Assembly (NCBI GenBank): GCA_965221775.1
Contig: CBDCSU010000006.1
Location: 640,001 to 704,000 of the forward strand
Direction: 5' to 3'
Length of the DNA: 64,000 nucleotides
Origin: Candidatus Latescibacterota bacterium
GTDB taxonomy: Bacteria; Latescibacterota; UBA2968; UBA8231
The notes beneath the pieces are model-generated. The model made no database searches. It was not told the DNA's origin and was given only the letters and a program-made list of their open reading frames with translations. Within the stretch, counting starts at the first letter, position 1. Each line of letters opens with the position of its first letter. The position numbers were made by a program, and so were the translations under genes. Below, one piece after another: positions 1 through 64,000 of the stretch.

Positions 1-156
1 ACCTGGATCGTCGCCCACCGGGCTCTGCCCCCGGCGCTCTACGCCCTCGAAGGCCACTTCATCGACCCGGGTAGGGACCCGTCCTGCTGCTACCTGCGCG
101 TCACCCAGGACAACGGCCAGATGGCCTGGAGCAGCCCCGTCTGGTTCGAGGACTGA
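1..156 (+). CDS. 3' end of a DUF3604/CehA-McbA-like metallohydrolase (partial)
   Basis: Reads YLRVTQDNGQMAWSSPVWFED*; the AWSSP tail is typical of this family. Confidence 0.6.
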   Translation, partial: TWIVAHRALPPALYALEGHFIDPGRDPSCCYLRVTQDNGQMAWSSPVWFED

Positions 157-180
157 CGGGCCGGGCCTCCGCCGCCGCGT

Positions 181-2694
181 CTACAGCCCGAACCAGCGGT
201 TGAGCTTGATCAGGAAGATGCTGTCGCCGTCGTCGGCGAAGGCGCGGGTCAGGTCGCCGGCGGGCCGGAACTCGGGGTCCGCCCCGTCGAAGTCGTGGTC
301 CCGGCTCTGCTGCCACACGGCGAAGAGGGTGCTGCCGGGCCGGTACTCCCAGCGCAGCACCAGGTTGGACCGCAGGGCGCGGCGGTGGAAGTCGGGGTTG
401 TCCTCGAGGCCGGCGTAGGGGCGGAACTCGTACGAGCGCGGGCGCGCCAGCTCCTTGATGGCGCCGTAGTCGCCGACGCTCACGAAGGGCTGCATGTAGA
501 GCTGCAGGCTCAGGGCCGGCGTGAAGGCCCAGTCGCCGCGCAGGCCGATCTCGAGGACGCGGCTCTCCAGCTCGCCGAAGATGAAGCGGTCGTCCTCGCC
601 GTCGCCGTCGTCGTCGGCGTTCTCCACCCACTGGGCGAAGTCGCGGTTGTAGCCGTATCCCGGCCCGATCTCCAGAGACAGCCGCGACAGGGGGCGCAGC
701 TCGAGATTGAACCCCACCCACGATCCCAGGTTGTCGCCGCCCCGGCCCCACCTGAGGTTCGACCAGAGCCGGCCGCTCACCGGCTTGCGGTCGTCGGCCC
801 ACACGTTCATGCCGATCCAGGTGCTCGCCGGCGAGAGCATCAGGGGGCCGCCCCGGGTGGCCAGGTCGTCGACGGCGTCGAGGTTGTGGCTGACGCCCAT
901 CCAGAACCCCCAGTAGTTGTGCAGGTTGTTCCAGGAATTGAAGTTGACGCCCCGCGCCAGACGCTCGCCGGCGAAGTTCCAGTGGTTCCAGAAGTTGAGG
1001 TTGAACCCGGACCTGCGGGCCAGCCACCAGGGATCGAGCTTCTGGTGATAGACGTGGACGCCGGCCTGCACGCGGTCGTTGCGCCGCATGTAGCCCAGGT
1101 CGTTGGCCTCGAAGCCGGGCGACTGGGCGTCCATGTAGGCCTGACCGCCAAAGGCGCCTCCCGACTTCTGGAAGTAGAGGGCCCCCTCCCAGCCGCTGTC
1201 CCGCTCGTCCTCCTGCCCGGCGCGGCTGGCGGCGAAGCGGGTGTAGATCCGGTAGTCGTTGTCCCGCCACTTCACGTGCACGTCCCCGGCGCCGACGTAG
1301 GCCGGCTCGAAGCCGCGGCCGTTGACCGCGGTGAGCTGGGCGCCGGCGGTGGAGTTGGTGAGCAGGTCCTGCTGCACGCGGCCGATGAAGTAGTTGGTGA
1401 GGGGCTCGACCTCGACGCGGCGGCGCACGGTGTCGGCGAGGCCCGTCTCCGCGCCGGTGAGGCGCTGGTCGACGAGGGCCCGCTCGCGGCCGGTGACCGC
1501 GTTGAGGAGACCGAAGGCGGTGCGGCCGGCGGTCTTTCCCGAGATCTTGGCGGCGCCGAGGATGGTGGTGTTGTCGGGACGCTCGACCTCGTCGCTGTCG
1601 TCGGGCAGGTCGAAGCGGGAGGGAGACCGGCCGATTCGCCGCGAGTGGAACAGGGTGGAGGGCTTGCCGATGCCGACGATGAACGGCCCGGGCGACTCGA
1701 AGATCTGGTTGCCCTCGAGGAAGAAGGGCCGGCGCTCGCGGAGGAAGGTCTCGAAGACCCCCAGGTTGAGCACCGCCGGGTCTCCCTCGACCTGGCCGAA
1801 GTCCGGGTTGACGGTGGCGTTGACGGAGATGTTCGACGACAGGCCGTAGCGCAGGTCGACGCCGGCCGAGGAGAACAGGTCGTTGCCGCCGTCGCCCTGC
1901 GACAGGGTGCCGCGGCCCAGGGCGAAGGGCAGGACCTCGACGCTGCGCTGCGGCCGGATGCCCTCGATCCCCTCCAGGTGTCCGAAGCGCGAGGCGTAGC
2001 CGTTGACCCCCCGGGGCGTGAAGCTCCACGCCGCCCACTCGGCGCGGCGCGAGACCTTGCGGAAGACGTTGATCCCCCAAGTGTAGGTCTCCTTCTCGCC
2101 GAAGCGCAGGACGTGGTAGGGGATCTTCAGCTCCAGGCTCCAGCCGTCGGCGCGCATCGCCGTGGCCACCTCGGCGACACTGTCCCAGCCCTCGTCGTAC
2201 TCCTCGTCGTCGAAGAGGATCCCGTCGCTGATCCAGCCCGAAGGCCCCACGGTGAACCAGACCCCGGTCTGGTGGTCGTGGTGGGGGTCGAGGCTGACCT
2301 CGAAGAAGTCGCGCTCGCGCCACTCGTCGCGCCGCGCCAGCCGGGCGGTGACGCTGTCGGGATCGTCGTGGCAGACCCCGGCGATGTAGAGAGCGTCGTC
2401 GTCGTAGGCCACCTGGAAGGTGGTGCGCACCGACGCCGGCTCGCCGTTGTCCGGGTCGCTCTGGGTGAACCCCTCGTGCACCGGGGCGCGCAGCCAGATC
2501 TCCTCGTCGAGGACCCCGTCGAGGCGCGGCGGCGTCTCGGCGCGCAGGGCGCGGGCGGTCCGCTGCGGATGGGCCAGCCAGCGCTCCATGCGGGCGTCGC
2601 TGGTGTCGGCGTGAGAGGGCTGTTCGTCGGCGCCGGCGCCGGCCGCCCCTGCGAGGAGAAGCGCGGCGGCCAGGGCCGCAATCGATCGGTGCAT
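181..2694 (-). CDS. Secreted/outer-membrane protein, CBM9-like domain plus DUF5916
   Basis: Signal peptide; LDGVLDE..W; WSLELKIP; TVNPDFGQVEGD; ERRPFFLEG; LFHSRRIG; beta-signal-like C-terminus. Confidence 0.85.
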   Translation of the reverse strand: MHRSIAALAAALLLAGAAGAGADEQPSHADTSDARMERWLAHPQRTARALRAETPPRLDGVLDEEIWLRAPVHEGFTQSDPDNGEPASVRTTFQVAYDDDALYIAGVCHDDPDSVTARLARRDEWRERDFFEVSLDPHHDHQTGVWFTVGPSGWISDGILFDDEEYDEGWDSVAEVATAMRADGWSLELKIPYHVLRFGEKETYTWGINVFRKVSRRAEWAAWSFTPRGVNGYASRFGHLEGIEGIRPQRSVEVLPFALGRGTLSQGDGGNDLFSSAGVDLRYGLSSNISVNATVNPDFGQVEGDPAVLNLGVFETFLRERRPFFLEGNQIFESPGPFIVGIGKPSTLFHSRRIGRSPSRFDLPDDSDEVERPDNTTILGAAKISGKTAGRTAFGLLNAVTGRERALVDQRLTGAETGLADTVRRRVEVEPLTNYFIGRVQQDLLTNSTAGAQLTAVNGRGFEPAYVGAGDVHVKWRDNDYRIYTRFAASRAGQEDERDSGWEGALYFQKSGGAFGGQAYMDAQSPGFEANDLGYMRRNDRVQAGVHVYHQKLDPWWLARRSGFNLNFWNHWNFAGERLARGVNFNSWNNLHNYWGFWMGVSHNLDAVDDLATRGGPLMLSPASTWIGMNVWADDRKPVSGRLWSNLRWGRGGDNLGSWVGFNLELRPLSRLSLEIGPGYGYNRDFAQWVENADDDGDGEDDRFIFGELESRVLEIGLRGDWAFTPALSLQLYMQPFVSVGDYGAIKELARPRSYEFRPYAGLEDNPDFHRRALRSNLVLRWEYRPGSTLFAVWQQSRDHDFDGADPEFRPAGDLTRAFADDGDSIFLIKLNRWFGL

Positions 2695-2791
2695 CGCCGT
2701 CCTGCGGGTTGATGATGTGGGTGTGGCGAGGGACGGATCGAAGCTGACCGGAGCCCTGAAACAGTGTCAACACATCCCGGGGCTGTTTTCA

Positions 2792-2805
2792 TGCAAACGC
2801 TGGCA
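2792..2805. promoter_or_regulatory. LacI-type operator candidate
   Basis: TGCAAACGCTGGCA; its reverse complement matches the site at 40108 at 13/14 positions. Confidence 0.55.
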
Positions 2806-2907
2806 GAGTGCAGCCGGGAGAGTGGTTGGACCATGCGGTGACGCCGGAGCTCATGGCCGATGACGGGCGGGACCGCCCGGGGTGTTGCACTGGCCTGGGC
2901 GGTGATT

Positions 2908-3115
2908 GCGCGATGAACGGAAGAGACGCGGAGCCCTGAGGCTGTTGCGCTGAGGGGCTGCCGGTGCTGAGTCGCTGTGCCGCTGAGTCGCTGAGCGGCT
3001 TGACCGGACGTTAGGTTGTCAATCCCCTGAGACCGCGTTTCAGTGCGGGTCGATCCTGGGCTATGCGCCGTCGCCGGCGCAGTCGCGCTTGCTCCCCTGT
3101 CTCTCCCGTCCGCGC
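2908..3115 (-). ncRNA. Putative structured RNA with an internal CAGC repeat array, downstream of the DIP1984-family gene
   Basis: Closing stem 3115-3091 pairs with 2934-2908; GCGA tetraloop hairpin at 3064-3081; repeat array at 2936-2998. Confidence 0.65.
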
Positions 3116-3120
3116 CGTCC

Positions 3121-3654
3121 CTACCGCTCGTCTGCGTACTCCACCTCGACCTCGAAGGAGGCGGCGCGCAGCCGCCGGTTGAGCCGGCGGAACTCGACCC
3201 GCGCCTCGTCCAGGCGGACGCGGCAGTCCTCGTAGGGCAGCTCGTTCTCCTCGACGATGTCCCGCTCCTCCTTGTGGAAGATGCGCTCGTACGCCGAGTC
3301 CACGACCTGCGTGTGCAGCTCCCCCAGGCGCTCGTTGAGCGCTTTGCGCGTCTCCAGCGCCTCGGTGAGGCTCAGGTCATCGCCCTCGTGCTCAAGACGG
3401 TGCTCGAAATTGGCCCGCTGGATCGCCGCGTTCAGCTTGCGCCGCTTGTACTCCAGGGCGCGCAGCTGCTCCCGGGCCTTGGAGACGCTGAAACCGGGAG
3501 CCGGCCGGCGCGAGGAGTCGCTGTCCCGGGAGAACAGGCCGCGGTTCTGGCGCGACTCGGGCAGGCAGTCCCGAAGGGTCTTGATGCGGGCATCGTACTC
3601 GCCGCGCAGTTCCAGGGCTTCGTAGAGCCGGACGGTCTTTCGGGCTTCGGTCAT
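3121..3654 (-). CDS. DIP1984/DUF6847-family coiled-coil protein
   Basis: N-terminal LxEALxLR, KLNAAIQRAN, a second LTEAL repeat, C-terminal AASFEVEV; strong SD (GGAGG). Confidence 0.75.
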   Translation of the reverse strand: MTEARKTVRLYEALELRGEYDARIKTLRDCLPESRQNRGLFSRDSDSSRRPAPGFSVSKAREQLRALEYKRRKLNAAIQRANFEHRLEHEGDDLSLTEALETRKALNERLGELHTQVVDSAYERIFHKEERDIVEENELPYEDCRVRLDEARVEFRRLNRRLRAASFEVEVEYADER

Positions 3655-3736
3655 CCCTCGCCTCCTTCCTCTGCGTCAGCGGGAGGAGTCGAAGGTCGAG
3701 GGGGGTCAGAACAGTGGCAAGGGGGGTGGGGAAGGG

Positions 3737-4113
3737 CTATCCAGGGTGAGGTATGCCACCCCCGGAGCATTCCCCCAACCACTCCTGGATCGTCGTCTTG
3801 ATCCACTCCCACTCGGCGTCTTCCAACATGCGAGACATCGGTTCCTCGTCGGCGTCGTCGAAGAAGCTGAGGTTCTGGCGATGGCGCACAGCTTCATGGC
3901 CGACAGGTCGGCCAAGGATGCTACCGGGCTGGGTCCCTCGGGCCAGTCTTCGAACGGACCAAGAAAGTCGAGATCGACGGAGAGCCGGTGGCCGAGGTGA
4001 AGGGCCACGGCAGTGCCGCCTGCCAGGTAGAACCCCTCCTCGGACAGTGGCGGCCCCAGTTGTCCGAGGACCTCCCTTTGTGCGGGAGACAGGCATTCAG
4101 GGTGCCAGTTCAA
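3737..4113 (-). pseudogene. AbiEii-family nucleotidyltransferase toxin, internally deleted and frameshifted
   Basis: FYLAGGTAVALHLGHRLSVDLDF and DLSAMKLCAI in one frame, LSFFDDADEEPM..W tail in another; only ~125 codons in total. Confidence 0.8.
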
Positions 4114-4481
4114 GCCCGCGTCCTCCGCCCCCAGACCCCCGCCCGCGCCGCCCGCACCCACTCCTCCACCTGGTCCGCCGGCAGATCGAGGATCAGCTCC
4201 CAGAACCGGATCCGCTTGGCGTCCAAGCCGCGGCACCGGCGCCGGATCAGCCACTGGCGCAACTGGTCCGGCTCGACCCGCTCGCGCAGCCAGGTCACCG
4301 AGTCCCAGTCGCCGGCGCCCAAGATGCGGGCGATGACGAAGTCGCGGTCGGCGGGCCAGGAGAGGTCCTCGAAGCGGTGGTCCCAGAACAGGTCCCGCAT
4401 CGACTCGGGCAGTCCCGCCTCCGGCTCCTGGTCCCGGCCGGCGGACGCAGGCGGTCCAGCGTGTGGGTCAGCCGTCCCCAC
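4110..4481 (-). CDS. DUF6922-like antitoxin partner of AbiEii
   Basis: LFWD..DL...DFVIARIL.GDW motif; stop overlaps the AbiEii start. Confidence 0.75.
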   Translation of the reverse strand: MGTADPHAGPPASAGRDQEPEAGLPESMRDLFWDHRFEDLSWPADRDFVIARILGAGDWDSVTWLRERVEPDQLRQWLIRRRCRGLDAKRIRFWELILDLPADQVEEWVRAARAGVWGRRTRA

Positions 4482-4647
4482 TCCGCTCGGTGAGCGCGGC
4501 CGCCGCCGCCTTGCGGAGAAAGCCCACGGCCCCGGGGCTGGCGGCCAGGGCCCCGGCGACCTCGGCAGGCACTTTGCGGGAGAGCGCGAGGAGGGGCTCG
4601 GAGGGGACGGACAGGAACCGGCAGATGCGCTCGATGGTGACGGTCAT
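4468..4647 (-). pseudogene. Remnant of an XRE-family regulator (HTH missing)
   Basis: TIERICRFLSVPSEPLLALSRKVP resembles the post-HTH segment of XRE proteins. Confidence 0.4.
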
Positions 4648-4765
4648 TCTCTTAATGGCGAGGTGTGTTGAGTTGTAAGTCAACTCCACGCCTGGACTAG
4701 GCAGAATTGCCCAGGGAGGGACGCCCACCAAGACGCCCCCGCCAAGACGTCACCCCGGCCCGCCG

Positions 4766-6526
4766 TCACTCCCGCACCGCCAAGTGAAGCTCCCGGAGCT
4801 GCTCGGCGGACACCTCCCCCGGGGCGCCCATGAGCGGGTCCTGCGCATGCTGGTTCATGGGGAAGGCGATCACCTCCCGGATGTTCGGTTCGTCCGCCAG
4901 CAGCATGACGATGCGGTCGATGCCGGGGGCGATGCCGCCGTGGGGAGGGGCGCCGAAGCGCAGGGCGCGGATCATGCAGCCAAACCGGCGCTCCACCTCC
5001 TGCCGCGGGTACCCGGCGATCTCGAAGGCCTTGTACATGATGTCGGGCCGGTGGTTGCGGATGGCGCCGCTCGACAGCTCGACGCCGTTGCAGACGATGT
5101 CGTACTGGTACGCCTTGATCTCCAGCGGCGGCTGCGTCTCCAGGGCCTCCATCCCGCCCTGCGGCATGGAGAAGGGGTTGTGCGAGAAGGCGGCATGGTC
5201 CCGCTCCTGGTCCCACTCGTACATCGGGAAGTCGACGATCCAGCAGAACTCGTAGCATCCCTGCCGCCGCAGTTCGAGCCGGTCCGCCAGATGCAGGCGC
5301 AGCCGTCCCGCCAGGGTCGCCGCCTCGTCCGGAGGTCCGGCGATGAGGAGGATCGCCGACCCCGGCTCGGGCGAGCACTCCTCGGCGATGCGTGCGATCG
5401 TGCTCTCTTCCAGGGCCGCGGCGATCGATCCGGTGGCCCGGCCCCCGGGGATGAGCCAGGCCAGCCCCTGGCCGCCGGACTCTCTGACGAAGTCCTCGAG
5501 ACCGTCGAAGAACGAGCGCGGACGGACCTCGAGACCGGGCACGCACAGGGCGCGGACGACCCCACCTTCGGCGACGATCTCCCGAAACAGCCGGAACGAG
5601 GAATCCGCGAAAATGTGTGACAGGTCCCGGATCTCGAGCCCGAAGCGCAGGTCCGGCTTGTCCGTGCCGAAGCGCAGCATGGCCTCGGCGTGCGAGAAGC
5701 GCGGAAAGGGCTTCCCGGTCACCTGCCAGTCGCTGAACTCGTGGAACAGACCGGAGAACAGCTCCTCCACGACAGCGAAGATGTCCTCCTGCTCGACGAA
5801 GGCCATCTCCATGTCGCACTGGTAGTGTTCCCCGGGGGAGCGGTCGGCGCGGGCATCCTCGTCGCGGAAGCAGGGCGCGATCTGGAAGTAGCGGTCGAAG
5901 CCGGAAACCATCAGCAGCTGCTTGAACTGCTGCGGCGACTGCGGCAGCGCGTAGAAGCGGCCGGGGTAGAGCCGGCTCGGCACGAGGTAGTCGCGGGCGC
6001 CCTCGGGCGAGCTGCTGGTGAGCACGGGCGTCTGGAACTCGGTGAAGCCCATCTCCGACATGCGCCGCCGGATGCTGGTGATCACCTCCGAGCGCAACTG
6101 GATACGCCGGTGCAGCCCTTCCCGGCGCAGGTCCAGAAAGCGATAGGACAAGCGCATGCTCTCCCCCGTCTCGGCCTCTTCCGCCACCGAAAAGGGGAGC
6201 GGCTCCGCCGGCGACAGCACTTCCATCTCCCCCACGGCGACTTCCACCTCTCCCGTCTCCATCGCCCGGTTGATGGACTCTGGCGAACGCTCCCTCACCT
6301 CTCCCTCGACGCGGACCACCGACTCGCGGGGGACCCTGGCCGCGGTGGCCGCGGAGTCGTTCTCCGGCGAGACCACGAGCTGGGTGAGGCCGTAGTGGTC
6401 GCGCAGGTCGAGGAACAGCACGCCCCCGTGGTCCCTTCGGCGGTGTATCCAGCCGCTCAGGCGAACGCTCCGGCCGGCATGGCGCCGGCGGAGCTCGCCG
6501 CAGGTGTGAGTGCGATAGCGGTGCAT
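4766..6526 (-). CDS. aspS: Aspartate-tRNA(Asp/Asn) ligase, probably non-discriminating
   Basis: [15 protein letters not shown] (His typical of non-discriminating enzymes), [38 protein letters not shown]. Confidence 0.97.
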
Positions 6527-6560
6527 GGCAGTGCTTCTCCCAGGTTGTCGGACGGGCACG

Positions 6561-6593
6561 AAAAAACCCGCCGCGATGCGTGTTCGCGACGGG
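6561..6593 (-). terminator. Intrinsic terminator of the aspS attenuator
   Basis: CCCGUCGCGA-ACACGCA-UCGCGGCGGG-UUUUUU, ending ~35 nt before the aspS start. Confidence 0.85.
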
Positions 6594-6627
6594 TCGGGAT
6601 CTCCAGGATCGGAGTTGGAGCGGGTCG

Positions 6628-6720
6628 TCAGAACACGCGCAATGGGGCGGGCGGATTGTTATCGCCCGGGTTGGCCGGATTGTTGTGCGTGCAGGCGTTC
6701 TGACGGGTCATCATGATCAT
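6628..6720 (-). CDS. Asn-rich leader peptide [30 protein letters not shown]
   Basis: Translated by hand: 6 Asn + 1 Asp in 30 aa; lies between a promoter and the terminator; true start may be the ATG at 6714 or 6711. Confidence 0.8.
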
Positions 6721-6723
6721 TCG

Positions 6724-6752
6724 AGTGTAAGGAGGGAGCCGGACTTCGTCAA
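6724..6752 (-). promoter_or_regulatory. Sigma70 promoter for leader-aspS
   Basis: TTGACG(6752-6747)-N17-TACACT(6729-6724). Confidence 0.8.
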
Positions 6753-7135
6753 TCAGGCTCCTTCAAGTGCCCCCGAACCTGTTCAAGCAAGGCCTCCACA
6801 AGGGCGAGCGCGGCCTTGCGATCGATCGGTTCGGCACCCGGGTCGAGACCCCCGTACCGGAACTCGACGGCATACGGCGTGTACAATGTCAACTCTCGGT
6901 GAGCCTCCACGTCGACATCGCGCCCGGCGAGCAGATTCACCAGGGTCTCGAGATTGTGGGTCAACGGATAGGTTTCGCCCAGCAGTGCGAGCCAGGCCTT
7001 GAAGGACTTCTCAGCCGCTTGCTGAAGGTGGAATCCATACGACTCATCCGGTGCTCCCGCCGTCATGTTCCGGAGCGTGAGGACATCGCGTTCAGCCGCT
7101 CCGAGCAGCATCCGCGCGCACTTAGGGTCGCTCAT
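6749..7135 (-). CDS. HEPN-domain toxin
   Basis: GFHLQQAAEKSFKA, YPLTHNL, YAVEFRY. Confidence 0.9.
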   Translation of the reverse strand: MSDPKCARMLLGAAERDVLTLRNMTAGAPDESYGFHLQQAAEKSFKAWLALLGETYPLTHNLETLVNLLAGRDVDVEAHRELTLYTPYAVEFRYGGLDPGAEPIDRKAALALVEALLEQVRGHLKEPD

Positions 7136-7457
7136 AGAGCACCTTCCCTTCCCGCAGCGCGCGCGCCAGAACGTGGTTGAGGGAGTCGCGCCAGTAGTCG
7201 ACCTCGTCCCGGGTATAGACCAGGATGTCGGCGGAGACCGGAAAGTCCGCCAGGACCTTGTAGAGTCTGACCATCTCCTTGTGCCGGCTTCGTTTCCCGT
7301 CGAAGGGCTCGGACTCGACGACCACCAGATCGACGTCCGATTCCTCCCGCTCCTCGCCACGTGCACGGGACCCGAAGAGGATGACCCTCTCGGGATCGAC
7401 TTCCTCGACAACGGCCGTGACCATCCGGCCAATGAGTGATTCCGTGACGCCGGTCAT
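7122..7457 (-). CDS. Minimal nucleotidyltransferase (MNT) antitoxin
   Basis: ILFGSRARG..SDVDL; ALREGKVLY; overlaps the HEPN gene. Confidence 0.9.
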   Translation of the reverse strand: MTGVTESLIGRMVTAVVEEVDPERVILFGSRARGEEREESDVDLVVVESEPFDGKRSRHKEMVRLYKVLADFPVSADILVYTRDEVDYWRDSLNHVLARALREGKVLYERP

Positions 7458-7593
7458 TGCTCTACCCATTCGATCGGCGCACACCGCCGATCCTCTCTCG
7501 CGGCTTAAGTTACCCCAATCAACGCAGCAATGCCCACCCTGGCCTCGCTCACCGATCCGGCCGTGGTCGGGCGCCGCCCCGGCTTCCCGCCCC

Positions 7594-8388
7594 TCACCCC
7601 CCGCCGTAGAATGCCTCGGCGTCGTGCACCGGCCGGTAGCCCATCTCGCGGCGGGCGAGGTCGATGTCGAAGATGTTGTGGGTGTTGTCCGAGACCACGA
7701 AGTAGTGGGCGCCGCTGCGCAGGGTCCCCTCCCGCCAGGCGGTGTAGCAGCAGTGGACGAAGCGCGCCGCGTCCTCCTGGTGACACCAGAGGGCGAAGTA
7801 GCCCTTCTCGGCGGTCATGGCGTTGGCGGTGTTGATGCCGCCCCAGCGGGCGGCGACGGCGCCGTGGCCGAGAGCGGCCAGCCGCTGGCACCACTGCTCC
7901 ACGTGGGCCTTCTCGCGGCCGTAGTCGTTGGTGGGGCAGGCGTCGATGAGGCTCGAGACGCGCTCCGGCGGAGGCTCCAGCTCGTCGAAGCGGCGCTCGG
8001 CCCAGACCGCCCAGGGGCCCTCGTCGACGCTGTAGGCGCCGTCGCAGGCGTGGACCGAGCTGGCGCCGATGACCATCGGCACCGGCTCCTGGGCCAGGAC
8101 CGACTCGAAGACGCGGTCGGTCATGGCGTTCATCTCGGTCAGCGAGCCCTGGCGCGCCAGGTAGACGACCAGGTCGCGGCCGGCCATCAGCTCGCGCACG
8201 CGGGCGGGCTCGGCGGCGATGTCGAGGTCGACGAACTCCTGCCTTGGCACCGGCCCGGCGGCCTTGTCCGGGGATCCCGGCAGGTCGACGGAGGTGAACC
8301 GGTAGGCGGGGTCGAGGCGCGGCAGGTAGAGGCGCAGGCCGGAGCCGATCTGGCCGCGGCCGCCGAGGAGGAGGACGTTGATGGTCAG
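7594..8388 (-). CDS. NAD-dependent epimerase/dehydratase (uronate dehydrogenase-like)
   Basis: Frame extends above the tracked start to NVLLLGGRGQIG; YGREK catalytic motif; probable CTG start. Confidence 0.8.
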   Translation of the reverse strand: MTINVLLLGGRGQIGSGLRLYLPRLDPAYRFTSVDLPGSPDKAAGPVPRQEFVDLDIAAEPARVRELMAGRDLVVYLARQGSLTEMNAMTDRVFESVLAQEPVPMVIGASSVHACDGAYSVDEGPWAVWAERRFDELEPPPERVSSLIDACPTNDYGREKAHVEQWCQRLAALGHGAVAARWGGINTANAMTAEKGYFALWCHQEDAARFVHCCYTAWREGTLRSGAHYFVVSDNTHNIFDIDLARREMGYRPVHDAEAFYGGG

Positions 8389-8428
8389 GGCGGGCCCCCT
8401 GGTGCGCTCGAGGCGGGGGCCTCGTGTG

Positions 8429-8716
8429 CTACGGCACGGGCGCCGGGGGTGCGTCGTCGGCCGGTGGCCGCCAGGGACCGATCAGGGCGCCCTCGATGCG
8501 AGCCACCCGCCGGTCCACATCGCCCACACGGCCGTCGAGGTCGCCCAGGCGGGCGTCGAGGCTGTCGATGCGCTGGGTCAGGTCAGCCCGCAGATCGGCC
8601 AGGTCGCTCCGGTGGCGTTCGTCCATCCGGTCCAGGCGGGTGTCGATGCGCCGCCACACATAGAGCACGACGGCAACGACGACGGCCGACTGCAGCCAGC
8701 TTTCCAAGGCTCCCAT
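8429..8716 (-). CDS. Small protein with N-terminal TM helix and coiled coil
   Basis: Hydrophobic N-terminus, heptads, RVARIEG end. Confidence 0.65.
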   Translation of the reverse strand: MGALESWLQSAVVVAVVLYVWRRIDTRLDRMDERHRSDLADLRADLTQRIDSLDARLGDLDGRVGDVDRRVARIEGALIGPWRPPADDAPPAPVP

Positions 8717-8781
8717 GTTGGCCGAACCTACCCGGGCCCGGAGCCGCGGTCAATGCAGGCCGCCCGACGGAAGGAGAGAGG

Positions 8782-9813
8782 ATGAGAATCACGGAAGTGA
8801 GGGCCGCGCAACCGCACGCCTCCAGCGCGCCGGCGGACTGGCGCGGCACCCTCGGACAGCTGTCGGTGGCGGTCGAGGCCGGCGGCCTGGTGGGCTACGG
8901 CATGGGCGCCGGGGGCGCCGCCGGAACCCACGTCATCGAGCGGGAGCTGCGGCCCCTGCTCGTCGGCGCCGACGCCTCCGACGTGGAGGGCCTGTGGGAG
9001 GCGATGTACCGGTCGACCCTGGCCTACGGCCGCAAGGGCCTGGCCCTCATGGCGATCAGCGGCGTCGACCTCGCCCTGTGGGACCTGCGCGGCAAGGCGG
9101 CGGGCCGGCCGGTGGCCGCCCTGCTGGGCGATTCCCCGGCCGCGGAGATGCCCGCCTACTGCACCACCGGCCTCGACGGGGCCGATGGCCTGCAGGGCAT
9201 CACCGAGGCGCTTGCAGCCGGCTTCGGCGCCGTGAAGCTCGGCGGGATCGCCGGCTCCGGCTCCCCGGACGGCGGGACCGCCGACCTCCTGCGCAGGGCC
9301 CGCGAGCGCGCCGGCGGCGGGACCCGGCTGATGGCCGACGCCGGCATGGGCTGGACCGACCCGGCGGCCGTGCTCGCCCTCTGCGAGGAGGTGGCGAATC
9401 TCGATCTCGTGTGGCTGGAGGAGCCTCTGCCCTCGGACGACCTCGACGGCTACGCCTGGCTGACGCAGCGCTCGCCGGTGCCGATCGCCGGCGGCGAGCA
9501 CGAGTTCACGGCCCGCGCCTTCGCCGAGCTCATGGACCGCGGCTGCCACCGGATCTACCAGCCCGACATATGCTGGTGCGGCGGGATGACCCAGCTCGTG
9601 GAGATCTACCGGCTGGCGCGGGACCACGGCGTGCGCGTCTGCCCCCACCGGGGCTCGGAGGTCTGGGGGCTGCACGCCATCGCCGCCCTCGACCCGGAGC
9701 CGCTGGCCGAGAGCGGGCGCCCGTGGATGGAGTGGGTCGGCGGGCGGGAGCTGAGCGGCGGCCGGGCGCGCTGGACGGGCGGTCCCGGCTTCGGGGTCGA
9801 GCTGCCGCTTTAG
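8782..9813 (+). CDS. Mandelate racemase/enolase-superfamily dehydratase
   Basis: AISGVDLALWDLRGK, LMADA, WLEEPL, GEHE, QPD. Confidence 0.9.
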   Translation: MRITEVRAAQPHASSAPADWRGTLGQLSVAVEAGGLVGYGMGAGGAAGTHVIERELRPLLVGADASDVEGLWEAMYRSTLAYGRKGLALMAISGVDLALWDLRGKAAGRPVAALLGDSPAAEMPAYCTTGLDGADGLQGITEALAAGFGAVKLGGIAGSGSPDGGTADLLRRARERAGGGTRLMADAGMGWTDPAAVLALCEEVANLDLVWLEEPLPSDDLDGYAWLTQRSPVPIAGGEHEFTARAFAELMDRGCHRIYQPDICWCGGMTQLVEIYRLARDHGVRVCPHRGSEVWGLHAIAALDPEPLAESGRPWMEWVGGRELSGGRARWTGGPGFGVELPL

Positions 9814-9832
9814 GGGGAGCGCCCGCCGGCGC

Positions 9833-10177
9833 TCAGAAGGGCTTGTGCAGCGCCAGCCAGGCGGTCAGCAGGAACAGCGCCCAGAGGCCCCAGAAGAGGA
9901 TCCCCGCCCGCCCCTGCATCCGCCGCATCGCCGCCGGGGCGGCGCCGAGGACCAGCCACAGCAGGATCTTGCCCCAGACCCACCCCGGCCACGGCCAGTG
10001 GATCCCGGCCTTGGCCAGCAAGCCGAAGCCGCTCACCAGGGACAGAAGCAGGCCGGCGCCGTGGGCGACGGCGAGCATGCGGTTCCGCTCGCCGGCGATC
10101 AGGGCCATGCCGCCGAGGGCCAGCAGCAGCAGGCCGAGGCCCGCCAGGTGCAACCACAGGTAGAAGGTCAGGGGCAT
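9833..10177 (-). CDS. Small 4-TM membrane protein (SirB2-like)
   Basis: LH..G, HG.GL, W..GK, C-terminal KPF. Confidence 0.65.
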   Translation of the reverse strand: MPLTFYLWLHLAGLGLLLLALGGMALIAGERNRMLAVAHGAGLLLSLVSGFGLLAKAGIHWPWPGWVWGKILLWLVLGAAPAAMRRMQGRAGILFWGLWALFLLTAWLALHKPF

Positions 10178-12126
10178 CAGCTCTCCTCTCCCGGATCGAG
10201 CAGGGTGGCGATGTGGATCGCCTGGAACAGGGTGGCCGGCTCCAGCTGCGTGCGCAGGGCGCGCCGGCGCGGCAGCAGGGTCGTCTCGCCGGGCACCGGC
10301 GGCGACACGTAGACCTCCACGTGCCCGGGCCGCAGGTTGACGTTGCCCCGGGGGCACTTCGGCCACAGGGCGTGGATGCCGCGGAAGGCGACGGGCACGA
10401 AGACCACGTCCTGGGGCAGGTGGGCGAAGAGGGCGTGCTGCATGGGCAGCACCTGCAGGTCGAAGGCCGACGTCGTGCCGGCGCCGTAGACGACGCCGGG
10501 CCGGTCCTCGATGACGCGGGCGAAACGCCGCGTCGGCGAGCCTCCCTCGTCGCGGGAGAGCACCACGTAGCCGTCCACGTCCTCGGCGAGGCGGTCGGTC
10601 TCCTCGAGGCTCACCCCGATGAGGGAGAACTCCCGGCCCTTCACCTTCACCGACGTCTGCGACAGCAGCCGGCCCCGCGACAGCAGGCAGCAGGGCACGG
10701 ACGCCGACCAGCCCATGGCCGCCAGCAGCTCCTCCGACTCCAGGGCCCGGTAGAGCACCGGGTGGTCGAGCAGGGTCTGGTGGGTGGGGAAGAACACGAC
10801 CTTGCGGCCCTTCGGCCCCAGTTCCAGCTCGCGGGCCACGTCGGCGAAGTCGGGGTCGATCGTCACCGAGACGGTGATCCCGAAGTTCTCCAGGCTGTCC
10901 CGGGCCCATTCGAGGTTCGCCTCCCAGGCGGCGGCGTGGCGCTCGGCGTCGGACAGCTTCGAGCGGTCGAGGCGCTTCTTGACGCGGCCCGTGCGGCGGA
11001 AGAGGCGCACCCACTTCAGCAGGCGCCGGGCCCGCGCCAGGCGCGAGTACTCCCCCTGGGGGCCCACGTGGGGATACTCGTGCCACTGGCCGGAAGAGGT
11101 CCCGTCCAGCAGCGGCGGCAGCCCCACGGCGGGCAGCTCCTTGCCGCAGCGGGCGCGCAGGCGCTCGGCGTTGCGCACCAGGCCGCGGGTGAGGTCGATC
11201 ATGTCGCGCGTCAGGTAGCTGTAGCGCTGCCCGTACCAGTAGTCCTTGGGGCGGATCTGGGCCGGGTCCTCCAGGTGGGCCTGGAGGAAGCGCAGCAACA
11301 GCGCCTGGGCCAGGCGCACGTGCTGTTCCAGGCGGTCGAGCCACTTCTTCGGCGCATGGTCCCGCAGCCGCGCGGCGAGCAGCTCCAGCTCGCAGACCGT
11401 CTTCCACACGGAGATGCCGAACCAGATGAAGTTGGAGAAGGTGTTGTAGCGGATCGCCAGGTGCTCGCCGGCGGCCAGGTAGTCGACCACGTCGCCGGCG
11501 ACCTCGGTGAGCAGCTCGCGCAGGGTGGCCTCTCCGCGCTCGCCGTCGATCGACCACTCGTAGACGGCCTCCCAGCGGGGATCGTCGGCGGCCGGGGCGG
11601 GGCGAAGCTTCTCCACCACCGCGGCGGCGTGGGCCAGGGGCGCGCGGGCGACCTTGAACTCCACCAGGGCGGCCTCGCCCTCGTCGAGGGGGACCGGGTC
11701 CTCGCGGCCGAGGGCCTCGATGTAGACAACGCCGTACAGCTCCCCGAAATCGCGCTCCTCCCCGGCGCCGTGGGCGACGAACTGGCGCTGCACCTGCAGG
11801 AAGCGGCGCACGCTGCGCAGGTAGGCGGGCCGGGTCTCGCCGTAGCGCCCGTAGGCGTCGGAGAGCCGGTGCTCGCGGCGCGGCGGGATGCCGGCGGAGA
11901 TCTCGGCGATGAGGGCGGCGCGCCGCTCCAGGCCGGGCAGGTCGATGGGAGGGTCCTCATCGGGCCGGTACGCCGGCCACTCCAGGTCGGCCTCGCTGCG
12001 GCCGGGGAAGTGGCCGTCGAGGCGGGCGATGCGGATCAGCTCGACGGCGGCCTCGTCGTAGCGGGAGAAGATCTCCCCGAGGTTCTCCCGGGCCTCGGCG
12101 AGGCCCTGTTCGAGGTCGGAGGCCAC
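10177..12126 (-). CDS. Large protein with C-terminal PlsC/LPLAT acyltransferase domain
   Basis: FFPTHQTLLD (HX4D), VPVAFRG; ~400-aa helical N-terminal region of unknown function; start approximate. Confidence 0.7.
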   Translation of the reverse strand: MASDLEQGLAEARENLGEIFSRYDEAAVELIRIARLDGHFPGRSEADLEWPAYRPDEDPPIDLPGLERRAALIAEISAGIPPRREHRLSDAYGRYGETRPAYLRSVRRFLQVQRQFVAHGAGEERDFGELYGVVYIEALGREDPVPLDEGEAALVEFKVARAPLAHAAAVVEKLRPAPAADDPRWEAVYEWSIDGERGEATLRELLTEVAGDVVDYLAAGEHLAIRYNTFSNFIWFGISVWKTVCELELLAARLRDHAPKKWLDRLEQHVRLAQALLLRFLQAHLEDPAQIRPKDYWYGQRYSYLTRDMIDLTRGLVRNAERLRARCGKELPAVGLPPLLDGTSSGQWHEYPHVGPQGEYSRLARARRLLKWVRLFRRTGRVKKRLDRSKLSDAERHAAAWEANLEWARDSLENFGITVSVTIDPDFADVARELELGPKGRKVVFFPTHQTLLDHPVLYRALESEELLAAMGWSASVPCCLLSRGRLLSQTSVKVKGREFSLIGVSLEETDRLAEDVDGYVVLSRDEGGSPTRRFARVIEDRPGVVYGAGTTSAFDLQVLPMQHALFAHLPQDVVFVPVAFRGIHALWPKCPRGNVNLRPGHVEVYVSPPVPGETTLLPRRRALRTQLEPATLFQAIHIATLLDPGEES

Positions 12127-12219
12127 GGGATCTACCGGGGGGCTGGAACCGGCGGCGGGGATGGGGTAGACTCGTTCGCCATGGGTCAAACGATAGTCAA
12201 TCACGACGGGATCACACAG

Positions 12220-13278
12220 ATGAGACACCGCATCGGGCTGATCGGCTGCGGCAACATCGCCGGCGCCTGGCTCAAGGCCGTGGAAGAGCATCCGGACTGC
12301 GACCTTGCAGTCACCTTCGACCTCGACCCGGAGGCGGCGCGCTCCCGGGCGGAAGAGGCCGGGGCGCGGGCCGTGACCCGCCTCGAGGAGCTGCTGGACT
12401 CCGACGTGGATGTCGTCGTCATCGGCACGCCCACGCCGAGCCATCCCGAGCTCGCCGCGCACGCCGCGGAGGCCGGCAAGCACGTGCTCTGCGAGAAGCC
12501 CATGGCCCTGGACCTGGCCTCGTGCCGGCGCATGATCGAGGCCTGCGAGGGCGCCGGCGTGAAGCTGGCCATCGGCCACACGATCCGCTTCTTCGGCACC
12601 TACCGCACCGTCCGCCGCCTGGTGGCCGAGGGCGCCATCGGCGAGCCCGTGTCGGGCGGCTTCGACCGCATGGGCAAGTCCGCGAAGCGCTCCGTGGAGG
12701 AGGCCGCCCGCCGCACCGGGCACTGGCGCGAGAGCCCGGCCAACTCCGGGGGCCGGGTGCTGGAGTCGTTCATCCACGAGCTGGACTGCTCGCGCGCCGT
12801 CTTCGGGCGGGTGGCGTCGGTGAGCGCCGAGATCGCCGGCAACCAGCCCCACGGAGACTGGATGAGCCCGCAGGTCGTGTGCGGCCTCGTGCGCTTCGAG
12901 TCGGGAGGTCTGGTGACGGCGCGCACCGGCTCCACCGTGGGCCTGCCCACGCGCGGCCACTGGATCGCCGGCACCGAGGGCGGGATGCGCTTCGACGCCT
13001 GGGGCCAACCGGTGCGGCTCTACCGGTCCGGCGCCGACGAGCCCGAGGAAGTCCCGCCCGAGGACGGGGCCAACGCCTACCTGCTGGAGCTGGCGGACCT
13101 GCTGGCGGCGGTCCGCGGCGAGGTGGAGGAGCCGGAGAACTCGGGGCGCAACGGGATGGAGAACGTGGGCCTGGGACTGGCCTTCTACCGCAGCTGCGAG
13201 CTCGGGCGTCGGATCGAGTTCGAGGACGGACTCCCCGGGCTGCCCGAGGACTACCGCAACACCGGGTTCATCTTCTGA
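12220..13278 (+). CDS. Gfo/Idh/MocA oxidoreductase
   Basis: IGLIGCGNIA, GKHVLCEKPMA, IHELD. Confidence 0.92.
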   Translation: MRHRIGLIGCGNIAGAWLKAVEEHPDCDLAVTFDLDPEAARSRAEEAGARAVTRLEELLDSDVDVVVIGTPTPSHPELAAHAAEAGKHVLCEKPMALDLASCRRMIEACEGAGVKLAIGHTIRFFGTYRTVRRLVAEGAIGEPVSGGFDRMGKSAKRSVEEAARRTGHWRESPANSGGRVLESFIHELDCSRAVFGRVASVSAEIAGNQPHGDWMSPQVVCGLVRFESGGLVTARTGSTVGLPTRGHWIAGTEGGMRFDAWGQPVRLYRSGADEPEEVPPEDGANAYLLELADLLAAVRGEVEEPENSGRNGMENVGLGLAFYRSCELGRRIEFEDGLPGLPEDYRNTGFIF

Positions 13279-14281
13279 CGGCGCGGACGGCGCCGCGGCC
13301 GTCGGCCAGCTCGTCCCACTCGACGGCGGTGAAGCCGGCGGCCTCGAGCCAGCGGCCGTGCTCGGAGAGGGTGTAGCCGCGGCCGGCCTCGTAGAGGGCG
13401 CCGAGGAGGATGTTGTGCACCGCCGAGTCCCGGGGCGAGATCCGGTCGTCGGCCAGGACCCCCATGCCGGCGATCACCAGACGGCCCCCGGAGCGCAGCC
13501 AGCCGCCGAAGCGGGCGATCACCCGGGCCGCATCCTCCGGCGCCAGGACCTGCAGGACGGAGAGGCAGACGACGCCGTCGCAGGGCAGGTCGAGCCCGCC
13601 CTCCAGGCCGGAGCCGCCGTCCGCGAGATCCCCCTCGACGACGCGCACGCCGGCGGCGCCCTCCTCCTCGAGAAGGCGCCGGGTCCATGGGGCCGCCGAC
13701 TCGCGCTCCACCACGCAGACCTCCGATCCGGGCAGGGCCCGCTGCAGCGCCGCGGCCAGGCCGCCGGAGCCGCCGCCGGCGTCGACGATGCGGCGGCAGC
13801 CGTCGAGCCAGCCGCGGCTGGCGATCTCGCGGCCGGTGCGCAGGGCTCCCGGATGCAGGGCGCGCAGGAAGGCGGCGGTCTCCTCGTCGGAGTCGCCGCC
13901 GGCAGCCTCGGGAGCGGTGGCCGCCCCGCGGCGGATCGAGTCGGCCACGGTGAGGCCGGCGGCCCACAGGCGGGCGGCCAGCTCACGGCCGTGGCCGGCG
14001 TAGTCGTCGCCGGAAGCCGCCAGGCGGCGGGCGGCCCCGGGCCGGCAGAGGAACCGCGGCGGCTCCCCTCCGGCGGCCGGCCGCGCCTCGAGCAGGTCGA
14101 GGGCGGCCAGCGCGTGGAGCAGGGCCTCCAGGCGGCGCTCGTCGCCGCCGATCCGGCGGGCCACCTCCGCCGCCGTCCGCGGCGTACCGGCCACGAGGCT
14201 GAACAAGTCGAGGCGCAGCCCCGCCAGCACCGCCAGGGCGGGCACGGCGTCGAGCAGCTCCTCGATCCGGGAATCGTCCAC
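13268..14281 (-). CDS. SAM-dependent O-methyltransferase with dimerisation domain
   Basis: LRLDLFSLV..EVA wHTH, VDAGGGSG, VEGD. Confidence 0.85.
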   Translation of the reverse strand: MDDSRIEELLDAVPALAVLAGLRLDLFSLVAGTPRTAAEVARRIGGDERRLEALLHALAALDLLEARPAAGGEPPRFLCRPGAARRLAASGDDYAGHGRELAARLWAAGLTVADSIRRGAATAPEAAGGDSDEETAAFLRALHPGALRTGREIASRGWLDGCRRIVDAGGGSGGLAAALQRALPGSEVCVVERESAAPWTRRLLEEEGAAGVRVVEGDLADGGSGLEGGLDLPCDGVVCLSVLQVLAPEDAARVIARFGGWLRSGGRLVIAGMGVLADDRISPRDSAVHNILLGALYEAGRGYTLSEHGRWLEAAGFTAVEWDELADGRGAVRAVRR

Positions 14282-14297
14282 GGCTACGGCCGGGCGG

Positions 14298-14441
14298 TCA
14301 CCCGGTGGCCACGGCGAGCAAGGTTCCGGGATCGCTGGCCACGGAGTATGCCGCCGCGAGGGCGAGCATCCACCACAGCACGCGCGCCAGGCTCTCGGCG
14401 ACGCGCCGCGATGGGCGGATGCCCGTATGACCAATTCGCAT
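14298..14441 (-). CDS. Small 47-aa single-TM protein
   Basis: AAGGAG SD 6 nt before ATG; VLWWMLALAAAY segment. Confidence 0.5.
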   Translation of the reverse strand: MRIGHTGIRPSRRVAESLARVLWWMLALAAAYSVASDPGTLLAVATG

Positions 14442-14563
14442 GTCGCTCTCCTTCGAGTCTGTGGGTGCGATGTCGACGGCGGTCCTTCCACCGTCACGAT
14501 GATCCCGTGTAGCGGGCGGGCCGGCGGCCCCCCGCCATCCTCCTTCGCTCTCCGTCCGTCGCC

Positions 14564-14662
14564 TCAGGCGATGCGGCTGAAGACGGGAAGGACGAGGATG
14601 ACGAGAATGCCGACCAGACCGTACATCAGGGCCTGATTCGCAAGCTCCCGTCGCATCTGCAT
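14564..14662 (-). CDS. Small 32-aa single-TM protein MQMRRELANQALMYGLVGILVILVLPVFSRIA
   Basis: AGGAGG SD upstream; one hydrophobic helix. Confidence 0.55.
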   Translation of the reverse strand: MQMRRELANQALMYGLVGILVILVLPVFSRIA

Positions 14663-14869
14663 CTTCCTGCGCTCCTCCTGTGTCTGTGGCGGCCAGGGCC
14701 GCCGGGGGTTGCATGCGGAGCCCGGTGGCGGGACGGTGGTGCAATTCCTGCCGTGGCCCGAGAAGGCTCGTGGCAATCTTTGCGCCCATCCGCTCCTCCC
14801 GCTGCGCCTCTCGGCTCTCTCGTAGTCGAGAGCGGCCGGGTCGGACCGCGGCTCCTTCGCCCGAGACAA

Positions 14870-14885
14870 TGCAACGGTCGTGCCA
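14870..14885 (-). promoter_or_regulatory. Sigma54 (-24/-12) promoter
   Basis: TGGCACG-ACCG-TTGCA, an exact consensus match. Confidence 0.75.
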
Positions 14886-14998
14886 GCCCTCCGGATGGCG
14901 GCCGCGGGCGTCGTCTTCGTGACCCGCACCGAGGCGGCTGGCGCCGGCGACTTTTCCCCCTTGCGCGGCGGCGCCCCGTTGAGGAACATGTCCCCCCC

Positions 14999-16033
14999 AT
15001 GAGCGACGACAGGCGCCAGTTCTGCAGCGACAACGAGGCCGGCATCCACCCCCGCGTGATGGCGGCCATCGTCGAGGCCAACCGCGGCCACGTCCCCTCC
15101 TACGGAGGCGATCCCCTCACCGCCGCCGTGCGCGACCGTTTCCGGGAGGTCTTCGGCCCGGAGACGGTGACCCACCTCGTCTTCAACGGCACCGCCGCCA
15201 ACGTCGTCGCCGCCGCCGGCGCCGTCGACGCCTGGCAGGCCGTGGTCAGCGCCCGCACCTCGCACATCCACATCGACGAGTGCGGCGCCATCGAGCGCTT
15301 CGCCGGCTGCCGCGTGCTGGTGCTGGAGTCGGAGGACGGCAAGCTCGACCCCTCCTGCCTGGAGCAGGTCCCCGAGGGCCACGCCGAGCCCCACCAGTCG
15401 AAGCCGCGGCTGCTGTCGATCACGCAGGCCACCGAGCTGGGCACGGTCTACACCCTCGGCGAGCTGCGGGCCCTGGCCGACGCGGTCCACGAGCGCGGCT
15501 GGCTGCTGCACATGGACGGGGCGCGCCTGGCCAACGCCGCCGCCTCCCTCGGCGTGGGTCTGCGCGCGGCCACCGCCGACGCCGGCGTCGATCTCCTCAG
15601 CTTCGGGGGCACCAAGTGCGGCCTCATGATCGGCGAGGCCGTCGTCTACTTCGATCCGTCCCTGGCCGACCGTCTCGCCTACGTGCACAAGCAGGGCCTG
15701 CAGCTGGCCTCGAAGATGCGCTTCCTCAGCGCCCAGTTCCTCGCCCTCCTCGAGGACGACCTGTGGCTGCAGATCGCGGCCCACGCCAACGCCATGGCCC
15801 GCCGTCTCCACGACGCCGTCCACGACCTCCCCGGCCTGACCATCTCGCGGCCGACGCAGGCCAGCGCCGTCTTCGCGCGGGTGCCCCTCGACCGCCTGGA
15901 GAGGCTGCTCCGCCTGGCGCGCTTCGCCGTGTGGGACGAGGAGTCCGGCGAGGTGCGCTGGATGGCCTCGTGGGACACCACCGAGGAGGACGTGGACACC
16001 TTCGCCCACACCCTTCGCAGCGTCCTCGGCTGA
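14999..16033 (+). CDS. ltaE: Low-specificity L-threonine aldolase
   Basis: F.SDN.AG, NGTAAN, HMDGARLANA, SFGGTK.G. Confidence 0.9.
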   Translation: MSDDRRQFCSDNEAGIHPRVMAAIVEANRGHVPSYGGDPLTAAVRDRFREVFGPETVTHLVFNGTAANVVAAAGAVDAWQAVVSARTSHIHIDECGAIERFAGCRVLVLESEDGKLDPSCLEQVPEGHAEPHQSKPRLLSITQATELGTVYTLGELRALADAVHERGWLLHMDGARLANAAASLGVGLRAATADAGVDLLSFGGTKCGLMIGEAVVYFDPSLADRLAYVHKQGLQLASKMRFLSAQFLALLEDDLWLQIAAHANAMARRLHDAVHDLPGLTISRPTQASAVFARVPLDRLERLLRLARFAVWDEESGEVRWMASWDTTEEDVDTFAHTLRSVLG

Positions 16034-16098
16034 CCCGGAGCCCGTTCCCGCCGGCCGCCGGGGTCCCATCGTCACAGCCCAACCCGCGAGGTGATCCC

Positions 16099-16569
16099 AT
16101 GCCCATGCCGACCCGCCTCCTGCCGCTGCCCGCCCTGGCCCTGGCGGCCCTGCTCGCCAGCGCCTGCGACGACCCCTGCGACACCCCCGGGAACCAGGAG
16201 ATCCTCGACCGCGCCGCCGCCGAGGAGGGCGCCGTGCGCACCGAGTCCGGCCTCGTCTACCGCGAGCTGAAGGCCGGGTACGGCACCCGGCCGGAGGCCC
16301 GCAACCGGGTGCAGGTCCACTACGAGGGGCGGCTGCCCGACGGCACGATCTTCGACAGCTCCTACCAGCGCGGCCGGCCGGCGGAGTTCGAGCTGTCGGG
16401 GGTGATCCCCGGCTGGACCGAGGGCCTGCAGCGGCTGCGCGGCGGCGGCGAGGCGAAGCTGACCGTACCGCCCGACCTCGCCTACGGACGGAAGGGCGCC
16501 GGCGGCGGCAAGATCCCGCCCTGCTCGGTGCTGATCTTCAGGGTGGAGCTGCTCGGGATCTACGACTGA
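16099..16569 (+). CDS. FKBP-type peptidyl-prolyl isomerase, lipoprotein
   Basis: LASAC lipobox; VHYEGRL.DG..FDSS; VIPGWTEGL. Confidence 0.93.
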   Translation: MPMPTRLLPLPALALAALLASACDDPCDTPGNQEILDRAAAEEGAVRTESGLVYRELKAGYGTRPEARNRVQVHYEGRLPDGTIFDSSYQRGRPAEFELSGVIPGWTEGLQRLRGGGEAKLTVPPDLAYGRKGAGGGKIPPCSVLIFRVELLGIYD

Positions 16570-16588
16570 GGCCGGCCGGACCGGCGCT

Positions 16589-17443
16589 TCAGTCGAGGTA
16601 GCGCACGGTCCGGTTCAGGAGGCCGGGGGCCTCGACGGCGGCGGCCAGGGCCTCGACGCTCGGGCGGTGGGCGCCGTGGTAGCGCAGCTCCTCCAGGGAG
16701 CCCGGCAGGGGCGCGTCGAGGCGCTTGATCGAGGCGTCCCGGTAGGCGATCGCCTCGGCCCGCCGTTCCCGGAAGGTGGCGGCCAGCCGCTCCCGGCCGC
16801 GCACCTCCACCTCCCACTCGTCCACCTCCACCGGAATCTCCTCCATGGCGCCGAAGCGCCGGATGACGGCCGCCGCCGCGCGCGGCCCGAACCCCGGAAT
16901 CCCCGGGATGCCGTCGGACTTGTCCCCCACCAGGGCCAGGTACTCGGGGATCCGTTGCGGCGGCACACCGAACTTCTGCGCCACCTCCGCCTCGCCGGAG
17001 CGCAGCTTGCGGATGCGGTCGAGCAGGATCACGCGGTCGCCGCGGACGCACTGGGCGAAGTCGTTGTCGGTGGAGCAGATGACGACGCGGCTCAACTCGG
17101 GGGCCGGGCCGAAGTGGTGGGCGGCGGAGGCGATGGCGTCGTCGGCCGAGTACCCGGCCATGACCCAGGTGTCGATGCCGAGGGCGAGGCCGGTCTCGAC
17201 GGCGAGGTCGTACTGGGCGTGGATGTTCTCCGTGTCCTCGGAGAACCGCGCCTGCAGGGCCTCCACGTCGTCGAAGGCCATCGCCGTGTACGCCAGGTCC
17301 TCCTCGCGCAGCAGTGACGCCAGGGTCTCGAAGAGCCCGCGCACGGCGCCGACCTCGCGGCCGTCGGCGAGGCGGGCCTGGGGCGCCCCGTAGTAGCAGC
17401 GGAACAGCTCGAAGCTGCCGTCGATCAGGTAGAGGGCCGTCAA
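16589..17443 (-). CDS. Stand-alone 5'-3' exonuclease/flap endonuclease
   Basis: LYLIDGS, ADDAIAS, LVGDKSDGIPGIPGFG (H3TH). Confidence 0.9.
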   Translation of the reverse strand: MTALYLIDGSFELFRCYYGAPQARLADGREVGAVRGLFETLASLLREEDLAYTAMAFDDVEALQARFSEDTENIHAQYDLAVETGLALGIDTWVMAGYSADDAIASAAHHFGPAPELSRVVICSTDNDFAQCVRGDRVILLDRIRKLRSGEAEVAQKFGVPPQRIPEYLALVGDKSDGIPGIPGFGPRAAAAVIRRFGAMEEIPVEVDEWEVEVRGRERLAATFRERRAEAIAYRDASIKRLDAPLPGSLEELRYHGAHRPSVEALAAAVEAPGLLNRTVRYLD

Positions 17444-17454
17444 CCAGCTGACCG

Positions 17455-18789
17455 TCAGCGCAGGCCGGCGAGGGCGTCGGCGAGGCTGCGGTCGATGCGC
17501 TCGCACAACTCGTCCACGCCGGCCTCGTCGATCGTCAGGGCCGGCCCCACGGCGAACCAGGACGGGTCCACGCGCAGGATCAGGCCGTTGGCCAGGGCCG
17601 TCCCCTTGAGCGCGGCCCCCAACTCCGGGAAGGGCTCGGTGGACCCCTCCTCGCGCACCAGCTCCACCCCGCGCAGCAGGCCCTTGCCGCGCACCTCGCG
17701 CACCACCCCGTGGCGCCGGAGCCCCTCCAGGCCCGCGGCCAGCCGCTCGCCCAGCTCCCTGGCGCGGCGGTCCAGCCCCTGCTCGACGATCTCGTCGATG
17801 ACGGCGATGCCGGCGGCGCAGGCCACCGGGTGGCCGGCGTAGGTGTGGCCGTGGGCGAAGTTGGTGGACCCGGGCCGCTGGAAGGCGTCGGCCATCTCCT
17901 CGCGCGCCATCATCGCGCCGAGGGGGACGGCGCCGCTCGACAGGCCCTTGCCGCCGCAGATGATGTCCGGGGTGACGCCGTAGGTCTGGGCGGCGAACAT
18001 CGAGCCGGTGCGGCCACAGGCGGTGATGATCTCGTCGAAGATGAGCAGCACGTCGTGGCGGTCGCAGATCTGCCGCAGGATCCGGAAGTACTCCGCCGTC
18101 GGCGTGATCACGCCCCCGGTGTTGCTCACCGGCTCGAGGATCACCCCGGCCACCGTCTCCGGGTCCTCGTGGACGATGACGTCCTCCACCTGCTGCGCGG
18201 CGAAGCGGTTGCACTCCTCCCAGCTGTCGAAGCGGTCCCGGTAGTGGGTGGGCGGAAAGACCTTGAGGAATCCCGCCGGCCCCGGCTCGAAGGGCGACTT
18301 GCGGGGCCCCGTGCCGCTGGCGGCCATGGCGCCAAGGGTGGCGCCGTGATAGCCGTGGTAGCGGCTGACGAACTTGTACTTCCCGGGGCGCCCGCTCTGG
18401 CGGAAGTACTGGCGGGCGAACTTGATCGCCGCCTCCATCGACTCGGAGCCGCCCGAGAAGGACTTGACGAAGTCGAGGCTCCCCGGAGTCACCGAGCCGA
18501 TGCGCTCGACGAAGTCGAGGGTGATGTCGGCGGTGCCGTGCATGGGCGGGGCGAAGGGGAGGCGCTCGAGCTGCTTCGTCACCGCCTCGACGACGCGCGG
18601 GTGGCCGTGGCCGAGGGTGGCGGCGTAGACCCCGGCGATGCCGTCGAGGTAGCGGCGGCCCTCCACGTCCCAGTAGTGCAGGCCCTCGGCCCGGGAGACG
18701 ATGAGGGGGTTCTCGGCGAAGGCGTCGTGGTGCTGGTAGTCGAGGAAGGTGCGCCTCAGCAGGCGCTGGTGGCGGTCGGAGATGCGCAT
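17455..18789 (-). CDS. Class III aminotransferase (omega-amino acid type)
   Basis: SGGSES, YHGATLGA, LLIFDEIIT.CGRTG, PDIICGGKGL, HGHTY. Confidence 0.92.
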   Translation of the reverse strand: MRISDRHQRLLRRTFLDYQHHDAFAENPLIVSRAEGLHYWDVEGRRYLDGIAGVYAATLGHGHPRVVEAVTKQLERLPFAPPMHGTADITLDFVERIGSVTPGSLDFVKSFSGGSESMEAAIKFARQYFRQSGRPGKYKFVSRYHGYHGATLGAMAASGTGPRKSPFEPGPAGFLKVFPPTHYRDRFDSWEECNRFAAQQVEDVIVHEDPETVAGVILEPVSNTGGVITPTAEYFRILRQICDRHDVLLIFDEIITACGRTGSMFAAQTYGVTPDIICGGKGLSSGAVPLGAMMAREEMADAFQRPGSTNFAHGHTYAGHPVACAAGIAVIDEIVEQGLDRRARELGERLAAGLEGLRRHGVVREVRGKGLLRGVELVREEGSTEPFPELGAALKGTALANGLILRVDPSWFAVGPALTIDEAGVDELCERIDRSLADALAGLR

Positions 18790-19574
18790 CAGGCGCGCAG
18801 ACCGGCGACGAGGTCGAAGCTGCGCCGGACGGCGTCGGGCACGTCCGGCAGGTTGGGACTCATCTCCAGGCTGACCGGACCGTCGTAGGCGATCCGCCGC
18901 AAGGTCTCGAAGAAGGCGGCCAGGGAGTCGCGGCTCTGCACCCCGTCGGTCAGGGCCAGGTGCAGGTCGCCGGCGCCGTCGTTGTCGTCGAGGTGGACGT
19001 AGCCGAGGCGAGGGCCCGCCTCCGACAGGACCCCGGCGGGATGCTCGCCCGACATCTGCGCGTGGCCGATGTCGAAGAGCAGGTAGAGGTTGTCGTGGTC
19101 GAGGTCCTCGAGGAAGCGCAGGGTCGCCGCCGCCGTGGGCAGGGCGGTGCCGGGGAAGTGCTCGACGCAGAGACGGGCGCCGGCGGCGCGGGCGTAGTCG
19201 GCGAGGCCGGGCAGGGCCGCCGCGTAGCGCTCGAGGGAGTCGCCGTCCAGCGGCGCGTCGGGCACAACGTAGGCATGAGAGGCGCCGAGGTTGGCGGCCT
19301 GGTCCAGGCCCCCCAGCAGATGCGCCATGGCCGCCTCCACGGGACCGGCCTCCACCGAGTCGAGGGTGGCCCCGGGCGGCATCTCGTGGGAGAGGGCGAT
19401 GCAGCCGACGTCGAGCCCGAGGTTGCGCACCAGGGCCCGGGCCTCGGCGCCGCGCAGGGTGGAGGGCCGCACGTCGATGGAGGCCAGTCCGATCTCGGCC
19501 AGCCGGACCAGCGTCTCGGTCACCGGACCCTCGAAGGCCCAGATACAGCAGGAGATCGGACCGCCCTTGGTCAT
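18789..19574 (-). CDS. Sugar phosphate isomerase/epimerase (xylose-isomerase-like TIM barrel)
   Basis: FDIGHA, VHLDDN, DLHL, SLEM. Confidence 0.85.
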   Translation of the reverse strand: MTKGGPISCCIWAFEGPVTETLVRLAEIGLASIDVRPSTLRGAEARALVRNLGLDVGCIALSHEMPPGATLDSVEAGPVEAAMAHLLGGLDQAANLGASHAYVVPDAPLDGDSLERYAAALPGLADYARAAGARLCVEHFPGTALPTAAATLRFLEDLDHDNLYLLFDIGHAQMSGEHPAGVLSEAGPRLGYVHLDDNDGAGDLHLALTDGVQSRDSLAAFFETLRRIAYDGPVSLEMSPNLPDVPDAVRRSFDLVAGLRA

Positions 19575-19608
19575 CGTCCAGGTGGCGCCGGGGCGGGCCT
19601 CGACCTGG

Positions 19609-20034
19609 CTAGGAGGTGGACTTGGGCGGTGCCGATGGCGCCGCAGCCTCGGGCGGCAGGATGTTCTGGATCACGGGGGGATCGGCGGGAACCAGCCGCA
19701 GAATGGCGATCAGCAAGGCGGTCGTGGCGGACACGGCCACGCATCCTCCGATGACCTTGTTGCGGGTGCTGTTCAGTCTACCCACTTCATCCTTGAGCTC
19801 TCTCATGTCCTTCCTGAGCTGTCCTATGTCCTTCTGAGCCTCCTCGATGCCCTGGAGCCTGACCCATACACCATTCGGACCTTCGAAGAAACCTGCCACC
19901 CTGTCTATCTGGGATCGGATTCTCTCGGTGTCTTCCTGGAGGCGCTCAAGGCGCAGTTCGGTCTCTTGCGGAGACCAGTGCGCGCGCTCGGGGCCCCGGC
20001 CTTCGCCGGAAGCAGGGGATGTTCCTGATTTCAC
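19609..20034 (-). CDS. Hypothetical coiled-coil protein with C-terminal TM helix
   Basis: Heptads followed by a hydrophobic segment; lower GC than flanks. Confidence 0.55.
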   Translation of the reverse strand: MKSGTSPASGEGRGPERAHWSPQETELRLERLQEDTERIRSQIDRVAGFFEGPNGVWVRLQGIEEAQKDIGQLRKDMRELKDEVGRLNSTRNKVIGGCVAVSATTALLIAILRLVPADPPVIQNILPPEAAAPSAPPKSTS

Positions 20035-20110
20035 GAGTATGCCTTTCCCATGTGTTGCCGAATATACGGCCTGGTGAGGGCCCTGCCATCCATGACGGGC
20101 GGCGGATCGC

Positions 20111-20776
20111 TCAGGCCGGCACCGGCCGGTCCAGCCCCCGGTACTGCACCGCCTCGGCCACGTGGGCGGCCTCGATCCCCTCGGCGCCGGCCAGGTCGGC
20201 GATGGTGCGCGCCACCTTGAGGATGCGGTCGTGGGCCCGCGCCGACAGGCCGAGGCGTTCCAGGGCGGCGCGCAGGAGACCGGCCGCCTCCTTGGGCAGG
20301 GGCCGGCAGTAGCGGCGCACGTGGCGGGCGTCCATGTGGGCGTTGCAGAACACGCCGCTCTCCCCGCCGAATCGCTCCTGCTGGACCTGCCGCGCCGCCT
20401 CGACGCGGCTCCGCACCTGCGCCGAGGGCTCGCCCGGCGGCCCCTCGGCGAGGTCGTCGAAGCCGACGGCGGGCACCTCCACGTGCAGGTCGATGCGGTC
20501 GAGCAGCGGCCCCGACAGCCGCGTGCGGTAGCGCTCCACGGCGCGGGGCGGACACAGGCAGTCCTGGCGCGGGTGGCCGAGGTAGCCGCAGGGGCAGGGG
20601 TTCATGGAGGCCACCAGCATGAACCGCGCCGGGAAGGTCAGGGTGGCGGCGGCGCGGCCGATGGTGACCCGGCACTCCTCCATGGGCTGGCGCAACGCCT
20701 CCACCGCCCGCCGCTGGAACTCCGGCAGCTCGTCTAGGAAGAGCACCCCGTGGTGGGAGAGGGAGACCTCCCCCGG
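20111..20776 (-). pseudogene. comM: comM/yifB 3' fragment
   Basis: [58 protein letters not shown]; homology stops at PGE. Confidence 0.93.
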
Positions 20777-20825
20777 GCACCCACAGCGCGTCCGGGCCTC
20801 CGAGGGAGCGAGCCCAACCCGAAGC

Positions 20826-21683
20826 CTATGTATCTCGTACGATCACCGCGCCTGCGATCCCAGGGAATTCAGACCCGAAGTCGATGCTCGCTTGGGGCCG
20901 CGAACTCCGCGCTTGATGAATCCGTTCAGCCTCCTCGAACAGTTTGGGGAGACCTCTGCTCGGCACAAAAGGGGGTACTAAGCCGGGTCCAAGATCACCC
21001 CGACCCGCACCCTCAAACAATGCCGATAGCCCGGAGGCCGCTGCTCCGGCCGAACCCATCGCGTCCTGCCGACCGGTACCCCGCGAACAAAGCAGACAAT
21101 GAAGAGGACGGGAGTGGTATCGATGCCGATCATAGGTCTTGTTCGGCTTGGCATTGCGCACCTCGATGGCTGAGGCGATAGCCACACCCCAGCTCTCTGG
21201 CCAAGGCTGTCCGAGCAAAGCAAGCGTCGGACAGGAACCTCGGGGCACTCGGCCGGGGTCGTCTAAGTGGTTGTAGAACGCATAGACCGGCGGCAGTTTG
21301 AAGCGCTTGGCGGTCGCAATGAGCCGATTCAGTTGGAGAATTGAAGGCCCTCCACCCCGTAGTCGGGCTTGGCGGAAGAGTTCCTTGTACTCTCGGTCCC
21401 CATCGTCCAAGCGCTTCGCCTGGACGAGCATGCCTTGGCAAGAATGCCCGTCCGGGCCTATGAAACCCCACGCCCAATCGGCCCCGGTCTCCGCTTCTAC
21501 TGGATGGGTGAAGGGGACGATCGTGACCTTGCCCGGAAACCGGGCAGCAAGATCAAGAAGAAGGGTCTCAGTCGCGGTTTCCTCGCTGAAGCTCAACCCG
21601 GAACACTTGGCAGCCCCGCGTTGATGCCAAGTGTTCACCGAAAGGCGCAGCAGACAGCGTTGTTGCGGCGTGAAAGGGTGCAT
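20826..21683 (-). CDS. PD-(D/E)XK-like protein (DUF6615-like)
   Basis: EETATE, E..TGADW, LVQAKRL, P.YAFYN. Confidence 0.65.
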
Positions 21684-21830
21684 TGGCTTCTACCCAGTGA
21701 CTCTTCCGCTGTCCCTTCGAGGAGGAGCACCCCGTGCTGGTCGACCGAAACCTCACGCAGCCGTGGAGCCGCTCCCCTCGGATGAGACCGGCGACGCTGG
21801 ATCATGCTGGAGAGGACAGGCTGCCCGCCT

Positions 21831-22118
21831 CTATGGTTCGGCAGACACACTCTTCGAGCACGCCCTGAGCAGCATGGGGAGCCTGCCCAAGGCTCTCTTC
21901 TTCCCCTCCTTCACCAGGGTCCTTCTCGGCCACCGCTTGAATTGCCTCACCTGCCGAAGGAACTCACTCTGGTCCAGACCTTCAATGTTCCGTGCTACGT
22001 AGGTAACGAGTACGGCAACGGCGTGCTCGTTAGCCCTGGTGACTCCGATTAGGTCCTCGACTTCTCGCTCAAGCTCGCGGACACGGTGCTCAAGCTCGCG
22101 GAGTCGGTCCTCGTGCAT
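21831..22118 (-). CDS. Hypothetical small coiled-coil protein
   Basis: AGGAGG SD before ATG. Confidence 0.45.
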   Translation of the reverse strand: MHEDRLRELEHRVRELEREVEDLIGVTRANEHAVAVLVTYVARNIEGLDQSEFLRQVRQFKRWPRRTLVKEGKKRALGRLPMLLRACSKSVSAEP

Positions 22119-22331
22119 CAGTCCCCTCCTTCTGAAAGGAACCTGCCGGTGCCGGCAGCGGCACCCGTCCAGTCAGCCTGCTGCCCAGCCCTCCGGTCTA
22201 CTCTGCAGCGATTCACACGCCAGCTCGCCCAGGACATTGCGGCTTACCGCCGATGGAATACAACGCCGAAACTCTCCGGAAGACCCCGGCAGGGCGCGCG
22301 TCCAATGCCTTAACGCCCCACTGAAGCTCCC

Positions 22332-23939
22332 CTACCCTCCCGCCAAACCACCCCCCACCCGAATATCAATTGCCCGTGGACCTCGTCTATTGAAAGCAAG
22401 GGAGCATCGAGCTCTAGCGGCCCGCTCCAACCCGTTCCACTCCATAGGGTCGCTGTCAGCGCGAGAGGCAAACACATCCTTCGGAAATCCAGTAACTCTC
22501 ACAAATGCGTAACCCTCCTCCTTTCGCTGGATCTGACACTCGTACCGGACTAAACTCCCACCACGTTCTACAGCCCCTCCCTTTCCGGATCTAAACCGCC
22601 CCGGCGCCCGCTCATTGAGAGTAGAAAAAAGGCGACGGGCTTCGTCATACTCGCCCTGCAAATGGAGTTCCCGAGCAAACCAGAACTGGGCTTCATGGTT
22701 GTTGTCCCCCTCCGTAAAGCCCCGCCTAAGGTGGTCCAATGCTCCCGTACTATCGTCCAATCTGATTAGAATTTGGCCTAGTAGGAGATGCGCTGACTTA
22801 CTAGATGGATTGTCTCGGAGACACAACTCCAGTACTTCCTTGCTCCTCCCCAAATCCCCCATATCTTCGTACTTACGTGCCAAACGAACAGCCAGCCAGT
22901 CCTGCCTAGGGTTCAATCTGAACGCACGTTCCAGAGCCTCTAGCGCTTGGACAGTCTGATCGAGGCACTCTCGAAATGTCGCCTCTACGCTTAGCAGCTC
23001 GGAGCTCTCCGGGTACATTTGTAGGCCACGTTGAATAACCATCTCAGTCTCCCTAACAGCTTGAACGAAGGCCGCAGGAGGAGGCTCTCCTTTCGCTAGG
23101 TCAAGGGACCTTGCGACATCCCTGAATTCATCAATGGCGAGAAGTCCTCGCGTATACAGATCGTACTCGCTAAGTCGAAGATTACTTCCTCCAAGCTTCT
23201 CCCGGGTCGTGCGTCTCAGCGAGCGCCTCATGAGCGGATCGTCCGAGTCATTCGCCAACCGTCGCGCGATCTCCGCCTGAGTATGTTGAATGCTATGACT
23301 GCTAGGACTCAACTCAAACGCGCGTGCCGCCGCAGCTTCGGCCCGATCGAGCGCGCCACTACGGTGGCGCAACTCAAAGACCGCTCGTTGATGAAGGACG
23401 AAGGATTCGCCGGGGACTGTCCTCTCTACATGATCGTAGAATAGCCGTCCGAGGTCGATGTTCGAAAACATCTCCGCAATGCCTCTCCCCTTGATCAAAC
23501 GCGACAGCGTCTCCCGGTCTGAGGAGTAGTCAACATTCATGGCTTCGAGCAGTCTCACGAGTAGATCGAACTTATCCTCGCTCGCCGACAGCACTCGATT
23601 GAACAGAATCTCAGCAACATGTTGGTGACGACTACGGTAGTATACATCTCGGTTGTGGCCATCGTGGACGACATGAACAATTTTCTCAAGCGGCTCAAGG
23701 AACTCAGCTTGAAATCGTTCGAATCTAATGCCGGAGGCGCGTGATATGAGCCCTGCCCGAACAGGCGCCCCGAACTGGTGGAAGGCACAGATGTCGAGAT
23801 AGAGATTGCGGGCAACCTCCGGCTCTATCCTACGATACTCATCTACAATGATATCTTCGAAGGGAACTCCGAGTGTAGCCTCGTGAAGGGCTACAAGGAG
23901 TTGACGCTCTGCAGATTCCACGAATCGAGCCACACGCAA
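22332..23939 (-). pseudogene. 5'-truncated STAND-type defence protein (winged helix, TPR, C-terminal cold-shock/OB-like domain)
   Basis: Begins at RQLLVALHEAT..F..II.DEY; SRH..AE; TPR helices; GYAFV..DVF..FNRRGPRA; no P-loop present. Confidence 0.6.
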
Positions 23940-24096
23940 GCGTCTCAGTGGGCGGCCTCCTAGTTGAGTGGGTTTCGATTCGAGCGCGGAAGGATATATG
24001 TACGTCAGGTAGGTCGCAAGTCTCAGAGAGGATCTCCTCTCGGCTCTCGCTGACTGAACCGCAGATTCGGAGGAAGTCTACCCCAGATCTCCAAAT

Positions 24097-24111
24097 AACC
24101 GATTTTGGGTT
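24097..24111. promoter_or_regulatory. Candidate controller box upstream of C-R
   Basis: AACCGATTTTGGGTT, 13/15 identical to 25932-25946. Confidence 0.55.
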
Positions 24112-24161
24112 TGTCAGGGCTCGAAGATAGACTTCTCCGTGCCTCCTTGAGAGCAGGAGCC

Positions 24162-24413
24162 ATGGAAGTGCCCAAGTCTGTCTTCACAGTCGAGTATGAC
24201 CGGTTTCGCCAGATGCTGATTCAGGCGCGGAAGCAGTCCGGCCTGACTCAGATGGACGTTGCAAGTAGGCTTGGAAAGCCTCAATCCTTCGTTTCAAAAT
24301 ACGAGCGCGGTGAGCGTCGCCTGGACGTTGTAGAGTTCCTTGAAGTTTCCCGGGCTATAGGGGTGGAGCCAGGGACAATAATAGATCGGCTGTCGAGCGA
24401 GCTGGGATCGTGA
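24162..24413 (+). CDS. XRE HTH controller (C) protein
   Basis: GLTQ.DVA.RLGKPQSFVSKYERGERRLDVVEF; GTGA overlap with the endonuclease. Confidence 0.85.
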   Translation: MEVPKSVFTVEYDRFRQMLIQARKQSGLTQMDVASRLGKPQSFVSKYERGERRLDVVEFLEVSRAIGVEPGTIIDRLSSELGS

Positions 24414-25018
24414 AGATCGTTCATGTCGAAAGCCTGATCTCCGCGGGAGCCTTTGCCGAATCAATGGAGTGGCGTGAGATAAGGCAGAAACTACATGCTG
24501 CCATTCGCGCCGTGGTGTGGCCGCCGGGAAACGACAGGTTCACTATCTATCCCGAATCCGGAAGGCAGCGAAGGGCTGGCAATGGCGTCACTCCCATCAA
24601 GGACGGCCTGATGTCCCAATTGAAGAAGGAGGGATGGGAGCTTGAGAAGCGCATGGACATTGCAACCCTACGGAGACCCGGTAGACTGGACGCTGTGCTT
24701 GAGGCAGAGGGAGGCCCTTTTGCACTTGAGTGGGAGACCGGCAACATCTCTTCAAGTCATCGGGCGCTAAACAAGATGGCACTCGGCCTCCTGAAGCGTC
24801 TACTGATCGGGGGGACGTTGGTGGTACCTTCACGCACTTTCTACAAGTTCCTGACGGATAGAATCGGTAATTTCGCTGAGCTAGAACCGTACCTTGATCT
24901 ATGGAAAGCGATCCCATGCGCTGAGGGCGTGCTCGAGATTGTGGTCGTGGAGCATGACGGAACAAGCACCGATGTTCGTCGAATCCCCAAGAGCACTTCA
25001 GGCAGGGCCCTTCAGTAG
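24410..25018 (+). CDS. BamHI-family type II restriction endonuclease
   Basis: NGV.PIK, ALEWETGNISSSHRALNKM, LTDRIGNF.EL.PY. Confidence 0.9.
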   Translation: MKIVHVESLISAGAFAESMEWREIRQKLHAAIRAVVWPPGNDRFTIYPESGRQRRAGNGVTPIKDGLMSQLKKEGWELEKRMDIATLRRPGRLDAVLEAEGGPFALEWETGNISSSHRALNKMALGLLKRLLIGGTLVVPSRTFYKFLTDRIGNFAELEPYLDLWKAIPCAEGVLEIVVVEHDGTSTDVRRIPKSTSGRALQ

Positions 25019-25022
25019 AGGG

Positions 25023-25904
25023 CTATGCGTCGACGAAATCGGTCGATGGATGCGCCTTGATCTCACCCGATTCTAGCCGTTCCACGATCTGCGGGGAGAA
25101 GTCGATCTCAATCCCGATCCATCGTCGCTTCTTGGATTCACAGACGGCGAACGTGGTCCCACTTCCCCCGAAGGGATCTAGTACCGTGTCACCCGGAACC
25201 GTCGATAGCTCGACGACCCTCTCTAGGATCTTGGTAGAGAGAGCATTTGCCCTGCGGTTCTTCGACTTGAACTTCCAGTGCCTGACGGGAGGAATGTCCG
25301 TCCAAACATCCTTCAGTGTCACGCCGTTGGGATTCATGGCAGACCGATGCCCGCCATAGTCTTTGATCTCGCCCCCGCAATGCCGACACGTCTCTATCGG
25401 CGTTCGAATCCTGCGGAAGGTGCTCGGCTTTCCCTTCGAGTAGTAAATCAGGCTATAGTGGGTTGGATGAAGCCGGCCGGGGATTGGCAGGCAGGCACTG
25501 ATAGCTACAGCAATCCAATGTCGAAACTGTAGTCCCTGCCCATGGAGGTAGGTTCCAAGAAGTACATTCCACTTCGGTAAGTTATACAGGAAGAGAGATC
25601 CCCCAGGTTTAAGGACCCTGACGCATTCCTCGATCCACTTCTCGCACCAAGCCAAGTACTCTTCGTCAGGAACCGAATCGTTTGTCTGCTTCCCGTAGTC
25701 CTTGCCGAGGTTAAACGGGGGGTCTGCGAAGACCGTATCCACTGTCTCATCCTTGATGAAGGGCAAGACCTCCAAGCAATCGCCCGAGAAGAGACAACCA
25801 AGATCGGATACGTAGAAGGGGGCCGAAGCCCCCTTTCTCCGGTGGTGGAGGTAGCCACGCCAAGGGAATCCTGATCTGTGGAACTGGAGGGTATTCTGTG
25901 TCAT
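25023..25904 (-). CDS. Beta-class N4/N6 DNA methyltransferase (M.BamHI-like)
   Basis: FADPPFN precedes VLDPFGGSGTT. Confidence 0.92.
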   Translation of the reverse strand: MTQNTLQFHRSGFPWRGYLHHRRKGASAPFYVSDLGCLFSGDCLEVLPFIKDETVDTVFADPPFNLGKDYGKQTNDSVPDEEYLAWCEKWIEECVRVLKPGGSLFLYNLPKWNVLLGTYLHGQGLQFRHWIAVAISACLPIPGRLHPTHYSLIYYSKGKPSTFRRIRTPIETCRHCGGEIKDYGGHRSAMNPNGVTLKDVWTDIPPVRHWKFKSKNRRANALSTKILERVVELSTVPGDTVLDPFGGSGTTFAVCESKKRRWIGIEIDFSPQIVERLESGEIKAHPSTDFVDA

Positions 25905-25931
25905 TAGCTCTCCCTATGACAGGGTAAGTAG

Positions 25932-25946
25932 AACCCATTGTGGGTT
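25932..25946. promoter_or_regulatory. Candidate controller box within the methyltransferase promoter
   Basis: Palindrome AACCCA-TTG-TGGGTT just downstream of a minus-strand TTGACG (25955-25950). Confidence 0.55.
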
Positions 25947-26935
25947 TTTCGTCAAGCCGCCTCACAAGGCGGCTAGGGGCACATCAGGTCGGCAGGGATC
26001 AATGTAGGTGCCCAGACGTGCAGGCACAAGGCAAACCGCAGTCTTGTGGACCACGACTGAGGAAGAGCCATGAAGTGACAGGAGCTGTGCCTCACCCCAG
26101 TGTCTCCCCTAATTGATTTACTTTCAACAAGTTATAGCCCTGGCCCAGCGGAGGGGGAGGGGGGCCGGAAGGTTGAGAGACTCCAAGCCTCGTGCCGGGA
26201 GGTGACCCCGGGGAGGCCCAGCATCGTGTATGCATGTGGGCCACGGATGCGGCGCCACGCGCACGCGCGCCGAGTGAGCCCGTGGCGGGAAGGCTCGACC
26301 TCACGCTCGCTCTCCTCCTCAATGTGCCGCAAACTCGCCGACGCAGAAGACGGCCTTCGTTTGCAGGTTTGCAGCGCCCAGCAAGAGCCCCCGAGATGGG
26401 CCGGGGCCTGAGCAGCCGGGTTACCTGAACCGCTCGATCGTCTCCAGTTTCCGCCGCCTCGACCTTGCACCGCACGAGACAGTATGTGGCCTTGTCGCCC
26501 AATCGCCGGTTTACGTTTATTGGGCACGGTCGCAAGCATGATCAGTGAGCCCACAGCGTTCATCGACGCAGGACGGTGATTGGTACATCGCTTGCTGCCC
26601 CAAGATCCCGTGAGCACAAACAACCCTTGACTCGGACGATCTGGCGGCCCGTGGGAACCGGACGTCGGGAGTGGCCTTGGGTCCAGGTGCCGCGTGGCGG
26701 CCCGAAGGGCAGGAGGTCGTGGAGGAACAGGGGCAGTTCTGTGAGCCCCGGAGCCAGACCCTATGACGGCTGTCGCCGGCCAGCGGTCCTCCCGGCAGGC
26801 CCACCGCCCCCGGGGCCCCGTCGTAAGTCGTTTCGGGTCAGAAGTGCTGCAGAAGGCGAAGGCCACCTCAGCCCCAACTGGGGCTGCCGACACATTGGCG
26901 AGGAACCTCAGATTTGATCACCCGGGAGATCATCA

Positions 26936-28135
26936 GTGAATACTGAACAGAGAGCCAACGCAATGAGTGACGGCCTAGATGATGATGACGCCATTCAACG
27001 CCTTCAGGTAAGGAAGTGGGAGACCCTAAGCTCGGTCAATAAGGAGAGCTTCAAATCCCTGCTGGGCGACCCAGAGGCGGCCCGGAAATTCGATGAAGCC
27101 TACATTACATCTGTAGCGGAGAGATGGCGAGAGCTGACGAAGTTCTCTCATAGACTGTTCTTTGTAATCCTCCCCTCAGTCCTGATCATTGCTGCCCTCA
27201 ATTCTGACTTCATCAAGGACGAAATTGTATTCCTCGGATTGAAGATTACCAGAAGTAACGGTGCAATAGAAGTCCTCCTTCTGCTCGCCTCTCTACTCGT
27301 TGTGGTTCGATCCGTGACTATGCTGATGGAGGACCACTATGGTTCAATCGTCCGGTCATATGTTGAGATCAATTCAGATCCCCAGAGCCAAGACTACTGT
27401 CTGCTTAAGTTCGGCTGGACTGTGGATGCTTACTTTCACGGGATGGCCAACCAGAAGAAACACTTGACCGCCCCATTCGTTGTTCTTTTTCCCGTGTTTG
27501 GGATGGCTCTTAGCCTCATAGTGATCGGAGCGATTGCTACTGCTCTGGAATTCTTCATTCTCCTTGATGCGGCAATCTCTGTTTTCCGCGATCCTATTTT
27601 TCCGCCGATTGTCAGTGTGCCCATAGCCATAGTAGCTTTCTTTGCCCTCGTTTGCCGTGCCTCCCTTTTGCTCTTGGCCTTGCCTCTTCCTTACTCTGAC
27701 TCTTCCAACCTGTACAAACTGAAGGATCTTGAGGAAAGTGATCCCGCTAGAGCCGAGAGAGTCAAGAGGCATCTGGCTGACACAAGTTCAAGGAATGAGC
27801 GCCGCAACATGCAGATTCTTCAGATGGTTGCCATGCTTGGTACAATGGTTCTATCCTATTTGGTAGCCGTTGGGACTGGATTCTATGCGGAATTGCCAAT
27901 TCTCATTGATTTTGCTCTCGCGTCTGGTAGCTTTCTGCTCGTTGTCTCGCCACTCTTTGGACGGCTGGAGAAGAAGGCCACCTACGCAGCTATCGAAGTG
28001 GAGGACTCAGACTTACGCCTTTCTCGTTACATCAGGGTCAAGAAGTGGGCGCTATGGCTGCGTCTTATCTTCTCAGCCCTATTCGGAGCAGTGTCCTTTC
28101 TGTGGCTACACCTTGAACCCCTGGCGAATCTCTGA
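26936..28135 (+). CDS. Hypothetical multi-pass membrane protein
   Basis: About seven hydrophobic helices; clearly AT-richer than the host genes. Confidence 0.75.
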   Translation: MNTEQRANAMSDGLDDDDAIQRLQVRKWETLSSVNKESFKSLLGDPEAARKFDEAYITSVAERWRELTKFSHRLFFVILPSVLIIAALNSDFIKDEIVFLGLKITRSNGAIEVLLLLASLLVVVRSVTMLMEDHYGSIVRSYVEINSDPQSQDYCLLKFGWTVDAYFHGMANQKKHLTAPFVVLFPVFGMALSLIVIGAIATALEFFILLDAAISVFRDPIFPPIVSVPIAIVAFFALVCRASLLLLALPLPYSDSSNLYKLKDLEESDPARAERVKRHLADTSSRNERRNMQILQMVAMLGTMVLSYLVAVGTGFYAELPILIDFALASGSFLLVVSPLFGRLEKKATYAAIEVEDSDLRLSRYIRVKKWALWLRLIFSALFGAVSFLWLHLEPLANL

Positions 28136-28477
28136 CTCTCCCTTCCCACAAGGAGGGCTTACCCCTATGACAGAGTGATTAGAGTCGGCGCAACTCTTCG
28201 TCTGCGGGTAACCGGACAGGAGCCTCCTCGTATCACTATCCGTAGTAGTGCAGGCACCAAATGCCAAAGTCCCCGTGAGTGTCGAGGATGCTTCTGAGGC
28301 ACACCGGGCTCCTCGGAAGGAGAAGGCGCTGTACAAGTTGGGGCGCTTCTGAGGCCTACAACTGCCGTAGCGGCTCCTGCGAATGGACGGCGGAATAGAA
28401 AGAGGGTTTTGGGCAAGCTTAAGTAGTCTCGCAAGACTCGAAGGACCTTACCACATAACCCGGAAGGAGATTTTCTG

Positions 28478-28663
28478 ATGGCGGCAGGCCAAGATACTAC
28501 TTGGGCGCTTGTTCGTATGGGTGAGGATGATGATGGGCCCTACTTCACCGTCATAGAAGTCAGGATAGATGCTCCGAAGGTACTCCAGGAGTGTACAGGT
28601 GAACGCCTTGGGAAGGATGATCCCAGGGTAAAGGAGATCTTTAACGCCTTGTGGATGAGTTAA
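28478..28663 (+). CDS. Hypothetical 61-aa protein or gene remnant
   Basis: AAGGAG SD 8 nt before ATG. Confidence 0.4.
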   Translation: MAAGQDTTWALVRMGEDDDGPYFTVIEVRIDAPKVLQECTGERLGKDDPRVKEIFNALWMS

Positions 28664-28713
28664 TCTGTAAAGGCCTTCAACAGCTTTTCCCAAACAGAGG
28701 GGACGGTATCCCC

Positions 28714-29040
28714 CTACGGGTGCAGGAGGGCGAAGTCCTCCAGGGTGTCGGCCTTCACCTGCTCGGAGGCGACCAGCACCCCGGCGGCGATGGCCAGGTC
28801 GAAGGCCGAGCCCTCCTTGCGCAGGTCCGCCGGCGCCAGGTCCACCGTGACCCGCCGCCGCGGCCACTGGAACCCGGCGTTGCGCACCGCCGCCATGAGC
28901 CGCTCGCGGCTCTCGCGCACGGCCGAGTCCGGCAGCCCCACGAGGGTGAAGGAGGGCAGCTTGCGGTCGGTGTCGACCTCGACGTGGACGAGGCGGGCGT
29001 CGACGCCGACGGTGGCGGCGGAGAGGACGGTGGCGGTCAC
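28714..29040 (-). pseudogene. comM: comM/yifB 5' fragment
   Basis: [44 protein letters not shown]; breaks off just before the expected GEL motif. Confidence 0.93.
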
Positions 29041-29110
29041 GGGGGCGGAGGACTGCAAGCCCCGTGCCCGGGGCGATCCGGGGAGAGATCCGGCGCGGCC
29101 CCGCGGCGGG

Positions 29111-29244
29111 TATGTGCTCTGGGCTACAGATGCGGCGTGGGGCTGTGTGCCTCAGGCTACAGGCGGCACCCGCGCACACGCCGGCGGGTGTGTGCTTCAG
29201 GCCGCAGGAGCGCGGCGCGGGAGCCAGGTTGCCACGGGCCGCAG
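29111..29244. repeat. Four degenerate 19-bp direct repeats upstream of comM
   Basis: TATGTGCTCTGGGCTACAG(29111), TGTGTGCCTCAGGCTACAG(29144), TGTGTGCTTCAGGCCGCAG(29189), AGGTTGCCACGGGCCGCAG(29226). Confidence 0.65.
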
Positions 29245-29281
29245 ATGCAGGGCCCGGGCGCACGGGGCCGCGCCCGAGAAC

Positions 29282-30181
29282 TCAGCTCCGGCTGACGAAC
29301 CAGCGGACGGGGCAGCGGTAGCGGCGGTCCTCGAAGCCGAGGGTGTAGGGATCGCAGCGGCGGTAGACGACGACGCCGTCGGTGCGCAGCACCAGCCACC
29401 CCGAGTCCCAGTTGCCGCTGCGGTAGACCATGGGGACCGCCGGGGCGACGCGGATCACGGGGTGGGAGCCGGCGATGAACAGGCCTCCCTCGGTGTAGTG
29501 GTATCCCGACCCCGTCTGCACGAACAGCTCGTGGGCGAGCCCGTCCGAGGGCAGGTCGGCGCACAACCCCGCGACGCCGACCTTGACGGCGCAGCCGGCG
29601 GCGAAGGCCTGGCCGAGGGCTGCCAGCGACCCGGAGCGCACCGCCCCGTCGGCGTCGTGGGCGAGCACCTCCCTCCAGCGGTCGTTCACGCAGTAGCGGA
29701 AGGAGTCGAAGTCGTACACGAAGTTGTGGCTCGGGGCGTTGGTGCCGCCGTCCCAGAAATCGGCGGCGTGATACTTCGGCATCTCCGGCCCCTCGGGGGA
29801 GGAGGGACCCGGCGCCGCGGCGGCCGGCCCGTCGAGATGGAGCCGCGCGATCGCCTGCGTGCCGTCCTGGTTGTAGAGGAAGTAGGACATGGACGGCCGC
29901 GGCCCGAAGCCTTCGGGCAGGTCCACCGGCTGGCGCAGGCTCATGATGCCGGCGCACCAGCGGTCGTCCACGAGATGGGTGACGGCGAACTCGGCGGCCT
30001 CGCGCACGAGGTCGGAGCAGTCCGAGTCGACGTCGATGTGCTCGTCGTGGCGGAACTCGGTGAGGATGCGCAGGTCGGCGCCGGCCCTCACCGCGTCGGC
30101 GAGCTGGTTCGGGCTGCCGCCGGTGATCCGGCGTTCGGAGTCGAGAGTGAGGGCTTCGTGCCAGTTGGTCATGGGGCTCAC
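29282..30181 (-). CDS. Hypothetical protein with a two-fold internal repeat
   Basis: W.E.L..D......GS...L..A..AG occurs twice; host-like codon usage. Confidence 0.75.
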   Translation of the reverse strand: MSPMTNWHEALTLDSERRITGGSPNQLADAVRAGADLRILTEFRHDEHIDVDSDCSDLVREAAEFAVTHLVDDRWCAGIMSLRQPVDLPEGFGPRPSMSYFLYNQDGTQAIARLHLDGPAAAAPGPSSPEGPEMPKYHAADFWDGGTNAPSHNFVYDFDSFRYCVNDRWREVLAHDADGAVRSGSLAALGQAFAAGCAVKVGVAGLCADLPSDGLAHELFVQTGSGYHYTEGGLFIAGSHPVIRVAPAVPMVYRSGNWDSGWLVLRTDGVVVYRRCDPYTLGFEDRRYRCPVRWFVSRS

Positions 30182-31431
30182 AGTCGAAGATAGCCGACGT
30201 TGTGGATTCCGTCCTTCCCGCCCCTGCCCTCCGGGCCGCCTTTCCCCCGGTCGGAGGCGGCCCTGGCCTTCAGCTGCCCCTCGTCCAGGCCCAGGCGGGC
30301 CTGCACGGCGCCGATCTGCTCCGGTGTGCAGACGATCCGGCCGAGGTTGTGGACCTTGTGCAGCCGGTCGGCCAGGACCTGGGGGTCGATGTCGGCGGCG
30401 ATCCGCAGATCACCGCGCACCAGCAGCGTCGCCTTGCCGTCCAGCCACTCGAAGCGGGACGGGAGCAGCTCGGCCTTGTCCTCGATGTGCCACAGCTCCC
30501 CTTCGTAGAACACGGCCCTGGTCTGCAGCAGGTCGCAGCGGGCGGCCAGCGATCCCTCGAGGTGGGCCGGGGCGATGAGCACCCGTCTGGCCTGAAGCGC
30601 CTCCAGCGCATCCTCCAGGGGGGCGGCCTCGACCTCCGAATCGAACTCCACCAGCCCGGTGCAGTAGAGCCGGGGTCCCGGCAGCGATCCCAAGGCCGCC
30701 TGGTCCAAGCGCAGCCGACCGTCCACGGGCTCGAAGCCGGCGGGGACGGTGGAGGTCTTCGGCGAGGGACTGCGGTCGTGCAGGCGCGAGCGCAGCGCCG
30801 CCAGGCTCTCCTCGCGGCAGTGGAGCCGGCCGCCGATGTAGAGGGACGCCACCTTGCGCCGCAGCAGCTCGTCGTCCAGCACCTCGGGAGCGCTGACGTC
30901 ATCGATGGCGACGACGTGGGAGCCGTCCTCCAATGCCTCGAGGAAGGGATCGTCCAGGGTGACCTCCTCCGCGAAGAAGCGGCCCCCTTCCACCCAGGGA
31001 TAGGCGCTCAGCTGACCCGTGACCTCGCGCGCCTTGGACCGCAGGACGCCGGCCAGATGGTCCGGGCAGCTGACCTCGCCGACGACGGTCAGGCTGTGCA
31101 GCCTCTCTTCCAGCGCCTCGCGGGGGACATGCGGGTCCAGGAGGAGCGCGCCGACAACCACCATGTGGAGAGGCTCCTCACCCTCCATGGAGGTCCGGCC
31201 CCACGTCTCGGTACCCGTCAGCACGGATGCGCCGATGGGTACCTGCACGGTGGAGCCGATATTCCCCGCGTTCAGCCTGGAGATCCACCCGGCCGTCGCC
31301 GACGAGTGGAGGATCATCCCCACGTTGCCGATGGTGCCGATCCCGTCGAGGGCCTCTTCCGTCGCCTCGCGAATGTCGAGGATGCCGACGTTGCCGAGGG
31401 CCTTGCCCGCCGGGGGCTGTTCGGAACTCAT
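30178..31431 (-). CDS. Hypothetical protein following the ECF sigma factor
   Basis: GGAG SD; recurrent NVG/NIG/NLG motifs; no TM helix. Confidence 0.75.
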   Translation of the reverse strand: MSSEQPPAGKALGNVGILDIREATEEALDGIGTIGNVGMILHSSATAGWISRLNAGNIGSTVQVPIGASVLTGTETWGRTSMEGEEPLHMVVVGALLLDPHVPREALEERLHSLTVVGEVSCPDHLAGVLRSKAREVTGQLSAYPWVEGGRFFAEEVTLDDPFLEALEDGSHVVAIDDVSAPEVLDDELLRRKVASLYIGGRLHCREESLAALRSRLHDRSPSPKTSTVPAGFEPVDGRLRLDQAALGSLPGPRLYCTGLVEFDSEVEAAPLEDALEALQARRVLIAPAHLEGSLAARCDLLQTRAVFYEGELWHIEDKAELLPSRFEWLDGKATLLVRGDLRIAADIDPQVLADRLHKVHNLGRIVCTPEQIGAVQARLGLDEGQLKARAASDRGKGGPEGRGGKDGIHNVGYLRL

Positions 31432-31459
31432 GGTCTCTTCTCCTTGGTCTCGTCCCGCC

Positions 31460-31930
31460 TCAGAGGAAGCGGTGCTTGTGGGCCCGCATGCGGCGGACCG
31501 CCCGGTGCAGACGCCAGCGGACGGTGCCGGGAGGCAGGTCCAGCTCGGCCGCGATCTCGACGCTGGAGAGGCCCTGCCGGTAGCGCATCTCCAGCAGCTC
31601 GCGGTCCTCGGCCGGCGCCAGATCGAAGGGATCGAAGCCGTCGTCCTCCTCGGGCTCGACCGCCGCGGGGACCTCGCGCCCGTAGACCTCCAGGAGGGCG
31701 GCCTGCCGCTGCCGCTCCGCCCGCCGGTCGAGGAACAGCCGCTTCAGGGTCCGCCGCAGCCAGGCGAGCCGCTGGTGCCGGTTCAGCTGCGCCAGCAGCA
31801 GCCGGTGGCCCAGGGCGCGGACGAAGGTCTCCTGCACCAGGTCCTCGGCGGCGCCGGTGTCCCGCGTCAGGCGCAACGCCTGCCGCTGCAGGCTCTCCTC
31901 GTGCTCCTCGTAGAGGCCGTCGATCGTCAT
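31460..31930 (-). CDS. ECF RNA polymerase sigma factor
   Basis: AEDLVQETFVRAL; EIAAELDLPPGTVRWRLHRA. Confidence 0.9.
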   Translation of the reverse strand: MTIDGLYEEHEESLQRQALRLTRDTGAAEDLVQETFVRALGHRLLLAQLNRHQRLAWLRRTLKRLFLDRRAERQRQAALLEVYGREVPAAVEPEEDDGFDPFDLAPAEDRELLEMRYRQGLSSVEIAAELDLPPGTVRWRLHRAVRRMRAHKHRFL

Positions 31931-32052
31931 CCGGGGCGTCTGCTCTCACACCCTTTATGACGGACCACCAGGGCCTGGCGTTGGGATCTTGTCGGACAAG
32001 GACCTCGTGGCGTTATTCGGAGCGGATCCTCCTCAACCCCGGAGGCTGCACC

Positions 32053-32223
32053 ATGAAGAATGAGTTCACGGCGATCATCGAAGAGGACGGGGACTGGTTC
32101 ATCGCCTGGTGCCCCGAGATCCCCGGGGCCAACGGTCAAGGCCGAACCAGGGACGAAGTGCGCGCGAACCTGGCCGAGGCCATTTCGCTCATCCTCGAAG
32201 ACCGTCGGTCCGCGCCCCACTGA
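32053..32223 (+). CDS. HicB-family antitoxin, short and orphan
   Basis: FTAIIEEDGDWFIAWCPEIPGANGQG.T.DE...NL.EAI; no hicA adjacent. Confidence 0.8.
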   Translation: MKNEFTAIIEEDGDWFIAWCPEIPGANGQGRTRDEVRANLAEAISLILEDRRSAPH

Positions 32224-32283
32224 AGTCTGCCGCGGCCTGTCGGTGCCCGAGGTCGGGGTCCGATAGTCGCGGCCGCCAGGCGC

Positions 32284-33222
32284 TCACAACTCCACCCTCT
32301 CGATCGGTCCGAAGACCTCCGCCAGGACCCGCCCCACCGCCTCCCGCTCCTCGGGGGTGGCCTCTGCCCAGGTGCCGCCGAGGCGGTCCGAGGGCTGCAG
32401 GCCGTGCAGGAACAGGGCGGTCTTGATCGCCCGCAGCCAGCCGATCTCCACGGCCGCCGCCAGCCAGCGGTCCTCCCAGCGGGCCACCGCCCGCCAGGCG
32501 CCGTCGTAGTCGCCTCTCGTGAGGGTGTCGTGGAAGGCCAGGGCCACGTCCGGGCGGAAGGGGGCGGCGGTGCACAGGTACCCGGCGGAGCCCAGTTGGT
32601 GGCCGAGGACGAAGTTGCGCATCTGGCCGCCGCTGAGGACGGCGAACTCCTCGTCCTTCGTGGCCCGGCACAGGTCGTAGTAGTCGTAGAAGGGGTGGTC
32701 GTCGTTCTTCAGGCCCACGACGCGCTCCCGCCCGGCCATCTCCGCCACCAGCTCCACGGGCAGCGACGGCCCGCCGCCGCTGTTCAGCCACAGGAGCAAG
32801 GGGATCGTCGAGCCCGCACCGGCCTCGTCGAAGTAGGCGCGCAGCAGCTCCGCCTTGCGGTCCCCGGCGCCGGAGAGGCCCCACGGGTTGATCTGCACCT
32901 TCACGGCGTCGGCGCCGACCTCCTGGGCGTGGCGCAGGAAGGGGGCGCAGACCTTGGCCGGCCAGAAGGCGGAGGAGGTGACGAAGCAGGCGCGCCCGGC
33001 GACGCTCTCGGCGATCACTGCCGTGAGCCGGTAGACGTCGTCGTCGGAGAGCCAGGCGTACTCGCTGCTGCCGTAGGTGAGCAGCAGCACCGGCACCCCC
33101 CGGGCGCACAGCCAGTCGGCGTAGCGGCCCATGGCCGGCAGGTCGACCTCGCCGGCGGCGGTGAAGCAGACGTTCAGCGGGACGACGGGTCCGCGCAGGC
33201 GTTCGGCGACGCTGGGTGCCAT
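32284..33222 (-). CDS. Dihydrodipicolinate synthase/NAL family protein
   Basis: GPVVP...F...GEVD; VVGLK. Confidence 0.85.
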   Translation of the reverse strand: MAPSVAERLRGPVVPLNVCFTAAGEVDLPAMGRYADWLCARGVPVLLLTYGSSEYAWLSDDDVYRLTAVIAESVAGRACFVTSSAFWPAKVCAPFLRHAQEVGADAVKVQINPWGLSGAGDRKAELLRAYFDEAGAGSTIPLLLWLNSGGGPSLPVELVAEMAGRERVVGLKNDDHPFYDYYDLCRATKDEEFAVLSGGQMRNFVLGHQLGSAGYLCTAAPFRPDVALAFHDTLTRGDYDGAWRAVARWEDRWLAAAVEIGWLRAIKTALFLHGLQPSDRLGGTWAEATPEEREAVGRVLAEVFGPIERVEL

Positions 33223-33254
33223 GATCTCGCTCCTGGGTTGGTGTTGGTTCGGCC

Positions 33255-33433
33255 GGGTCCGCGCCGGCTGGCGCGAGTTGGGAATTGCGCGACTCAGCGG
33301 CGTGCGTGTGATCCGGAGTCCCGGCGGGCGCTCAGGGCCTCTCGCCGAGCGATTCGGTAGATGCGTGACTCGGCGGCGCGCTTCCGGGAGCCGGGATCCG
33401 GCTGGCGCTCAGGGTCCCCGCGCCGGCTGGCGA
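33255..33433. repeat. Degenerate ~76-bp tandem repeat (~2.3 copies)
   Basis: TGCGYGACTCRGCGGCGYGC...CCGGCKGGCGCTCAGGG at 33286 and 33362. Confidence 0.55.
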
Positions 33434-33521
33434 GCCGGAGGAAGTTGCCAGCGGCGCCCGTGCGATCGGGGACCCCCCGGCGCACCGATGGCGTCCGGCT
33501 CGGCCCAACGCGGAGCCGGCC

Positions 33522-34925
33522 TCAGCCGGCCCACTCCATCTGTTGCCAGAACTCGGCGCCCTGCCCCTCCTGGTCGTCGCCGAGGTCGCGCCGCCACGCG
33601 GTCAACTCCCGCCGGAGACCGGCCACCACCTCCGCCCGGGCCGGATCGCCGCACAGGTCCCGGGTCTCGAAGGGATCGTCCGCCACGTCGAAGAGCTGCG
33701 TATGCCGCTGCCCCGCGGCGGCGGTCTCGATGAGCTTGTTCCCCGCCGCGTCGCGGACTCCCCGCATGAAGTGGCGGTAGGCGAAGAGGGCGTGATCGCG
33801 CACGGCGGCGCTGCCGTCGGCCAGACAGGGCGCCAGGCTGGGGGCCTCCACCGAGCCGGGCCTGTCGACGCCGGTCAGGTCGCACAGGGTCGGGAAGATG
33901 TCGGTGAGGCAGGCCAGGGCCGACCGCCGCTCCCCCGCGGGAACGCCGGGGCCGGCGAAGATCAGGGGCACCCGCACCGAGTGCTCGTAGAGGCTCTGCT
34001 TGCCCATGAGCCCGTGCTGGCCCACGGCGAGGCCGTTGTCGCCGGCGAAGACGACCACCGTGTCCTCGGCCAGGCCGGCGCGCTCGAGCTGATGGAGGAC
34101 GCGGCCCACGTGCGCGTCGATGTGGCTGATCATGGCGTAGTAGGCGGCCAGGTGCCCGCGGACCTCGTCCTCGCCGCGCGGGAAACCCGCCAGCAGCTCG
34201 TCGCGGACGAGCAGCTCGCCGTTGTCGAAGGGGTGCTCCGGCCGGAAGCTGGGCGGCAGCTCGACCTCGCCGGGCGGGTACATCTCGAGGAACTCCGGCG
34301 GCATGGTGCGCGGGTCGTGGGGCGCCAGGAAGGAGAGGTAGGCGAAGAACGGGGCGTCCCCGGGGCGCCGGCTGCGCAGGAAGTGGATGACGGCGTCGGA
34401 GAACAGCTCGGTGGAGTGGACGCCGGGGCGCATGTGGTCCCCCCGGCGCCGCGAGACGGACTGGGCCCGGAAGTCCGTGGTCTGGGGCATGTGCCCCTCG
34501 TAGCGGCCGGAGGGATCGAACTGGAAGACCGGCACGTTCCAGTGGTCGCCCATGCCGCCGAAGTAGATCTCGGCCCCGTGGGAGAAGGAGCGGACGAAGG
34601 GCTCCGTCGAGTTGTGCCACTTCCCGGTCCCGAAGGTGTCGTACCCGGCCCGACGCAGGCTCTCGCCGAGCATGGCGTGATCGGAGGGGATCGTCTGGCC
34701 CTCGCCCTGGATGCGGTAGAGGGACCGACCCGTGTGCAGCATGGCGCGGCTGGGCATGCACACGGCCTGGCGGGAGCCGCCCATGATGTAGGCGTCGGTG
34801 AAGGCGGTCCCCGAGGCGCAGAGACGGTCGAGATGGGGGGTGATGACGGGACCGCCCAGGGCGCCGATCGTGTCGAAGCGCTGGTCGTCGGTGAAGAACA
34901 GGAGGATGTTGGGGCGGTCGGTCAT
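33522..34925 (-). CDS. Formylglycine-dependent sulfatase
   Basis: PNILLFFTDDQR, CMPSR, GKWHN, PHDP, DNG. Confidence 0.95.
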   Translation of the reverse strand: MTDRPNILLFFTDDQRFDTIGALGGPVITPHLDRLCASGTAFTDAYIMGGSRQAVCMPSRAMLHTGRSLYRIQGEGQTIPSDHAMLGESLRRAGYDTFGTGKWHNSTEPFVRSFSHGAEIYFGGMGDHWNVPVFQFDPSGRYEGHMPQTTDFRAQSVSRRRGDHMRPGVHSTELFSDAVIHFLRSRRPGDAPFFAYLSFLAPHDPRTMPPEFLEMYPPGEVELPPSFRPEHPFDNGELLVRDELLAGFPRGEDEVRGHLAAYYAMISHIDAHVGRVLHQLERAGLAEDTVVVFAGDNGLAVGQHGLMGKQSLYEHSVRVPLIFAGPGVPAGERRSALACLTDIFPTLCDLTGVDRPGSVEAPSLAPCLADGSAAVRDHALFAYRHFMRGVRDAAGNKLIETAAAGQRHTQLFDVADDPFETRDLCGDPARAEVVAGLRRELTAWRRDLGDDQEGQGAEFWQQMEWAG

Positions 34926-34963
34926 GGCGAGTATGTTTCCGGCTGGCGAAAGGTAGAGAGAGG

Positions 34964-35833
34964 ATGGAGCGCAGGCGATTCGGAAGCACCGACCTGGAGC
35001 TGAGCGTCATGGGCCTCGGCGGGCTGCTGGCCCGCTTCGAGGGCGCCGAGGGCCACCCGCCCCCGGAGGAGAAGCGCGCCATCTACCTGAGGGCCGCCGA
35101 GCTCGGCGTCAACCTCTTCGACATGGGCTACGGCGACGAGGTGCACATCCCCGACGAGCTGAAAGGCCCCGGCGGCGACCACCACTTCTCGCTCAAGGTG
35201 GGCGACCCCGACCCGGCGACCCTGGCCCGGGTTGTGGAGGGCCACCTGGGCAACGTGCGCCGCGAGGCGATCGACATCCTGCGCGTCCATTGCCGCTCCT
35301 GGGTGACGAACCCCGCCGTGCGCGAGGCCACCGACGCCCTGAGACAGGCCGGCAAGGTGCGGGCCCTCTGCCTGATCCGCCACCACGAGGTCGACCAGGA
35401 GGCCTATGCGGAGCGCGGGCCCGAGCCGGAGGCCGAGGGCGACCTGGTGATCTACAACTACGTCCGCCGCACCCAGGAGCCCGGCCTGGCGCTCTCCCGG
35501 GCGGCGGGCAAGGGCGTGCTGATCATGAAGGCCCTGGGCGGCCAGTGGCTGCCCTGGGAGGCCCAGACGCGCACCGACTGGTCCACCGCCGACCGCGAGG
35601 AGGTGATCCGCCTGGCGCCGCGGGGCGAGCCGACGCGGGCCGACCTCGACCTGATCTACCCCATCGTCAACGGGCCCTGGCACGAGTTGTGCGAGCCGGG
35701 CGAGGTGGCGCCGCCCACGAACCGCGCCATCGGCTGGGTCCAGCAGCACCCCGCCGTGACCTGCGTGCTCGTCGCCTTCGCCAGTGTCGCCGAGCTCGAG
35801 GAGGGCGTCGGCGTGGGCGTGGAGGTCGTCTGA
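34964..35833 (+). CDS. Aldo/keto reductase family protein
   Basis: R.FG.TDL.LS.MGLG; GVNLFD; IDILRVH; GKVRA. Confidence 0.8.
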   Translation: MERRRFGSTDLELSVMGLGGLLARFEGAEGHPPPEEKRAIYLRAAELGVNLFDMGYGDEVHIPDELKGPGGDHHFSLKVGDPDPATLARVVEGHLGNVRREAIDILRVHCRSWVTNPAVREATDALRQAGKVRALCLIRHHEVDQEAYAERGPEPEAEGDLVIYNYVRRTQEPGLALSRAAGKGVLIMKALGGQWLPWEAQTRTDWSTADREEVIRLAPRGEPTRADLDLIYPIVNGPWHELCEPGEVAPPTNRAIGWVQQHPAVTCVLVAFASVAELEEGVGVGVEVV

Positions 35834-36744
35834 TGGCGCGCTTCGAGGGGCTGTGGCCGGTGATGCTCACCGCCTTCCGCGACGACGGCTCCGTCGACGA
35901 CGACGGGGTCGACGCCCTCGTCGACTTCTACATCGACGGTGGCTCGAAGGGCCTCTTCGCGGTCTGCCAGTCGAGCGAGATGTACCGCCTCTCCGACGAC
36001 GAGCGGCTGGCCCTGGCGGCGCGGGTGGTGGCGCGCGCCGGCGGCCGGGTGCCGGTGGTGGCCACCGGCACTTTCGGCGGCCCCGTGGCTGCCCAGGCCG
36101 AATTCGTGCGCCGCATGGCGGGGACCGGCGTCGACGCGGTGGTGGTGCTGACGAACCAGCTGTGCCCGCAAGAGGCCGGCGAGCCGGTGCTGCTGGCCGC
36201 GCTGGAGCAGCTCGTCGAGGCCACAGATCCGCTCCCCCTCGGCCTCTACGAGTGCCCGGAGCCCTGCCACCGCGTGACCTCGCCGGGCTTGGTGGCCCGG
36301 GCGGCGGCCAGCGGCCGCTTCCGCTACATGAAGGACACCTCGCGCGACCCCGCCCTCTTCGGTCCCAAGGCCGAGGCCGCCGCCGCCGACCCGGGGTTCG
36401 CCATGTTCAACGCCGCCGCCGCCTCGGCCCTGGCGTCGCTGCGGCTCGGCGCCGCCGGCCTGTCGCCGGTGGCCGCCAACGTCTACCCGGATCTGTTCGC
36501 GTGGCTGTGCGACAACCCCGGCCACGAGAAAGCGGCCTGGGTGCAGCGGCGGCTGACGCTGTTGGATTCGGTGGTGAAACTGAAATACCCGCAGTCGGCC
36601 AAGCACTACCTGGCCCGCGAGGGTCTGCCCATCGGCCCGCGGACGCGGGTCGGCGAGCACTCCCGCGACGGGTACGACGAGTTGATCCACGACGCCCTGC
36701 GCCAGACCGTCTCCGAAGTGCGGGCCGAGCTCGGCCTGGCCTGA
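35833..36744 (+). CDS. Dihydrodipicolinate synthase family protein
   Basis: GLWPVMLTAF, CQSSEM, GLYECP, KDTS. Confidence 0.9.
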   Translation: MARFEGLWPVMLTAFRDDGSVDDDGVDALVDFYIDGGSKGLFAVCQSSEMYRLSDDERLALAARVVARAGGRVPVVATGTFGGPVAAQAEFVRRMAGTGVDAVVVLTNQLCPQEAGEPVLLAALEQLVEATDPLPLGLYECPEPCHRVTSPGLVARAAASGRFRYMKDTSRDPALFGPKAEAAAADPGFAMFNAAAASALASLRLGAAGLSPVAANVYPDLFAWLCDNPGHEKAAWVQRRLTLLDSVVKLKYPQSAKHYLAREGLPIGPRTRVGEHSRDGYDELIHDALRQTVSEVRAELGLA

Positions 36745-36750
36745 GCCCCC

Positions 36751-37710
36751 TCAGCGCGCCTCACCCCCCGGCTCCGGGGGCGGCTGCAACTCCGCGAGGA
36801 ACTCTTCCAGCTCCTCCCAGATCCCCCCGGGCAGCTCCGCGGTGGCGTGGCCCAGGCAGGACTCCACCTCCGCCGCCGTCCGCGGTCCCACCAGGGTGGC
36901 GTCGATGCGGGGTTCCCGCAGGCTGAACTGCACGGCCGCGGCGCCCACGTCGAGATCTCTCTCCGCGCACCAGGCGGCGATCTGCCGGGCCCGTGCCACG
37001 TCCGCGTGCTCCGGCCTCCACCGGCGCGCCTCCCGGACCAGGTCGACGCCGGCGAGCAGGCCCGACTGGTAGGGGGAGCCGTTGATCACGCCCACGCCGG
37101 CCTCGGCGGCCTCGGCCAGCAGCGGCGCCGCCGACCTCCGGATGAGGTGGTAGTCGTACGAGGGCAGGATCACGTCGGCGCGGCCCGACTCCATGGCGCG
37201 GCGCAGGAAGCGGTGCGGGCGGACGCCGAGGCCGATGGCGCGGATCTCGCCGGCCGCCTTCAGTTCCTCCAGGGCGTCGAAGGCGCCCCCGGGGCCGAGG
37301 ATGGTGTCGATGTGCTCGTCGCTGGCGGGGTCGTGGACCAGGACCACGTCGACGGCGCCGAGCAGCTCGCGGCTGCCCTCGAAGCACCAGCGCACGTCGT
37401 CGGCCCCGTAGGCGTAGCGGCGCTCGGGATGGGTGCCCACCTTGGTCGACACGGTGAGGCCGGCGCGCACCCCCGGGTCGAGGGCCGCCAGCCCGGCGGC
37501 GAGATGGCGCTCGGAGAAGCCGTCGCCGTAGGCCGGCGAGGTGTCGAAGTAGCGCACCCCCAACTCGACGGCGCGCCTCACCGCCTCGACGCCGACCTCC
37601 TCGCACTGCGCCGGTGTCGCCTCCGGGTCCAGGAGCAGGCCGAGGAAGCCGCCCACGCCGAGGTTGGTGACCTCGATGCCGGTGCGGCCCAGAGTCTTCC
37701 TGGGCAGCAC
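36751..37710 (-). CDS. Aldo/keto reductase (sugar dehydrogenase-like)
   Basis: LGRTG, YFDTSPAYG, STKVG, VLVHDP. Confidence 0.9.
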   Translation of the reverse strand: MLPRKTLGRTGIEVTNLGVGGFLGLLLDPEATPAQCEEVGVEAVRRAVELGVRYFDTSPAYGDGFSERHLAAGLAALDPGVRAGLTVSTKVGTHPERRYAYGADDVRWCFEGSRELLGAVDVVLVHDPASDEHIDTILGPGGAFDALEELKAAGEIRAIGLGVRPHRFLRRAMESGRADVILPSYDYHLIRRSAAPLLAEAAEAGVGVINGSPYQSGLLAGVDLVREARRWRPEHADVARARQIAAWCAERDLDVGAAAVQFSLREPRIDATLVGPRTAAEVESCLGHATAELPGGIWEELEEFLAELQPPPEPGGEAR

Positions 37711-37714
37711 GGGA

Positions 37715-38800
37715 TCAGTCCTGCTCGACGGAGGCGGCGACGATGTTGGAGACCCGGCGCAGCAGGGCGCCGCCGTCGACCATCTGGTTGGTCAGACAGA
37801 CGCAGATCAGCCCCGAGTCGGGGTCGGCCCAGGCGACGGTGCCGGTGGCGCCCACGTGGCCGAAGGTGCGCGCCGAGACCTGCTCGCCGAAGTAGGCCCA
37901 CGACTTCGAGTCGCGCAGGGCCCAGCCCAGGCCCCAGGGGGACTCGAGATGGGGCGGGTTCTGGTCGCGGACCATGGCCGCGGCGGCGGCGCGGCTGAAG
38001 ACGCGGGCGCCCCCGTATTCCCCGCCGTCGAGCATGCACTGCAGCAGCGCCGCGAGATCGGGCCCGGTGGAGTGCATGCCGCCCCAGGGACAGCCGAAGT
38101 CGCGCCAGTACGGGGAGTTCGGCCCGAAGCGGCGGCCGTCGGCGTCGAGCTCCATGGAGGTGCCGCACCAGACCGTATCCTCGATGGCGTAGTCCCCCAG
38201 GCCGAGGCAGCTGCGCCCCATGCCCAGGGGCTCGAAGATCTCCCGGCGCTCGAAGTCGCGCAGGCCTTCGCCGGTGACGCGCTCGACGATCTCGGCGGCC
38301 AGCAGGATGCCCTTGCTCTGGTAGCGGAAGGCGGTGCGCGGCCGGAAGAGCAGCCTGGCGTGGACGGCGCCGTCCACGAACTCGGCCATGGTCGCGTGGC
38401 GGCGGCGCAGCAGCGTGTTCTGCGGCAGCATGTCGGGCAGGCCGGAGACGTGGGAGAGGACGTCGCGCACGCGGATGCGGGCCTTGTCCCAGCCGCGGAA
38501 CTCGGGGACGTGGAGCTGCACGGGGTCGTCGAGGGAGAGCCGCCCGCGGTCGACGAGAAGCATGACGGCGCAGGCGGTGACCGGCTTGGTGATGGAAGCC
38601 AGGAGGAAGGTGGAGTCCGCCTCCACGGCAGGGGCGCCCGGCTCCGGACGCAGGGTGCCGAAGCCGCGGGAGAGCACGAGGCGTCCGTGGCGGGCGACGG
38701 TGAGGCTGGCGGCGGTGACGCGGCCGGCGGCGACGCTGTCGGAGAGCAGGCCGGCGGCCCGGCCGAGGACGTCGGCGGAGAGGGTGGTCATCGGCATCAT
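37715..38800 (-). CDS. Beta-lactamase-family serine hydrolase
   Basis: SITK, LSHVSGL, FRY, FGHVGATG. Confidence 0.9.
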   Translation of the reverse strand: MMPMTTLSADVLGRAAGLLSDSVAAGRVTAASLTVARHGRLVLSRGFGTLRPEPGAPAVEADSTFLLASITKPVTACAVMLLVDRGRLSLDDPVQLHVPEFRGWDKARIRVRDVLSHVSGLPDMLPQNTLLRRRHATMAEFVDGAVHARLLFRPRTAFRYQSKGILLAAEIVERVTGEGLRDFERREIFEPLGMGRSCLGLGDYAIEDTVWCGTSMELDADGRRFGPNSPYWRDFGCPWGGMHSTGPDLAALLQCMLDGGEYGGARVFSRAAAAAMVRDQNPPHLESPWGLGWALRDSKSWAYFGEQVSARTFGHVGATGTVAWADPDSGLICVCLTNQMVDGGALLRRVSNIVAASVEQD

Positions 38801-38871
38801 CCCTTCGGGTTTCCCGAAGAGATAGGTGCGCCGGCCCGCGGGAACAACCCGGCAGCCGACGGTGCGATGCC

Positions 38872-39918
38872 TCAGGGCGGTGGCTTGTGGACGCTCCCCC
38901 CGCAGGATTCGCGCACGATCAGGCGGGACTTGAGGACGGTCTCACGGCGCGTCTCCTCTCCCCGGAGCTTGGCCAGCATCAGTTCCATCGCCGCCTCGGC
39001 CAGTTCCTCATGGGGGATCTCGATCGTCGTCAGCGCCGGTTTGAGATACGCCGCCGCCCCGATATCCCCGCTCCCGATGACGGCTACATCCTCGGGAATG
39101 CCGAACCCCGCTTCCCGGAGCGCTCGACAGGCGCAGAGGGCCGTGTAGTCGTTGCGGCACACGAGGGCGGTGAACCGGTCGCCGAGAGACCTCCCCAGAC
39201 GGGAGGTAGGCATGGCGGGAAAGGTCTGTCCGGGTATGCGGTGGGGAGTGAGGCGATGCTTGCGCATCGCCTGCCAGTACCCCTTGGCCTTGGCGGAGCC
39301 CGTATTGTCCCGGTCCCACCTCGCTCCGATGAACCCGACCTGCTGGTGGCCCAGACGGATCAAGTGCTCCGTGGCCTCGTAGAATCCCGCCCTCTCGTCC
39401 AGCACGACACCACTCAGGTCCGGCATCGGGTGATGGAACGTCACCACCGGAACCCGTCCCCCCACGGCGCTCAGAATGCGCGCCCCCTCTCCTTCTTCTC
39501 CCCTGGTATGGATGAACAGACCGTCCACCCGCCGGGAGAGGAGCTGCTTGATCTGCCGAACGTCGGCGTTGCCGTGCTTCCCGGGAACACACATGGCGAT
39601 CAGCACCTGGTACCGCTGTCTTTCGGCCGCTCTCAGAATGTGATCGGCCTGGGGGCCGAAGGGCTCCCGCGAGATCTCGTAGGTGAGCAGGCCCATGGTG
39701 CTCGTCCGGCCCTTGACGATCCCCTGGGCGATCAGATTGGGATTGTAGTCCATGTCGGCAGCTACCCTCTTCACCAGTTTTCTGGTCTTGGCCGCCACCA
39801 GTGCCGACACCTTCGGATCCTGGGAGAGAGCCCGCGAGACGGTGGAGTACGAGATCCCGGACTCCCGCGCGATATCCTTGATGGTGACTTGCTTCTTTCC
39901 CGTCTGCTTCGATTCCAT
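38872..39918 (-). CDS. LacI-family transcriptional regulator
   Basis: TIKDIARESGISYSTVSRAL; YNPN; IPEDVAVIG; LIVRESC. Confidence 0.95.
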   Translation of the reverse strand: MESKQTGKKQVTIKDIARESGISYSTVSRALSQDPKVSALVAAKTRKLVKRVAADMDYNPNLIAQGIVKGRTSTMGLLTYEISREPFGPQADHILRAAERQRYQVLIAMCVPGKHGNADVRQIKQLLSRRVDGLFIHTRGEEGEGARILSAVGGRVPVVTFHHPMPDLSGVVLDERAGFYEATEHLIRLGHQQVGFIGARWDRDNTGSAKAKGYWQAMRKHRLTPHRIPGQTFPAMPTSRLGRSLGDRFTALVCRNDYTALCACRALREAGFGIPEDVAVIGSGDIGAAAYLKPALTTIEIPHEELAEAAMELMLAKLRGEETRRETVLKSRLIVRESCGGSVHKPPP

Positions 39919-40107
39919 TGGTCTCTGCCCGGAAGCCGGAACCTGCGCACCCGCCCTTGTCCCCAAGGGCTCAACTCGGGTTCCAAGGAACTAGGGGCCC
40001 GCCTATGGATGTCAAGGAACCGCCGCCCCACCCTCGGCAGAGGCGGCCGTCGATGTCCGTGGATCGCCGCGGCACCTGCCCCCCCGTCCCTTTCGCGGAT
40101 GGATGGG

Positions 40108-40277
40108 TGCCATCGTTTGCAGAGGGAAGCTGTTTCCGGAGGACCGTCTGGCCTCTCTTCCCGTCTGTCATCCGCCCTGTGAACGGAGGGCATACGATCG
40201 TTTGCACTCCCGTGCCGGCGCCGGGGCTCTCGCATACTCCTCACTCCCCTCGGGTCCCGTCGGTGCTATCGTTTGCA
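40108..40277. promoter_or_regulatory. Three LacI-type operators
   Basis: TGCCATCGTTTGCA(40108), TACGATCGTTTGCA(40193), TGCTATCGTTTGCA(40264). Confidence 0.7.
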
Positions 40278-41029
40278 CCTTTTTCCTTCCTCGCCGCCCT
40301 TTGCGTTGCGTGACCATTGCTCTCGGTACTGGAGACCTTGGGAGGAAACGATCCATGAACCAGCCCATGGGCTCCGCCCACGCGGACAGGCTCTGACTCA
40401 TCTCCCAGTTGTTCAACGGCGTCCTTCAGTCGATCCTGCCGCGGTCCCTGCTGTGCTGATCTGCTGTCGCCTGAGCGGTGTCCGTGCTCCAGCGGTCTCT
40501 ACCATGGCCTTGACGCGTTTGCAGGACATCAGAGCCTGCATCTTTTTGCGCTCCCTATCCAGAGGTGCCCACGGAGCCGAACTCTCCTTGGCCGTCTCAC
40601 CGGCCCCATTGAGGTCGTTGCTGTTGCTCCAATGACTGCGGGACCTCCTCGACAAGCTGGCCGCATGCTTCCTTCCGGCTCTTTGCCCTGGATGAGACTG
40701 CTCCTGGTCTGGACAGGCCTTCCGTTGCTTCGGTCACGTCCGAAACCCCTTCCCCTTGGCAACCCCTAGCCCAAGATACCCGGCTCCCCTAACCCCCGCA
40801 ATGAGCAGGGCCATCCGGTCATTTCGATGGACACCAGGAATTGGAACTGCACGATCCGGCCGACCGCGGAACACCGGGACGCACCATCTGCCTGGTGATG
40901 GAATCCCAAGGGAGTGCAACCGCCTGTCGGCACCCATCGGTCCTGCCGGCGGGCTCCTGACGAAGGATCCTCCCCGCGGCTATATTCAGTCGGCAGGGAC
41001 AGTACCGACCCACCGACGGGAGTCGAGCC

Positions 41030-41755
41030 TTGGAAGGGCTGGATCAGCGGCTGGACCAGCTGGAGCGCGACGGATTCCTCCTCCTGGAGGGCGTCCTCAC
41101 GCCGCAGGAGACGGACCACGTGCGGCGGCGCATCGACCACGCCCGCGAGCAGGGCTGGGAGGAGGGCCTGAACGAGGTCGGCAACATGTGGTTCGACACC
41201 CTCCTCGACCGCGAGCCGGAGAGCTTCGCCCCCCTGGTGGCGCATCCCGGCCTGCGCCCCGTGCTCGAAGGCATGATGGGGCCCCAGTGCCAGTTGCGCA
41301 GCTTCCGGGCCCACATCAATCCCGGGGCCTACGTGCAGGAATGGCACATGGACTTCTACGGCTACTGGCGGGAGCGGCGGCGGCTGGGGGCGCGGCTGGC
41401 GGTTCCGCCGGCGGGCCTGAACACCACCTTCTACCTGCAGGACAACGACCCGGGCGAGGGGCACCTCAAGTTCATCCGGAACGGCCACCTCGCGGAGCCG
41501 CCCCACCTGGAGCCGATGGACCGGCCTAAGTTCGAGGCCTGGTGCGAGGCGCAGGAGCACGTGGTCCTCTATCCGAAGGCCGGCGACTGCGTCGTCTTTC
41601 TGAGCCACATCCCCCACCAGGGAGCCAAGGAGCGCGACGACATGGAGCGCTCCAACGTGGTCTGCCACTACCAGGTGACGCCGATGCACGAGAGCGTCTG
41701 GTTCGTGTCGCGGCCCCGGGGCTACCTGGGCACCTTCCCCCTGGCCCACAGTTGA
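41030..41755 (+). CDS. Phytanoyl-CoA dioxygenase family protein
   Basis: RDGFLLLEGVL, WHMD (HxD), AGDCVVF...PH. Confidence 0.88.
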   Translation: MEGLDQRLDQLERDGFLLLEGVLTPQETDHVRRRIDHAREQGWEEGLNEVGNMWFDTLLDREPESFAPLVAHPGLRPVLEGMMGPQCQLRSFRAHINPGAYVQEWHMDFYGYWRERRRLGARLAVPPAGLNTTFYLQDNDPGEGHLKFIRNGHLAEPPHLEPMDRPKFEAWCEAQEHVVLYPKAGDCVVFLSHIPHQGAKERDDMERSNVVCHYQVTPMHESVWFVSRPRGYLGTFPLAHS

Positions 41756-41765
41756 GGAGCGAACC

Positions 41766-42290
41766 ATGCGTTGCACACGATCGAACCCTCTGACCGCCTT
41801 CGCCGCCATCGCCGCGGTTTCCCTTCTTGCCGGCTGCGCTTCCGAGCCGGTGGAGGAGCCGCCCGCCGCCGAGACCCCCGCCGCCGCGCCGGCCGAGGCC
41901 GCGTACGACCCGCAGCGCTTCGACGACCGCCCCGCCGGCGTGGTCCGCGCCTACCTGCAGGCCCAGGACGCCCTCGCCCACGACCGCTTCGACGAGGCCG
42001 CCGCGGCCCTGACAGCCCTCGCCGGGCACGCCCCCGACGACCTGCGCCCCCTGGCCGAGTCGGCGGCGCAGACCGCGGACCTGGCCGGCGCGCGTCTCGC
42101 CTTCCGGGACCTGTCGGCGAAGCTGATCGAGTCGCCCCTGCCCGAGGGGCTGGGCGTGGCCTTCTGCCCCATGGCCTTCGACAACGAGGGCGGCCGCTGG
42201 ATCCAGTCGGAGGGTGAGATCATGAACCCCTACTACGGGGCCGCCATGCTGCGCTGCGGCGTCTTCGAGGGCGCCGACGAAAGCGGCTGA
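41766..42290 (+). CDS. DUF3347-like metal-binding lipoprotein
   Basis: LAGC lipobox; CPMA..N.G..W; NPYYGAAMLRCG. Confidence 0.85.
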   Translation: MRCTRSNPLTAFAAIAAVSLLAGCASEPVEEPPAAETPAAAPAEAAYDPQRFDDRPAGVVRAYLQAQDALAHDRFDEAAAALTALAGHAPDDLRPLAESAAQTADLAGARLAFRDLSAKLIESPLPEGLGVAFCPMAFDNEGGRWIQSEGEIMNPYYGAAMLRCGVFEGADESG

Positions 42291-42295
42291 GCCGC

Positions 42296-43138
42296 GTGCG
42301 CATCGCCTACGGCACCTACGCCATGCCGGACATGCCCCTCGAGGAGGCGGCGCCGCTGCTGGCGGAGATCGGCTACGACGGGGTCGAGGTCTGCGCCGGC
42401 CCGCGCCACGCCGCCTCCATGCCCGAGGAGATGGACGCCGGCCGGCGGCGGAGACTGCGCGAGCTGCTCCGGCGGCTGGGCCTCGGCATCCCGGCGGTGT
42501 TCACCCTCGGCCACGTGCTCGCCGAGGACGAGGACGGCCACCGGCGCACGCGGGAGCACGTGCGGCGCTGCGCCGGGCTCGCCCGCGACCTGGGCGCCGC
42601 GGCGCCCGTGGTGGCCCTCGGCATCGGCGGCCGCAGCGACCAGTGGGAGGACGTGAAGGGCCGGATCGTCGATCAACTCGGCGACTACGGGCGGCTGGCG
42701 CGGGAAGAGGGCTTTCTCTTCGCCGGGGAGGCCCACTGCGGCGCCGCCGTCGACCGCTCGGAGCGCGCCCTGTGGGCGATCGAGAGCGTCGGCAGCCCGG
42801 CGGTGCGCCTGCACTTCGACATCGTCCACTTCTACCTGGCGGGCGAGGACGAGACCGGGGCCGTGGAGCGGCTGCTGCCGATCACCGGCCACACCCACGT
42901 CACGGACGCCCGCAGGCACGGCGACGGCCGCTTCGACCTGCTGCTCCTCGGAGAGGGGGACCTCGACGCGGCGGCCTACGTGAAGGCCATGGCCGCGGGC
43001 GGCTGGGAAAGCTACCTCACCCTGGAGGTGAGCGGCCGCATCTGGGGGCGGGACGACTACGACGCGGCAGCCGCCGCCCGAACCAGCTACGCCTCGATGA
43101 CCCGGGCCTTCGACGAGGCGGGCGTCGAGCGGGGATGA
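42296..43138 (+). CDS. Sugar phosphate isomerase/epimerase
   Basis: IGYDGVE, FDIVH, HTHVTD, TLEV. Confidence 0.85.
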   Translation: MRIAYGTYAMPDMPLEEAAPLLAEIGYDGVEVCAGPRHAASMPEEMDAGRRRRLRELLRRLGLGIPAVFTLGHVLAEDEDGHRRTREHVRRCAGLARDLGAAAPVVALGIGGRSDQWEDVKGRIVDQLGDYGRLAREEGFLFAGEAHCGAAVDRSERALWAIESVGSPAVRLHFDIVHFYLAGEDETGAVERLLPITGHTHVTDARRHGDGRFDLLLLGEGDLDAAAYVKAMAAGGWESYLTLEVSGRIWGRDDYDAAAAARTSYASMTRAFDEAGVERG

Positions 43139-44064
43139 GATTGTTCTCGGTCGGCGAGGAGGCGGTGGCCCTGCCCGCCGGGGCCTCCGCCCACAGCCGC
43201 CGCACCGACGTCCGCTGCCGGGGCCGCCACCTCTTCTCCCTTAGCCAGGGCCCCTTCCGCGCCTACCTCTATCCGGTGTACACCCCCTCCGGCGTGCCCG
43301 TCACCTCCGAGAGTCCCGTCGACCACCCCCACCACAACTCGGTGTGGATCGCCGCCGACCGCGTCGTGGCGGAGCTGCCCTTCGCCGGCGGCGACCACGA
43401 GCCGGGGACCTACAACTTCTACGTGAACGACACCTTCCAGGGGCGGGCCCCCGGTCGCATCGAGGCCGTCGGCCTGGAGCACGAAGAGCGCGCCGAGGGA
43501 TACCTGCGGCTGACCCGGCGGCTGCAGTGGCGCGGGCCCCGGGAGTGGGGCGCCCCCGAGGGGCGGACCGTGGCCACCGAGGAGCGCCTCATCGACGTGC
43601 GCCCCCTGGATGGGGCCAACGTCATCGACGTGCGCTCGCGCCTGTCGCCCACGGAGTGGGATCTGCGGATCGGCCCCACGCGCCACGCCTGGTTCGGCGT
43701 GCGCTTGGCCGAGGGCCTGCGGCCGAGCCACGGAGGGCAGGTGACGGACTCGGCGGGGCGGCGCGGACCCGCGGCCGTGAGCGGGAGCGTGTCCGACTGG
43801 GTGGATTGCTCCGGTCCCGCCGGCGGGGGACGAACCGCGGGCGTGGCTCTCATGCCCCACGGCGACACCGCCGGCCACCCCTGGTACGTCACCGAATGGG
43901 GCACCCTGACGGTGAATCCCTGCGCCGCCGCGGCCGTGACCGTGGAGCGCGGCTCCGAATTCGCATCCGGCCTGCGCCTGGTCGTCCACGATGGCGGGGC
44001 GGAGGCCGCCGACCTGCCGGGACACCACCGGCGCATCGAGGAGGAGGTGGAAGCAGATGGCTGA
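43135..44064 (+). CDS. DUF6807/PmoA-like family protein
   Basis: YLYPVYTPSG.PVT, DHPHH, WVDCSG. Confidence 0.8.
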   Translation: MRLFSVGEEAVALPAGASAHSRRTDVRCRGRHLFSLSQGPFRAYLYPVYTPSGVPVTSESPVDHPHHNSVWIAADRVVAELPFAGGDHEPGTYNFYVNDTFQGRAPGRIEAVGLEHEERAEGYLRLTRRLQWRGPREWGAPEGRTVATEERLIDVRPLDGANVIDVRSRLSPTEWDLRIGPTRHAWFGVRLAEGLRPSHGGQVTDSAGRRGPAAVSGSVSDWVDCSGPAGGGRTAGVALMPHGDTAGHPWYVTEWGTLTVNPCAAAAVTVERGSEFASGLRLVVHDGGAEAADLPGHHRRIEEEVEADG

Positions 44065-44839
44065 GCGGATCGCCCGCTTCGAGCACGACGGCCGCGAGGG
44101 CTACGGGGTCCTCGCCGGCGACGACACGCTGGACCTGCTCGAGGGTCCCGGCTACGACGGACTGCACCGCACCGGAGAGCAGGTCTCTCTCGCCGGCGTG
44201 CGCCTGCTGGCGCCGGTGGCGAACCCGCGCCTCATCGGGGTGGGCCTCAACTACGCCGAGCACGCCGCCGAGAGCGGTCTCCCCGAGCCGGAGCAGCCGA
44301 TGCTCTTCCACCTGCCGACGACGGCGGTCTGCAACCCCGGCGACGACATCGTCTACCCGAGGCAGGGCCGCGTCGTCCACTACGAGGGCGAGTTGGCCGT
44401 CGTCATCGGCGCCGCCGCCCGGCGCGTCTCCGCCGACCGGGCCCTCGACCACGTCTTCGGGTACACCATCGGCAATGACGTGAGCGAGCGCGTCATCCAG
44501 AAGGCGGAGATGGCCAACGGCTGCCTGCTCATCGGCAAGGGCTTCGACACCTTCAAGCCGCTGGGCCCCTGGATCGCCACCGGCCTCGACCCCTCGGACC
44601 TGCAGCTGACGACCCGCCTCAACGGGCAGGTGGTGCAGTCCACGTCGACGGCGGACCTCATCTTCACGGTGGCCGAGCTGATCGAGTATCTCAGCGCCGC
44701 CGTCACCCTGCTCCCCGGCGACGTGATCATGACCGGCACTCCCTCCGGCGTCGGCGAGGTGCAGCCGGGCGACGTGGTGGAGATCGAGATCGAAGGGATC
44801 GGCATGCTGCGGAACCCGGTGGCGGCGGAGCCGGGCTGA
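44057..44839 (+). CDS. Fumarylacetoacetate hydrolase family protein
   Basis: GLNY..HA, YEGELAVVIG, NDVSER, KGFDTF.PLGP, TGTP.G. Confidence 0.93.
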   Translation: MAERIARFEHDGREGYGVLAGDDTLDLLEGPGYDGLHRTGEQVSLAGVRLLAPVANPRLIGVGLNYAEHAAESGLPEPEQPMLFHLPTTAVCNPGDDIVYPRQGRVVHYEGELAVVIGAAARRVSADRALDHVFGYTIGNDVSERVIQKAEMANGCLLIGKGFDTFKPLGPWIATGLDPSDLQLTTRLNGQVVQSTSTADLIFTVAELIEYLSAAVTLLPGDVIMTGTPSGVGEVQPGDVVEIEIEGIGMLRNPVAAEPG

Positions 44840-44969
44840 TCCACCGGCATCACGGGAAAAACCAACACCGCAGATCGCAGAACGTTCTTACACTTGTCGT
44901 GTACGGTCACGACAGGTGGAAGCACTCAGGACGCGCCGGCAGCACCCGGCGTGGACAGGAGGACAGGTG

Positions 44970-47900
44970 ATGGACCCCACGAATCCGGCCGACACTCGTC
45001 GCACGCGTATCACGGGCACACTGTTCCTGGCGGCCTGGGTGGCCGCCGGTCCGGCGGCCGCCGGACCCCAACTCGAGGGCCGGGTGCGGCTGCCCTCCGG
45101 CGAACCCGCCGCCGGGGCGCAGGTGCGGCTCTTCGATCTCACCGATCTGCGAGCGGCTCCCCTGACGGCGGCCACGGATGCGTCCGGCCGTTTCCAGCTG
45201 TCTCTGCGGGCCTCGCCCACGAGACTGGCCGTGCCGGATCACTACGGCCTGGGGGCGAACTATCCCAATCCCTTCAACCCTTCCACGGTGATCCCGTACC
45301 AACTGCCGGCCGCGACCGAGGTGAGGCTGGAAGTCTTCAACATCCTGGGACAACAGGTGACGACGCTGGTCGACGGCGTGCGGCCCCCCGGCTATCACAC
45401 GGTCCGCTGGGACGCCACCGATGCCGCCGGGCGCGCGGTGGCCGCCGGGGTCTATCTCTACCGGCTGCAAGGCGGCGGTGTCAGCCTGACGGAACGCATG
45501 GTGCTGATCGACGGACAGGCGGGCCTTGCCGCCGCCTCGACAGAGCGGAGCGGCCTCGCGGGAGTGGACGGGTCTCCGGTGTACGGCCTCACCGTCTCGG
45601 GCCGCGGCCTGGTCCCCCATGTCGACCCCGCCTTCCCGGTGTCGCACGCCGCGGCTCCGGTCGAGCTGGTGGTGCAAGCCTCGAACCAGGCCCCGCGGGC
45701 CAGGGCCGCCACCACGGAGACCGGGAGACTGCTGGGCGACGTGGACAACAACCGCCGCGTCGATCTCGCCGACGCCCTGCTGGTGCTTGTGTACAGCAGC
45801 GACCCGTCGACGGTGATGCCCAACGACGGCGACGTCTCCCTGGGCGACGTCAACGCCGACGGCAGGGTCGACCTCGCCGACGCCTGGCTGATCGCCACGT
45901 ACAGCATCGACCCGACCGATCCGCGGCTGCCGGCCGGGATCGGCGCGCTGGTGGGCTCGGCGACGGCGAGCGGACTGTTGAAGATCTACTGGACGGATCG
46001 GGGCACCGACAAGATCCAGCGTTCCAACCTCGACGGGTCCGAGGTCGAGGACGTGGTCACCGGACTGACCGATCCCGCCGGACTGGTGGTCGACGAGGCC
46101 GCGGGCAAGATCTACTGGACCGACTGGGGCACCGACAAGATCCAGCGCGCCAACCTCGACGGCTCACGGGTCGAAGACGTGCTCACCGAGTTGGGCGATC
46201 CCTATGCGCTGGCCCTGGATGCGGCCGGGGGCAGGATCTACTGGACCGAGTGGGACCCGGACAAGATCCGGCGCGCCAACCTCGACGGGTCCGAGGTCGA
46301 GGATCTGGTCACCGGGCTGACCGATCCCGCCGGACTCGCACTCGACCTGGCCGGGGAGAGGATGTACTGGACGGACTGGGGCTCCGACAAGATCCAGCGT
46401 GCCAAGCTGAACGGCTCACAGGTCGAGGATCTGGTCACCGAACTGACCGATCCCGCCGGACTGGCCCTGGACGTGGCCGAGGGCAAGATCTACTGGACGG
46501 ACTGGGGCTCCGACAAGATCCAGCGCTCCAACCTGGACGGGTCACAGGTCGAAGACCTCGTCACCGAGGTGGCCTCTCCCTGGAGCCTGGCCCTGGACGT
46601 GGCCGGGAGGAAGGTGTACTGGTCCGATGACGGGACCGACAAGATCCAACGGGCCAACCTCGACGGATCGCAGGTCGAGGACCTTGTCGACCAGGGCCTC
46701 GACACTCCACGCGGAATCGCCCTGGGTGGAATCCGGGCCCGGATGTACTGGGCGGACTGGACCACCGACAAGATTCAACGCGGCCATCTCGACGGCTCCG
46801 GTGTGGAAGACCTGGTCGACACCGCCCTGGTCAGCCCCTACGGCATGGCGGTGGACAAGGCCGGCGGCAAGGTGTACTGGACCGACTTCGGCACCGACCG
46901 GATCCAGCGTTCCAACCTCGACGGCTCCGAGGTCGAAGCCCTGGTCACCGAGGGACTGACCACCCCCGCAGGCATCGCCCTGGATGTCGCCCGCAGCCAG
47001 ATGTACTGGACCGACCGGGGGAGCGACAAGATCCAACGGTCCCAGTTCGACGGCTCCGAGGTGGAAGACCTGATCACCTCCGGCTTGCGCTCCCCCGACG
47101 GGCTGGCCCTGGACGTGGCCGGCGGCAAGATGTACTGGACCGACTTCGGAACCGACAGGATCCGGCGCGCCAACCTCGACGGCTCCCAGGTCGAAGACCT
47201 CGTCACCACGGGACTGACCAGCCCCGCGGGGCTGGCCCTGGACGTGGGCGACGGCAAGATGTACTGGTCCGACTTCGGAACCGACAAGATCCAGCGCGCC
47301 AACCTCGACGGATCGCAGGTCGAAGACCTCGTCACCACGGGACTGCGCATGCCCCGGGGGCTGGCGGTGGACGCCGCGGAGAGCAAGGTCTACTGGGCGG
47401 ACCCGGTCGCCGACAAGATCCAACGCGCCAACCTCGACGGCTCCCAGGTCGAAGACCTCGTCACCGACCTGGAGGGACCCGTATGGGTTGCCCTCGACAG
47501 GCCCGCGGAACTGGCGGATCACGGCGACACCCGCTCGGTGGCGACCCTGGTGGCTCCGGGCAGTTCCATACAAGGCGAGTTGGTACCCGATGACGTCGAC
47601 TACTTCCGCGTCCAGGTCCGCCGGGTGGGGATCCTGGCCGCCTGGGCCACGGGCGATCAGGACACCCACGGCTCCATCGAGGACAGCACGGGCACCGTCG
47701 TCGCCAGCAACGACGACTCGGGAGCAGGGCCAAACTTCCATGTGGTGGCTGTCGTGGATCCCGGCACGTACTACATCCGGGTCCGGGGCTTCGCCAATGC
47801 CGAGACCGGCCCCTATACCCTGCATGTGGCAACGGACCCGCACGGCGACAGCCGGGAAGAGGCGACTCTCGTCTCCGTGGGAAGCTCGACCCTGGGCGCC

Positions 47901-48155
47901 TTGGAACCTGGTGACATCGACTTCTTCCAGATCGACCTCGACGCGGCCTACACCGTGGTCGCCTATTCGTCCGGCGACCTCGACACCTTCGGCTACATCG
48001 TGGACGGTGCGGGGACGATTCTCGCCAGGGACGACGATGCCGGAGAAGGGTCGAACTTCCGGGTAAGGGCCTCCCTTCAGGCCGGCACCTACTACATCCA
48101 GGTCGAAGGCCTGAACCAGGATGAAACCGGCCCCTACACACTGGAGGTGAGGTAG
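44970..48155 (+). CDS. Secreted modular protein: FlgD-like, dockerin-like, 12 LDL-receptor YWTD repeats, two PPC-like domains
   Basis: NYPNPFNP; GDVDNN/GDVNADG; 12 YW[TSA][DE] repeats of ~42-43 aa; two DxDxF..DD.G.G.NF..GTYYI domains. Confidence 0.88.
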   Translation: MDPTNPADTRRTRITGTLFLAAWVAAGPAAAGPQLEGRVRLPSGEPAAGAQVRLFDLTDLRAAPLTAATDASGRFQLSLRASPTRLAVPDHYGLGANYPNPFNPSTVIPYQLPAATEVRLEVFNILGQQVTTLVDGVRPPGYHTVRWDATDAAGRAVAAGVYLYRLQGGGVSLTERMVLIDGQAGLAAASTERSGLAGVDGSPVYGLTVSGRGLVPHVDPAFPVSHAAAPVELVVQASNQAPRARAATTETGRLLGDVDNNRRVDLADALLVLVYSSDPSTVMPNDGDVSLGDVNADGRVDLADAWLIATYSIDPTDPRLPAGIGALVGSATASGLLKIYWTDRGTDKIQRSNLDGSEVEDVVTGLTDPAGLVVDEAAGKIYWTDWGTDKIQRANLDGSRVEDVLTELGDPYALALDAAGGRIYWTEWDPDKIRRANLDGSEVEDLVTGLTDPAGLALDLAGERMYWTDWGSDKIQRAKLNGSQVEDLVTELTDPAGLALDVAEGKIYWTDWGSDKIQRSNLDGSQVEDLVTEVASPWSLALDVAGRKVYWSDDGTDKIQRANLDGSQVEDLVDQGLDTPRGIALGGIRARMYWADWTTDKIQRGHLDGSGVEDLVDTALVSPYGMAVDKAGGKVYWTDFGTDRIQRSNLDGSEVEALVTEGLTTPAGIALDVARSQMYWTDRGSDKIQRSQFDGSEVEDLITSGLRSPDGLALDVAGGKMYWTDFGTDRIRRANLDGSQVEDLVTTGLTSPAGLALDVGDGKMYWSDFGTDKIQRANLDGSQVEDLVTTGLRMPRGLAVDAAESKVYWADPVADKIQRANLDGSQVEDLVTDLEGPVWVALDRPAELADHGDTRSVATLVAPGSSIQGELVPDDVDYFRVQVRRVGILAAWATGDQDTHGSIEDSTGTVVASNDDSGAGPNFHVVAVVDPGTYYIRVRGFANAETGPYTLHVATDPHGDSREEATLVSVGSSTLGALEPGDIDFFQIDLDAAYTVVAYSSGDLDTFGYIVDGAGTILARDDDAGEGSNFRVRASLQAGTYYIQVEGLNQDETGPYTLEVR

Positions 48156-48169
48156 GGGCGGCCTTCACT

Positions 48170-48943
48170 TCAGGAGCCGGCCGCCACCTCCGCCACCACC
48201 GGGGCGTGGTCGGAGGGCTTGGTCCACCTCCGGGGCTCGCGGTCGATGCGGCAGGAGGTGCACCGGCCGCGCAGGGCCTCCGAGAGCAGGATGTGGTCGA
48301 TGCGCAACCCGCGGTTGCGGCGGAAGGCGCCCATGCGGTAGTCCCACCAGGAGAAGGTCTCCTCTTCCTGGGGGAAGAGCCGGAAGGCGTCGGTCAGGCC
48401 GGCGGACAGCAGCCGCGTGAAGGCCTCGCGCTCGGCGTCGGAGAACAGCACCGAGTCGGCCCACAGGGCGGGATCGTGCACGTCCCGGTCCTCGGGGGCC
48501 ACGTTGAAGTCGCCCACCACCACCAGGCGCTCGTGCCGGGTCAGCTGGTCCTCCACATAATCCCGGCAGCGGCCCAGCCACTCCAGCTTGTAGGCGTACT
48601 TGTCGGAGCCCACGCTCTGGCCGTTGGGCACGTACAGGTTCAGGAGGCGAAGCCCCCCCACCGTGGCGCCGAGCACCCGCCGCTGCGGGTCCTCCATGCC
48701 CGGCAGGTCGGTGACCACGTCGGCCGCCGGCTCGCGGCTCAGAAGCGCGACGCCGTTGTAGGCCTTCTGGCCGCTGAAGGCGGCGCGGTACCCGGCCTCC
48801 TCCAACTCCGCCGCGGGAAAGACCTCGTCCACGACCTTGGTCTCCTGCAGCCCCATCAGGTCCGGCGCCTCGGCCTCCAGCCACTGCAGCAGCTGCGGCA
48901 GCCGCACCTTGATGGAGTTCACGTTCCAGGTGGCGATCTTCAT
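48170..48943 (-). CDS. xth: Exodeoxyribonuclease III
   Basis: [37 protein letters not shown]. Confidence 0.97.
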
Positions 48944-49890
48944 ACGGCCCCTTGGTGCGCCCGGGTGAGCAGCTCCTCCACCTCCGGGCGCCGCGGCATC
49001 GAGTCCTGCACGCCGGGGCGGGTCACGGCCAGGGCGCCGGCGGCGGCGGCAAAGGTCATGGCCTCGCGCAGGCTCCCGCCCTCGGCCAGGGCCACGGCGA
49101 GAGCGCCGTGGAAGGCGTCTCCCGCGGAGGTGGTGTCCACGGCTTCGACGGCAAAGGGCGGGACCCATCCCTCCTCATCCGCGGTCCGGTAGTACGCACC
49201 CAGCTCCGCCATCTTGATCACCGCCGCCGGCGCCCCCCGCTCCATCAGCAGGCCCGCGGCCCGGGAGGCGGACTCCGCGTCGTCGACGGCAACCCCCACC
49301 AAGTGCTCCGCCTCCGTCTGGTTCGGCGCGATGATGTCGAAGGCCGCGAAGGCCTCGGCGGGGATGTCGGCCGCCGGCGCCGGGTCGAGGATGACGCGGA
49401 CCCCCCGGTCCCTGGCGGCTCTCGCCGCCCTCACGGATACATCGAAGGGGATCTCCATCTGCAGCAGCAGCACGTCGGTCTCCGGGAGGGCGGCCTCCAC
49501 CGCCCGCAGCTGCTCGCCGCCGCAGCGCAGGTTGGCGCCGTACGTCGCCAGGACCCGGTTCTGGCCGCGGCCGTCGACGAGGATGACACCCACCCCGGAG
49601 GCCGCTTCCCCGTCGACGGCGACGTCCGCGGTGTCGACCCCGTGGGAGCGCAGGGACTCCAGGAGGGCCGGACCGAAGAGGTCGCCGCCGACGCGTCCCA
49701 CCATGCGGACACGCGCACCCAGGAGGGAGGCAGCCACCGCCTGGGTCGCCCCCTTGCCGCCGGGGGAGCTGTAGAAGCGCTCGCCGCGCAGGGTCTGCCC
49801 CGGGGCCGGCAGGGCTTCGGCGCGGGTGATCAGGCCCATGTTGATGCCGCCGAGGACCAGGACACGGGGAGAGGAAGGCGAGGCGGTCAC
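48940..49890 (-). CDS. rbsK: Ribokinase
   Basis: [24 protein letters not shown]. Confidence 0.88.
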
Positions 49891-49924
49891 GAGGAGGGCC
49901 CGGCAAGGGAGTGGCGGCGCGGGT

Positions 49925-51154
49925 TCACCGCTGCAGGGTGGGCTCCGGCGCCGTCGCGAGCAGGCCCCGGTCCCGGATGACGGTGAGGGCTTCCTCCACG
50001 ACGCCCAGGGCCTCGTCCACGTCGGCGGGGGCGTGGGAGTAGCTGACGTAGAACAGGCTGTAGGGGATGACGCCGCGGCGCAGACACTCCCCCTCGAAGG
50101 CGAGCCGGGCCTCCGGTGACGGCAGGTCGAGGTGCCCCGCCGGCGGCAGGCCGCGGAAGCAGACATCCACTCCCAGGCGGCCGGCGATCTTCTCCAGGCC
50201 CGAGTGCAGTTGCCGGCCCCGCTCCCAGAGGACGCCGATCACGTCCTGCTTGTGGTATACGTCGAGGACGGCGCGCGCCGCCGCCAGGCCGAGGGTGTCG
50301 CCGCCGAAGGTGGAGGAGACGACCACGTCGGCGACGCTCTCCATCAGATCCCGCCGGCCGAGGTAGCAGGAGAGGGGCACGCCGTTGGAGAGGCCCTTGG
50401 CGAAGACCGCCAGGTCGGGGGTGACGCCGAAGTGCTCCTGGGCGCCGGCGCGGCACAGGCGGAAGCCGGTGACGATCTCGTCGAAGATGAGCAGGGCGCC
50501 GTGGCGCTCGGTGAGGGTTCTCAGGGCCGGCAGGAACTCGTGGCCGGCCTCGATGTCGGCGTAGCCGCAGGCGACGCTGACGGCGGCGACGCGGTCCCCG
50601 CCGAGCTCGTCGAAGGCGGCCTCGAAGGCGGCGGCCCGCCCCCAGGGCAGGTCGCGGTAGAGGCCGGTCATGGCCTCCGGCACTCCCGCCCGGCGCATCG
50701 AGTTGATCCAGCCGTGGTAGCCGCAGGCGAGGATGAGGTCGCGGCCGGTGCAGGCCCGCGCCAGGCGGTGGGCGGCGGCCATCGCCTCGCCCCCCGTCTT
50801 GAGGAAGCGGACGCTCTCGGCGCAGGGGATCACCTCCACCAGGCGCTCGGCGACCTCGACCTCCAGGGGGTGGGCGTAGCTGAAGACGCTGCCGTCGCCG
50901 ATCTGGCGGCGCACGGCCTCGACCACCGCCGGGTGGGCGTACCCGAGGCTGATGGGACCGAGGCCGCAGCGGAAGTCGATGTACTCGTTGCCGTCCACGT
51001 CCCACAGGCGGCAGCCGGCGCCGCGGGCGATGAAGCAGGGCTCGACCCCGCGCAGCGCCTCCCGCGGCGCCTTGCTGTGGGTCTGCGTCCCCAGGGGGAT
51101 GACCTTGGCGGCCTGGTCGTAAAGATCCCAGGAGGCGTCGACGGAGCGGCTCAT
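49925..51154 (-). CDS. Class III aminotransferase (glutamate-semialdehyde aminomutase-like)
   Basis: WDVDGNEYID, YHGW, LIFDEIVTGFR, PDLAVFAK. Confidence 0.9.
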   Translation of the reverse strand: MSRSVDASWDLYDQAAKVIPLGTQTHSKAPREALRGVEPCFIARGAGCRLWDVDGNEYIDFRCGLGPISLGYAHPAVVEAVRRQIGDGSVFSYAHPLEVEVAERLVEVIPCAESVRFLKTGGEAMAAAHRLARACTGRDLILACGYHGWINSMRRAGVPEAMTGLYRDLPWGRAAAFEAAFDELGGDRVAAVSVACGYADIEAGHEFLPALRTLTERHGALLIFDEIVTGFRLCRAGAQEHFGVTPDLAVFAKGLSNGVPLSCYLGRRDLMESVADVVVSSTFGGDTLGLAAARAVLDVYHKQDVIGVLWERGRQLHSGLEKIAGRLGVDVCFRGLPPAGHLDLPSPEARLAFEGECLRRGVIPYSLFYVSYSHAPADVDEALGVVEEALTVIRDRGLLATAPEPTLQR

Positions 51155-51250
51155 GGTCCGATAGAGTCGCCCACGGGCCGGCGCCGATCAAGCCGGGCCC
51201 GCTCTTCATCCTTGCTTTTTGAAAGCGTCGATTTAGATTTGCAAGGATAA

Positions 51251-52429
51251 ATGATCCCTCGCCGTGCAAATCGATCAACCAGGACCGCCCTGAATCGCCA
51301 GGCCGCGGTTGCCCTGATCGGGCCGCGGCAAGTCGGCAAGACCACCCTCGCCCATGCGGTGGCAGAGCAGACGGAGGCCCTCTACCTCGATCTGGAAGCC
51401 CGCGCCGACCAGGCCCGGCTCGCCGACCCGGCCCTGTTCCTCGCCGAGTACGAGGATCGCCTCGTCGTCCTCGACGAGATCCACCGTGTCCCCGAGCTGT
51501 TTCAGGAGTTGCGCGGCCTGATCGACCGGGGCCGGCGGCAGGGGAAGGGCACGGGCCGCTTCCTGATCCTCGGATCGGCCTCCGTGGACCTGCTCAGGCA
51601 GTCGGGGGAGAGCCTGGCCGGACGCATCGAGTACGTGCCGCTCAACCCGCTCGACGTGCTCGAGGTCACCGCGGCGACGGCGCCGATGGCGGCGCTCTGG
51701 GTGCGCGGCGGGTTTCCCGGCAGCCTGCTCGCGGCCAGCGATACCGACAGCCTCGCTTTCCGCCGCGATTTCATTCGCACCTACCTGCAGCGGGACGTCT
51801 CCGAGCTCACCCTGCGGCGGATACCGGCCGAGACGCTGGAGCGGCTGTGGACGATGCTGGCCCACGGACAGGGCGGACTCCTGAACGCGTCCAGGCTGGC
51901 GGCCAGCCTGGGGGTGAGCGGTCCGACGGTGACCGGGTACATCGATCTGCTGGTCGACCTGCTGCTGGTGCGCCGCCTGCGGCCCTTCCACGCCAACGTC
52001 CGCAAGCGGCTGGTCAAGTCTCCGAAGGTCTACGTCCGCGACAGCGGACTGGTCCACGCCCTGCTCGGCATCGAGGACCACAACGCCCTCGCCGGCCATC
52101 CCGTGGCCGGCGCCAGCTGGGAAGGGTTCGTCATCGAGAACCTGCTGGCCGCGGTACCGCCCGGAACGGCGGCGAGCTTCTATCGCACCCAGGCCGGAGC
52201 CGAGGTCGACCTGGTGCTCGAGCTGCCGGGCCGGGGCCGGCCCTGGGCCATCGAGATCAAGCTCGGCCTGACCCCCCGTCCGGGCCGCGGCTTCCACAAT
52301 GCCCGCGCCGATATCGAGCCGGAGCGGTCCTTCATCGTCTACTCGGGGGACGAGCGCTACCCGCTGTCAGCGGAGGTGGAGGCGATCGGCCTGCGGGAGA
52401 TGGCCGCGGTTCTCCAGGAGTCCGGCTAG
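51251..52429 (+). CDS. AAA_14 ATPase + DUF4143 protein
   Basis: GPRQVGKT, LDEI, LGSAS, ESLAGR, KSPKVY.RDSG, EVD..IEIK. Confidence 0.93.
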   Translation: MIPRRANRSTRTALNRQAAVALIGPRQVGKTTLAHAVAEQTEALYLDLEARADQARLADPALFLAEYEDRLVVLDEIHRVPELFQELRGLIDRGRRQGKGTGRFLILGSASVDLLRQSGESLAGRIEYVPLNPLDVLEVTAATAPMAALWVRGGFPGSLLAASDTDSLAFRRDFIRTYLQRDVSELTLRRIPAETLERLWTMLAHGQGGLLNASRLAASLGVSGPTVTGYIDLLVDLLLVRRLRPFHANVRKRLVKSPKVYVRDSGLVHALLGIEDHNALAGHPVAGASWEGFVIENLLAAVPPGTAASFYRTQAGAEVDLVLELPGRGRPWAIEIKLGLTPRPGRGFHNARADIEPERSFIVYSGDERYPLSAEVEAIGLREMAAVLQESG

Positions 52430-52440
52430 CGCCGCCGGCC

Positions 52441-54024
52441 ATGGCGGACACCACCTGCGACGGCATCATCCTCGGGGCCGGCCACAACGGCCTGATCCTG
52501 CAGGCGTACCTCTGCCGCGCCGGCCTGCACGTGATCTGCCTGGAGCGCAACGATGTCGCCGGCGGCGGGCTGCGCACCGAGGAGTGGCCGGCGGGCTCCG
52601 GGTTCCTGCACAACACCCACTCCTTCTACCACCGGGGCGTGACCCGCATGCCGTGGTACGCGGATCTCGAGCTGGAGCGCCGCGGCGCCCGCTACCTGGA
52701 GCCCGCCCTCAACGTGGCCCTGCTGCTGGCCGACGGGCGCTCCCTGGCCTGGTGGACCGACTTCGAGCGCACCGCCGAGTCCTTCGAGCGCTTCAGCCGC
52801 CGCGACGCCGAGGCCCTGCGCCGCTGGCGCGACGCCTTCCGGCCGGTGGTGACGCGGGTCCTGGAGCCCGAGGCGCAGTCACCCCCCCTGCCGCCCCGGG
52901 AGCGCCGGCGCCGCCTGGAGGCGACCGCCGAGGGCCGCCTGCTGCTGGAGACGAGCGCCCTCTCGCCGCGGGAGTTCGTGCTGCGCGAGTTCGAGAGCCC
53001 CGCGGTGCAGGCCGGCCTCCTGTTCTTCAACGGCCTGCGCGAGGTCGACCCCGGCGCCCGGGGCTTCGGCCACCACATCCCGGCGCTGCTGGCCGCCCGC
53101 GGCAAGGCGCAGATGTGCGCCGGCGGCTCGGCGCGGCTGGCGCAGGCCCTGGTGCGGGCGGTCACCGAGGCCGGCGGCGAGGTCCGCACCGGCGTCGAGC
53201 CGGCCCGCATCCTGGTGGAGCCGGCCGCCGGCGGCGGACCGGGACGTGCCGCCGGGGTCGTCACCGCCGCCGGAGAGCGGATCGCCGCCCGGCACTTCGT
53301 CGCCTCCAGCCTCAACCCGCAGCAGACCTTCCTCGACCTCATCGATCCCGCCCATCTGCCCGCCGCCTGGCGCGACCGGGCCGCCGCCTACCGCTACAAC
53401 CTGCTGGCCCCCCTCTTCGGCCTCTACCTCAACCTCGACGAGCCCCCGGCGTACTCGGCGGCCCTGACCGACCCAGAGCTGGCCGACGCCTTCATGGTCA
53501 TCCTCGGCCTGCGGTCGGTGGCCGACTTCGACGACATGGTCGCCGCCCACGAGCGGGGCCGGCTGCCGCCGATGGTGACCTGGGGGTCCTGCCCCACCCG
53601 GTTCGATCCCGCCCAGGCCCCGGACGGCGCCCACACCGCCTTCATGTGGCAGAAGACGCCCTTCCGGCTGCGCGGCCGTTCCGCCAACTGGGAGGTCGAG
53701 GCCGAGGCCCACGGCCGCCGGGTGCTCGAGGCCTGGTCCCGCTTCGCGCCGAACCTGCCCGACGCGGTGCGCGGGTCGATGGTCCGCCCCGTCCACGAGA
53801 TCCCCCGGCGGCTGCCGAACATGCGCGGCGGCGACCTGCTGGTGGGCTCCCTCGGCCACGGCCAGAGCGGCTACGACCGGCCCTTCCCCGGCGCCGGCCA
53901 CTACCGCGGGTACCTGGAGCACCTCTACCTGTGCGGCTCCTGCTGCCATCCTTCGGGCAACATCACCGGGCTGCCGGGGTACAACGCCTGGCAGGTGATC
54001 GCCGCCGACCTGGGCCTCGATTGA
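52441..54024 (+). CDS. Phytoene-desaturase-like FAD oxidoreductase
   Basis: ILGAGHNGL; LYLCGS..HP...I.G.PGYNA. Confidence 0.9.
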   Translation: MADTTCDGIILGAGHNGLILQAYLCRAGLHVICLERNDVAGGGLRTEEWPAGSGFLHNTHSFYHRGVTRMPWYADLELERRGARYLEPALNVALLLADGRSLAWWTDFERTAESFERFSRRDAEALRRWRDAFRPVVTRVLEPEAQSPPLPPRERRRRLEATAEGRLLLETSALSPREFVLREFESPAVQAGLLFFNGLREVDPGARGFGHHIPALLAARGKAQMCAGGSARLAQALVRAVTEAGGEVRTGVEPARILVEPAAGGGPGRAAGVVTAAGERIAARHFVASSLNPQQTFLDLIDPAHLPAAWRDRAAAYRYNLLAPLFGLYLNLDEPPAYSAALTDPELADAFMVILGLRSVADFDDMVAAHERGRLPPMVTWGSCPTRFDPAQAPDGAHTAFMWQKTPFRLRGRSANWEVEAEAHGRRVLEAWSRFAPNLPDAVRGSMVRPVHEIPRRLPNMRGGDLLVGSLGHGQSGYDRPFPGAGHYRGYLEHLYLCGSCCHPSGNITGLPGYNAWQVIAADLGLD

Positions 54025-54056
54025 CGGCCCCGCCGCCATCCGCCTAGGGTAGCGGC

Positions 54057-55049
54057 ATGGCCGCCCTGACCTGCGAGTCCCTCTCCAAGACCTACCGCGT
54101 CCCCGAGCGCGACCCCGGCCTGTGGAACGCGGCGCGCAGCCTGGTGCGGCGGCGCCACCGCGAGGTCGAGGCGGTGCGCGAGGTCTCCTTCTCCGTCGAG
54201 CCGGGGGAGATCGTCGGCTTCCTGGGGCCCAACGGCGCCGGCAAGACGACGGCCCTGAAGATGCTCTCCGGCCTGCTGAACCCGACCTCGGGGCGGGCCC
54301 GCGTCCTCGGCTTCGAGCCGTTCCGCCGGCAGCGCGAGTTCCTGCGCCAGATCACCCTGGTCATGGGCAACCGCAACCAGCTCGTGTGGGACCTGCCGGT
54401 GGCCGACTCCTTCGAGCGCAACCGCGCCATCTACCGGCTGGAGGCGGGCGACTTCCGCCGCACGGTGGACGAGCTGACGGAGCTGCTGGAGCTGGGCGAG
54501 CTGTTGCGCAAGCCGGTGCGCAACCTGTCCCTCGGCGAGCGCATGAAGTGCGAGATCGCCGTGGCCCTGCTGCACCGGCCGCGGGTCCTCTTCCTCGACG
54601 AGCCCACCCTCGGCCTCGACGTGACCATGCAGCGCCGCATCCGCGCCTTCGTGGCCGAGCACAACCGCGCCTCGGGGGCGACGGTGCTGCTCACCAGCCA
54701 CTACATGGCCGACGTGGAGGCCCTGTGCGAGCGGGTCGTCGTCATCCACCACGGGCAGCTGCTCTTCGACGGCGCCCTGTCGGAGCTGGTGCGGCGGTTC
54801 TCTCCCCACAAGACGATCGTCGTCGACCTGGAGCGCGAGGACCCCGGGCTGGCGGCCTTCGGCGACGACGTGCGCGTCGACGGCAGCCGGGCGACCCTGT
54901 CGGTGCCCAAGGCGGAGGCGGCCCAGGTGACGGCGCGGCTGCTGGCGGAGCTGCCCGTGGCCGACCTGACAGTGGCCGAGCCGCCCATCGAGGAGGTCAT
55001 CGAGCAGGTCTTCCGCCAACAGGCGGCAGCCCCGGGACCCGGCCCTTGA
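54057..55049 (+). CDS. ABC transporter ATP-binding protein
   Basis: GPNGAGKT, LSLGE, FLDEPT. Confidence 0.95.
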   Translation: MAALTCESLSKTYRVPERDPGLWNAARSLVRRRHREVEAVREVSFSVEPGEIVGFLGPNGAGKTTALKMLSGLLNPTSGRARVLGFEPFRRQREFLRQITLVMGNRNQLVWDLPVADSFERNRAIYRLEAGDFRRTVDELTELLELGELLRKPVRNLSLGERMKCEIAVALLHRPRVLFLDEPTLGLDVTMQRRIRAFVAEHNRASGATVLLTSHYMADVEALCERVVVIHHGQLLFDGALSELVRRFSPHKTIVVDLEREDPGLAAFGDDVRVDGSRATLSVPKAEAAQVTARLLAELPVADLTVAEPPIEEVIEQVFRQQAAAPGPGP

Positions 55050-55852
55050 TCGCCGCCTTCGCCAACGTCTACCGGACCCTCTTCGGCCTCGAGCTGGCGG
55101 CGCTGTTCCAGTACCGCGGCGCCATGGTCATCTGGCTCCTGGGCCTGATGCTGCAGCCCCTGATCCATCTGGTGGTCTGGCTCACCGTGGCCGCCTCGAA
55201 GGGAGGCCGGGTGGGCGACTTCGACTCGGGCGCCCTGGCCGGCTACTTCCTCGCCGTGATGTTCGTCAACCACGTCACCTTCACCTGGCACATGTTCGAG
55301 ATGGGCTGGCGGGTGCGCTCCGGGTTCTACAACTCGATCCTCGTGCAGCCCCTGCACCCGTGGCACCGGGACGTGCTGCAGAACGCGGCCTACAAGTTCC
55401 TCACCCTCGCCGTGGTGGGGCCGGCGCTGACGCTGCTGGCCTGGTACTTCGAGCCCCGCCTCGACCCGCCCCTGTGGGCGGCGCTGGCTTTCGCGCCGGT
55501 CCTGGCCCTGGCCTTCCTGCTGCGCTTCCTCTTCGAGTGGGCCGTGGGGCTGCTCGCCTTCTGGATCACCGACACCTCGGGCCTGAACGCCCTCTACCTG
55601 GGACTCGGCATGGTCCTCATGGGCGGCCTGGCCCCCCTGTCCCTGCTGCCCGACTGGCTGGAGGCGGCGGCCTCGTACTCGCCCTTCCGCTGGATGCTCG
55701 CCTTCCCCGTGGAGCTGATCCTCGGCCGGCTGACCCCGGACCAGGCGCTGGACGGGGTCCTGGCCCAGGGCCTGTGGCTGGCCGCCGGCGCCGCCGTCAT
55801 CCACTTCGGCTGGAGCCGCGCCTCGGCCCGCTACGGCGCCGTGGGGAACTGA
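55046..55852 (+). CDS. ABC-2 family permease
   Basis: QYR motif; about six TM helices; TTG start overlaps the ATPase stop. Confidence 0.88.
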   Translation: MIAAFANVYRTLFGLELAALFQYRGAMVIWLLGLMLQPLIHLVVWLTVAASKGGRVGDFDSGALAGYFLAVMFVNHVTFTWHMFEMGWRVRSGFYNSILVQPLHPWHRDVLQNAAYKFLTLAVVGPALTLLAWYFEPRLDPPLWAALAFAPVLALAFLLRFLFEWAVGLLAFWITDTSGLNALYLGLGMVLMGGLAPLSLLPDWLEAAASYSPFRWMLAFPVELILGRLTPDQALDGVLAQGLWLAAGAAVIHFGWSRASARYGAVGN

Positions 55853-55854
55853 GG

Positions 55855-56643
55855 GTGCGGACCCCCCTGCGCCTGCTGGCCACGTTCTTCCGCCTCGGGG
55901 CGATGAACGAGCTGCAGTACCGCACCCACTTCTGGCTGCAGCTCGGGGGCACCGGGATCGACCTGGGCGCCGGCCTGTTCGCGGTCTACGTCGTCTACAG
56001 CCATACGGACCAGCTGAACGGCTGGCTGGCGGCCGAGCTGATCGCGCTGCTGGGGGTGTGGACCCTCATGGCGGGCCTGGTGGGCCTGGTGGTGCAGCCG
56101 AGCATGGAGCACCTCGTGGAGGACGTGCGCGAGGGCACCCTGGACTTCACCCTCACCAAGCCGGAGGAGGCCCAGGTGCTGGTCAGCATCGGCCAGGTGC
56201 GCGTCTGGCGGCTGGTGGATGTGGCCGTCGGCGCCGCCGTGATCGCCGGGGCCCTGGTCTACCTGGGGCGGCGGACGGGCCTCGAGGAGGCGGCGGCCTT
56301 CGCCCTGACCCTGTGCTCGGGGGGAGCGATCATCTACAGCTTCTGGCTCATGCTGTCGACGGTCTCCTTCTGGTTCGTCCGCGTCGGCAACATCCTCATG
56401 ATCTTCCGCAGCCTCTACCGGGCGGCCCGGTGGCCGGTGACCATCTACCCGGGGTGGATGCGGATGGTGCTCACCTTCGTCGTCCCCGTGGCCTTCGCCG
56501 TCACCGTGCCCGCCGGCGCCCTGGTGGGCCGCCTGCCGGGGGAGTGGCTCGCGGGCACCGTGGCCCTGGCCGCGGCGATGCTGGTCCTGTCGCGCCTGTT
56601 CTGGCGCGCCGGGCTGCGGCGCTACTCGGGGGCCTCTGCCTGA
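55855..56643 (+). CDS. ABC-2 family permease
   Basis: QYR, GTLDF.LTKP, C-terminal RRYSGAS. Confidence 0.88.
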   Translation: MRTPLRLLATFFRLGAMNELQYRTHFWLQLGGTGIDLGAGLFAVYVVYSHTDQLNGWLAAELIALLGVWTLMAGLVGLVVQPSMEHLVEDVREGTLDFTLTKPEEAQVLVSIGQVRVWRLVDVAVGAAVIAGALVYLGRRTGLEEAAAFALTLCSGGAIIYSFWLMLSTVSFWFVRVGNILMIFRSLYRAARWPVTIYPGWMRMVLTFVVPVAFAVTVPAGALVGRLPGEWLAGTVALAAAMLVLSRLFWRAGLRRYSGASA

Positions 56644-56722
56644 GGCGCCAGCGATAGAAGCGTTGTAAACTACCCCCTGTTTTGTACATTATACGTACGA
56701 AACAGGGGGCATTTGTATCGTC

Positions 56723-57783
56723 ATGCATAGATCGGCTGAGCGCGCTCTGACCTGCCGGTCGTCGCCGCGGGTTCCCTGCTCGAGTTCGTCCTCTCGCAAC
56801 ACGCCTTTCCCATGCCGGTGGGACGCATTCAGTACTTCCACCTGGGCCCCATGAGCTTCGAGGAGTTTCTCGCCGAACTCGACCCTGCCCTCCTGGCCAA
56901 TCTGCAGGACTCCACGCCCGAGAATCCCCTGCCCCATACCGCCCACACCCGCCTGTCGGCCTGTCAGCGGGAATACCTGCTGGTGGGAGGGATGCCCGAA
57001 GCCGTAGCCGCGTATGCCTCCACCCGCAGCTTCGCCGACGTGACGCCCGTGCATCAGTCCATCGTCGACACATACCAGGACGACTTTTCCAGGTACGCCT
57101 CGTCCCGGGTACTGCTGCGCCTGCAGCGAGTCTTCAACCATGTCCCCAGGTCCGTGGGCCGCAAAGTGAAGTACACGCAGATCAGCCGCGAGGAGACCGC
57201 CCGCGAACTACGGGCCTCCATCGACCTGCTGGCCAAGGCCCGGGTCATCGCGCCCGTCTTCCACAGCGCCTGTTCCGGGGACGCCGAGGTCGACTGGAAG
57301 ACCTACAAACTCCTCTTCCTGGACATCGGCCTGATGAACCGCATGTGCGGCCTGGACTGGCTGGCCCTGAAGGACCTCGACGACCGCCGGCTGGTCAATG
57401 AAGGATCCCTGGCCGAACAGTTCGTCGGGCAACACTTGCTCTACCTGGATGAGGGTTGGGAGACGCCCCGGCTGCACTACTGGCTGCGGGAAGGGAGGAG
57501 CGCCAACGCCGAAGTCGATTACGCGGTGGCCCGGGGGGCGCGGATCGTGCCGGTCGAAGTCAAGGCCGGCACCAGCGGCACCTTGCGATCCCTGCACCAG
57601 TTCGCCCTGGCCAAGGGGACGCGCCTCGCGGTGCGCTTCGACCTCAATCCGCCCACCCTTCAGTCCGTCCGGCACCAAGTGGGCGGAACCCGGCAGAGCG
57701 TGGAAATGACCCTGCTCTCGCTACCGCTCTACATGGTTGGACAACTGGGCCGCCTGCTGGACCGGCTCAGGCAGGAGTCATAG
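56723..57783 (+). pseudogene. AAA_14 + DUF4143 gene lacking the Walker A/B region
   Basis: Start MHRSAERAL shifts frame directly into VVAAGSLL..PVGR..PMSFEEFL; C-terminal EVD..PVEVK intact. Confidence 0.75.
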
Positions 57784-57790
57784 TCCGGAC

Positions 57791-58822
57791 ATGTCCCTGC
57801 ATGAGAGCGACCTCTGGGTCCACCGCCGCGGCGGCTACTTCGCCTACCGCATCCCGGCGCTGGTCACGACCACGGCGGCCACGGTCCTGGCCTTCTGCGA
57901 GGGCCGCCGCCACACCGGCCGCGACCACGACGAGATCGACATCCTCCTGCGCCGCAGCCGCGACGGCGGTCTCACCTGGGACCCGCCGCGCGTCGCCGTC
58001 AGCGACGGCAGCCACACCTGCGGCAACCCGTGCCCCATCGTCGACGGGACGACCGGCGTCGTGTGGCTCCTGTTCTGCAGGAACAACCAGGAAGTGTTTC
58101 TCACTCACAGCGGCGACGATGGCGAGAGCTGGGAGGAGCCGCAGGAGATCACGGCGACGACCAAGGATCCCTCCTGGGCCTTCGTCGGCACCGGCCCCTG
58201 CCACGGCATCCAGTTGGCGGGCGGCCGGCTGCTGGCGCCATGCTGGTGCGACGAGTCCCCCGGGCCGGTGCGCTGGCGGCCCCGGCCTTCGTGGGGGCAG
58301 ATCCAGTCTTCGTACGCCATCTACAGCGACGACCACGGCCGGAGCTGGACCCGCGGCGAGATGCTGACCCGCGACGCCTCGGACGAGTGCGCCGTGGTGG
58401 AGACGGCGGACGGCTCGGTCTACATGAACGCCCGCAGCCGCGGCGGGCGCTGCCAGCGTGCTGTGGCGTGGAGCGGGGACGGCGGACATTCCTGGAGCGA
58501 CGTTGGATACGACCCCGGACAGCCGGAGCCGTCCTGTCAGGGAAGCCTGGTGCGGCTGTCGAGGGCGGACGGGGCCGGCGGCGTGGGCCGGGTGCTGCTG
58601 GCCCATCCTTCGGACCCGCGGGAACGGCGGTGCCTCACCCTGCGGATGAGCCTGGACGAGTGCCGCAGCTGGCCGGTGTCACGGGTGATCACCGAGGGAC
58701 GGGCCGCTTACTCAGACCTGGCGGTGACACCCGACGGCGGGATACTCTGCCTCTACGAGGGAGAGCGGGGGCTGGTGCTGGCGCGGCTGGGGTGGAGTGG
58801 GGCGCCGGCGGAATGGAGTTAG
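57791..58822 (+). CDS. Exo-alpha-sialidase (GH33, BNR repeats)
   Basis: YRIP; Asp-boxes SRDGGLTW, SGDDGESW, SDDHGRSW; AYSDL. Confidence 0.92.
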   Translation: MSLHESDLWVHRRGGYFAYRIPALVTTTAATVLAFCEGRRHTGRDHDEIDILLRRSRDGGLTWDPPRVAVSDGSHTCGNPCPIVDGTTGVVWLLFCRNNQEVFLTHSGDDGESWEEPQEITATTKDPSWAFVGTGPCHGIQLAGGRLLAPCWCDESPGPVRWRPRPSWGQIQSSYAIYSDDHGRSWTRGEMLTRDASDECAVVETADGSVYMNARSRGGRCQRAVAWSGDGGHSWSDVGYDPGQPEPSCQGSLVRLSRADGAGGVGRVLLAHPSDPRERRCLTLRMSLDECRSWPVSRVITEGRAAYSDLAVTPDGGILCLYEGERGLVLARLGWSGAPAEWS

Positions 58823-58858
58823 ATTGACCTCCTGAACACACTCGAAAGAGTTCGAATC

Positions 58859-59332
58859 ATGGAGTTGGATCTTTGGAAAGCGATGAAGGAAGAGCTGAAG
58901 AAAACAACAGGTCTTGATTTTCAGGATGACGGATCCCGTTCGAAAACGTTAGACAACGCCGTGTCCAATCGCCACTCTCCCAACGCCAAGAACAAGTACC
59001 ACTATGGTATCATCTACCCGCTCTGTGGATATAGGACTCTGGAGTTGAGAGTACTCACGGGGCCTGAGCGCCTCTCCTATGGTGTCTCTGGCAGGGATCA
59101 TTCGAGAAAGTCGATGAGGGGTGAAAGGGAATACGAGTCAGTAAGGACGCTGCTCGAAAACCACCCAGACCTAGACGGTGATCCGCATCCCGCATGGCCG
59201 TACTTGAAACGTGCCAGCACGTTCCATGATGCCGCGATAGCTTCTCGGGAAGATGCGGACAGACTGGTAGAGGAAATCGCCAAGGGGATGAAGGCAATCT
59301 ACGGAGCTATTGCTTCCTCGCCCGGCGAGTGA
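58859..59332 (+). CDS. Hypothetical lower-GC protein or fragment
   Basis: AT-richer ORF with no motif recognised. Confidence 0.5.
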   Translation: MELDLWKAMKEELKKTTGLDFQDDGSRSKTLDNAVSNRHSPNAKNKYHYGIIYPLCGYRTLELRVLTGPERLSYGVSGRDHSRKSMRGEREYESVRTLLENHPDLDGDPHPAWPYLKRASTFHDAAIASREDADRLVEEIAKGMKAIYGAIASSPGE

Positions 59333-59403
59333 GCTTCCCTTGGGACCTTTGCCCGACCCACCGAACAGAAGGTGCAAACCCCCGTCCCGCAGAACCGAGG
59401 CAC

Positions 59404-59433
59404 TTGACAATCCTCCCCCGCCCTCCATACACT
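59404..59433 (+). promoter_or_regulatory. Sigma70 promoter of the B12 operon
   Basis: TTGACA-N18-TACACT directly before the riboswitch. Confidence 0.65.
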
Positions 59434-59451
59434 CGCCCCCCGACATAACGG

Positions 59452-59640
59452 CGCAGGTGTCCGCCGTCCTCCCCGGGCGGCGGAAGAATAGGGAAGGCAG
59501 TGAGAATCTGCCGCGGTCCCGCCACTGTGACCGGTAGACGGCGCAACCGCCGTCGCGTCCCCGGCATCAGCCACTGATCCCCACGCGGATCGGGAAGGAG
59601 CCGGGCGGCGCACACCGGAAAGCCAGGAGACCTGCCTGCG
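59452..59640 (+). ncRNA. Cobalamin riboswitch
   Basis: AATAGGGAA, CCCGCCACTGT, GCCACTG..GGGAAGG, B12 box AGCCAGGAGACCTGCC. Confidence 0.95.
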
Positions 59641-59680
59641 ACCGAGGTGAACGACTCCTTCGGTAGAAAGGTGGTCACCG

Positions 59681-61948
59681 GTGCCCGGACACGGCGCCCC
59701 GACCCGCTCTCGAACGAGGGCGGGTTTTTCCATACCCCTCTGGACCCTGCTGCTGGCCCTGCAGCCCCCGCCTCTGCTGGCCGGGGTCCTCGAGGGCCGG
59801 CTCCTCGACGGCGACGCGGGCGAGCCCGTGGCCGGCGCCCTCCTGACCCTGCGCTCCCCCTCGGGCGCGGTCCGTTCCACCCGCAGCGACTCGGCCGGCG
59901 CCTTCCGCCTCGAGGACCTGCCCTCCGGCGCCTGGGACCTGGCCGCGCGGCGGCTGGGCTACCGGCCGCTGCAGGCGCGCCTGCGCACCGGCGACGGCCT
60001 CACCGCCTTCGAGTGGCGCCTGGAGCCCCTGCCCCTGCTCATGGACGAGATGGTGGTCCGCGCCCGGCGCCACCCCGGCGGCGAGCCGGTGGCCGCCTTC
60101 GTCGAGACGATCTCCCTCGACGGCCGGCGCCCCGCGGGGGCGGACCTGGCCCAGACCCTGGACCGCGCCACCGGCGTCGACGTGCGCCGCTACGGGGGGC
60201 TCGGCAGCTTCAGCACCCTCTCGATCCGCGGCTCCACCTCGGAGCAGGTGCAGGTCTTCCTCGACGGGGTGCCCCTCAACCGGGCCGCCGGCGGCGGCGT
60301 CGACCTGGGGGGGCTGCCCATCGGCGGCCTGTCCAGCGTCGAGATCTACCGCGGGGCAGTGCCGGCGCGCTTCGGCGGCAACAGCCTCGGCGGCGTCGTC
60401 CACATGCGCACCCGGCCCCTCGGCAACGAGGTCCGCACGCGGCTGCGCACCGCCAGCGGCTCCTTCGGCACGCGCCAGCTCGGGGCGTCCATCGGCGGCC
60501 CCTGGAAGGAGTGGGAGTACCTCGGGTTGGTCGACTACAGCGCCAGCCGCAACGACTTCCGCTTCCTCGACGACAACGGCACCGAGTACAACGCCGGCGA
60601 CGACGACTGGGCGCGGCGGCTCAACAGCGACTTCCGCGGTCTGCGCGGCCTGGCCAAGGTCGGGCGCAATCTGGGCGCCGGCCGCCTGCAGATCCACAAC
60701 ACCTTCGACCTGGACAGCAAGGGCATCCCCGGCCTCGGCAACAACCAGTCCCTCCACACCCGCTACGGCACCCGGCGCCATATCGCCGAGGCCACCCTCT
60801 TCGGCCCGCTCCGCCACCGCGCCGGGTACCGGCTCCAGGCCCACCACTCCCTCTCCGAGGAGGAGTACCGGGACCTGCGGGGCGAGGTGGGCGTGGGCCG
60901 CCAGCACGACCGCAACCTCACCCGGAGCCTGGGCCTGCGGGGCGAGGTGAACGCCCTCCTCGGGGGCCGGTCCCTGGTCACCGCCTTCGGCGCCGCCCGG
61001 CGCGAGAGCTTCGCCCCCGGCGACCTGCTGCGGCCCGAGAGCCGGCTCCTGCGCAGCCGCCGCCGGGCCCTGGCCGCCGGCACCGAGGTGGAGCTCCCCC
61101 TGGGGCCGCGGCTGACCGTCAACGCCGGCACCCAGGCCGAAGCCCTGGACGACCGCTTCTTCGACCGCAAGGAGTTCGCCCCCAGCGACGTCCTGCCGAG
61201 CCGGGACAACGTCGAGGTGCTGTGGGGCTGGCGCATGGGGGGGAAGCTGGACCTCGGCGGAGGACTCGCCCTCAAGGCCCACCTCGGACGCTACCGGCGG
61301 GCCCCCAACTTCTTCGAGCTCTTCGGCGACCGCGGCGCCGTGATCGGCAACACCGGCCTCGTCAGCGAGCGGGGGCGCAACCGGGACCTGGGGCTGGTCT
61401 ACCGGCGCCGGGTGGATGGGCCGGGACTGGAACTGGCCGAGGCCGTGTACTACCGCAACCGGGTCGACGACCTCATCCGCTTCGTGCAGAACTCGCAGCG
61501 CGTCTCGAGGCCCCACAACATGGGCGGGGCCCTGCTGCGCGGGCTGGAGACACGGGTGCAGGCGAAGCTGCGGCCGTGGCTGTCGGTCCGCGGCCACTAC
61601 GCGTACCAGCGCGCCGAGAACCGCACTCCCCTCTCCTTCGAGCGCGGCAACGACCTGCCCAACGCGCCGCGCCACCGGCTCCACGGGCGCGCCGACCTCG
61701 ACCTGGGACGCGCCGGGCTCCACGGCGAGATCAGCCGCGAGAGCCGCCACTTCCTCGACCGCGCCAACCTGCGGACCGTGCCCGTGCGCGCCCTCTACAA
61801 CCTGGGCGGCAGCCTGCCCCTGGCGCAGGGCCTCTCCCTCTCCCTGGAGCTGCGCAACCTGACCGACGACCAGATAGCCGACCTGTGGGGCTACCCGCTC
61901 CCGGGCCGCTTCTACGGACTCTCCATGCACTATGCCACGAACCCCTAG
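59681..61948 (+). CDS. btuB: TonB-dependent cobalamin receptor
   Basis: Carboxypeptidase-regulatory-like N-domain; plug IRGS..QV..DGVPLN; NL.D..GYPLPGR; lies behind the B12 riboswitch. Confidence 0.8.
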   Translation: MPGHGAPTRSRTRAGFSIPLWTLLLALQPPPLLAGVLEGRLLDGDAGEPVAGALLTLRSPSGAVRSTRSDSAGAFRLEDLPSGAWDLAARRLGYRPLQARLRTGDGLTAFEWRLEPLPLLMDEMVVRARRHPGGEPVAAFVETISLDGRRPAGADLAQTLDRATGVDVRRYGGLGSFSTLSIRGSTSEQVQVFLDGVPLNRAAGGGVDLGGLPIGGLSSVEIYRGAVPARFGGNSLGGVVHMRTRPLGNEVRTRLRTASGSFGTRQLGASIGGPWKEWEYLGLVDYSASRNDFRFLDDNGTEYNAGDDDWARRLNSDFRGLRGLAKVGRNLGAGRLQIHNTFDLDSKGIPGLGNNQSLHTRYGTRRHIAEATLFGPLRHRAGYRLQAHHSLSEEEYRDLRGEVGVGRQHDRNLTRSLGLRGEVNALLGGRSLVTAFGAARRESFAPGDLLRPESRLLRSRRRALAAGTEVELPLGPRLTVNAGTQAEALDDRFFDRKEFAPSDVLPSRDNVEVLWGWRMGGKLDLGGGLALKAHLGRYRRAPNFFELFGDRGAVIGNTGLVSERGRNRDLGLVYRRRVDGPGLELAEAVYYRNRVDDLIRFVQNSQRVSRPHNMGGALLRGLETRVQAKLRPWLSVRGHYAYQRAENRTPLSFERGNDLPNAPRHRLHGRADLDLGRAGLHGEISRESRHFLDRANLRTVPVRALYNLGGSLPLAQGLSLSLELRNLTDDQIADLWGYPLPGRFYGLSMHYATNP

Positions 61949-61967
61949 ACAGAAAGGCAGAACCCCC

Positions 61968-63371
61968 GTGTACCGGCTCTCTCTCGCCGCCGCTCTCCTG
62001 CTGACGGCGATCCCGTCGTCGGCCCAGAGTGACCTCTTCGTCGTCACCACCGACTTCTCCACCGGCAGCGCCGCCTTCCTGGCCGCCGGCGCCGCCGAGG
62101 CCGAGGTCAACCTGCTCGGCCTTCACTCCGACGCCGTGGCGCACTACCACGATGGCCGCGTCTACGTCGTCAACCGCCTCGGGCAGGACAACATCCTGGT
62201 GCTCGACGAGACCGACCTGCGCACGCCCCTGACCCAGTTCTCGGTGGGCAACGGGACCAACCCGCACGACATCGAGATCGTCGCCCCCGACAGGGCCTAC
62301 GTGACCCGCTACGACGCCGCGTCCCTGCTGATCGTCGATCCCCGGGACGGGACGCAGCTCGGGGAGATCGATCTGGGCGCCTTCGCCGACGGCGACGGCC
62401 TGCCCGAGATCTCGGGGATCGTGCGCGTCGGCGACCGCCTCTACCTGAGCTGCCAGCGCCTCGACCGCGACGGCGGCTGGGGTCCGGTGGACGTGAGCTA
62501 CCTAATCGTCGTCGACCTAGCCACCGACACCGTCGTCGACGTGGACCCCGAGACCGAGGGCGTGCAGGGCATCGCCCTGAGCGCGGCCAATCCCAACAGC
62601 CTGGCCGTCTTCGGCGAGCGCATCGCCGTGGGGGTGGTGGTCAACTTCGGAGACCGAGCTGGAGGGGTTGAGATCGTCGATGCGGCCGCCAACCGCAGCC
62701 TGGGCCTGGCCGTGAGCGAGGAGGACCTGGGCGGCGACATCACCTCCATGGTCCTCGTCGACGGAAGCCGGGGCTACGCCGTGGTGGCCGACGAGAACTT
62801 CGCCAACAGCGTGCGGCCCTTCGATCTGTCCAGCGGCGAGGTGGGCCCGCCCCTGGAGAGCACCAGCGGCGGCTTCATCCCCCACCTCGCCGTGGACGGC
62901 GGCCGCCTCATCGTCGCCGACCGCGGCAGCTGGGACGACCCGGACGCCGCCGGGCTCAAGCTCTACGACGCGGCCTCGGGCGCCTTCCTGGCCGGGCCCG
63001 TCAACACCGGTCTGCCGCCGATGCACGTCGTCGTCCTGAGCGACGCGGCTCCCACGGCCGTGGAGGAGATCGCCGACAGCGGCCGGCCCCGGGCCTTCGC
63101 CCTCGAGGCCGCCTGGCCCAATCCCTTCAACGCCTCCGTGCACATACCCCTTTCCGTGGACAACTCCAACATCCCGGTCGAGTTGACCGTCCACGACCTG
63201 CTGGGCCGCACCGTCCGCACCCTGGCCCTCGGCCCCGCGGCGGCCGGTCGGCACGTCTACCGATGGGACGGCCGCGACGACGCCGGCGAGCCGGTGGGCA
63301 ACGGCGCCTACCTGGTCCACCTGCGCGCCGGCGGGCAGCGGGCGGCGGGCAAGGTGATGCTGATCAAGTAG
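61968..63371 (+). CDS. YncE-like beta-propeller with C-terminal FlgD/T9SS-type domain
   Basis: Signal peptide; YVVNR, NPHDI..AYVTRY; WPNPFN..WDGRDD.G..GAY. Confidence 0.8.
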   Translation: MYRLSLAAALLLTAIPSSAQSDLFVVTTDFSTGSAAFLAAGAAEAEVNLLGLHSDAVAHYHDGRVYVVNRLGQDNILVLDETDLRTPLTQFSVGNGTNPHDIEIVAPDRAYVTRYDAASLLIVDPRDGTQLGEIDLGAFADGDGLPEISGIVRVGDRLYLSCQRLDRDGGWGPVDVSYLIVVDLATDTVVDVDPETEGVQGIALSAANPNSLAVFGERIAVGVVVNFGDRAGGVEIVDAAANRSLGLAVSEEDLGGDITSMVLVDGSRGYAVVADENFANSVRPFDLSSGEVGPPLESTSGGFIPHLAVDGGRLIVADRGSWDDPDAAGLKLYDAASGAFLAGPVNTGLPPMHVVVLSDAAPTAVEEIADSGRPRAFALEAAWPNPFNASVHIPLSVDNSNIPVELTVHDLLGRTVRTLALGPAAAGRHVYRWDGRDDAGEPVGNGAYLVHLRAGGQRAAGKVMLIK

Positions 63372-63392
63372 AAGGAGGAGACAACAACCGCC

Positions 63393-63974
63393 ATGGTCAC
63401 TCTGTCGAAGCTCTACACGAAGACGGGCGACGGCGGCATGACGCGTCTCGGCGACATGTCGCAGGTGCCCAAGACGAGCCCCCGCATCGCCGCCTACGGG
63501 TGCGTGGACGAGCTGAACTCGGTCATCGGCCTGGCCCGGTGCAGCAGCGCCGGGCCCGACGAGGTCCTCGCCCGGGTGCAGAACGACCTCTTCGACCTGG
63601 GAGCCGACTTGTGCGTGCCGCAGGCCGAGGGCGAGGAGGAGCGCCTGCGGGTGCAGCCGGGGCAGGTCCTCTACCTGGAGGAGCGGATCGACGAGATCAC
63701 CCGCGACCTGGCTCCCCTGCGCAGCTTCGTCCTGCCCGGGGGGCGGGTCCCGGCGGCCTGGCTGCACCTGGCGCGGACCGTGTGCCGGCGGGCCGAGCGC
63801 GCCGCCTGGCAGCTGGCGGAGCAGGAGCCGGTGGGCGAGCCGGTCCTGCTGTATCTCAACCGGCTCTCGGACCTGCTCTTCGCCATGGCCCGCGCCGCCA
63901 ACGACGGCGGCGAGGCGGACGTGCTGTGGGAGCCGGGGGCGGGCGCCGGCGGAGAGCCGGCGGAGGAGGGGTAG
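63393..63974 (+). CDS. pduO: PduO-type cob(I)alamin adenosyltransferase
   Basis: YTKTGD.G.T, VDELNS, FVLPGG, RTVCRRAER, YLNRLSD.LF. Confidence 0.93.
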   Translation: MVTLSKLYTKTGDGGMTRLGDMSQVPKTSPRIAAYGCVDELNSVIGLARCSSAGPDEVLARVQNDLFDLGADLCVPQAEGEEERLRVQPGQVLYLEERIDEITRDLAPLRSFVLPGGRVPAAWLHLARTVCRRAERAAWQLAEQEPVGEPVLLYLNRLSDLLFAMARAANDGGEADVLWEPGAGAGGEPAEEG

Positions 63975-64000
63975 CGGGGTGCGAAGGATGTTCCTGCTGG

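Follow-up and report, generated by a model that had tools for sequence, protein, structure and literature searches.

We propose, with a probability of about 0.55, that a small gene of the DUF6847 type and the structured RNA that follows it on the minus strand of the 64,000-nt stretch of DNA under study (the window) are one accessory module making a ribonucleoprotein, in which the protein binds a periodic, single-stranded array of short motifs carried by the RNA. The basis of this proposal is the structure of the RNA, its linkage to the gene, the periodicity of the array, and the existence of two classes of array with different motifs, all of which are observed.

The gene and the RNA element

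Re-reading of the minus strand bore out the positions that a sequence-only reading of the window had assigned to the gene, to a closing stem, to a GNRA hairpin, to a GACC(C)GC/GCGGUC hairpin, and to the array. The features are:

3121..3654, minus strand: DUF6847-like gene, 177 aa (open reading frame list and Pfam)
2908..3115, minus strand: whole structured RNA, about 208 nt, starting 5 nt past the stop of the gene (single-sequence fold and covariance model)
3091..3115, minus strand: 5' strand of the closing helix P1, GCGCG-G-ACGGGAGAGAC-AGG-GGAGC
2908..2934, minus strand: 3' strand of P1 (GCUCC-GC-GUCUC...), GCUCC-GC-GUCUCUUCCGU-U-CAU-CGCGC, facing 3115-3091
3103-3099 (GAGAC) and 3095-3091 (GGAGC), minus strand: 5' side of the family-wide core of P1 (alignment)
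3064..3081, minus strand: hairpin P2 with a GNRA (GCGA) loop, UGCGCCG-GCGA-CGGCGCA
3031..3051, minus strand: hairpin P3, GACCCGC-ACUGAAAC-GCGGUC, its 8-nt loop ACUGAAAC being CU-GNRA-like
3013..3028, minus strand: short hairpin P4, stem GGG...CCY and loop of the YUGAY type, weakly formed in the window
2998..3010, minus strand: junction before the array, conserved as CGUCCGG-N-AAGC (nearly invariant columns in alignment A4)
2941..3000, minus strand: periodic single-stranded array with eight AGC, no consensus pairing being predicted there

The eight AGC triplets start at positions 3000, 2992, 2984, 2976, 2968, 2959, 2951, and 2943, with spacings of 8, 8, 8, 8, 9, 8, and 8 nt. Tandem Repeats Finder recognizes the most regular part of the array only (2966-2995, period 8, 3.8 copies) and no other tandem repeat. 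The single-sequence fold has a minimum free energy of -97.7 kcal/mol (z -2.73), with 1 of 200 shuffled sequences equally stable, and the minimum-energy fold of the window sequence recovers the closing stem and the GNRA hairpin; the folding energy is suggestive, lending modest support to structure. Covariance model R1 delimits the element as 2903-3118 with 142.7 bits, its sole match in the genome, in which the RNA is present as one full-length copy. Rfam, named by the sequence-only reading as a place to look, holds no match: none of the families of Rfam 15 was found on the minus strand of 2908-3115 at E up to 10, and none in six further loci at E up to 0.1. Terminator calling over 2500-4600 likewise gave none.

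The gene ends in a TAG stop codon at 3123-3121 (minus strand reading). Its product is matched in two stretches by the Pfam profile PF20935 (DUF6847), at 42.8 bits (E 6.4e-11) and thus above the cut-off of 27, while the NCBIfam profile NF038048 (DIP1984_fam) gives 40 bits, below its curated cut-off of 70. The earlier assignment to the DIP1984 family therefore holds by the first profile and fails by the second, and the protein is a distant DIP1984 relative only, from a divergent subfamily of the DUF6847/DIP1984 fold. Each half of the protein matches positions of about 60-140 of the DUF6847 profile (profile length 141), and, since both halves match the same C-terminal half of the profile, an internal duplication of that half is indicated. 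DUF6847 was the only Pfam family detected, with no TrpBP, HutP, ToxN/AbiQ, CptN, or TenpN among the matches, and a PADLOC scan of the window protein (E up to 0.01) came back empty; for two relatives PADLOC gave PD-T4-2_B alone (E 0.026), with no ToxN/AbiQ, CptN, or TenpN. None of the 549 protein relatives found is named, and identity between phyla is about 60%.

The AlphaFold (AF2) model of the window protein (pLDDT 89.9) consists of helices and two beta-hairpins, and the one structure that its fold clearly resembles is 3kdq (Foldseek E 2.6e-4, TM 0.59/0.66), that of a DIP1984-family protein of C. diphtheriae, solved in 2009 and never explained. By VIA, the model aligns with 3kdq over 151 residues (Z 12.4, rmsd 4.1), the second-best match having a Z of 8.9. 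Beyond 3kdq, the Foldseek and VIA searches returned just generic helical hairpins (Z of 8.9 or lower) and no nuclease-like fold, and a search of the ESM Atlas returned DUF6847-like and 'Siphovirus Gp157' look-alikes only. A basic helix (R71 R72 K73 N75 Q79 N82) is conserved in the protein. Prediction with four copies gives a symmetric interface scoring 0.66, against 0.00 for the best control, with contact agreement from run to run of at least 87% and partner pLDDT of at least 82; the mark for self-association is reached by 20 of 30 one-chain-pair structures and by 1 of 23 single-chain structures, in a calibration that used two copies and a different alignment. The window protein is, on this modelling, predicted to self-associate, through an interface that leaves the conserved basic helix free. 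As 3kdq was solved with four chains, the pass may reflect memory of the model. The interface so predicted is symmetric and pairwise, as in a dimer, and gives no indication of a ring in which each repeat has its own subunit.

The sequence-only reading had known of no description of such a gene-RNA pairing, and this stands: none was found in the Creative Commons papers of PubMed Central or in bioRxiv preprints. The same collections gave nothing relevant for DUF6847/DIP1984, 'septicolysin' appearing in annotation mentions, and no occurrence of the RNA core sequence string; a preprint on a genome language model leaves the RNA unmentioned in its matching passages.

Conservation, linkage, and motif classes

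The structured RNA tied to the upstream gene, as first proposed from the window alone, is confirmed as a conserved RNA, since the comparative support, from co-occurrence of homologues and covariation of pairs, is decisive. Alignment A4 comprises 36 sequences less than 88% alike, with a consensus of six helices and 27 pairs. In this alignment 95.3% of the cells are paired, double changes occur in 20 of the 27 pairs (140 cells), and 0 of 500 shuffles reach the observed value on any of five measures, a count that is not a probability, the sequences sharing ancestry and their kinship making all such counts overstate the independent observations. When partners are slid by 1-3 columns, pairing falls to 36-48%, and these controls agree with real pairing, as do the many pair types encountered (AU, GC, UA, and CG at 15-237). 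The structure is real and not a product of chance.

Double changes are spread over the element. Helices 1 and 2, which make up P1, are 97.6% and 100% paired, with double changes in 9 of 12 pairs; in P2 they are found in all 7 pairs; helix 5 (P3) is 88.9% paired and helix 6 (P4) 92.6%, with double changes in 2 of the 3 modelled pairs of the former and in 2 of 3 pairs of the latter. The closing stem had been put at about 22 bp, and this length is indeed present in the window, but only about 11 bp of P1 are conserved family-wide, the outer 10-11 bp of the stem in the window being lineage-specific, yet covarying. G-U pairs abound (9 at 118-130 and 6 at 42-56, for instance), and, as these would be mismatches on the opposite strand, the structure sits on the strand of the gene. 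The loop of P2 is mostly G-Y-G-A across A4, with GCAA, GAGA, and GUAA in one row each and with a longer, differently built loop region in four rows (L081, L089, L091, L096); the loop of P3 is CU-GNRA-NA in most rows. Nearly invariant are the P1 core (GGAGAC/GUCUCC and GGAGC/GCUCC), the strand AAGYGCGA, UAGCCCAG on the 3' side of P2, and GUCCGG-N-AAAGC ahead of the array, and the length of the RNA, flanks included, is narrowly kept at 213-232 nt.

A scan of genome_contigs (one genome per species) provided 80 gene loci under some 15-20 phylum labels, as deposited, mostly from uncultivated lineages. An nhmmer profile of the RNA places it immediately downstream of the gene, in the same orientation, in 77 of these, and covariance model R1 adds one more (L103), for a total of 78 of 80. 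As to the two misses, one contig stops inside the gene (L105) and one gene is truncated (L099). Among the 78 RNAs, those of L029 and L050 run off the end of their contigs, and at L078 and L082 a deletion took the 3' end of the gene together with the 5' half of the RNA. A metagenome scan with the proteins of L103 and L106 yielded the 61 loci of the class B set (see below), in 47 of which R1 finds the RNA past the gene; of the 14 sequences in which it does not, 10 break off at the gene match or no more than a few bases from it, three are short N-terminal fragments, and in the last (L177) a toxin-antitoxin-like cassette follows the gene and the sequence ends 328 nt later. The protein is matched in 16 of 61 related genomes, and the RNA accompanies 10 of 10 near-full-length homologues (57-97% identity). 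No full-length gene of the subfamily was seen without the RNA among the loci that could be judged, and in both the genome_contigs and the class B loci the orientation of the RNA is always that of the gene. Downstream of DUF6847 homologues, where such an RNA was to be looked for, it is thus present within the subfamily, but two canonical DUF6847 genes from the same phylum (L107 and L108, 175.9 and 173.6 bits over profile positions 1-141) have none there, and the pairing of gene and RNA belongs to one DUF6847 subfamily.

In 151 genomes of the phylum of the window, R1 has matches in 25, one apiece; 22 of these are strong (at least 140 bits), and every strong match adjoins the gene. In one genome (G166) the RNA is intact and the gene, shortened by an in-frame deletion, encodes 93 aa. 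The three weak matches are remnants (G006, G035, G128), two of which, G006 and G128, have no protein gene; G006, of the same genus as the window, retains the last ~60 nt of the RNA only, beside the same downstream DUF5916 gene. Being patchy within the phylum and leaving remnants, the module is dispensable; it is non-essential and decays in some lineages. Three archaeal-labelled contigs are just 2.3-3.1 kb long, and one of them (L074) shares its RNA, letter for letter, with a Desulfobacterota-labelled contig (L061), so presence in archaea is doubtful. A single contig of a relative, in RNA library X20 (a coral metatranscriptome), falls on 2914-3070, the cover of the RNA having gaps; contigs give neither ends, strand, nor level and do not prove transcription, so it hints only weakly at expression of the RNA.

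The arrays fall into two classes. In class A, to which the RNA of the window belongs, AGC recurs at lag 8 54 times in 36 non-redundant arrays, versus 1.3 times in shuffles; of the conserved, regularly spaced CAG(C) core described earlier, the spacing is thereby upheld, but the core is AGC and not CAGC. In class B, UAC recurs at lag 7 57 times, versus 1.0 in shuffles, the array reading UUAC every 7-8 nt. Each motif is at background in the other class, AGC in class B and UAC in class A. G is depleted in the arrays of both, at 20% versus 35% for the rest of the RNA in class A and at 13% versus 31% in class B. The class B RNAs, which lie downstream of proteins 35-41% identical to that of the window, retain the core RNA sequence, with about 60 nearly invariant junction nucleotides common to both classes, and possess an extra hairpin; 18 of their 29 predicted pairs have double changes. 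The motif class thus follows the protein clade; the change of motif between the classes may represent a single historical switch, and is hence weak as covariation. Some class A lineages (the PVC group, L091, L094) have looser, A-N-C-like repeats. A pairing of the P3 loop with the array (CUG with CAG, GUAA with UUAC) was considered and rejected, as the loop varies in the manner of a GNRA-type loop, with GAGA, GAAA, GUGA, GCAA, and GUAA inside both classes, while the array motif is fixed. Conservation is higher in the core of the RNA than in the protein, which could mean that the RNA acts mainly through something other than this protein.

Genomic neighbourhood and alternative explanations

Clustering of 1767 ORFs from the 80 loci revealed no family shared beyond close kin, except for the gene itself and its antisense frames. 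Neighbours in 35 diverse loci include BrnT/CopG, ParE, HigB, PemK, five PIN proteins, UPF0175, and AbiEii, as well as IS200-type and DDE transposases and a TOTE protein, toxin-antitoxin or mobile genes lying near the module in about half of these loci. In the window, a DUF6922 gene and a short AbiEii-like ORF are found upstream, with HEPN/MNT-like genes adjoining. The module is present once per genome, in islands of toxin-antitoxin and mobile genes. Genes downstream of the RNA vary in family and strand, and a riboswitch or leader of the next gene was rejected on this ground. A hypothetical gene of ~380 aa is located 3' of the RNA in four PVC-group loci (L086, L092, L093, L095); as a third partner it was rejected, being absent from three other module-bearing genomes, and the RNA is absent at 4 of 7 loci with a near-full-length homologue of this gene, for which Pfam gives nothing and PADLOC one chance-level match (Specificity_I, E 0.043).

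Such surroundings suggest a type III-like toxin-antitoxin or abortive-infection pair, in which a growth-inhibiting RNA binder would be sequestered by a cis-encoded multivalent decoy RNA and the AGC or UUAC motif class would keep cognate pairs orthogonal. We consider this possible, although unlikely. The stand-alone, two-component organization, with one module per genome, a patchy distribution over phyla, and a protein identity of ~60%, speaks for it, as do the toxin-antitoxin and mobile genes around the module in about half of the 35 loci, the HEPN/MNT-like and AbiEii-like genes that adjoin it in the window, the RNA remnants without a protein gene (G006, G128), and the fact that the converse, a full-length gene without RNA, is unseen in the judgeable loci. 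It is opposed by the absence of ToxN/AbiQ, CptN, TenpN, or PADLOC matches and of a nuclease-like fold in the Foldseek and VIA searches, by a gene order opposite to that of known type III systems, with 8-nt repeats set in a folded scaffold, and by an elaborate, highly conserved RNA core that exceeds the needs of a decoy. Neither was the module found in plasmid, phage, and IMG/VR viral-contig collections, which are poor in the lineages concerned. A more speculative proposal along these lines is a conflict module in which an eight-site 'barcode' would keep effector dimers inactive on their scaffold RNA, the two barcodes (AGC every 8 nt, UUAC every 7-8 nt) making modules orthogonal, and in which the invariant core would sense or engage a universal cellular component, triggering release of the RNA-binding effector.

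Improbable, in our opinion, is a purely cis-acting 3' UTR element (a stabilizer, a terminator, or an autoregulatory site) that forms no lasting particle and has no function in trans. The position of the RNA fits this, as it starts 5-25 nt past the stop in 84 of 98 loci, and at such a gap the footprint of a terminating ribosome would cover the 5' strand of P1; in 26 of the 98, moreover, P1 is followed within 14 nt by a run of at least four T. The remaining 72 loci have no such run and no terminator-like site was called in the window (2500-4600), so that a simple terminator is rejected, and an RNA of some 200 nt, with its periodic array, its invariant junctions, and a pair of GNRA-type loops, goes far beyond what a terminator or a stabilizer would need. 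The RNA is also intact where ~165 nt (L017, L051) or a TumE-type cassette of ~840 nt (L197-L199, L201, L207) has been inserted between it and the gene, and its survival beyond the ~840-nt insertion argues for a role that goes further than a cis effect on a neighbouring stop. Adjacency, as the ~840-nt cassette shows, is not required, and co-transcription is uncertain.

Less credible still is the notion that the work is done by the RNA, as a ribozyme, as a ligand binder, or as a mimic engaging a universal host component, and that the protein is only its chaperone or helper. The ~60 junction nucleotides that remain near-invariant across classes whose proteins are only 35-41% identical would be explained in this way, and the two GNRA-type loops suggest tertiary packing, of which such loops are often taken as a hint. 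Yet no known ribozyme or riboswitch family was matched in Rfam, ARAGORN detected nothing tRNA- or tmRNA-like in nine loci, which disposes of an RNA of that kind, and the change of array motif with the protein clade is easier to account for by protein recognition. That there is no RNA gene at all, the ~180 nt flanked by a long inverted repeat, with toxin-antitoxin cassettes inserted beside them, being a DNA repeat, a mobile-element end, a recombination site, a short coding region, or a chance arrangement, is largely refuted and most improbable, because the element is single-copy in the genome of the window (one full-length copy) and in each of 25 genomes (one match), which dismisses a dispersed repeat or MITE, because none of the three frames is free of stops in 25 of 36 sequences of class A and in 16 of 18 of class B, which dismisses a coding region, and because strand-specific G-U pairs are frequent and the orientation is always that of the gene.

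A proposed protein reader of the spaced array

If gene and RNA form the ribonucleoprotein module that we favour, it may be envisaged as follows. The RNA is most likely transcribed together with the gene, as the 3' end of the transcript, an argument founded on the median gap of 12 nt between the stop and the P1 core (25 nt or less in 84 of 98 loci). It folds into a compact core made of the closing helix P1, the GNRA hairpin P2, P3, P4, and the near-invariant junctions, and this core presents a G-poor single strand of ~60 nt with about eight motifs of 3-4 nt, spaced at 7-8 nt. The protein, with its two helix/beta-hairpin repeats, would self-associate and bind the array in several copies, the folded core providing a second protein contact or an assembly point. 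Binding of the array in multiple copies is argued from the strict linkage, the absence of a third partner, the motif that follows the clade, the G-poor and unpaired nature of the array, and the predicted self-association. For the oligomer with one repeat per subunit suggested from the window alone, the co-occurrence, the different array motif of the divergent protein clade, and the predicted self-association would be indirect support, and the scaffold, regulator, and antitoxin roles suggested with it would be candidates. We infer transcription, binding, stoichiometry, and the biological role of the module.

By analogy, the module may work most like TRAP or HutP, which act on spaced triplets, or in the manner of a sponge RNA with many binding sites. 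TRAP and HutP are small self-associating proteins that read regularly spaced motifs on unstructured RNA, and the window RNA similarly has regular short motifs, eight AGC at a spacing of 8-9 nt, and a small partner protein, whose self-association is here a prediction only. The differences are that the family and fold of the window protein are unrelated (DUF6847/3kdq alone), that the interface predicted is that of a symmetric dimer, versus a ring of 11 or 6 subunits, that the array is part of a folded RNA of ~200 nt located 3' of its own gene, versus the 5' leader of a regulated operon, and that the period is 7-8 nt. CsrB and RsmZ are protein-sponge RNAs, and Rsr-Y RNA, SmpB-tmRNA, and OLE-Oap are dedicated small ribonucleoproteins. 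What the module has in common with these is either that a single RNA is bound at many places by one protein or that a structured RNA has a dedicated protein whose gene lies close by; it differs in that the window RNA matches no Rfam family of these kinds, in that its motifs lie on a single strand and not in hairpin loops, and in that the partner protein is unrelated.

In its genomic behaviour the module resembles toxin-antitoxin modules, and, of the defining features tested for each known group, it lacks some in every case. With ToxIN, CptIN, and TenpIN it shares the combination of a protein with a repetitive RNA, as well as the stand-alone and patchy occurrence among toxin-antitoxin genes. 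A type III antitoxin consists of tandem repeats of ~34-40 nt (about 36) upstream of the toxin gene, whereas in the module the RNA is downstream of the gene, its repeats are of 8 nt and lie inside a structured scaffold, and the window protein has no similarity to ToxN, CptN, or TenpN. Canonical DIP1984/DUF6847 proteins (PDB 3kdq) share the fold of the window protein, which is also above the Pfam cut-off, but they match the profile from end to end, while the window subfamily has its C-terminal half twice, and the canonical genes L107 and L108 are those with no RNA downstream. Some canonical DIP1984/DUF6847 proteins on Acinetobacter plasmids are annotated as 'septicolysin'.

An RNA that combines a conserved folded core with a ruler-like array of short motifs has no counterpart described in the literature covered. 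If our reading is true, a widespread class of structured RNA joins the short list of bacterial RNAs with a dedicated protein partner, and one branch of the DUF6847/DIP1984 fold gains its first functional handle. The AGC and UUAC arrays, each with its own proteins, would constitute a natural specificity-swap pair. Should the module prove to be a conflict system, it would represent a new type based on protein and RNA; should it not, it would offer a compact model of a protein that reads regularly spaced, single-stranded RNA.

Insertions and altered gene copies

Among the loci carrying homologues of the module's protein gene (L numbers), the junction between this gene and the structured RNA 3' of it has been interrupted in several cases. 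One example is presented by L197-L199, L201 and L207, in which a TumE-family toxin gene and a gene for a 103-aa partner are inserted between protein gene and RNA, with a HepT-like gene upstream, and in which the protein gene's final codons, as they stood before the insertion, are still joined to the RNA. Another example is L017 and L051, with a 165-nt insert at the junction, in the ~165 nt 3' of the stop codon. An insertion at this junction is also seen in L177 (770-1094), where, by eye, a small antitoxin-like ORF is followed by a second small ORF. The protein gene itself also varies. In L158 (genome G166), residues ~41-123 are missing through an in-frame deletion; possibly the gene is decaying here, or this is a minimal version of the protein. 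In L011 (genome G007), the homologous gene continues into the RNA, so that its 196-aa product ends in an unrelated tail, a sign of a probable frameshift or error in the assembly.

L198 2092-2776: TumE-family gene and 103-aa partner
L158 1224-1505: 93-aa protein version, adjoining an intact RNA (140.5 bits, covariance model R1)

Genes near the module in the window

3043-3801, plus strand: 252-aa ORF, antisense to module gene and RNA
4110-4481, minus strand: DUF6922 ORF, overlapping a 182-aa ORF with a partial AbiEii match
4766-6559: aspartyl-tRNA-synthetase-like ORF, between the module side and the next pair
6749-7484, minus strand: two small overlapping ORFs, nucleotidyltransferase/HEPN-like by eye

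Just upstream of the module, the DUF6922 ORF and the 182-aa ORF (within 3706-4481, minus strand), the latter matching the AbiEii profile only at positions 6-44 of 238, look like an AbiE-type pair with a truncated toxin gene. The ORFs at 6749-7484, as judged by eye, look like a candidate nucleotidyltransferase/HEPN toxin-antitoxin pair, and in G006, a genome of the same genus that retains only a remnant of the RNA, the HEPN-like gene directly adjoins this remnant. As to the 252-aa ORF, it is probably spurious, since antisense frames cluster across loci only because the module gene itself is conserved.

tRNA-like stretches and archaeal-labelled carriers

In the lineage of L198, whose RNA is of class B (UUAC array), two hairpins (~2990-3010 in L198) replace the region of the short fourth hairpin, P4, and one of them, GGGUUCGAUUCCC, resembles a tRNA T arm. 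L107 and L108, canonical DUF6847 genes that lack the module RNA, share a stretch ~60-150 nt 3' of the gene, ending in GGGUUCGAGUCCCAC and resembling a tRNA 3' half, which may be an integration-site remnant. ARAGORN called no tRNA at the L198 hairpin or at the L107/L108 stretch. The archaeal-labelled contigs bearing the module (L050, L074, L100) measure no more than 2.3-3.1 kb. L074 and L061, the latter labelled Desulfatibia, have identical RNAs, and the three archaeal-labelled contigs likely represent mis-binning.

A conserved protein after the RNA in PVC-group loci

Hypothetical protein of ~380-400 aa, 3' of the RNA:
L086 4773-5912
L092 2285-3421
L093 4674-5882
L095 1066-2205

Pfam gave no match to this protein, and PADLOC only a single chance-level one (Specificity_I, E 0.043). 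Its relatives number 621, at ~65-70% identity across phyla, and it is also present without the module RNA; it is a further unexplained family, highly conserved.

Follow-up and report, generated by a model that had tools for sequence, protein, structure and literature searches.

Classical leader-peptide attenuators control the E. coli operons trp, his, thr, leu, ilv and pheA as well as the synthetase operon pheST. A non-discriminating (ND) AspRS supplies Asp-tRNA(Asn) to GatCAB, and for Clostridium acetobutylicum Saad et al. are said to have described, in 2012 and 2013, a T-box control of the genes for tRNA-dependent amidation, i.e. an extra AspRS and GatCAB; this T-box presumably carries an Asn specifier. 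Attenuators have been predicted for trpS and leuS of Streptomyces in the available sections of PMC1262725. A second AspRS is described as rare in the available sections of PMC4206432, in which we found no description of its regulation by an Asn leader. The literature searched contained no leader-peptide attenuator with Asn as the sensed codons, in agreement with a preliminary description of the locus presented here, to whose author no characterised Asn attenuator on aspS was known.

The locus resides on the minus strand of a 64,000-nt window (the whole stretch of DNA that was analysed), where positions 6752-6561 comprise a promoter, a leader ORF, the helices 1:2, 2:3 and 3:4 and a U-tract, all upstream of aspS2 (Table 1). 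The product of this gene (NF001750, 795 bits; TIGR00459, 607 bits) is an accessory second AspRS, AspRS2, which is 45% identical to the housekeeping enzyme AspRS1 (contig C4). The presence of a second aspS, which the preliminary description had proposed to check, hence identifies the window gene as an additional copy and not the only aspS of the organism. We consider it probable, at roughly three chances in four, that an Asn-codon ribosome-mediated transcription attenuator of the trp/his/pheST class controls aspS2 and that the gene is induced for tRNA-dependent Asn synthesis.

Table 1. Features of the aspS2 leader locus in window coordinates
Feature	Position	Strand	Remarks
-35 box TTGACG	6747..6752	-	overlaps TGA stop of upstream HEPN gene
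-10 box TACACT	6724..6729	-	17-nt spacer to -35 box
Leader ORF + TGA	6628..6714	-	28 codons from ATG 6714 (MMTRQN...), the likely start; 30 from in-frame ATG 6720 (adds MI)
Six Asn codons	6655..6699	-	AAC 6699-6697, AAC AAU 6684-6679, AAC 6672-6670, AAC AAU 6660-6655
Single Asp codon GAU	6663-6661	-	
Segment 1 CGUCAGAAC	6705-6697	-	5' arm of helix 1:2, as CGUCAGAACGC 6695..6705; holds first Asn codon
Segment 2 GCGUGUUCUGACG	6626..6638	-	pairs with segment 1 or segment 3; leader stop codon inside
Segment 3 CGUCGCGAACACGC	6578..6591	-	terminator 5' arm + loop; antiterminator with segment 2 (8 + 5 bp)
Intrinsic terminator 3:4	6561..6595	-	12 pairs, 7-nt loop, U6 at 6566-6561
SD GGGAG	6541-6537	-	of aspS2
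aspS2	ATG 6526 to TGA 4766	-	586-aa bacterial-type AspRS with GAD domain

The anatomy of the locus was observed directly, and the promoter, the Asn-rich ORF, segments 1 to 3 and the U6 tract were recovered to the base at the minus-strand positions of the preliminary description. The terminator hairpin in front of the U6 has 12 pairs (6595-6565). One detail required revision, namely, the start of the reading frame. The frame itself with its six Asn codons and one Asp codon, which ends with the TGA at 6630-6628, was correct, but ATG 6720 is not favored by the relatives: G155, the closest of them, lacks this ATG, and in the relatives a conserved ATG follows the -10 box at a distance of 8-10 nt, which makes ATG 6714 the likely start. 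The arrangement TTGACG-17-TACACT (6752-6724) is the sole sigma-70-like site between 4000 and 8000 (1 vs 0.2 expected from shuffles). Most relatives keep the -35 box as TTGAC[GA] in the equivalent place, and the -10 hexamer reads TACACT in G155 and TACCCT in G111. No other terminator-like site was detected in these 4 kb, but 1.7 sites are expected in shuffles, so that the presence of the terminator by itself is not above chance. The lack of an SD before the leader ORF, already noted in the preliminary description, was confirmed; given that the ATG sits 9 nt past the -10 box, the leader is probably translated in a leaderless or near-leaderless manner, which fits the constant distance between -10 box and ATG.

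The minimum free energy (MFE) structure of the leader combines helix 1:2 with the terminator (-67.8 kcal/mol, z = -2.68), and 3 of 200 shuffled sequences fold as well. The duplex energies amount to -18.3 (1:2), -21.2 (2:3) and -22.0 kcal/mol (3:4), and the terminator hairpin alone reaches -21.5 kcal/mol. The antiterminator 2:3 shares bases with the 5' arm of the terminator, and the two structures are mutually exclusive. A nascent RNA that extends from segment 2 through the terminator loop, without segments 1 and 4, folds as 2:3 (-24.6 kcal/mol). The proposed trp/pheST-type layout was thus found in all its parts, namely, the leader ORF, the alternative helices, the stop codon within segment 2 and the U-tract.

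The effect of a ribosome on this equilibrium was modeled by masking its footprint. When Asn codon 6699 or 6684 occupies the A site, the MFE structure becomes the 2:3 antiterminator, and with the ribosome absent or at the stop codon the terminator is retained. The preliminary claim that stalling masks segment 1 accordingly holds in this model for the first two Asn codons, but not for the other four; stalling at the later ones would need a steric or kinetic argument. The equilibrium masking models are inconsistent between constructs: antitermination was obtained at two of the six Asn codons of the window leader, at one of six in a shorter construct and at no codon in the constructs of G060, G153 and the second leader of G154. 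For leader 2 of G140 (…HNNDDNNPAIRARWRWP*), none of the 11 terminator pairs forms at any of the six N/D codons and all 11 form at the stop; G146 was left out of the results.

The Asn content of the leader is exceptional in its genomic background. Asn represents 2.06% of the codons in 1185 coding-like ORFs of the genome, and AAU accounts for 7.6% of Asn codons. Among 12,073 short ORFs of the genome that begin with ATG and encode 15-45 aa (all six frames), the leader is the most Asn-rich and the sole one with six Asn codons, and none of the 15 other short ORFs with at least four Asn codons in the same genome is followed by a terminator. Chance is excluded as the source of this Asn content. The same genome harbors two other leader attenuators: trpE is preceded by a WWW leader with its terminator, and cysH by a CCCCCC leader, likewise with a terminator.

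A search for the exact pattern in 185,579 species genomes yielded 20 matches; 19 precede aspS in MAGs of the Latescibacterota type, and one is a chance match. Full-length AspRS2 is present in 33 of the 76 genomes of one Latescibacterota family. The comparison of relatives suggested in the preliminary description revealed one or more Asn-rich ORFs and a terminator at all 32 orthologous aspS2 loci with readable upstream DNA. Each of these loci has one or more ORFs whose last 30 codons include 3-8 for Asn and which end 22-43 nt before a terminator. The leader is single at 12 loci, tandem at 16, of a second architecture at three and cut by the contig end at one. A g11-type leader (…NNNQDHNRTS…AG*) occurs by itself in G153 and as an in-frame fusion to lysS in G101 and G109. 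Three leader architectures with unrelated helix sequences could be distinguished, each with its own run of Asn codons, antiterminator and terminator, and the leader stop codon is always located within or adjoining the antiterminator arm. The genes upstream of the leader differ by genome (HEPN/MNT in the window); the leader always accompanies aspS2. When 75 outgroup aspS loci, each with 150 nt or more of DNA upstream, were scanned in a crude manner, none showed an Asn run resembling a leader. At seven of them, which are A+T-rich, open frames contain 4-5 scattered Asn codons, with neither Asn runs nor leaders bounded by an ATG.

The conserved leader bears a directly observable coding signature. 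Indels relative to the relatives measure 18 and 21 nt within the ORF and 1, 2 and 5 nt outside of it, in the spacer, and the restriction of the leader ORF to multiples of three argues for its translation. AAC and AAU are exchanged across the relatives, and the number and position of the Asn codons shift while the enrichment persists; the interval between segments 1 and 2 is variable in sequence and changes its length by whole codons. Leader 1 contains 4-8 Asn vs 0-3 Asp codons in all genomes (0-2 Asp except in G154). In leader 2 of the relatives 1-3 Asp codons are interspersed with the Asn codons, and this mixture suggests that Asp-tRNA is probably also sensed there. This qualifies, for the second leaders of the relatives, the proposal that Asn-tRNA rather than Asp-tRNA is sensed.

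Covariation, expected in the preliminary description for the helices as such, was found for 2:3 but not for 1:2. Helix 2:3 is paired in 96.1% of cells, two pairs show compensatory changes from U-A to C-G, and 3 of 500 shuffles score as high. G136 carries an uncompensated C.A in this helix, and G125 has two non-compensatory changes. Helix 1:2 is paired in 85.9% of cells across 26 relatives, with zero compensatory changes and mismatches without compensation in several genomes, and is no better than shuffles. Terminator 3:4 is paired in 99% of cells in 26 relatives, and the antiterminator and terminator of leader 2 display one compensatory pair apiece.

The gene content of this genome of a sponge-associated bacterium, which was determined directly, fits the link to tRNA-dependent Asn synthesis made in the preliminary description. 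AsnRS, GlnRS (669.5 bits) and GatB (535.6 bits) are present, with GatB as the GatCAB subunit that the search covered. The tRNA-Asn has U1-A72, the tRNA-Asp G1-C72, and neither AsnA nor a canonical AsnB was found in this genome. Given this combination of GatCAB, AsnRS, GlnRS and tRNA-Asn U1-A72 without AsnA or canonical AsnB, AspRS2 is most likely induced for the supply of Asp-tRNA(Asn). With GatB and tRNA-Asn U1-A72 the partners of the indirect route are in place, and either AspRS could be the ND one. Within the family, AsnB occurs in 8 of the 33 genomes with AspRS2 and in 28 of the 43 without it, a negative association among related genomes that does not amount to a statistical test; 15 of 76 genomes possess neither AspRS2 nor AsnB. 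In the own genus AsnB is absent from all three AspRS2-positive genomes and present in three of six AspRS2-negative ones, with a partial copy at a contig edge in a fourth.

The His (RRRDHGG) and Gly (RPEG) positions reportedly matter for ND AspRS, as Bernard et al. are said to have described in 2006. AspRS2 has the His and exhibits a Glu at the Gly position of solved ND enzymes, and AspRS1 is ND-like at both positions (TRRDHGG, RPQG). Outside the family, the homologues nearest to AspRS2 (58-61% identity) come from five Sphingomonadales that possess no other AspRS. These enzymes must charge tRNA-Asn because the five genomes are devoid of AsnRS; they have the motifs RDHG and RS[PA]E[ST]xN in common with AspRS2. 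As these enzymes also lack the Gly, the ND Gly position is not universal, and the His31/Gly83-type signature, which moreover fails to separate AspRS1 from AspRS2, gives a mixed picture of ND status. The Sphingomonadales homologues provide indirect support for AspRS2 being ND, which is plausible on this basis.

From these data we infer that the leader is translated, that ribosomes stall within it, that the locus responds to Asn and that AspRS2 acts on tRNA-Asn. Transcription would start at, or slightly before, the ATG of the leader. As long as Asn-tRNA(Asn) is plentiful, the ribosome would reach the UGA and cover segment 2, so that 3:4 could form and RNA polymerase would stop at 6566-6561; in the absence of a ribosome 1:2 and 3:4 would form and transcription would likewise stop. 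Under scarcity of Asn-tRNA(Asn) the ribosome would stall at the Asn codons, at or just past segment 1, and prevent 1:2; segment 2 would then pair with segment 3, the terminator would be pre-empted and aspS2 transcribed. Induced AspRS2 would increase the supply of Asp-tRNA(Asn), the substrate that is amidated to Asn-tRNA(Asn), and raise the flux through tRNA-dependent Asn synthesis. The metatranscriptome X20, represented by contigs only, contains ~91%-identical contigs from a relative and not from the window organism. One of them (record 28) covers 6382-6681 and bridges the terminator, and another (record 29) covers 6652-6742, which reaches upstream of the predicted start, and continues with unlike sequence. 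They were counted neither way because they stem from a relative, may reflect DNA carry-over and show no ends. Breaks of DNA contigs at 6565-6592 (X1, X11, X17) were dismissed as an assembly effect of the hairpin.

An unlikely alternative accepts the attenuator and regards AspRS2 as discriminating: the enzyme, specific for tRNA-Asp, would protect the supply of Asp-tRNA(Asp) under Asn shortage, when uncharged tRNA-Asn competes for an ND AspRS1, or the leader would mainly report the general Asx-tRNA status. This scenario can invoke the ND-like positions of AspRS1 as opposed to the Glu of AspRS2, the best full-length PDB match of AspRS2, which is the discriminating T. thermophilus enzyme, the Asp codons in leader 2 of the relatives, and the presence of GatB in 41 of the 43 family genomes without AspRS2, because of which AspRS1 may already supply Asp-tRNA(Asn). 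It is at odds with the predominance of Asn codons in leader 1 of all genomes, with the loop motif shared with the sole AspRS of AsnRS-less genomes and with the negative association of AspRS2 and AsnB.

Very improbable is a locus without any amino-acid sensing, whose hairpin would simply end the upstream operon or act as a partial terminator in a constitutive manner, and whose Asn-rich ORF would have arisen incidentally from an A+T-rich element that binds protein or lies close to the promoter. AAT repeats are indeed A+T-rich islands within DNA of 70% G+C, whereas the Asn codons of the window are dispersed and mostly AAC. The terminator count, which does not exceed that of shuffles, would be compatible with such a scenario, but the constant company of leader and aspS2 despite varying upstream neighbors, the frame-preserving indels, the recurrence of Asn run, antiterminator and terminator in three unrelated architectures and the invariable location of the stop codon in or beside the antiterminator arm all speak against it. 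We see hardly any probability for an RNA that senses directly, by binding tRNA like a T-box or as a metabolite riboswitch, or for an element bound by protein, in each case without a translated leader. Genes for aminoacyl-tRNA synthetases (aaRS) are commonly under T-box control, and one aspS of C. acetobutylicum is T-box regulated according to the available sections of PMC2494555. However, a search of 6300-7000 against Rfam returned no T-box or other family at E<=10 beyond two weak matches, and the regions of seven relatives gave none at E<=0.1. Both weak matches were rejected: CrfA (E 0.87) covers the terminator hairpin only, and M23 (14.5 bits, E 9.4) at 6468-6500 lies within the aspS2 coding region and is at chance level. 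A structured aptamer would also not tolerate an interval between segments 1 and 2 that varies by codons and in sequence.

Our preferred reading of an Asn-codon attenuator has a more far-reaching form, for which we see about even odds: AspRS2 would be a dedicated, Asn-starvation-inducible enzyme that aspartylates tRNA-Asn, its leader would be the first ribosome-mediated Asn attenuator and the first whose sensed codons do not correspond to the amino acid of the synthetase, and the family would illustrate the evolution of a sensor. The leader would then monitor the final product of a tRNA-dependent pathway made up of two enzymes, and this regulatory read-out would argue for a role of a bacterial-type second AspRS in tRNA-dependent asparagine synthesis. 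Asparagine would join the short list of amino acids sensed via leader-peptide attenuation, and classical attenuation would be documented at Asn, Trp and Cys loci of uncultured Latescibacterota. Sensor evolution would have comprised duplication to tandem Asn and Asn+Asp attenuators, replacement by an unrelated architecture and the capture of the sensing ORF as the C-terminal tail of an upstream lysS; in the lysS fusion, ribosomes that finish lysS would decide about the transcription of the next synthetase gene. The tandem and lysS-fused variants represent natural experiments in the building and rebuilding of attenuators. Asn codons placed over an Asp-tRNA synthetase constitute a testable prediction of pathway logic, whose only parallel so far is the Clostridium T-box.

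The locus resembles classical attenuators in its short ORF rich in the sensed codons, the alternative helices 1:2, 2:3 and 3:4 and the terminator before the structural gene, and it shares an aaRS gene as target with pheST and, as far as the available text on Streptomyces goes, with trpS and leuS. It differs from them in sensing Asn codons ahead of a synthetase that activates Asp, in the stop codon within segment 2, in the location of most regulatory codons in the 1:2 loop instead of segment 1, in a probably leaderless leader mRNA, in tandem copies and in a variant attached to the 3' terminus of the upstream lysS. With C. acetobutylicum, as far as the cited passages describe its system, it has in common an extra aspS that serves the indirect formation of Asn-tRNA(Asn), RNA-level attenuation of transcription that depends on tRNA charging, and the coexistence of the extra copy with AsnRS; the T-box binds uncharged tRNA, whereas a translated leader with predicted stalling, no T-box and a different phylum characterize the present case. 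The available sections of PMC4206432 place AsnRS, GlnRS, GatCAB and tRNA-Asn U1-A72 without AsnA/AsnB, the combination found here, also in Thermus thermophilus, Deinococcus radiodurans and Bdellovibrio bacteriovorus. In the same sections, Thermus and Deinococcus likewise carry a second AspRS (PMC4206432); the family genomes with AspRS1 only resemble Bdellovibrio. The second AspRS of Thermus and Deinococcus is of the archaeal type (PMC4206432, available sections), whereas AspRS2 is a bacterial-type enzyme with a GAD domain that is closest to alphaproteobacterial enzymes.

All parts that the preliminary description had listed before aspS2, the gene of the accessory aspartyl-tRNA synthetase AspRS2, are present at their places within 226 bases of the minus strand (see table). 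The promoter is the single sigma-70-like site between 4000 and 8000, where 0.2 are expected; the terminator is likewise the single terminator-like site and, with 1.7 expected, not significant on its own. The minimum-free-energy fold of the leader combines helices 1:2 and 3:4 (z = -2.68). The helices are near-isoenergetic (1:2, -18.3; antiterminator 2:3, -21.2; terminator 3:4, -22.0 kcal/mol), and RNA running from segment 2 through the terminator loop adopts 2:3. An Rfam search of the leader matched no family. The two genes directly upstream, whose ends overlap, look like a HEPN/MNT-type toxin-antitoxin pair, and the HEPN stop codon falls within the -35 box of the leader. In three short-read DNA runs, contigs end at the terminator hairpin and overlap by 28 nt, an assembly artefact of the inverted repeat.

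Leader elements and adjoining features in the window
Feature	Position	Strand	Remark
Nucleotidyltransferase gene	7122-7484	minus	
HEPN-domain gene	6749-7132	minus	
Promoter	6752-6724	minus	TTGACG-17-TACACT
Leader ORF	ATG 6720 to TGA 6630-6628	minus	
Segment 1	6705-6697	minus	CGUCAGAAC
Segment 2	6638-6626	minus	GCGUGUUCUGACG; contains leader stop codon
Segment 3	6591-6578	minus	CGUCGCGAACACGC
Terminator hairpin and U6	6595-6561	minus	
Short-read contig breaks	6565-6592		
aspS2	6526-4766	minus	

The putative Asn attenuator is well supported by comparison, in a narrow clade, a single family of sponge-associated MAGs (19 runs from 8 studies, each containing at least half of the sampled words, underlie this habitat label). 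When 185,579 species genomes were scanned for the exact pattern of segment 2 followed after 15-45 nt by segment 3, 20 matches were returned, 19 of them directly upstream of aspS2 orthologues; the remaining one is due to chance and falls within coding sequence of an unrelated MAG. The upstream DNA of 33 family orthologues was compared, one of which (G085) is truncated by a contig end. This comparison of relatives, proposed in the preliminary description, showed an Asn-rich ORF and a terminator at 32 of the 32 readable loci: the final 30 codons of at least one ORF include 3-8 Asn, and that ORF ends 22-43 nt before the aspS2-adjacent hairpin. A single leader of the window type (type-1) is found in 12 genomes including the window's own, and 16 have tandem attenuators, in which leader 1 and its terminator are followed by leader 2 (e.g. 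MTFQHKHTARALSHNNDDNNPAIRARWRWP*) with its own Shine-Dalgarno sequence (SD), antiterminator and terminator. Leader 2 alone is visible before the contig end in G131, and in G083 it is intact next to a remodelled leader 1. In three genomes of another genus the architecture is unrelated (…NNNQDHNRTSTGGTAPAG*), and its antiterminator and terminator differ as well; it stands alone as an ORF in G153, and in G101 and G109 it forms the C-terminal end, in frame, of a class II lysS lying upstream. This lysS (NF001756, 558 bits) is located directly upstream of aspS2 (L127 in G101 and L128 in G109, about 400-515; L160:460-2064), and its frame is extended by ~45 residues that reach into the Asn-rich sensing stretch (…VDNNGDNNNQGNNNRTSAGGTATAG*); the tail of LysRS thus serves as the leader. 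No other class II LysRS exceeds the cut-off in either genome; the window's genome has none at E<=1e-50. The upstream neighbours vary among genomes, the HEPN/nucleotidyltransferase pair being those of the window, so that the leader is to be assigned to aspS2 rather than to its upstream neighbour. Three variants look like products of recombination or deletion: G145 (L142) has lost the promoter, the first terminator of G125 (L139) is joined to sequence that normally follows the second, and in G083 (L133) other sequence takes the place of the 5' half of leader 1, with an earlier stop.

The Asn content of the leader is far from chance. Asn accounts for 2.06% of the codons in 1185 coding-like ORFs of the genome, the leader is alone among 12,073 short ATG-ORFs (six frames) in having six Asn, and none of the 15 other short ORFs with at least four is followed by a terminator. 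That the stretch is a mere A+T-rich binding site is disfavoured by several points: between window-type and relatives' leaders, indels inside the ORF measure 18 and 21 nt as against 1, 2 and 5 nt in the non-coding spacer between segments 2 and 3, AAC and AAU are exchanged, and Asn codons shift in count and placement (NNNN; NN..N..NN; NNSNSTNNDN) with the enrichment kept. Moreover, the Asn run is common to three architectures with unrelated helices. The distance from the -10 box to the ATG is 8 nt in g7-type genomes, 9 nt to ATG 6714 in the window and 10 nt in G155, which is devoid of the 6720 ATG. Given this spacing and the absence of an SD, already remarked upon from the sequence, the true start is probably ATG 6714, and the leader mRNA is probably leaderless or almost so. 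Since G121 has a 23-nt 5' UTR, the element does not depend on leaderless translation.

Covariation support for the helices is genuine but limited by the shallowness of the clade. Covarying helices had been proposed as a check; compensatory changes were found in 2:3 and none in 1:2 and 3:4. Among 26 distinct type-1 leaders (alignment A2), 2:3 has 96.1% of cells paired and two compensatory pairs (U-A to C-G, G060 and G145), with 3 of 500 shuffles as high; the almost invariant 3:4 (99%) and 1:2 (85.9%) are no better than shuffles. Uncompensated mismatches affect 1:2 in several genomes, an uncompensated C.A affects 2:3 in G136, and G125 carries two non-compensatory changes. Pairing in 16 leader 2 sequences (alignment A3) reaches 98.1% for the antiterminator and 100% for the terminator, with one compensatory pair each. 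Masking a 28-nt ribosome footprint and refolding the RNA at equilibrium reproduced the postulated release of 2:3 by stalling for the Asn codons at 6699 (inside segment 1) and 6684; a ribosome at the stop codon, or none at all, left the terminator in place. At the four later Asn codons the model did not reproduce the release, as 1:2 re-forms around the ribosome, and its prevention would need a steric or kinetic effect. A shorter window construct switched at one Asn codon. Leader 2 of G140 was a textbook case, with 0/11 terminator pairs kept at all six Asn/Asp codons and 11/11 at the stop, leader 1 of G154 switched at its first five Asn/Asp codons, and G060, G153 and leader 2 of G154 gave no switch at equilibrium; G146 was left out, as a wrong helix had been taken for its terminator. 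The leader anatomy fits the trp paradigm.

The regulated gene encodes an AspRS of bacterial type, 586 aa long and equipped with a GAD domain. Two genes of this kind occur in the genome (six contigs, 96.8% complete), the other being that of the housekeeping AspRS1 on contig C4 (45% identity). AspRS1 scores higher with TIGR00459 (733 versus 607 bits), and in a 120-genome phylum sample all genomes that gave a match have its type (41-46% identity relative to the query). The AspRS2 type is confined to the window's family; AspRS2 is thus an accessory paralogue. It is full-length in 33 of 76 family genomes, with fragments left in a few others. Its nearest homologues outside the family (57-62% identity) are mostly alphaproteobacterial, some belonging to Fibrobacteres, Lentisphaerae and Spirochaetes, and these identity values suggest horizontal acquisition. 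Decaying copies, with fragments at 58-86% identity, were seen among G061, G066, G078, G082 (L129), G114 (L130) and G153; aspS2 is split and without terminator or leader in G114, its locus is broken in G082, and G153 has an in-frame TAG. The accessory gene is undergoing repeated loss within the family.

Two AspRS positions reportedly govern tRNA-Asn recognition, a finding ascribed to Bernard and colleagues in 2006. In an alignment to solved structures, Asp/Asn enzymes (P. aeruginosa, mycobacteria) have RRRDHGG at the first and RPEG at the second, and the discriminating enzymes have RRRDLGG and no Gly (T. thermophilus) or RRRDLGS and Lys (E. coli). AspRS2 reads RRRDHGG and RSPES; AspRS1 (TRRDHGG, RPQG) resembles non-discriminating enzymes, which charge tRNA-Asn as well as tRNA-Asp, at both positions. 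GatB is kept in 41 of 43 family genomes without AspRS2, so that AspRS1, like the Bdellovibrio enzyme, may be a non-discriminating enzyme itself. Five cultured Sphingomonadales have a sole AspRS, 58-60% identical to AspRS2, and no AsnRS over the cut-off, so their enzyme must charge tRNA-Asn; it has the motifs RDHG and RS[PA]E[ST]xN in common with AspRS2. The sensing codons are mostly Asn, with Asp codons added in leader 2, a mix that would fit an enzyme with products feeding both Asp and Asn decoding.

The suggested search of the genome for gatCAB and asnS recovered GatB (536 bits) and AsnRS (482 bits), along with GlnRS (670 bits), a single tRNA-Asn(GUU) with U1-A72 and tRNA-Asp with G1-C72. 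AsnA was not found in this genome and TIGR01536 had no match over the cut-off; the sole Asn_synthase match, a protein of 565 aa, shows a weak PP-loop domain, lacks a GATase domain and Cys2, and is encoded between an aminotransferase-like and a membrane-protein ORF (these two judged from translations). Thermus, Deinococcus and Bdellovibrio have the same gene configuration, with which Asn is made on tRNA-Asn according to PMC4206432. The 76 family genomes contain AsnRS in 70, GatB in 74, GlnRS in 72, AsnA in none and AsnB over the cut-off in 36. AsnB is present in 8 of 33 AspRS2-positive versus 28 of 43 AspRS2-negative genomes, a pattern among kin and not a test; 15 genomes have neither. In the window's genus, AsnB is absent from all three AspRS2-positive genomes; among the six AspRS2-negative ones it is found in three and as a partial copy at a contig edge in one, and two incomplete genomes and G061 are without it. 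This pattern links AspRS2 to Asn supply. The gatB match (C4:22608-24020) lies in an open frame of ~1113 aa, as in G155, G111 and G107, the frame being about 480-600 aa in most other genomes; the length may reflect a fusion or no more than an extended open frame upstream, the DNA being G+C-rich.

A strict scan of the window's genome yielded 41 terminators and 24 short ORFs ending at most 90 nt upstream of them, with rare-residue runs in three leaders: Asn, trp (MTDNRTDNPRRWWWRFWSYEMGQRCVHP) and Cys (…AGTCCCCCCEPTPGREAVP). The trp leader (contig C5, minus strand, ORF start at plus-coordinate 1478782) has a TTGACA-17-TACTAT promoter and a 12-bp terminator, precedes trpE-trpD-trpC and looks like a classical trp attenuator. 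The Cys leader (contig C6, minus strand, ORF start at plus-coordinate 189779) contains six consecutive Cys codons and is followed by a 12-bp terminator and by cysH, cysC and sat-like sulfate adenylyltransferase genes (all gene names from translations). Cys leader peptides have been predicted in Actinobacteria, but without terminators (PMC1262725).

By its testable features, the window element belongs with the classical leader-peptide attenuators and would work like them. Leader-peptide attenuation of aminoacyl-tRNA synthetase genes is established for pheST. Attenuators of this kind are predicted for trpS and leuS in PMC1262725, and PMC2659441 reports for Shewanella aspS just an unspecified upstream structure. 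A full-text literature search retrieved no Asn leader-peptide attenuator. The nearest functional analogue is the C. acetobutylicum T-box reported on the extra aspS and GatCAB genes (PMC4206432, PMC2494555). New are Asn as the sensed amino acid, the discrepancy between codons sensed (Asn) and amino acid used by the enzyme (Asp), a bacterial-type second AspRS as attenuator target, and the tandem and lysS-fused forms.
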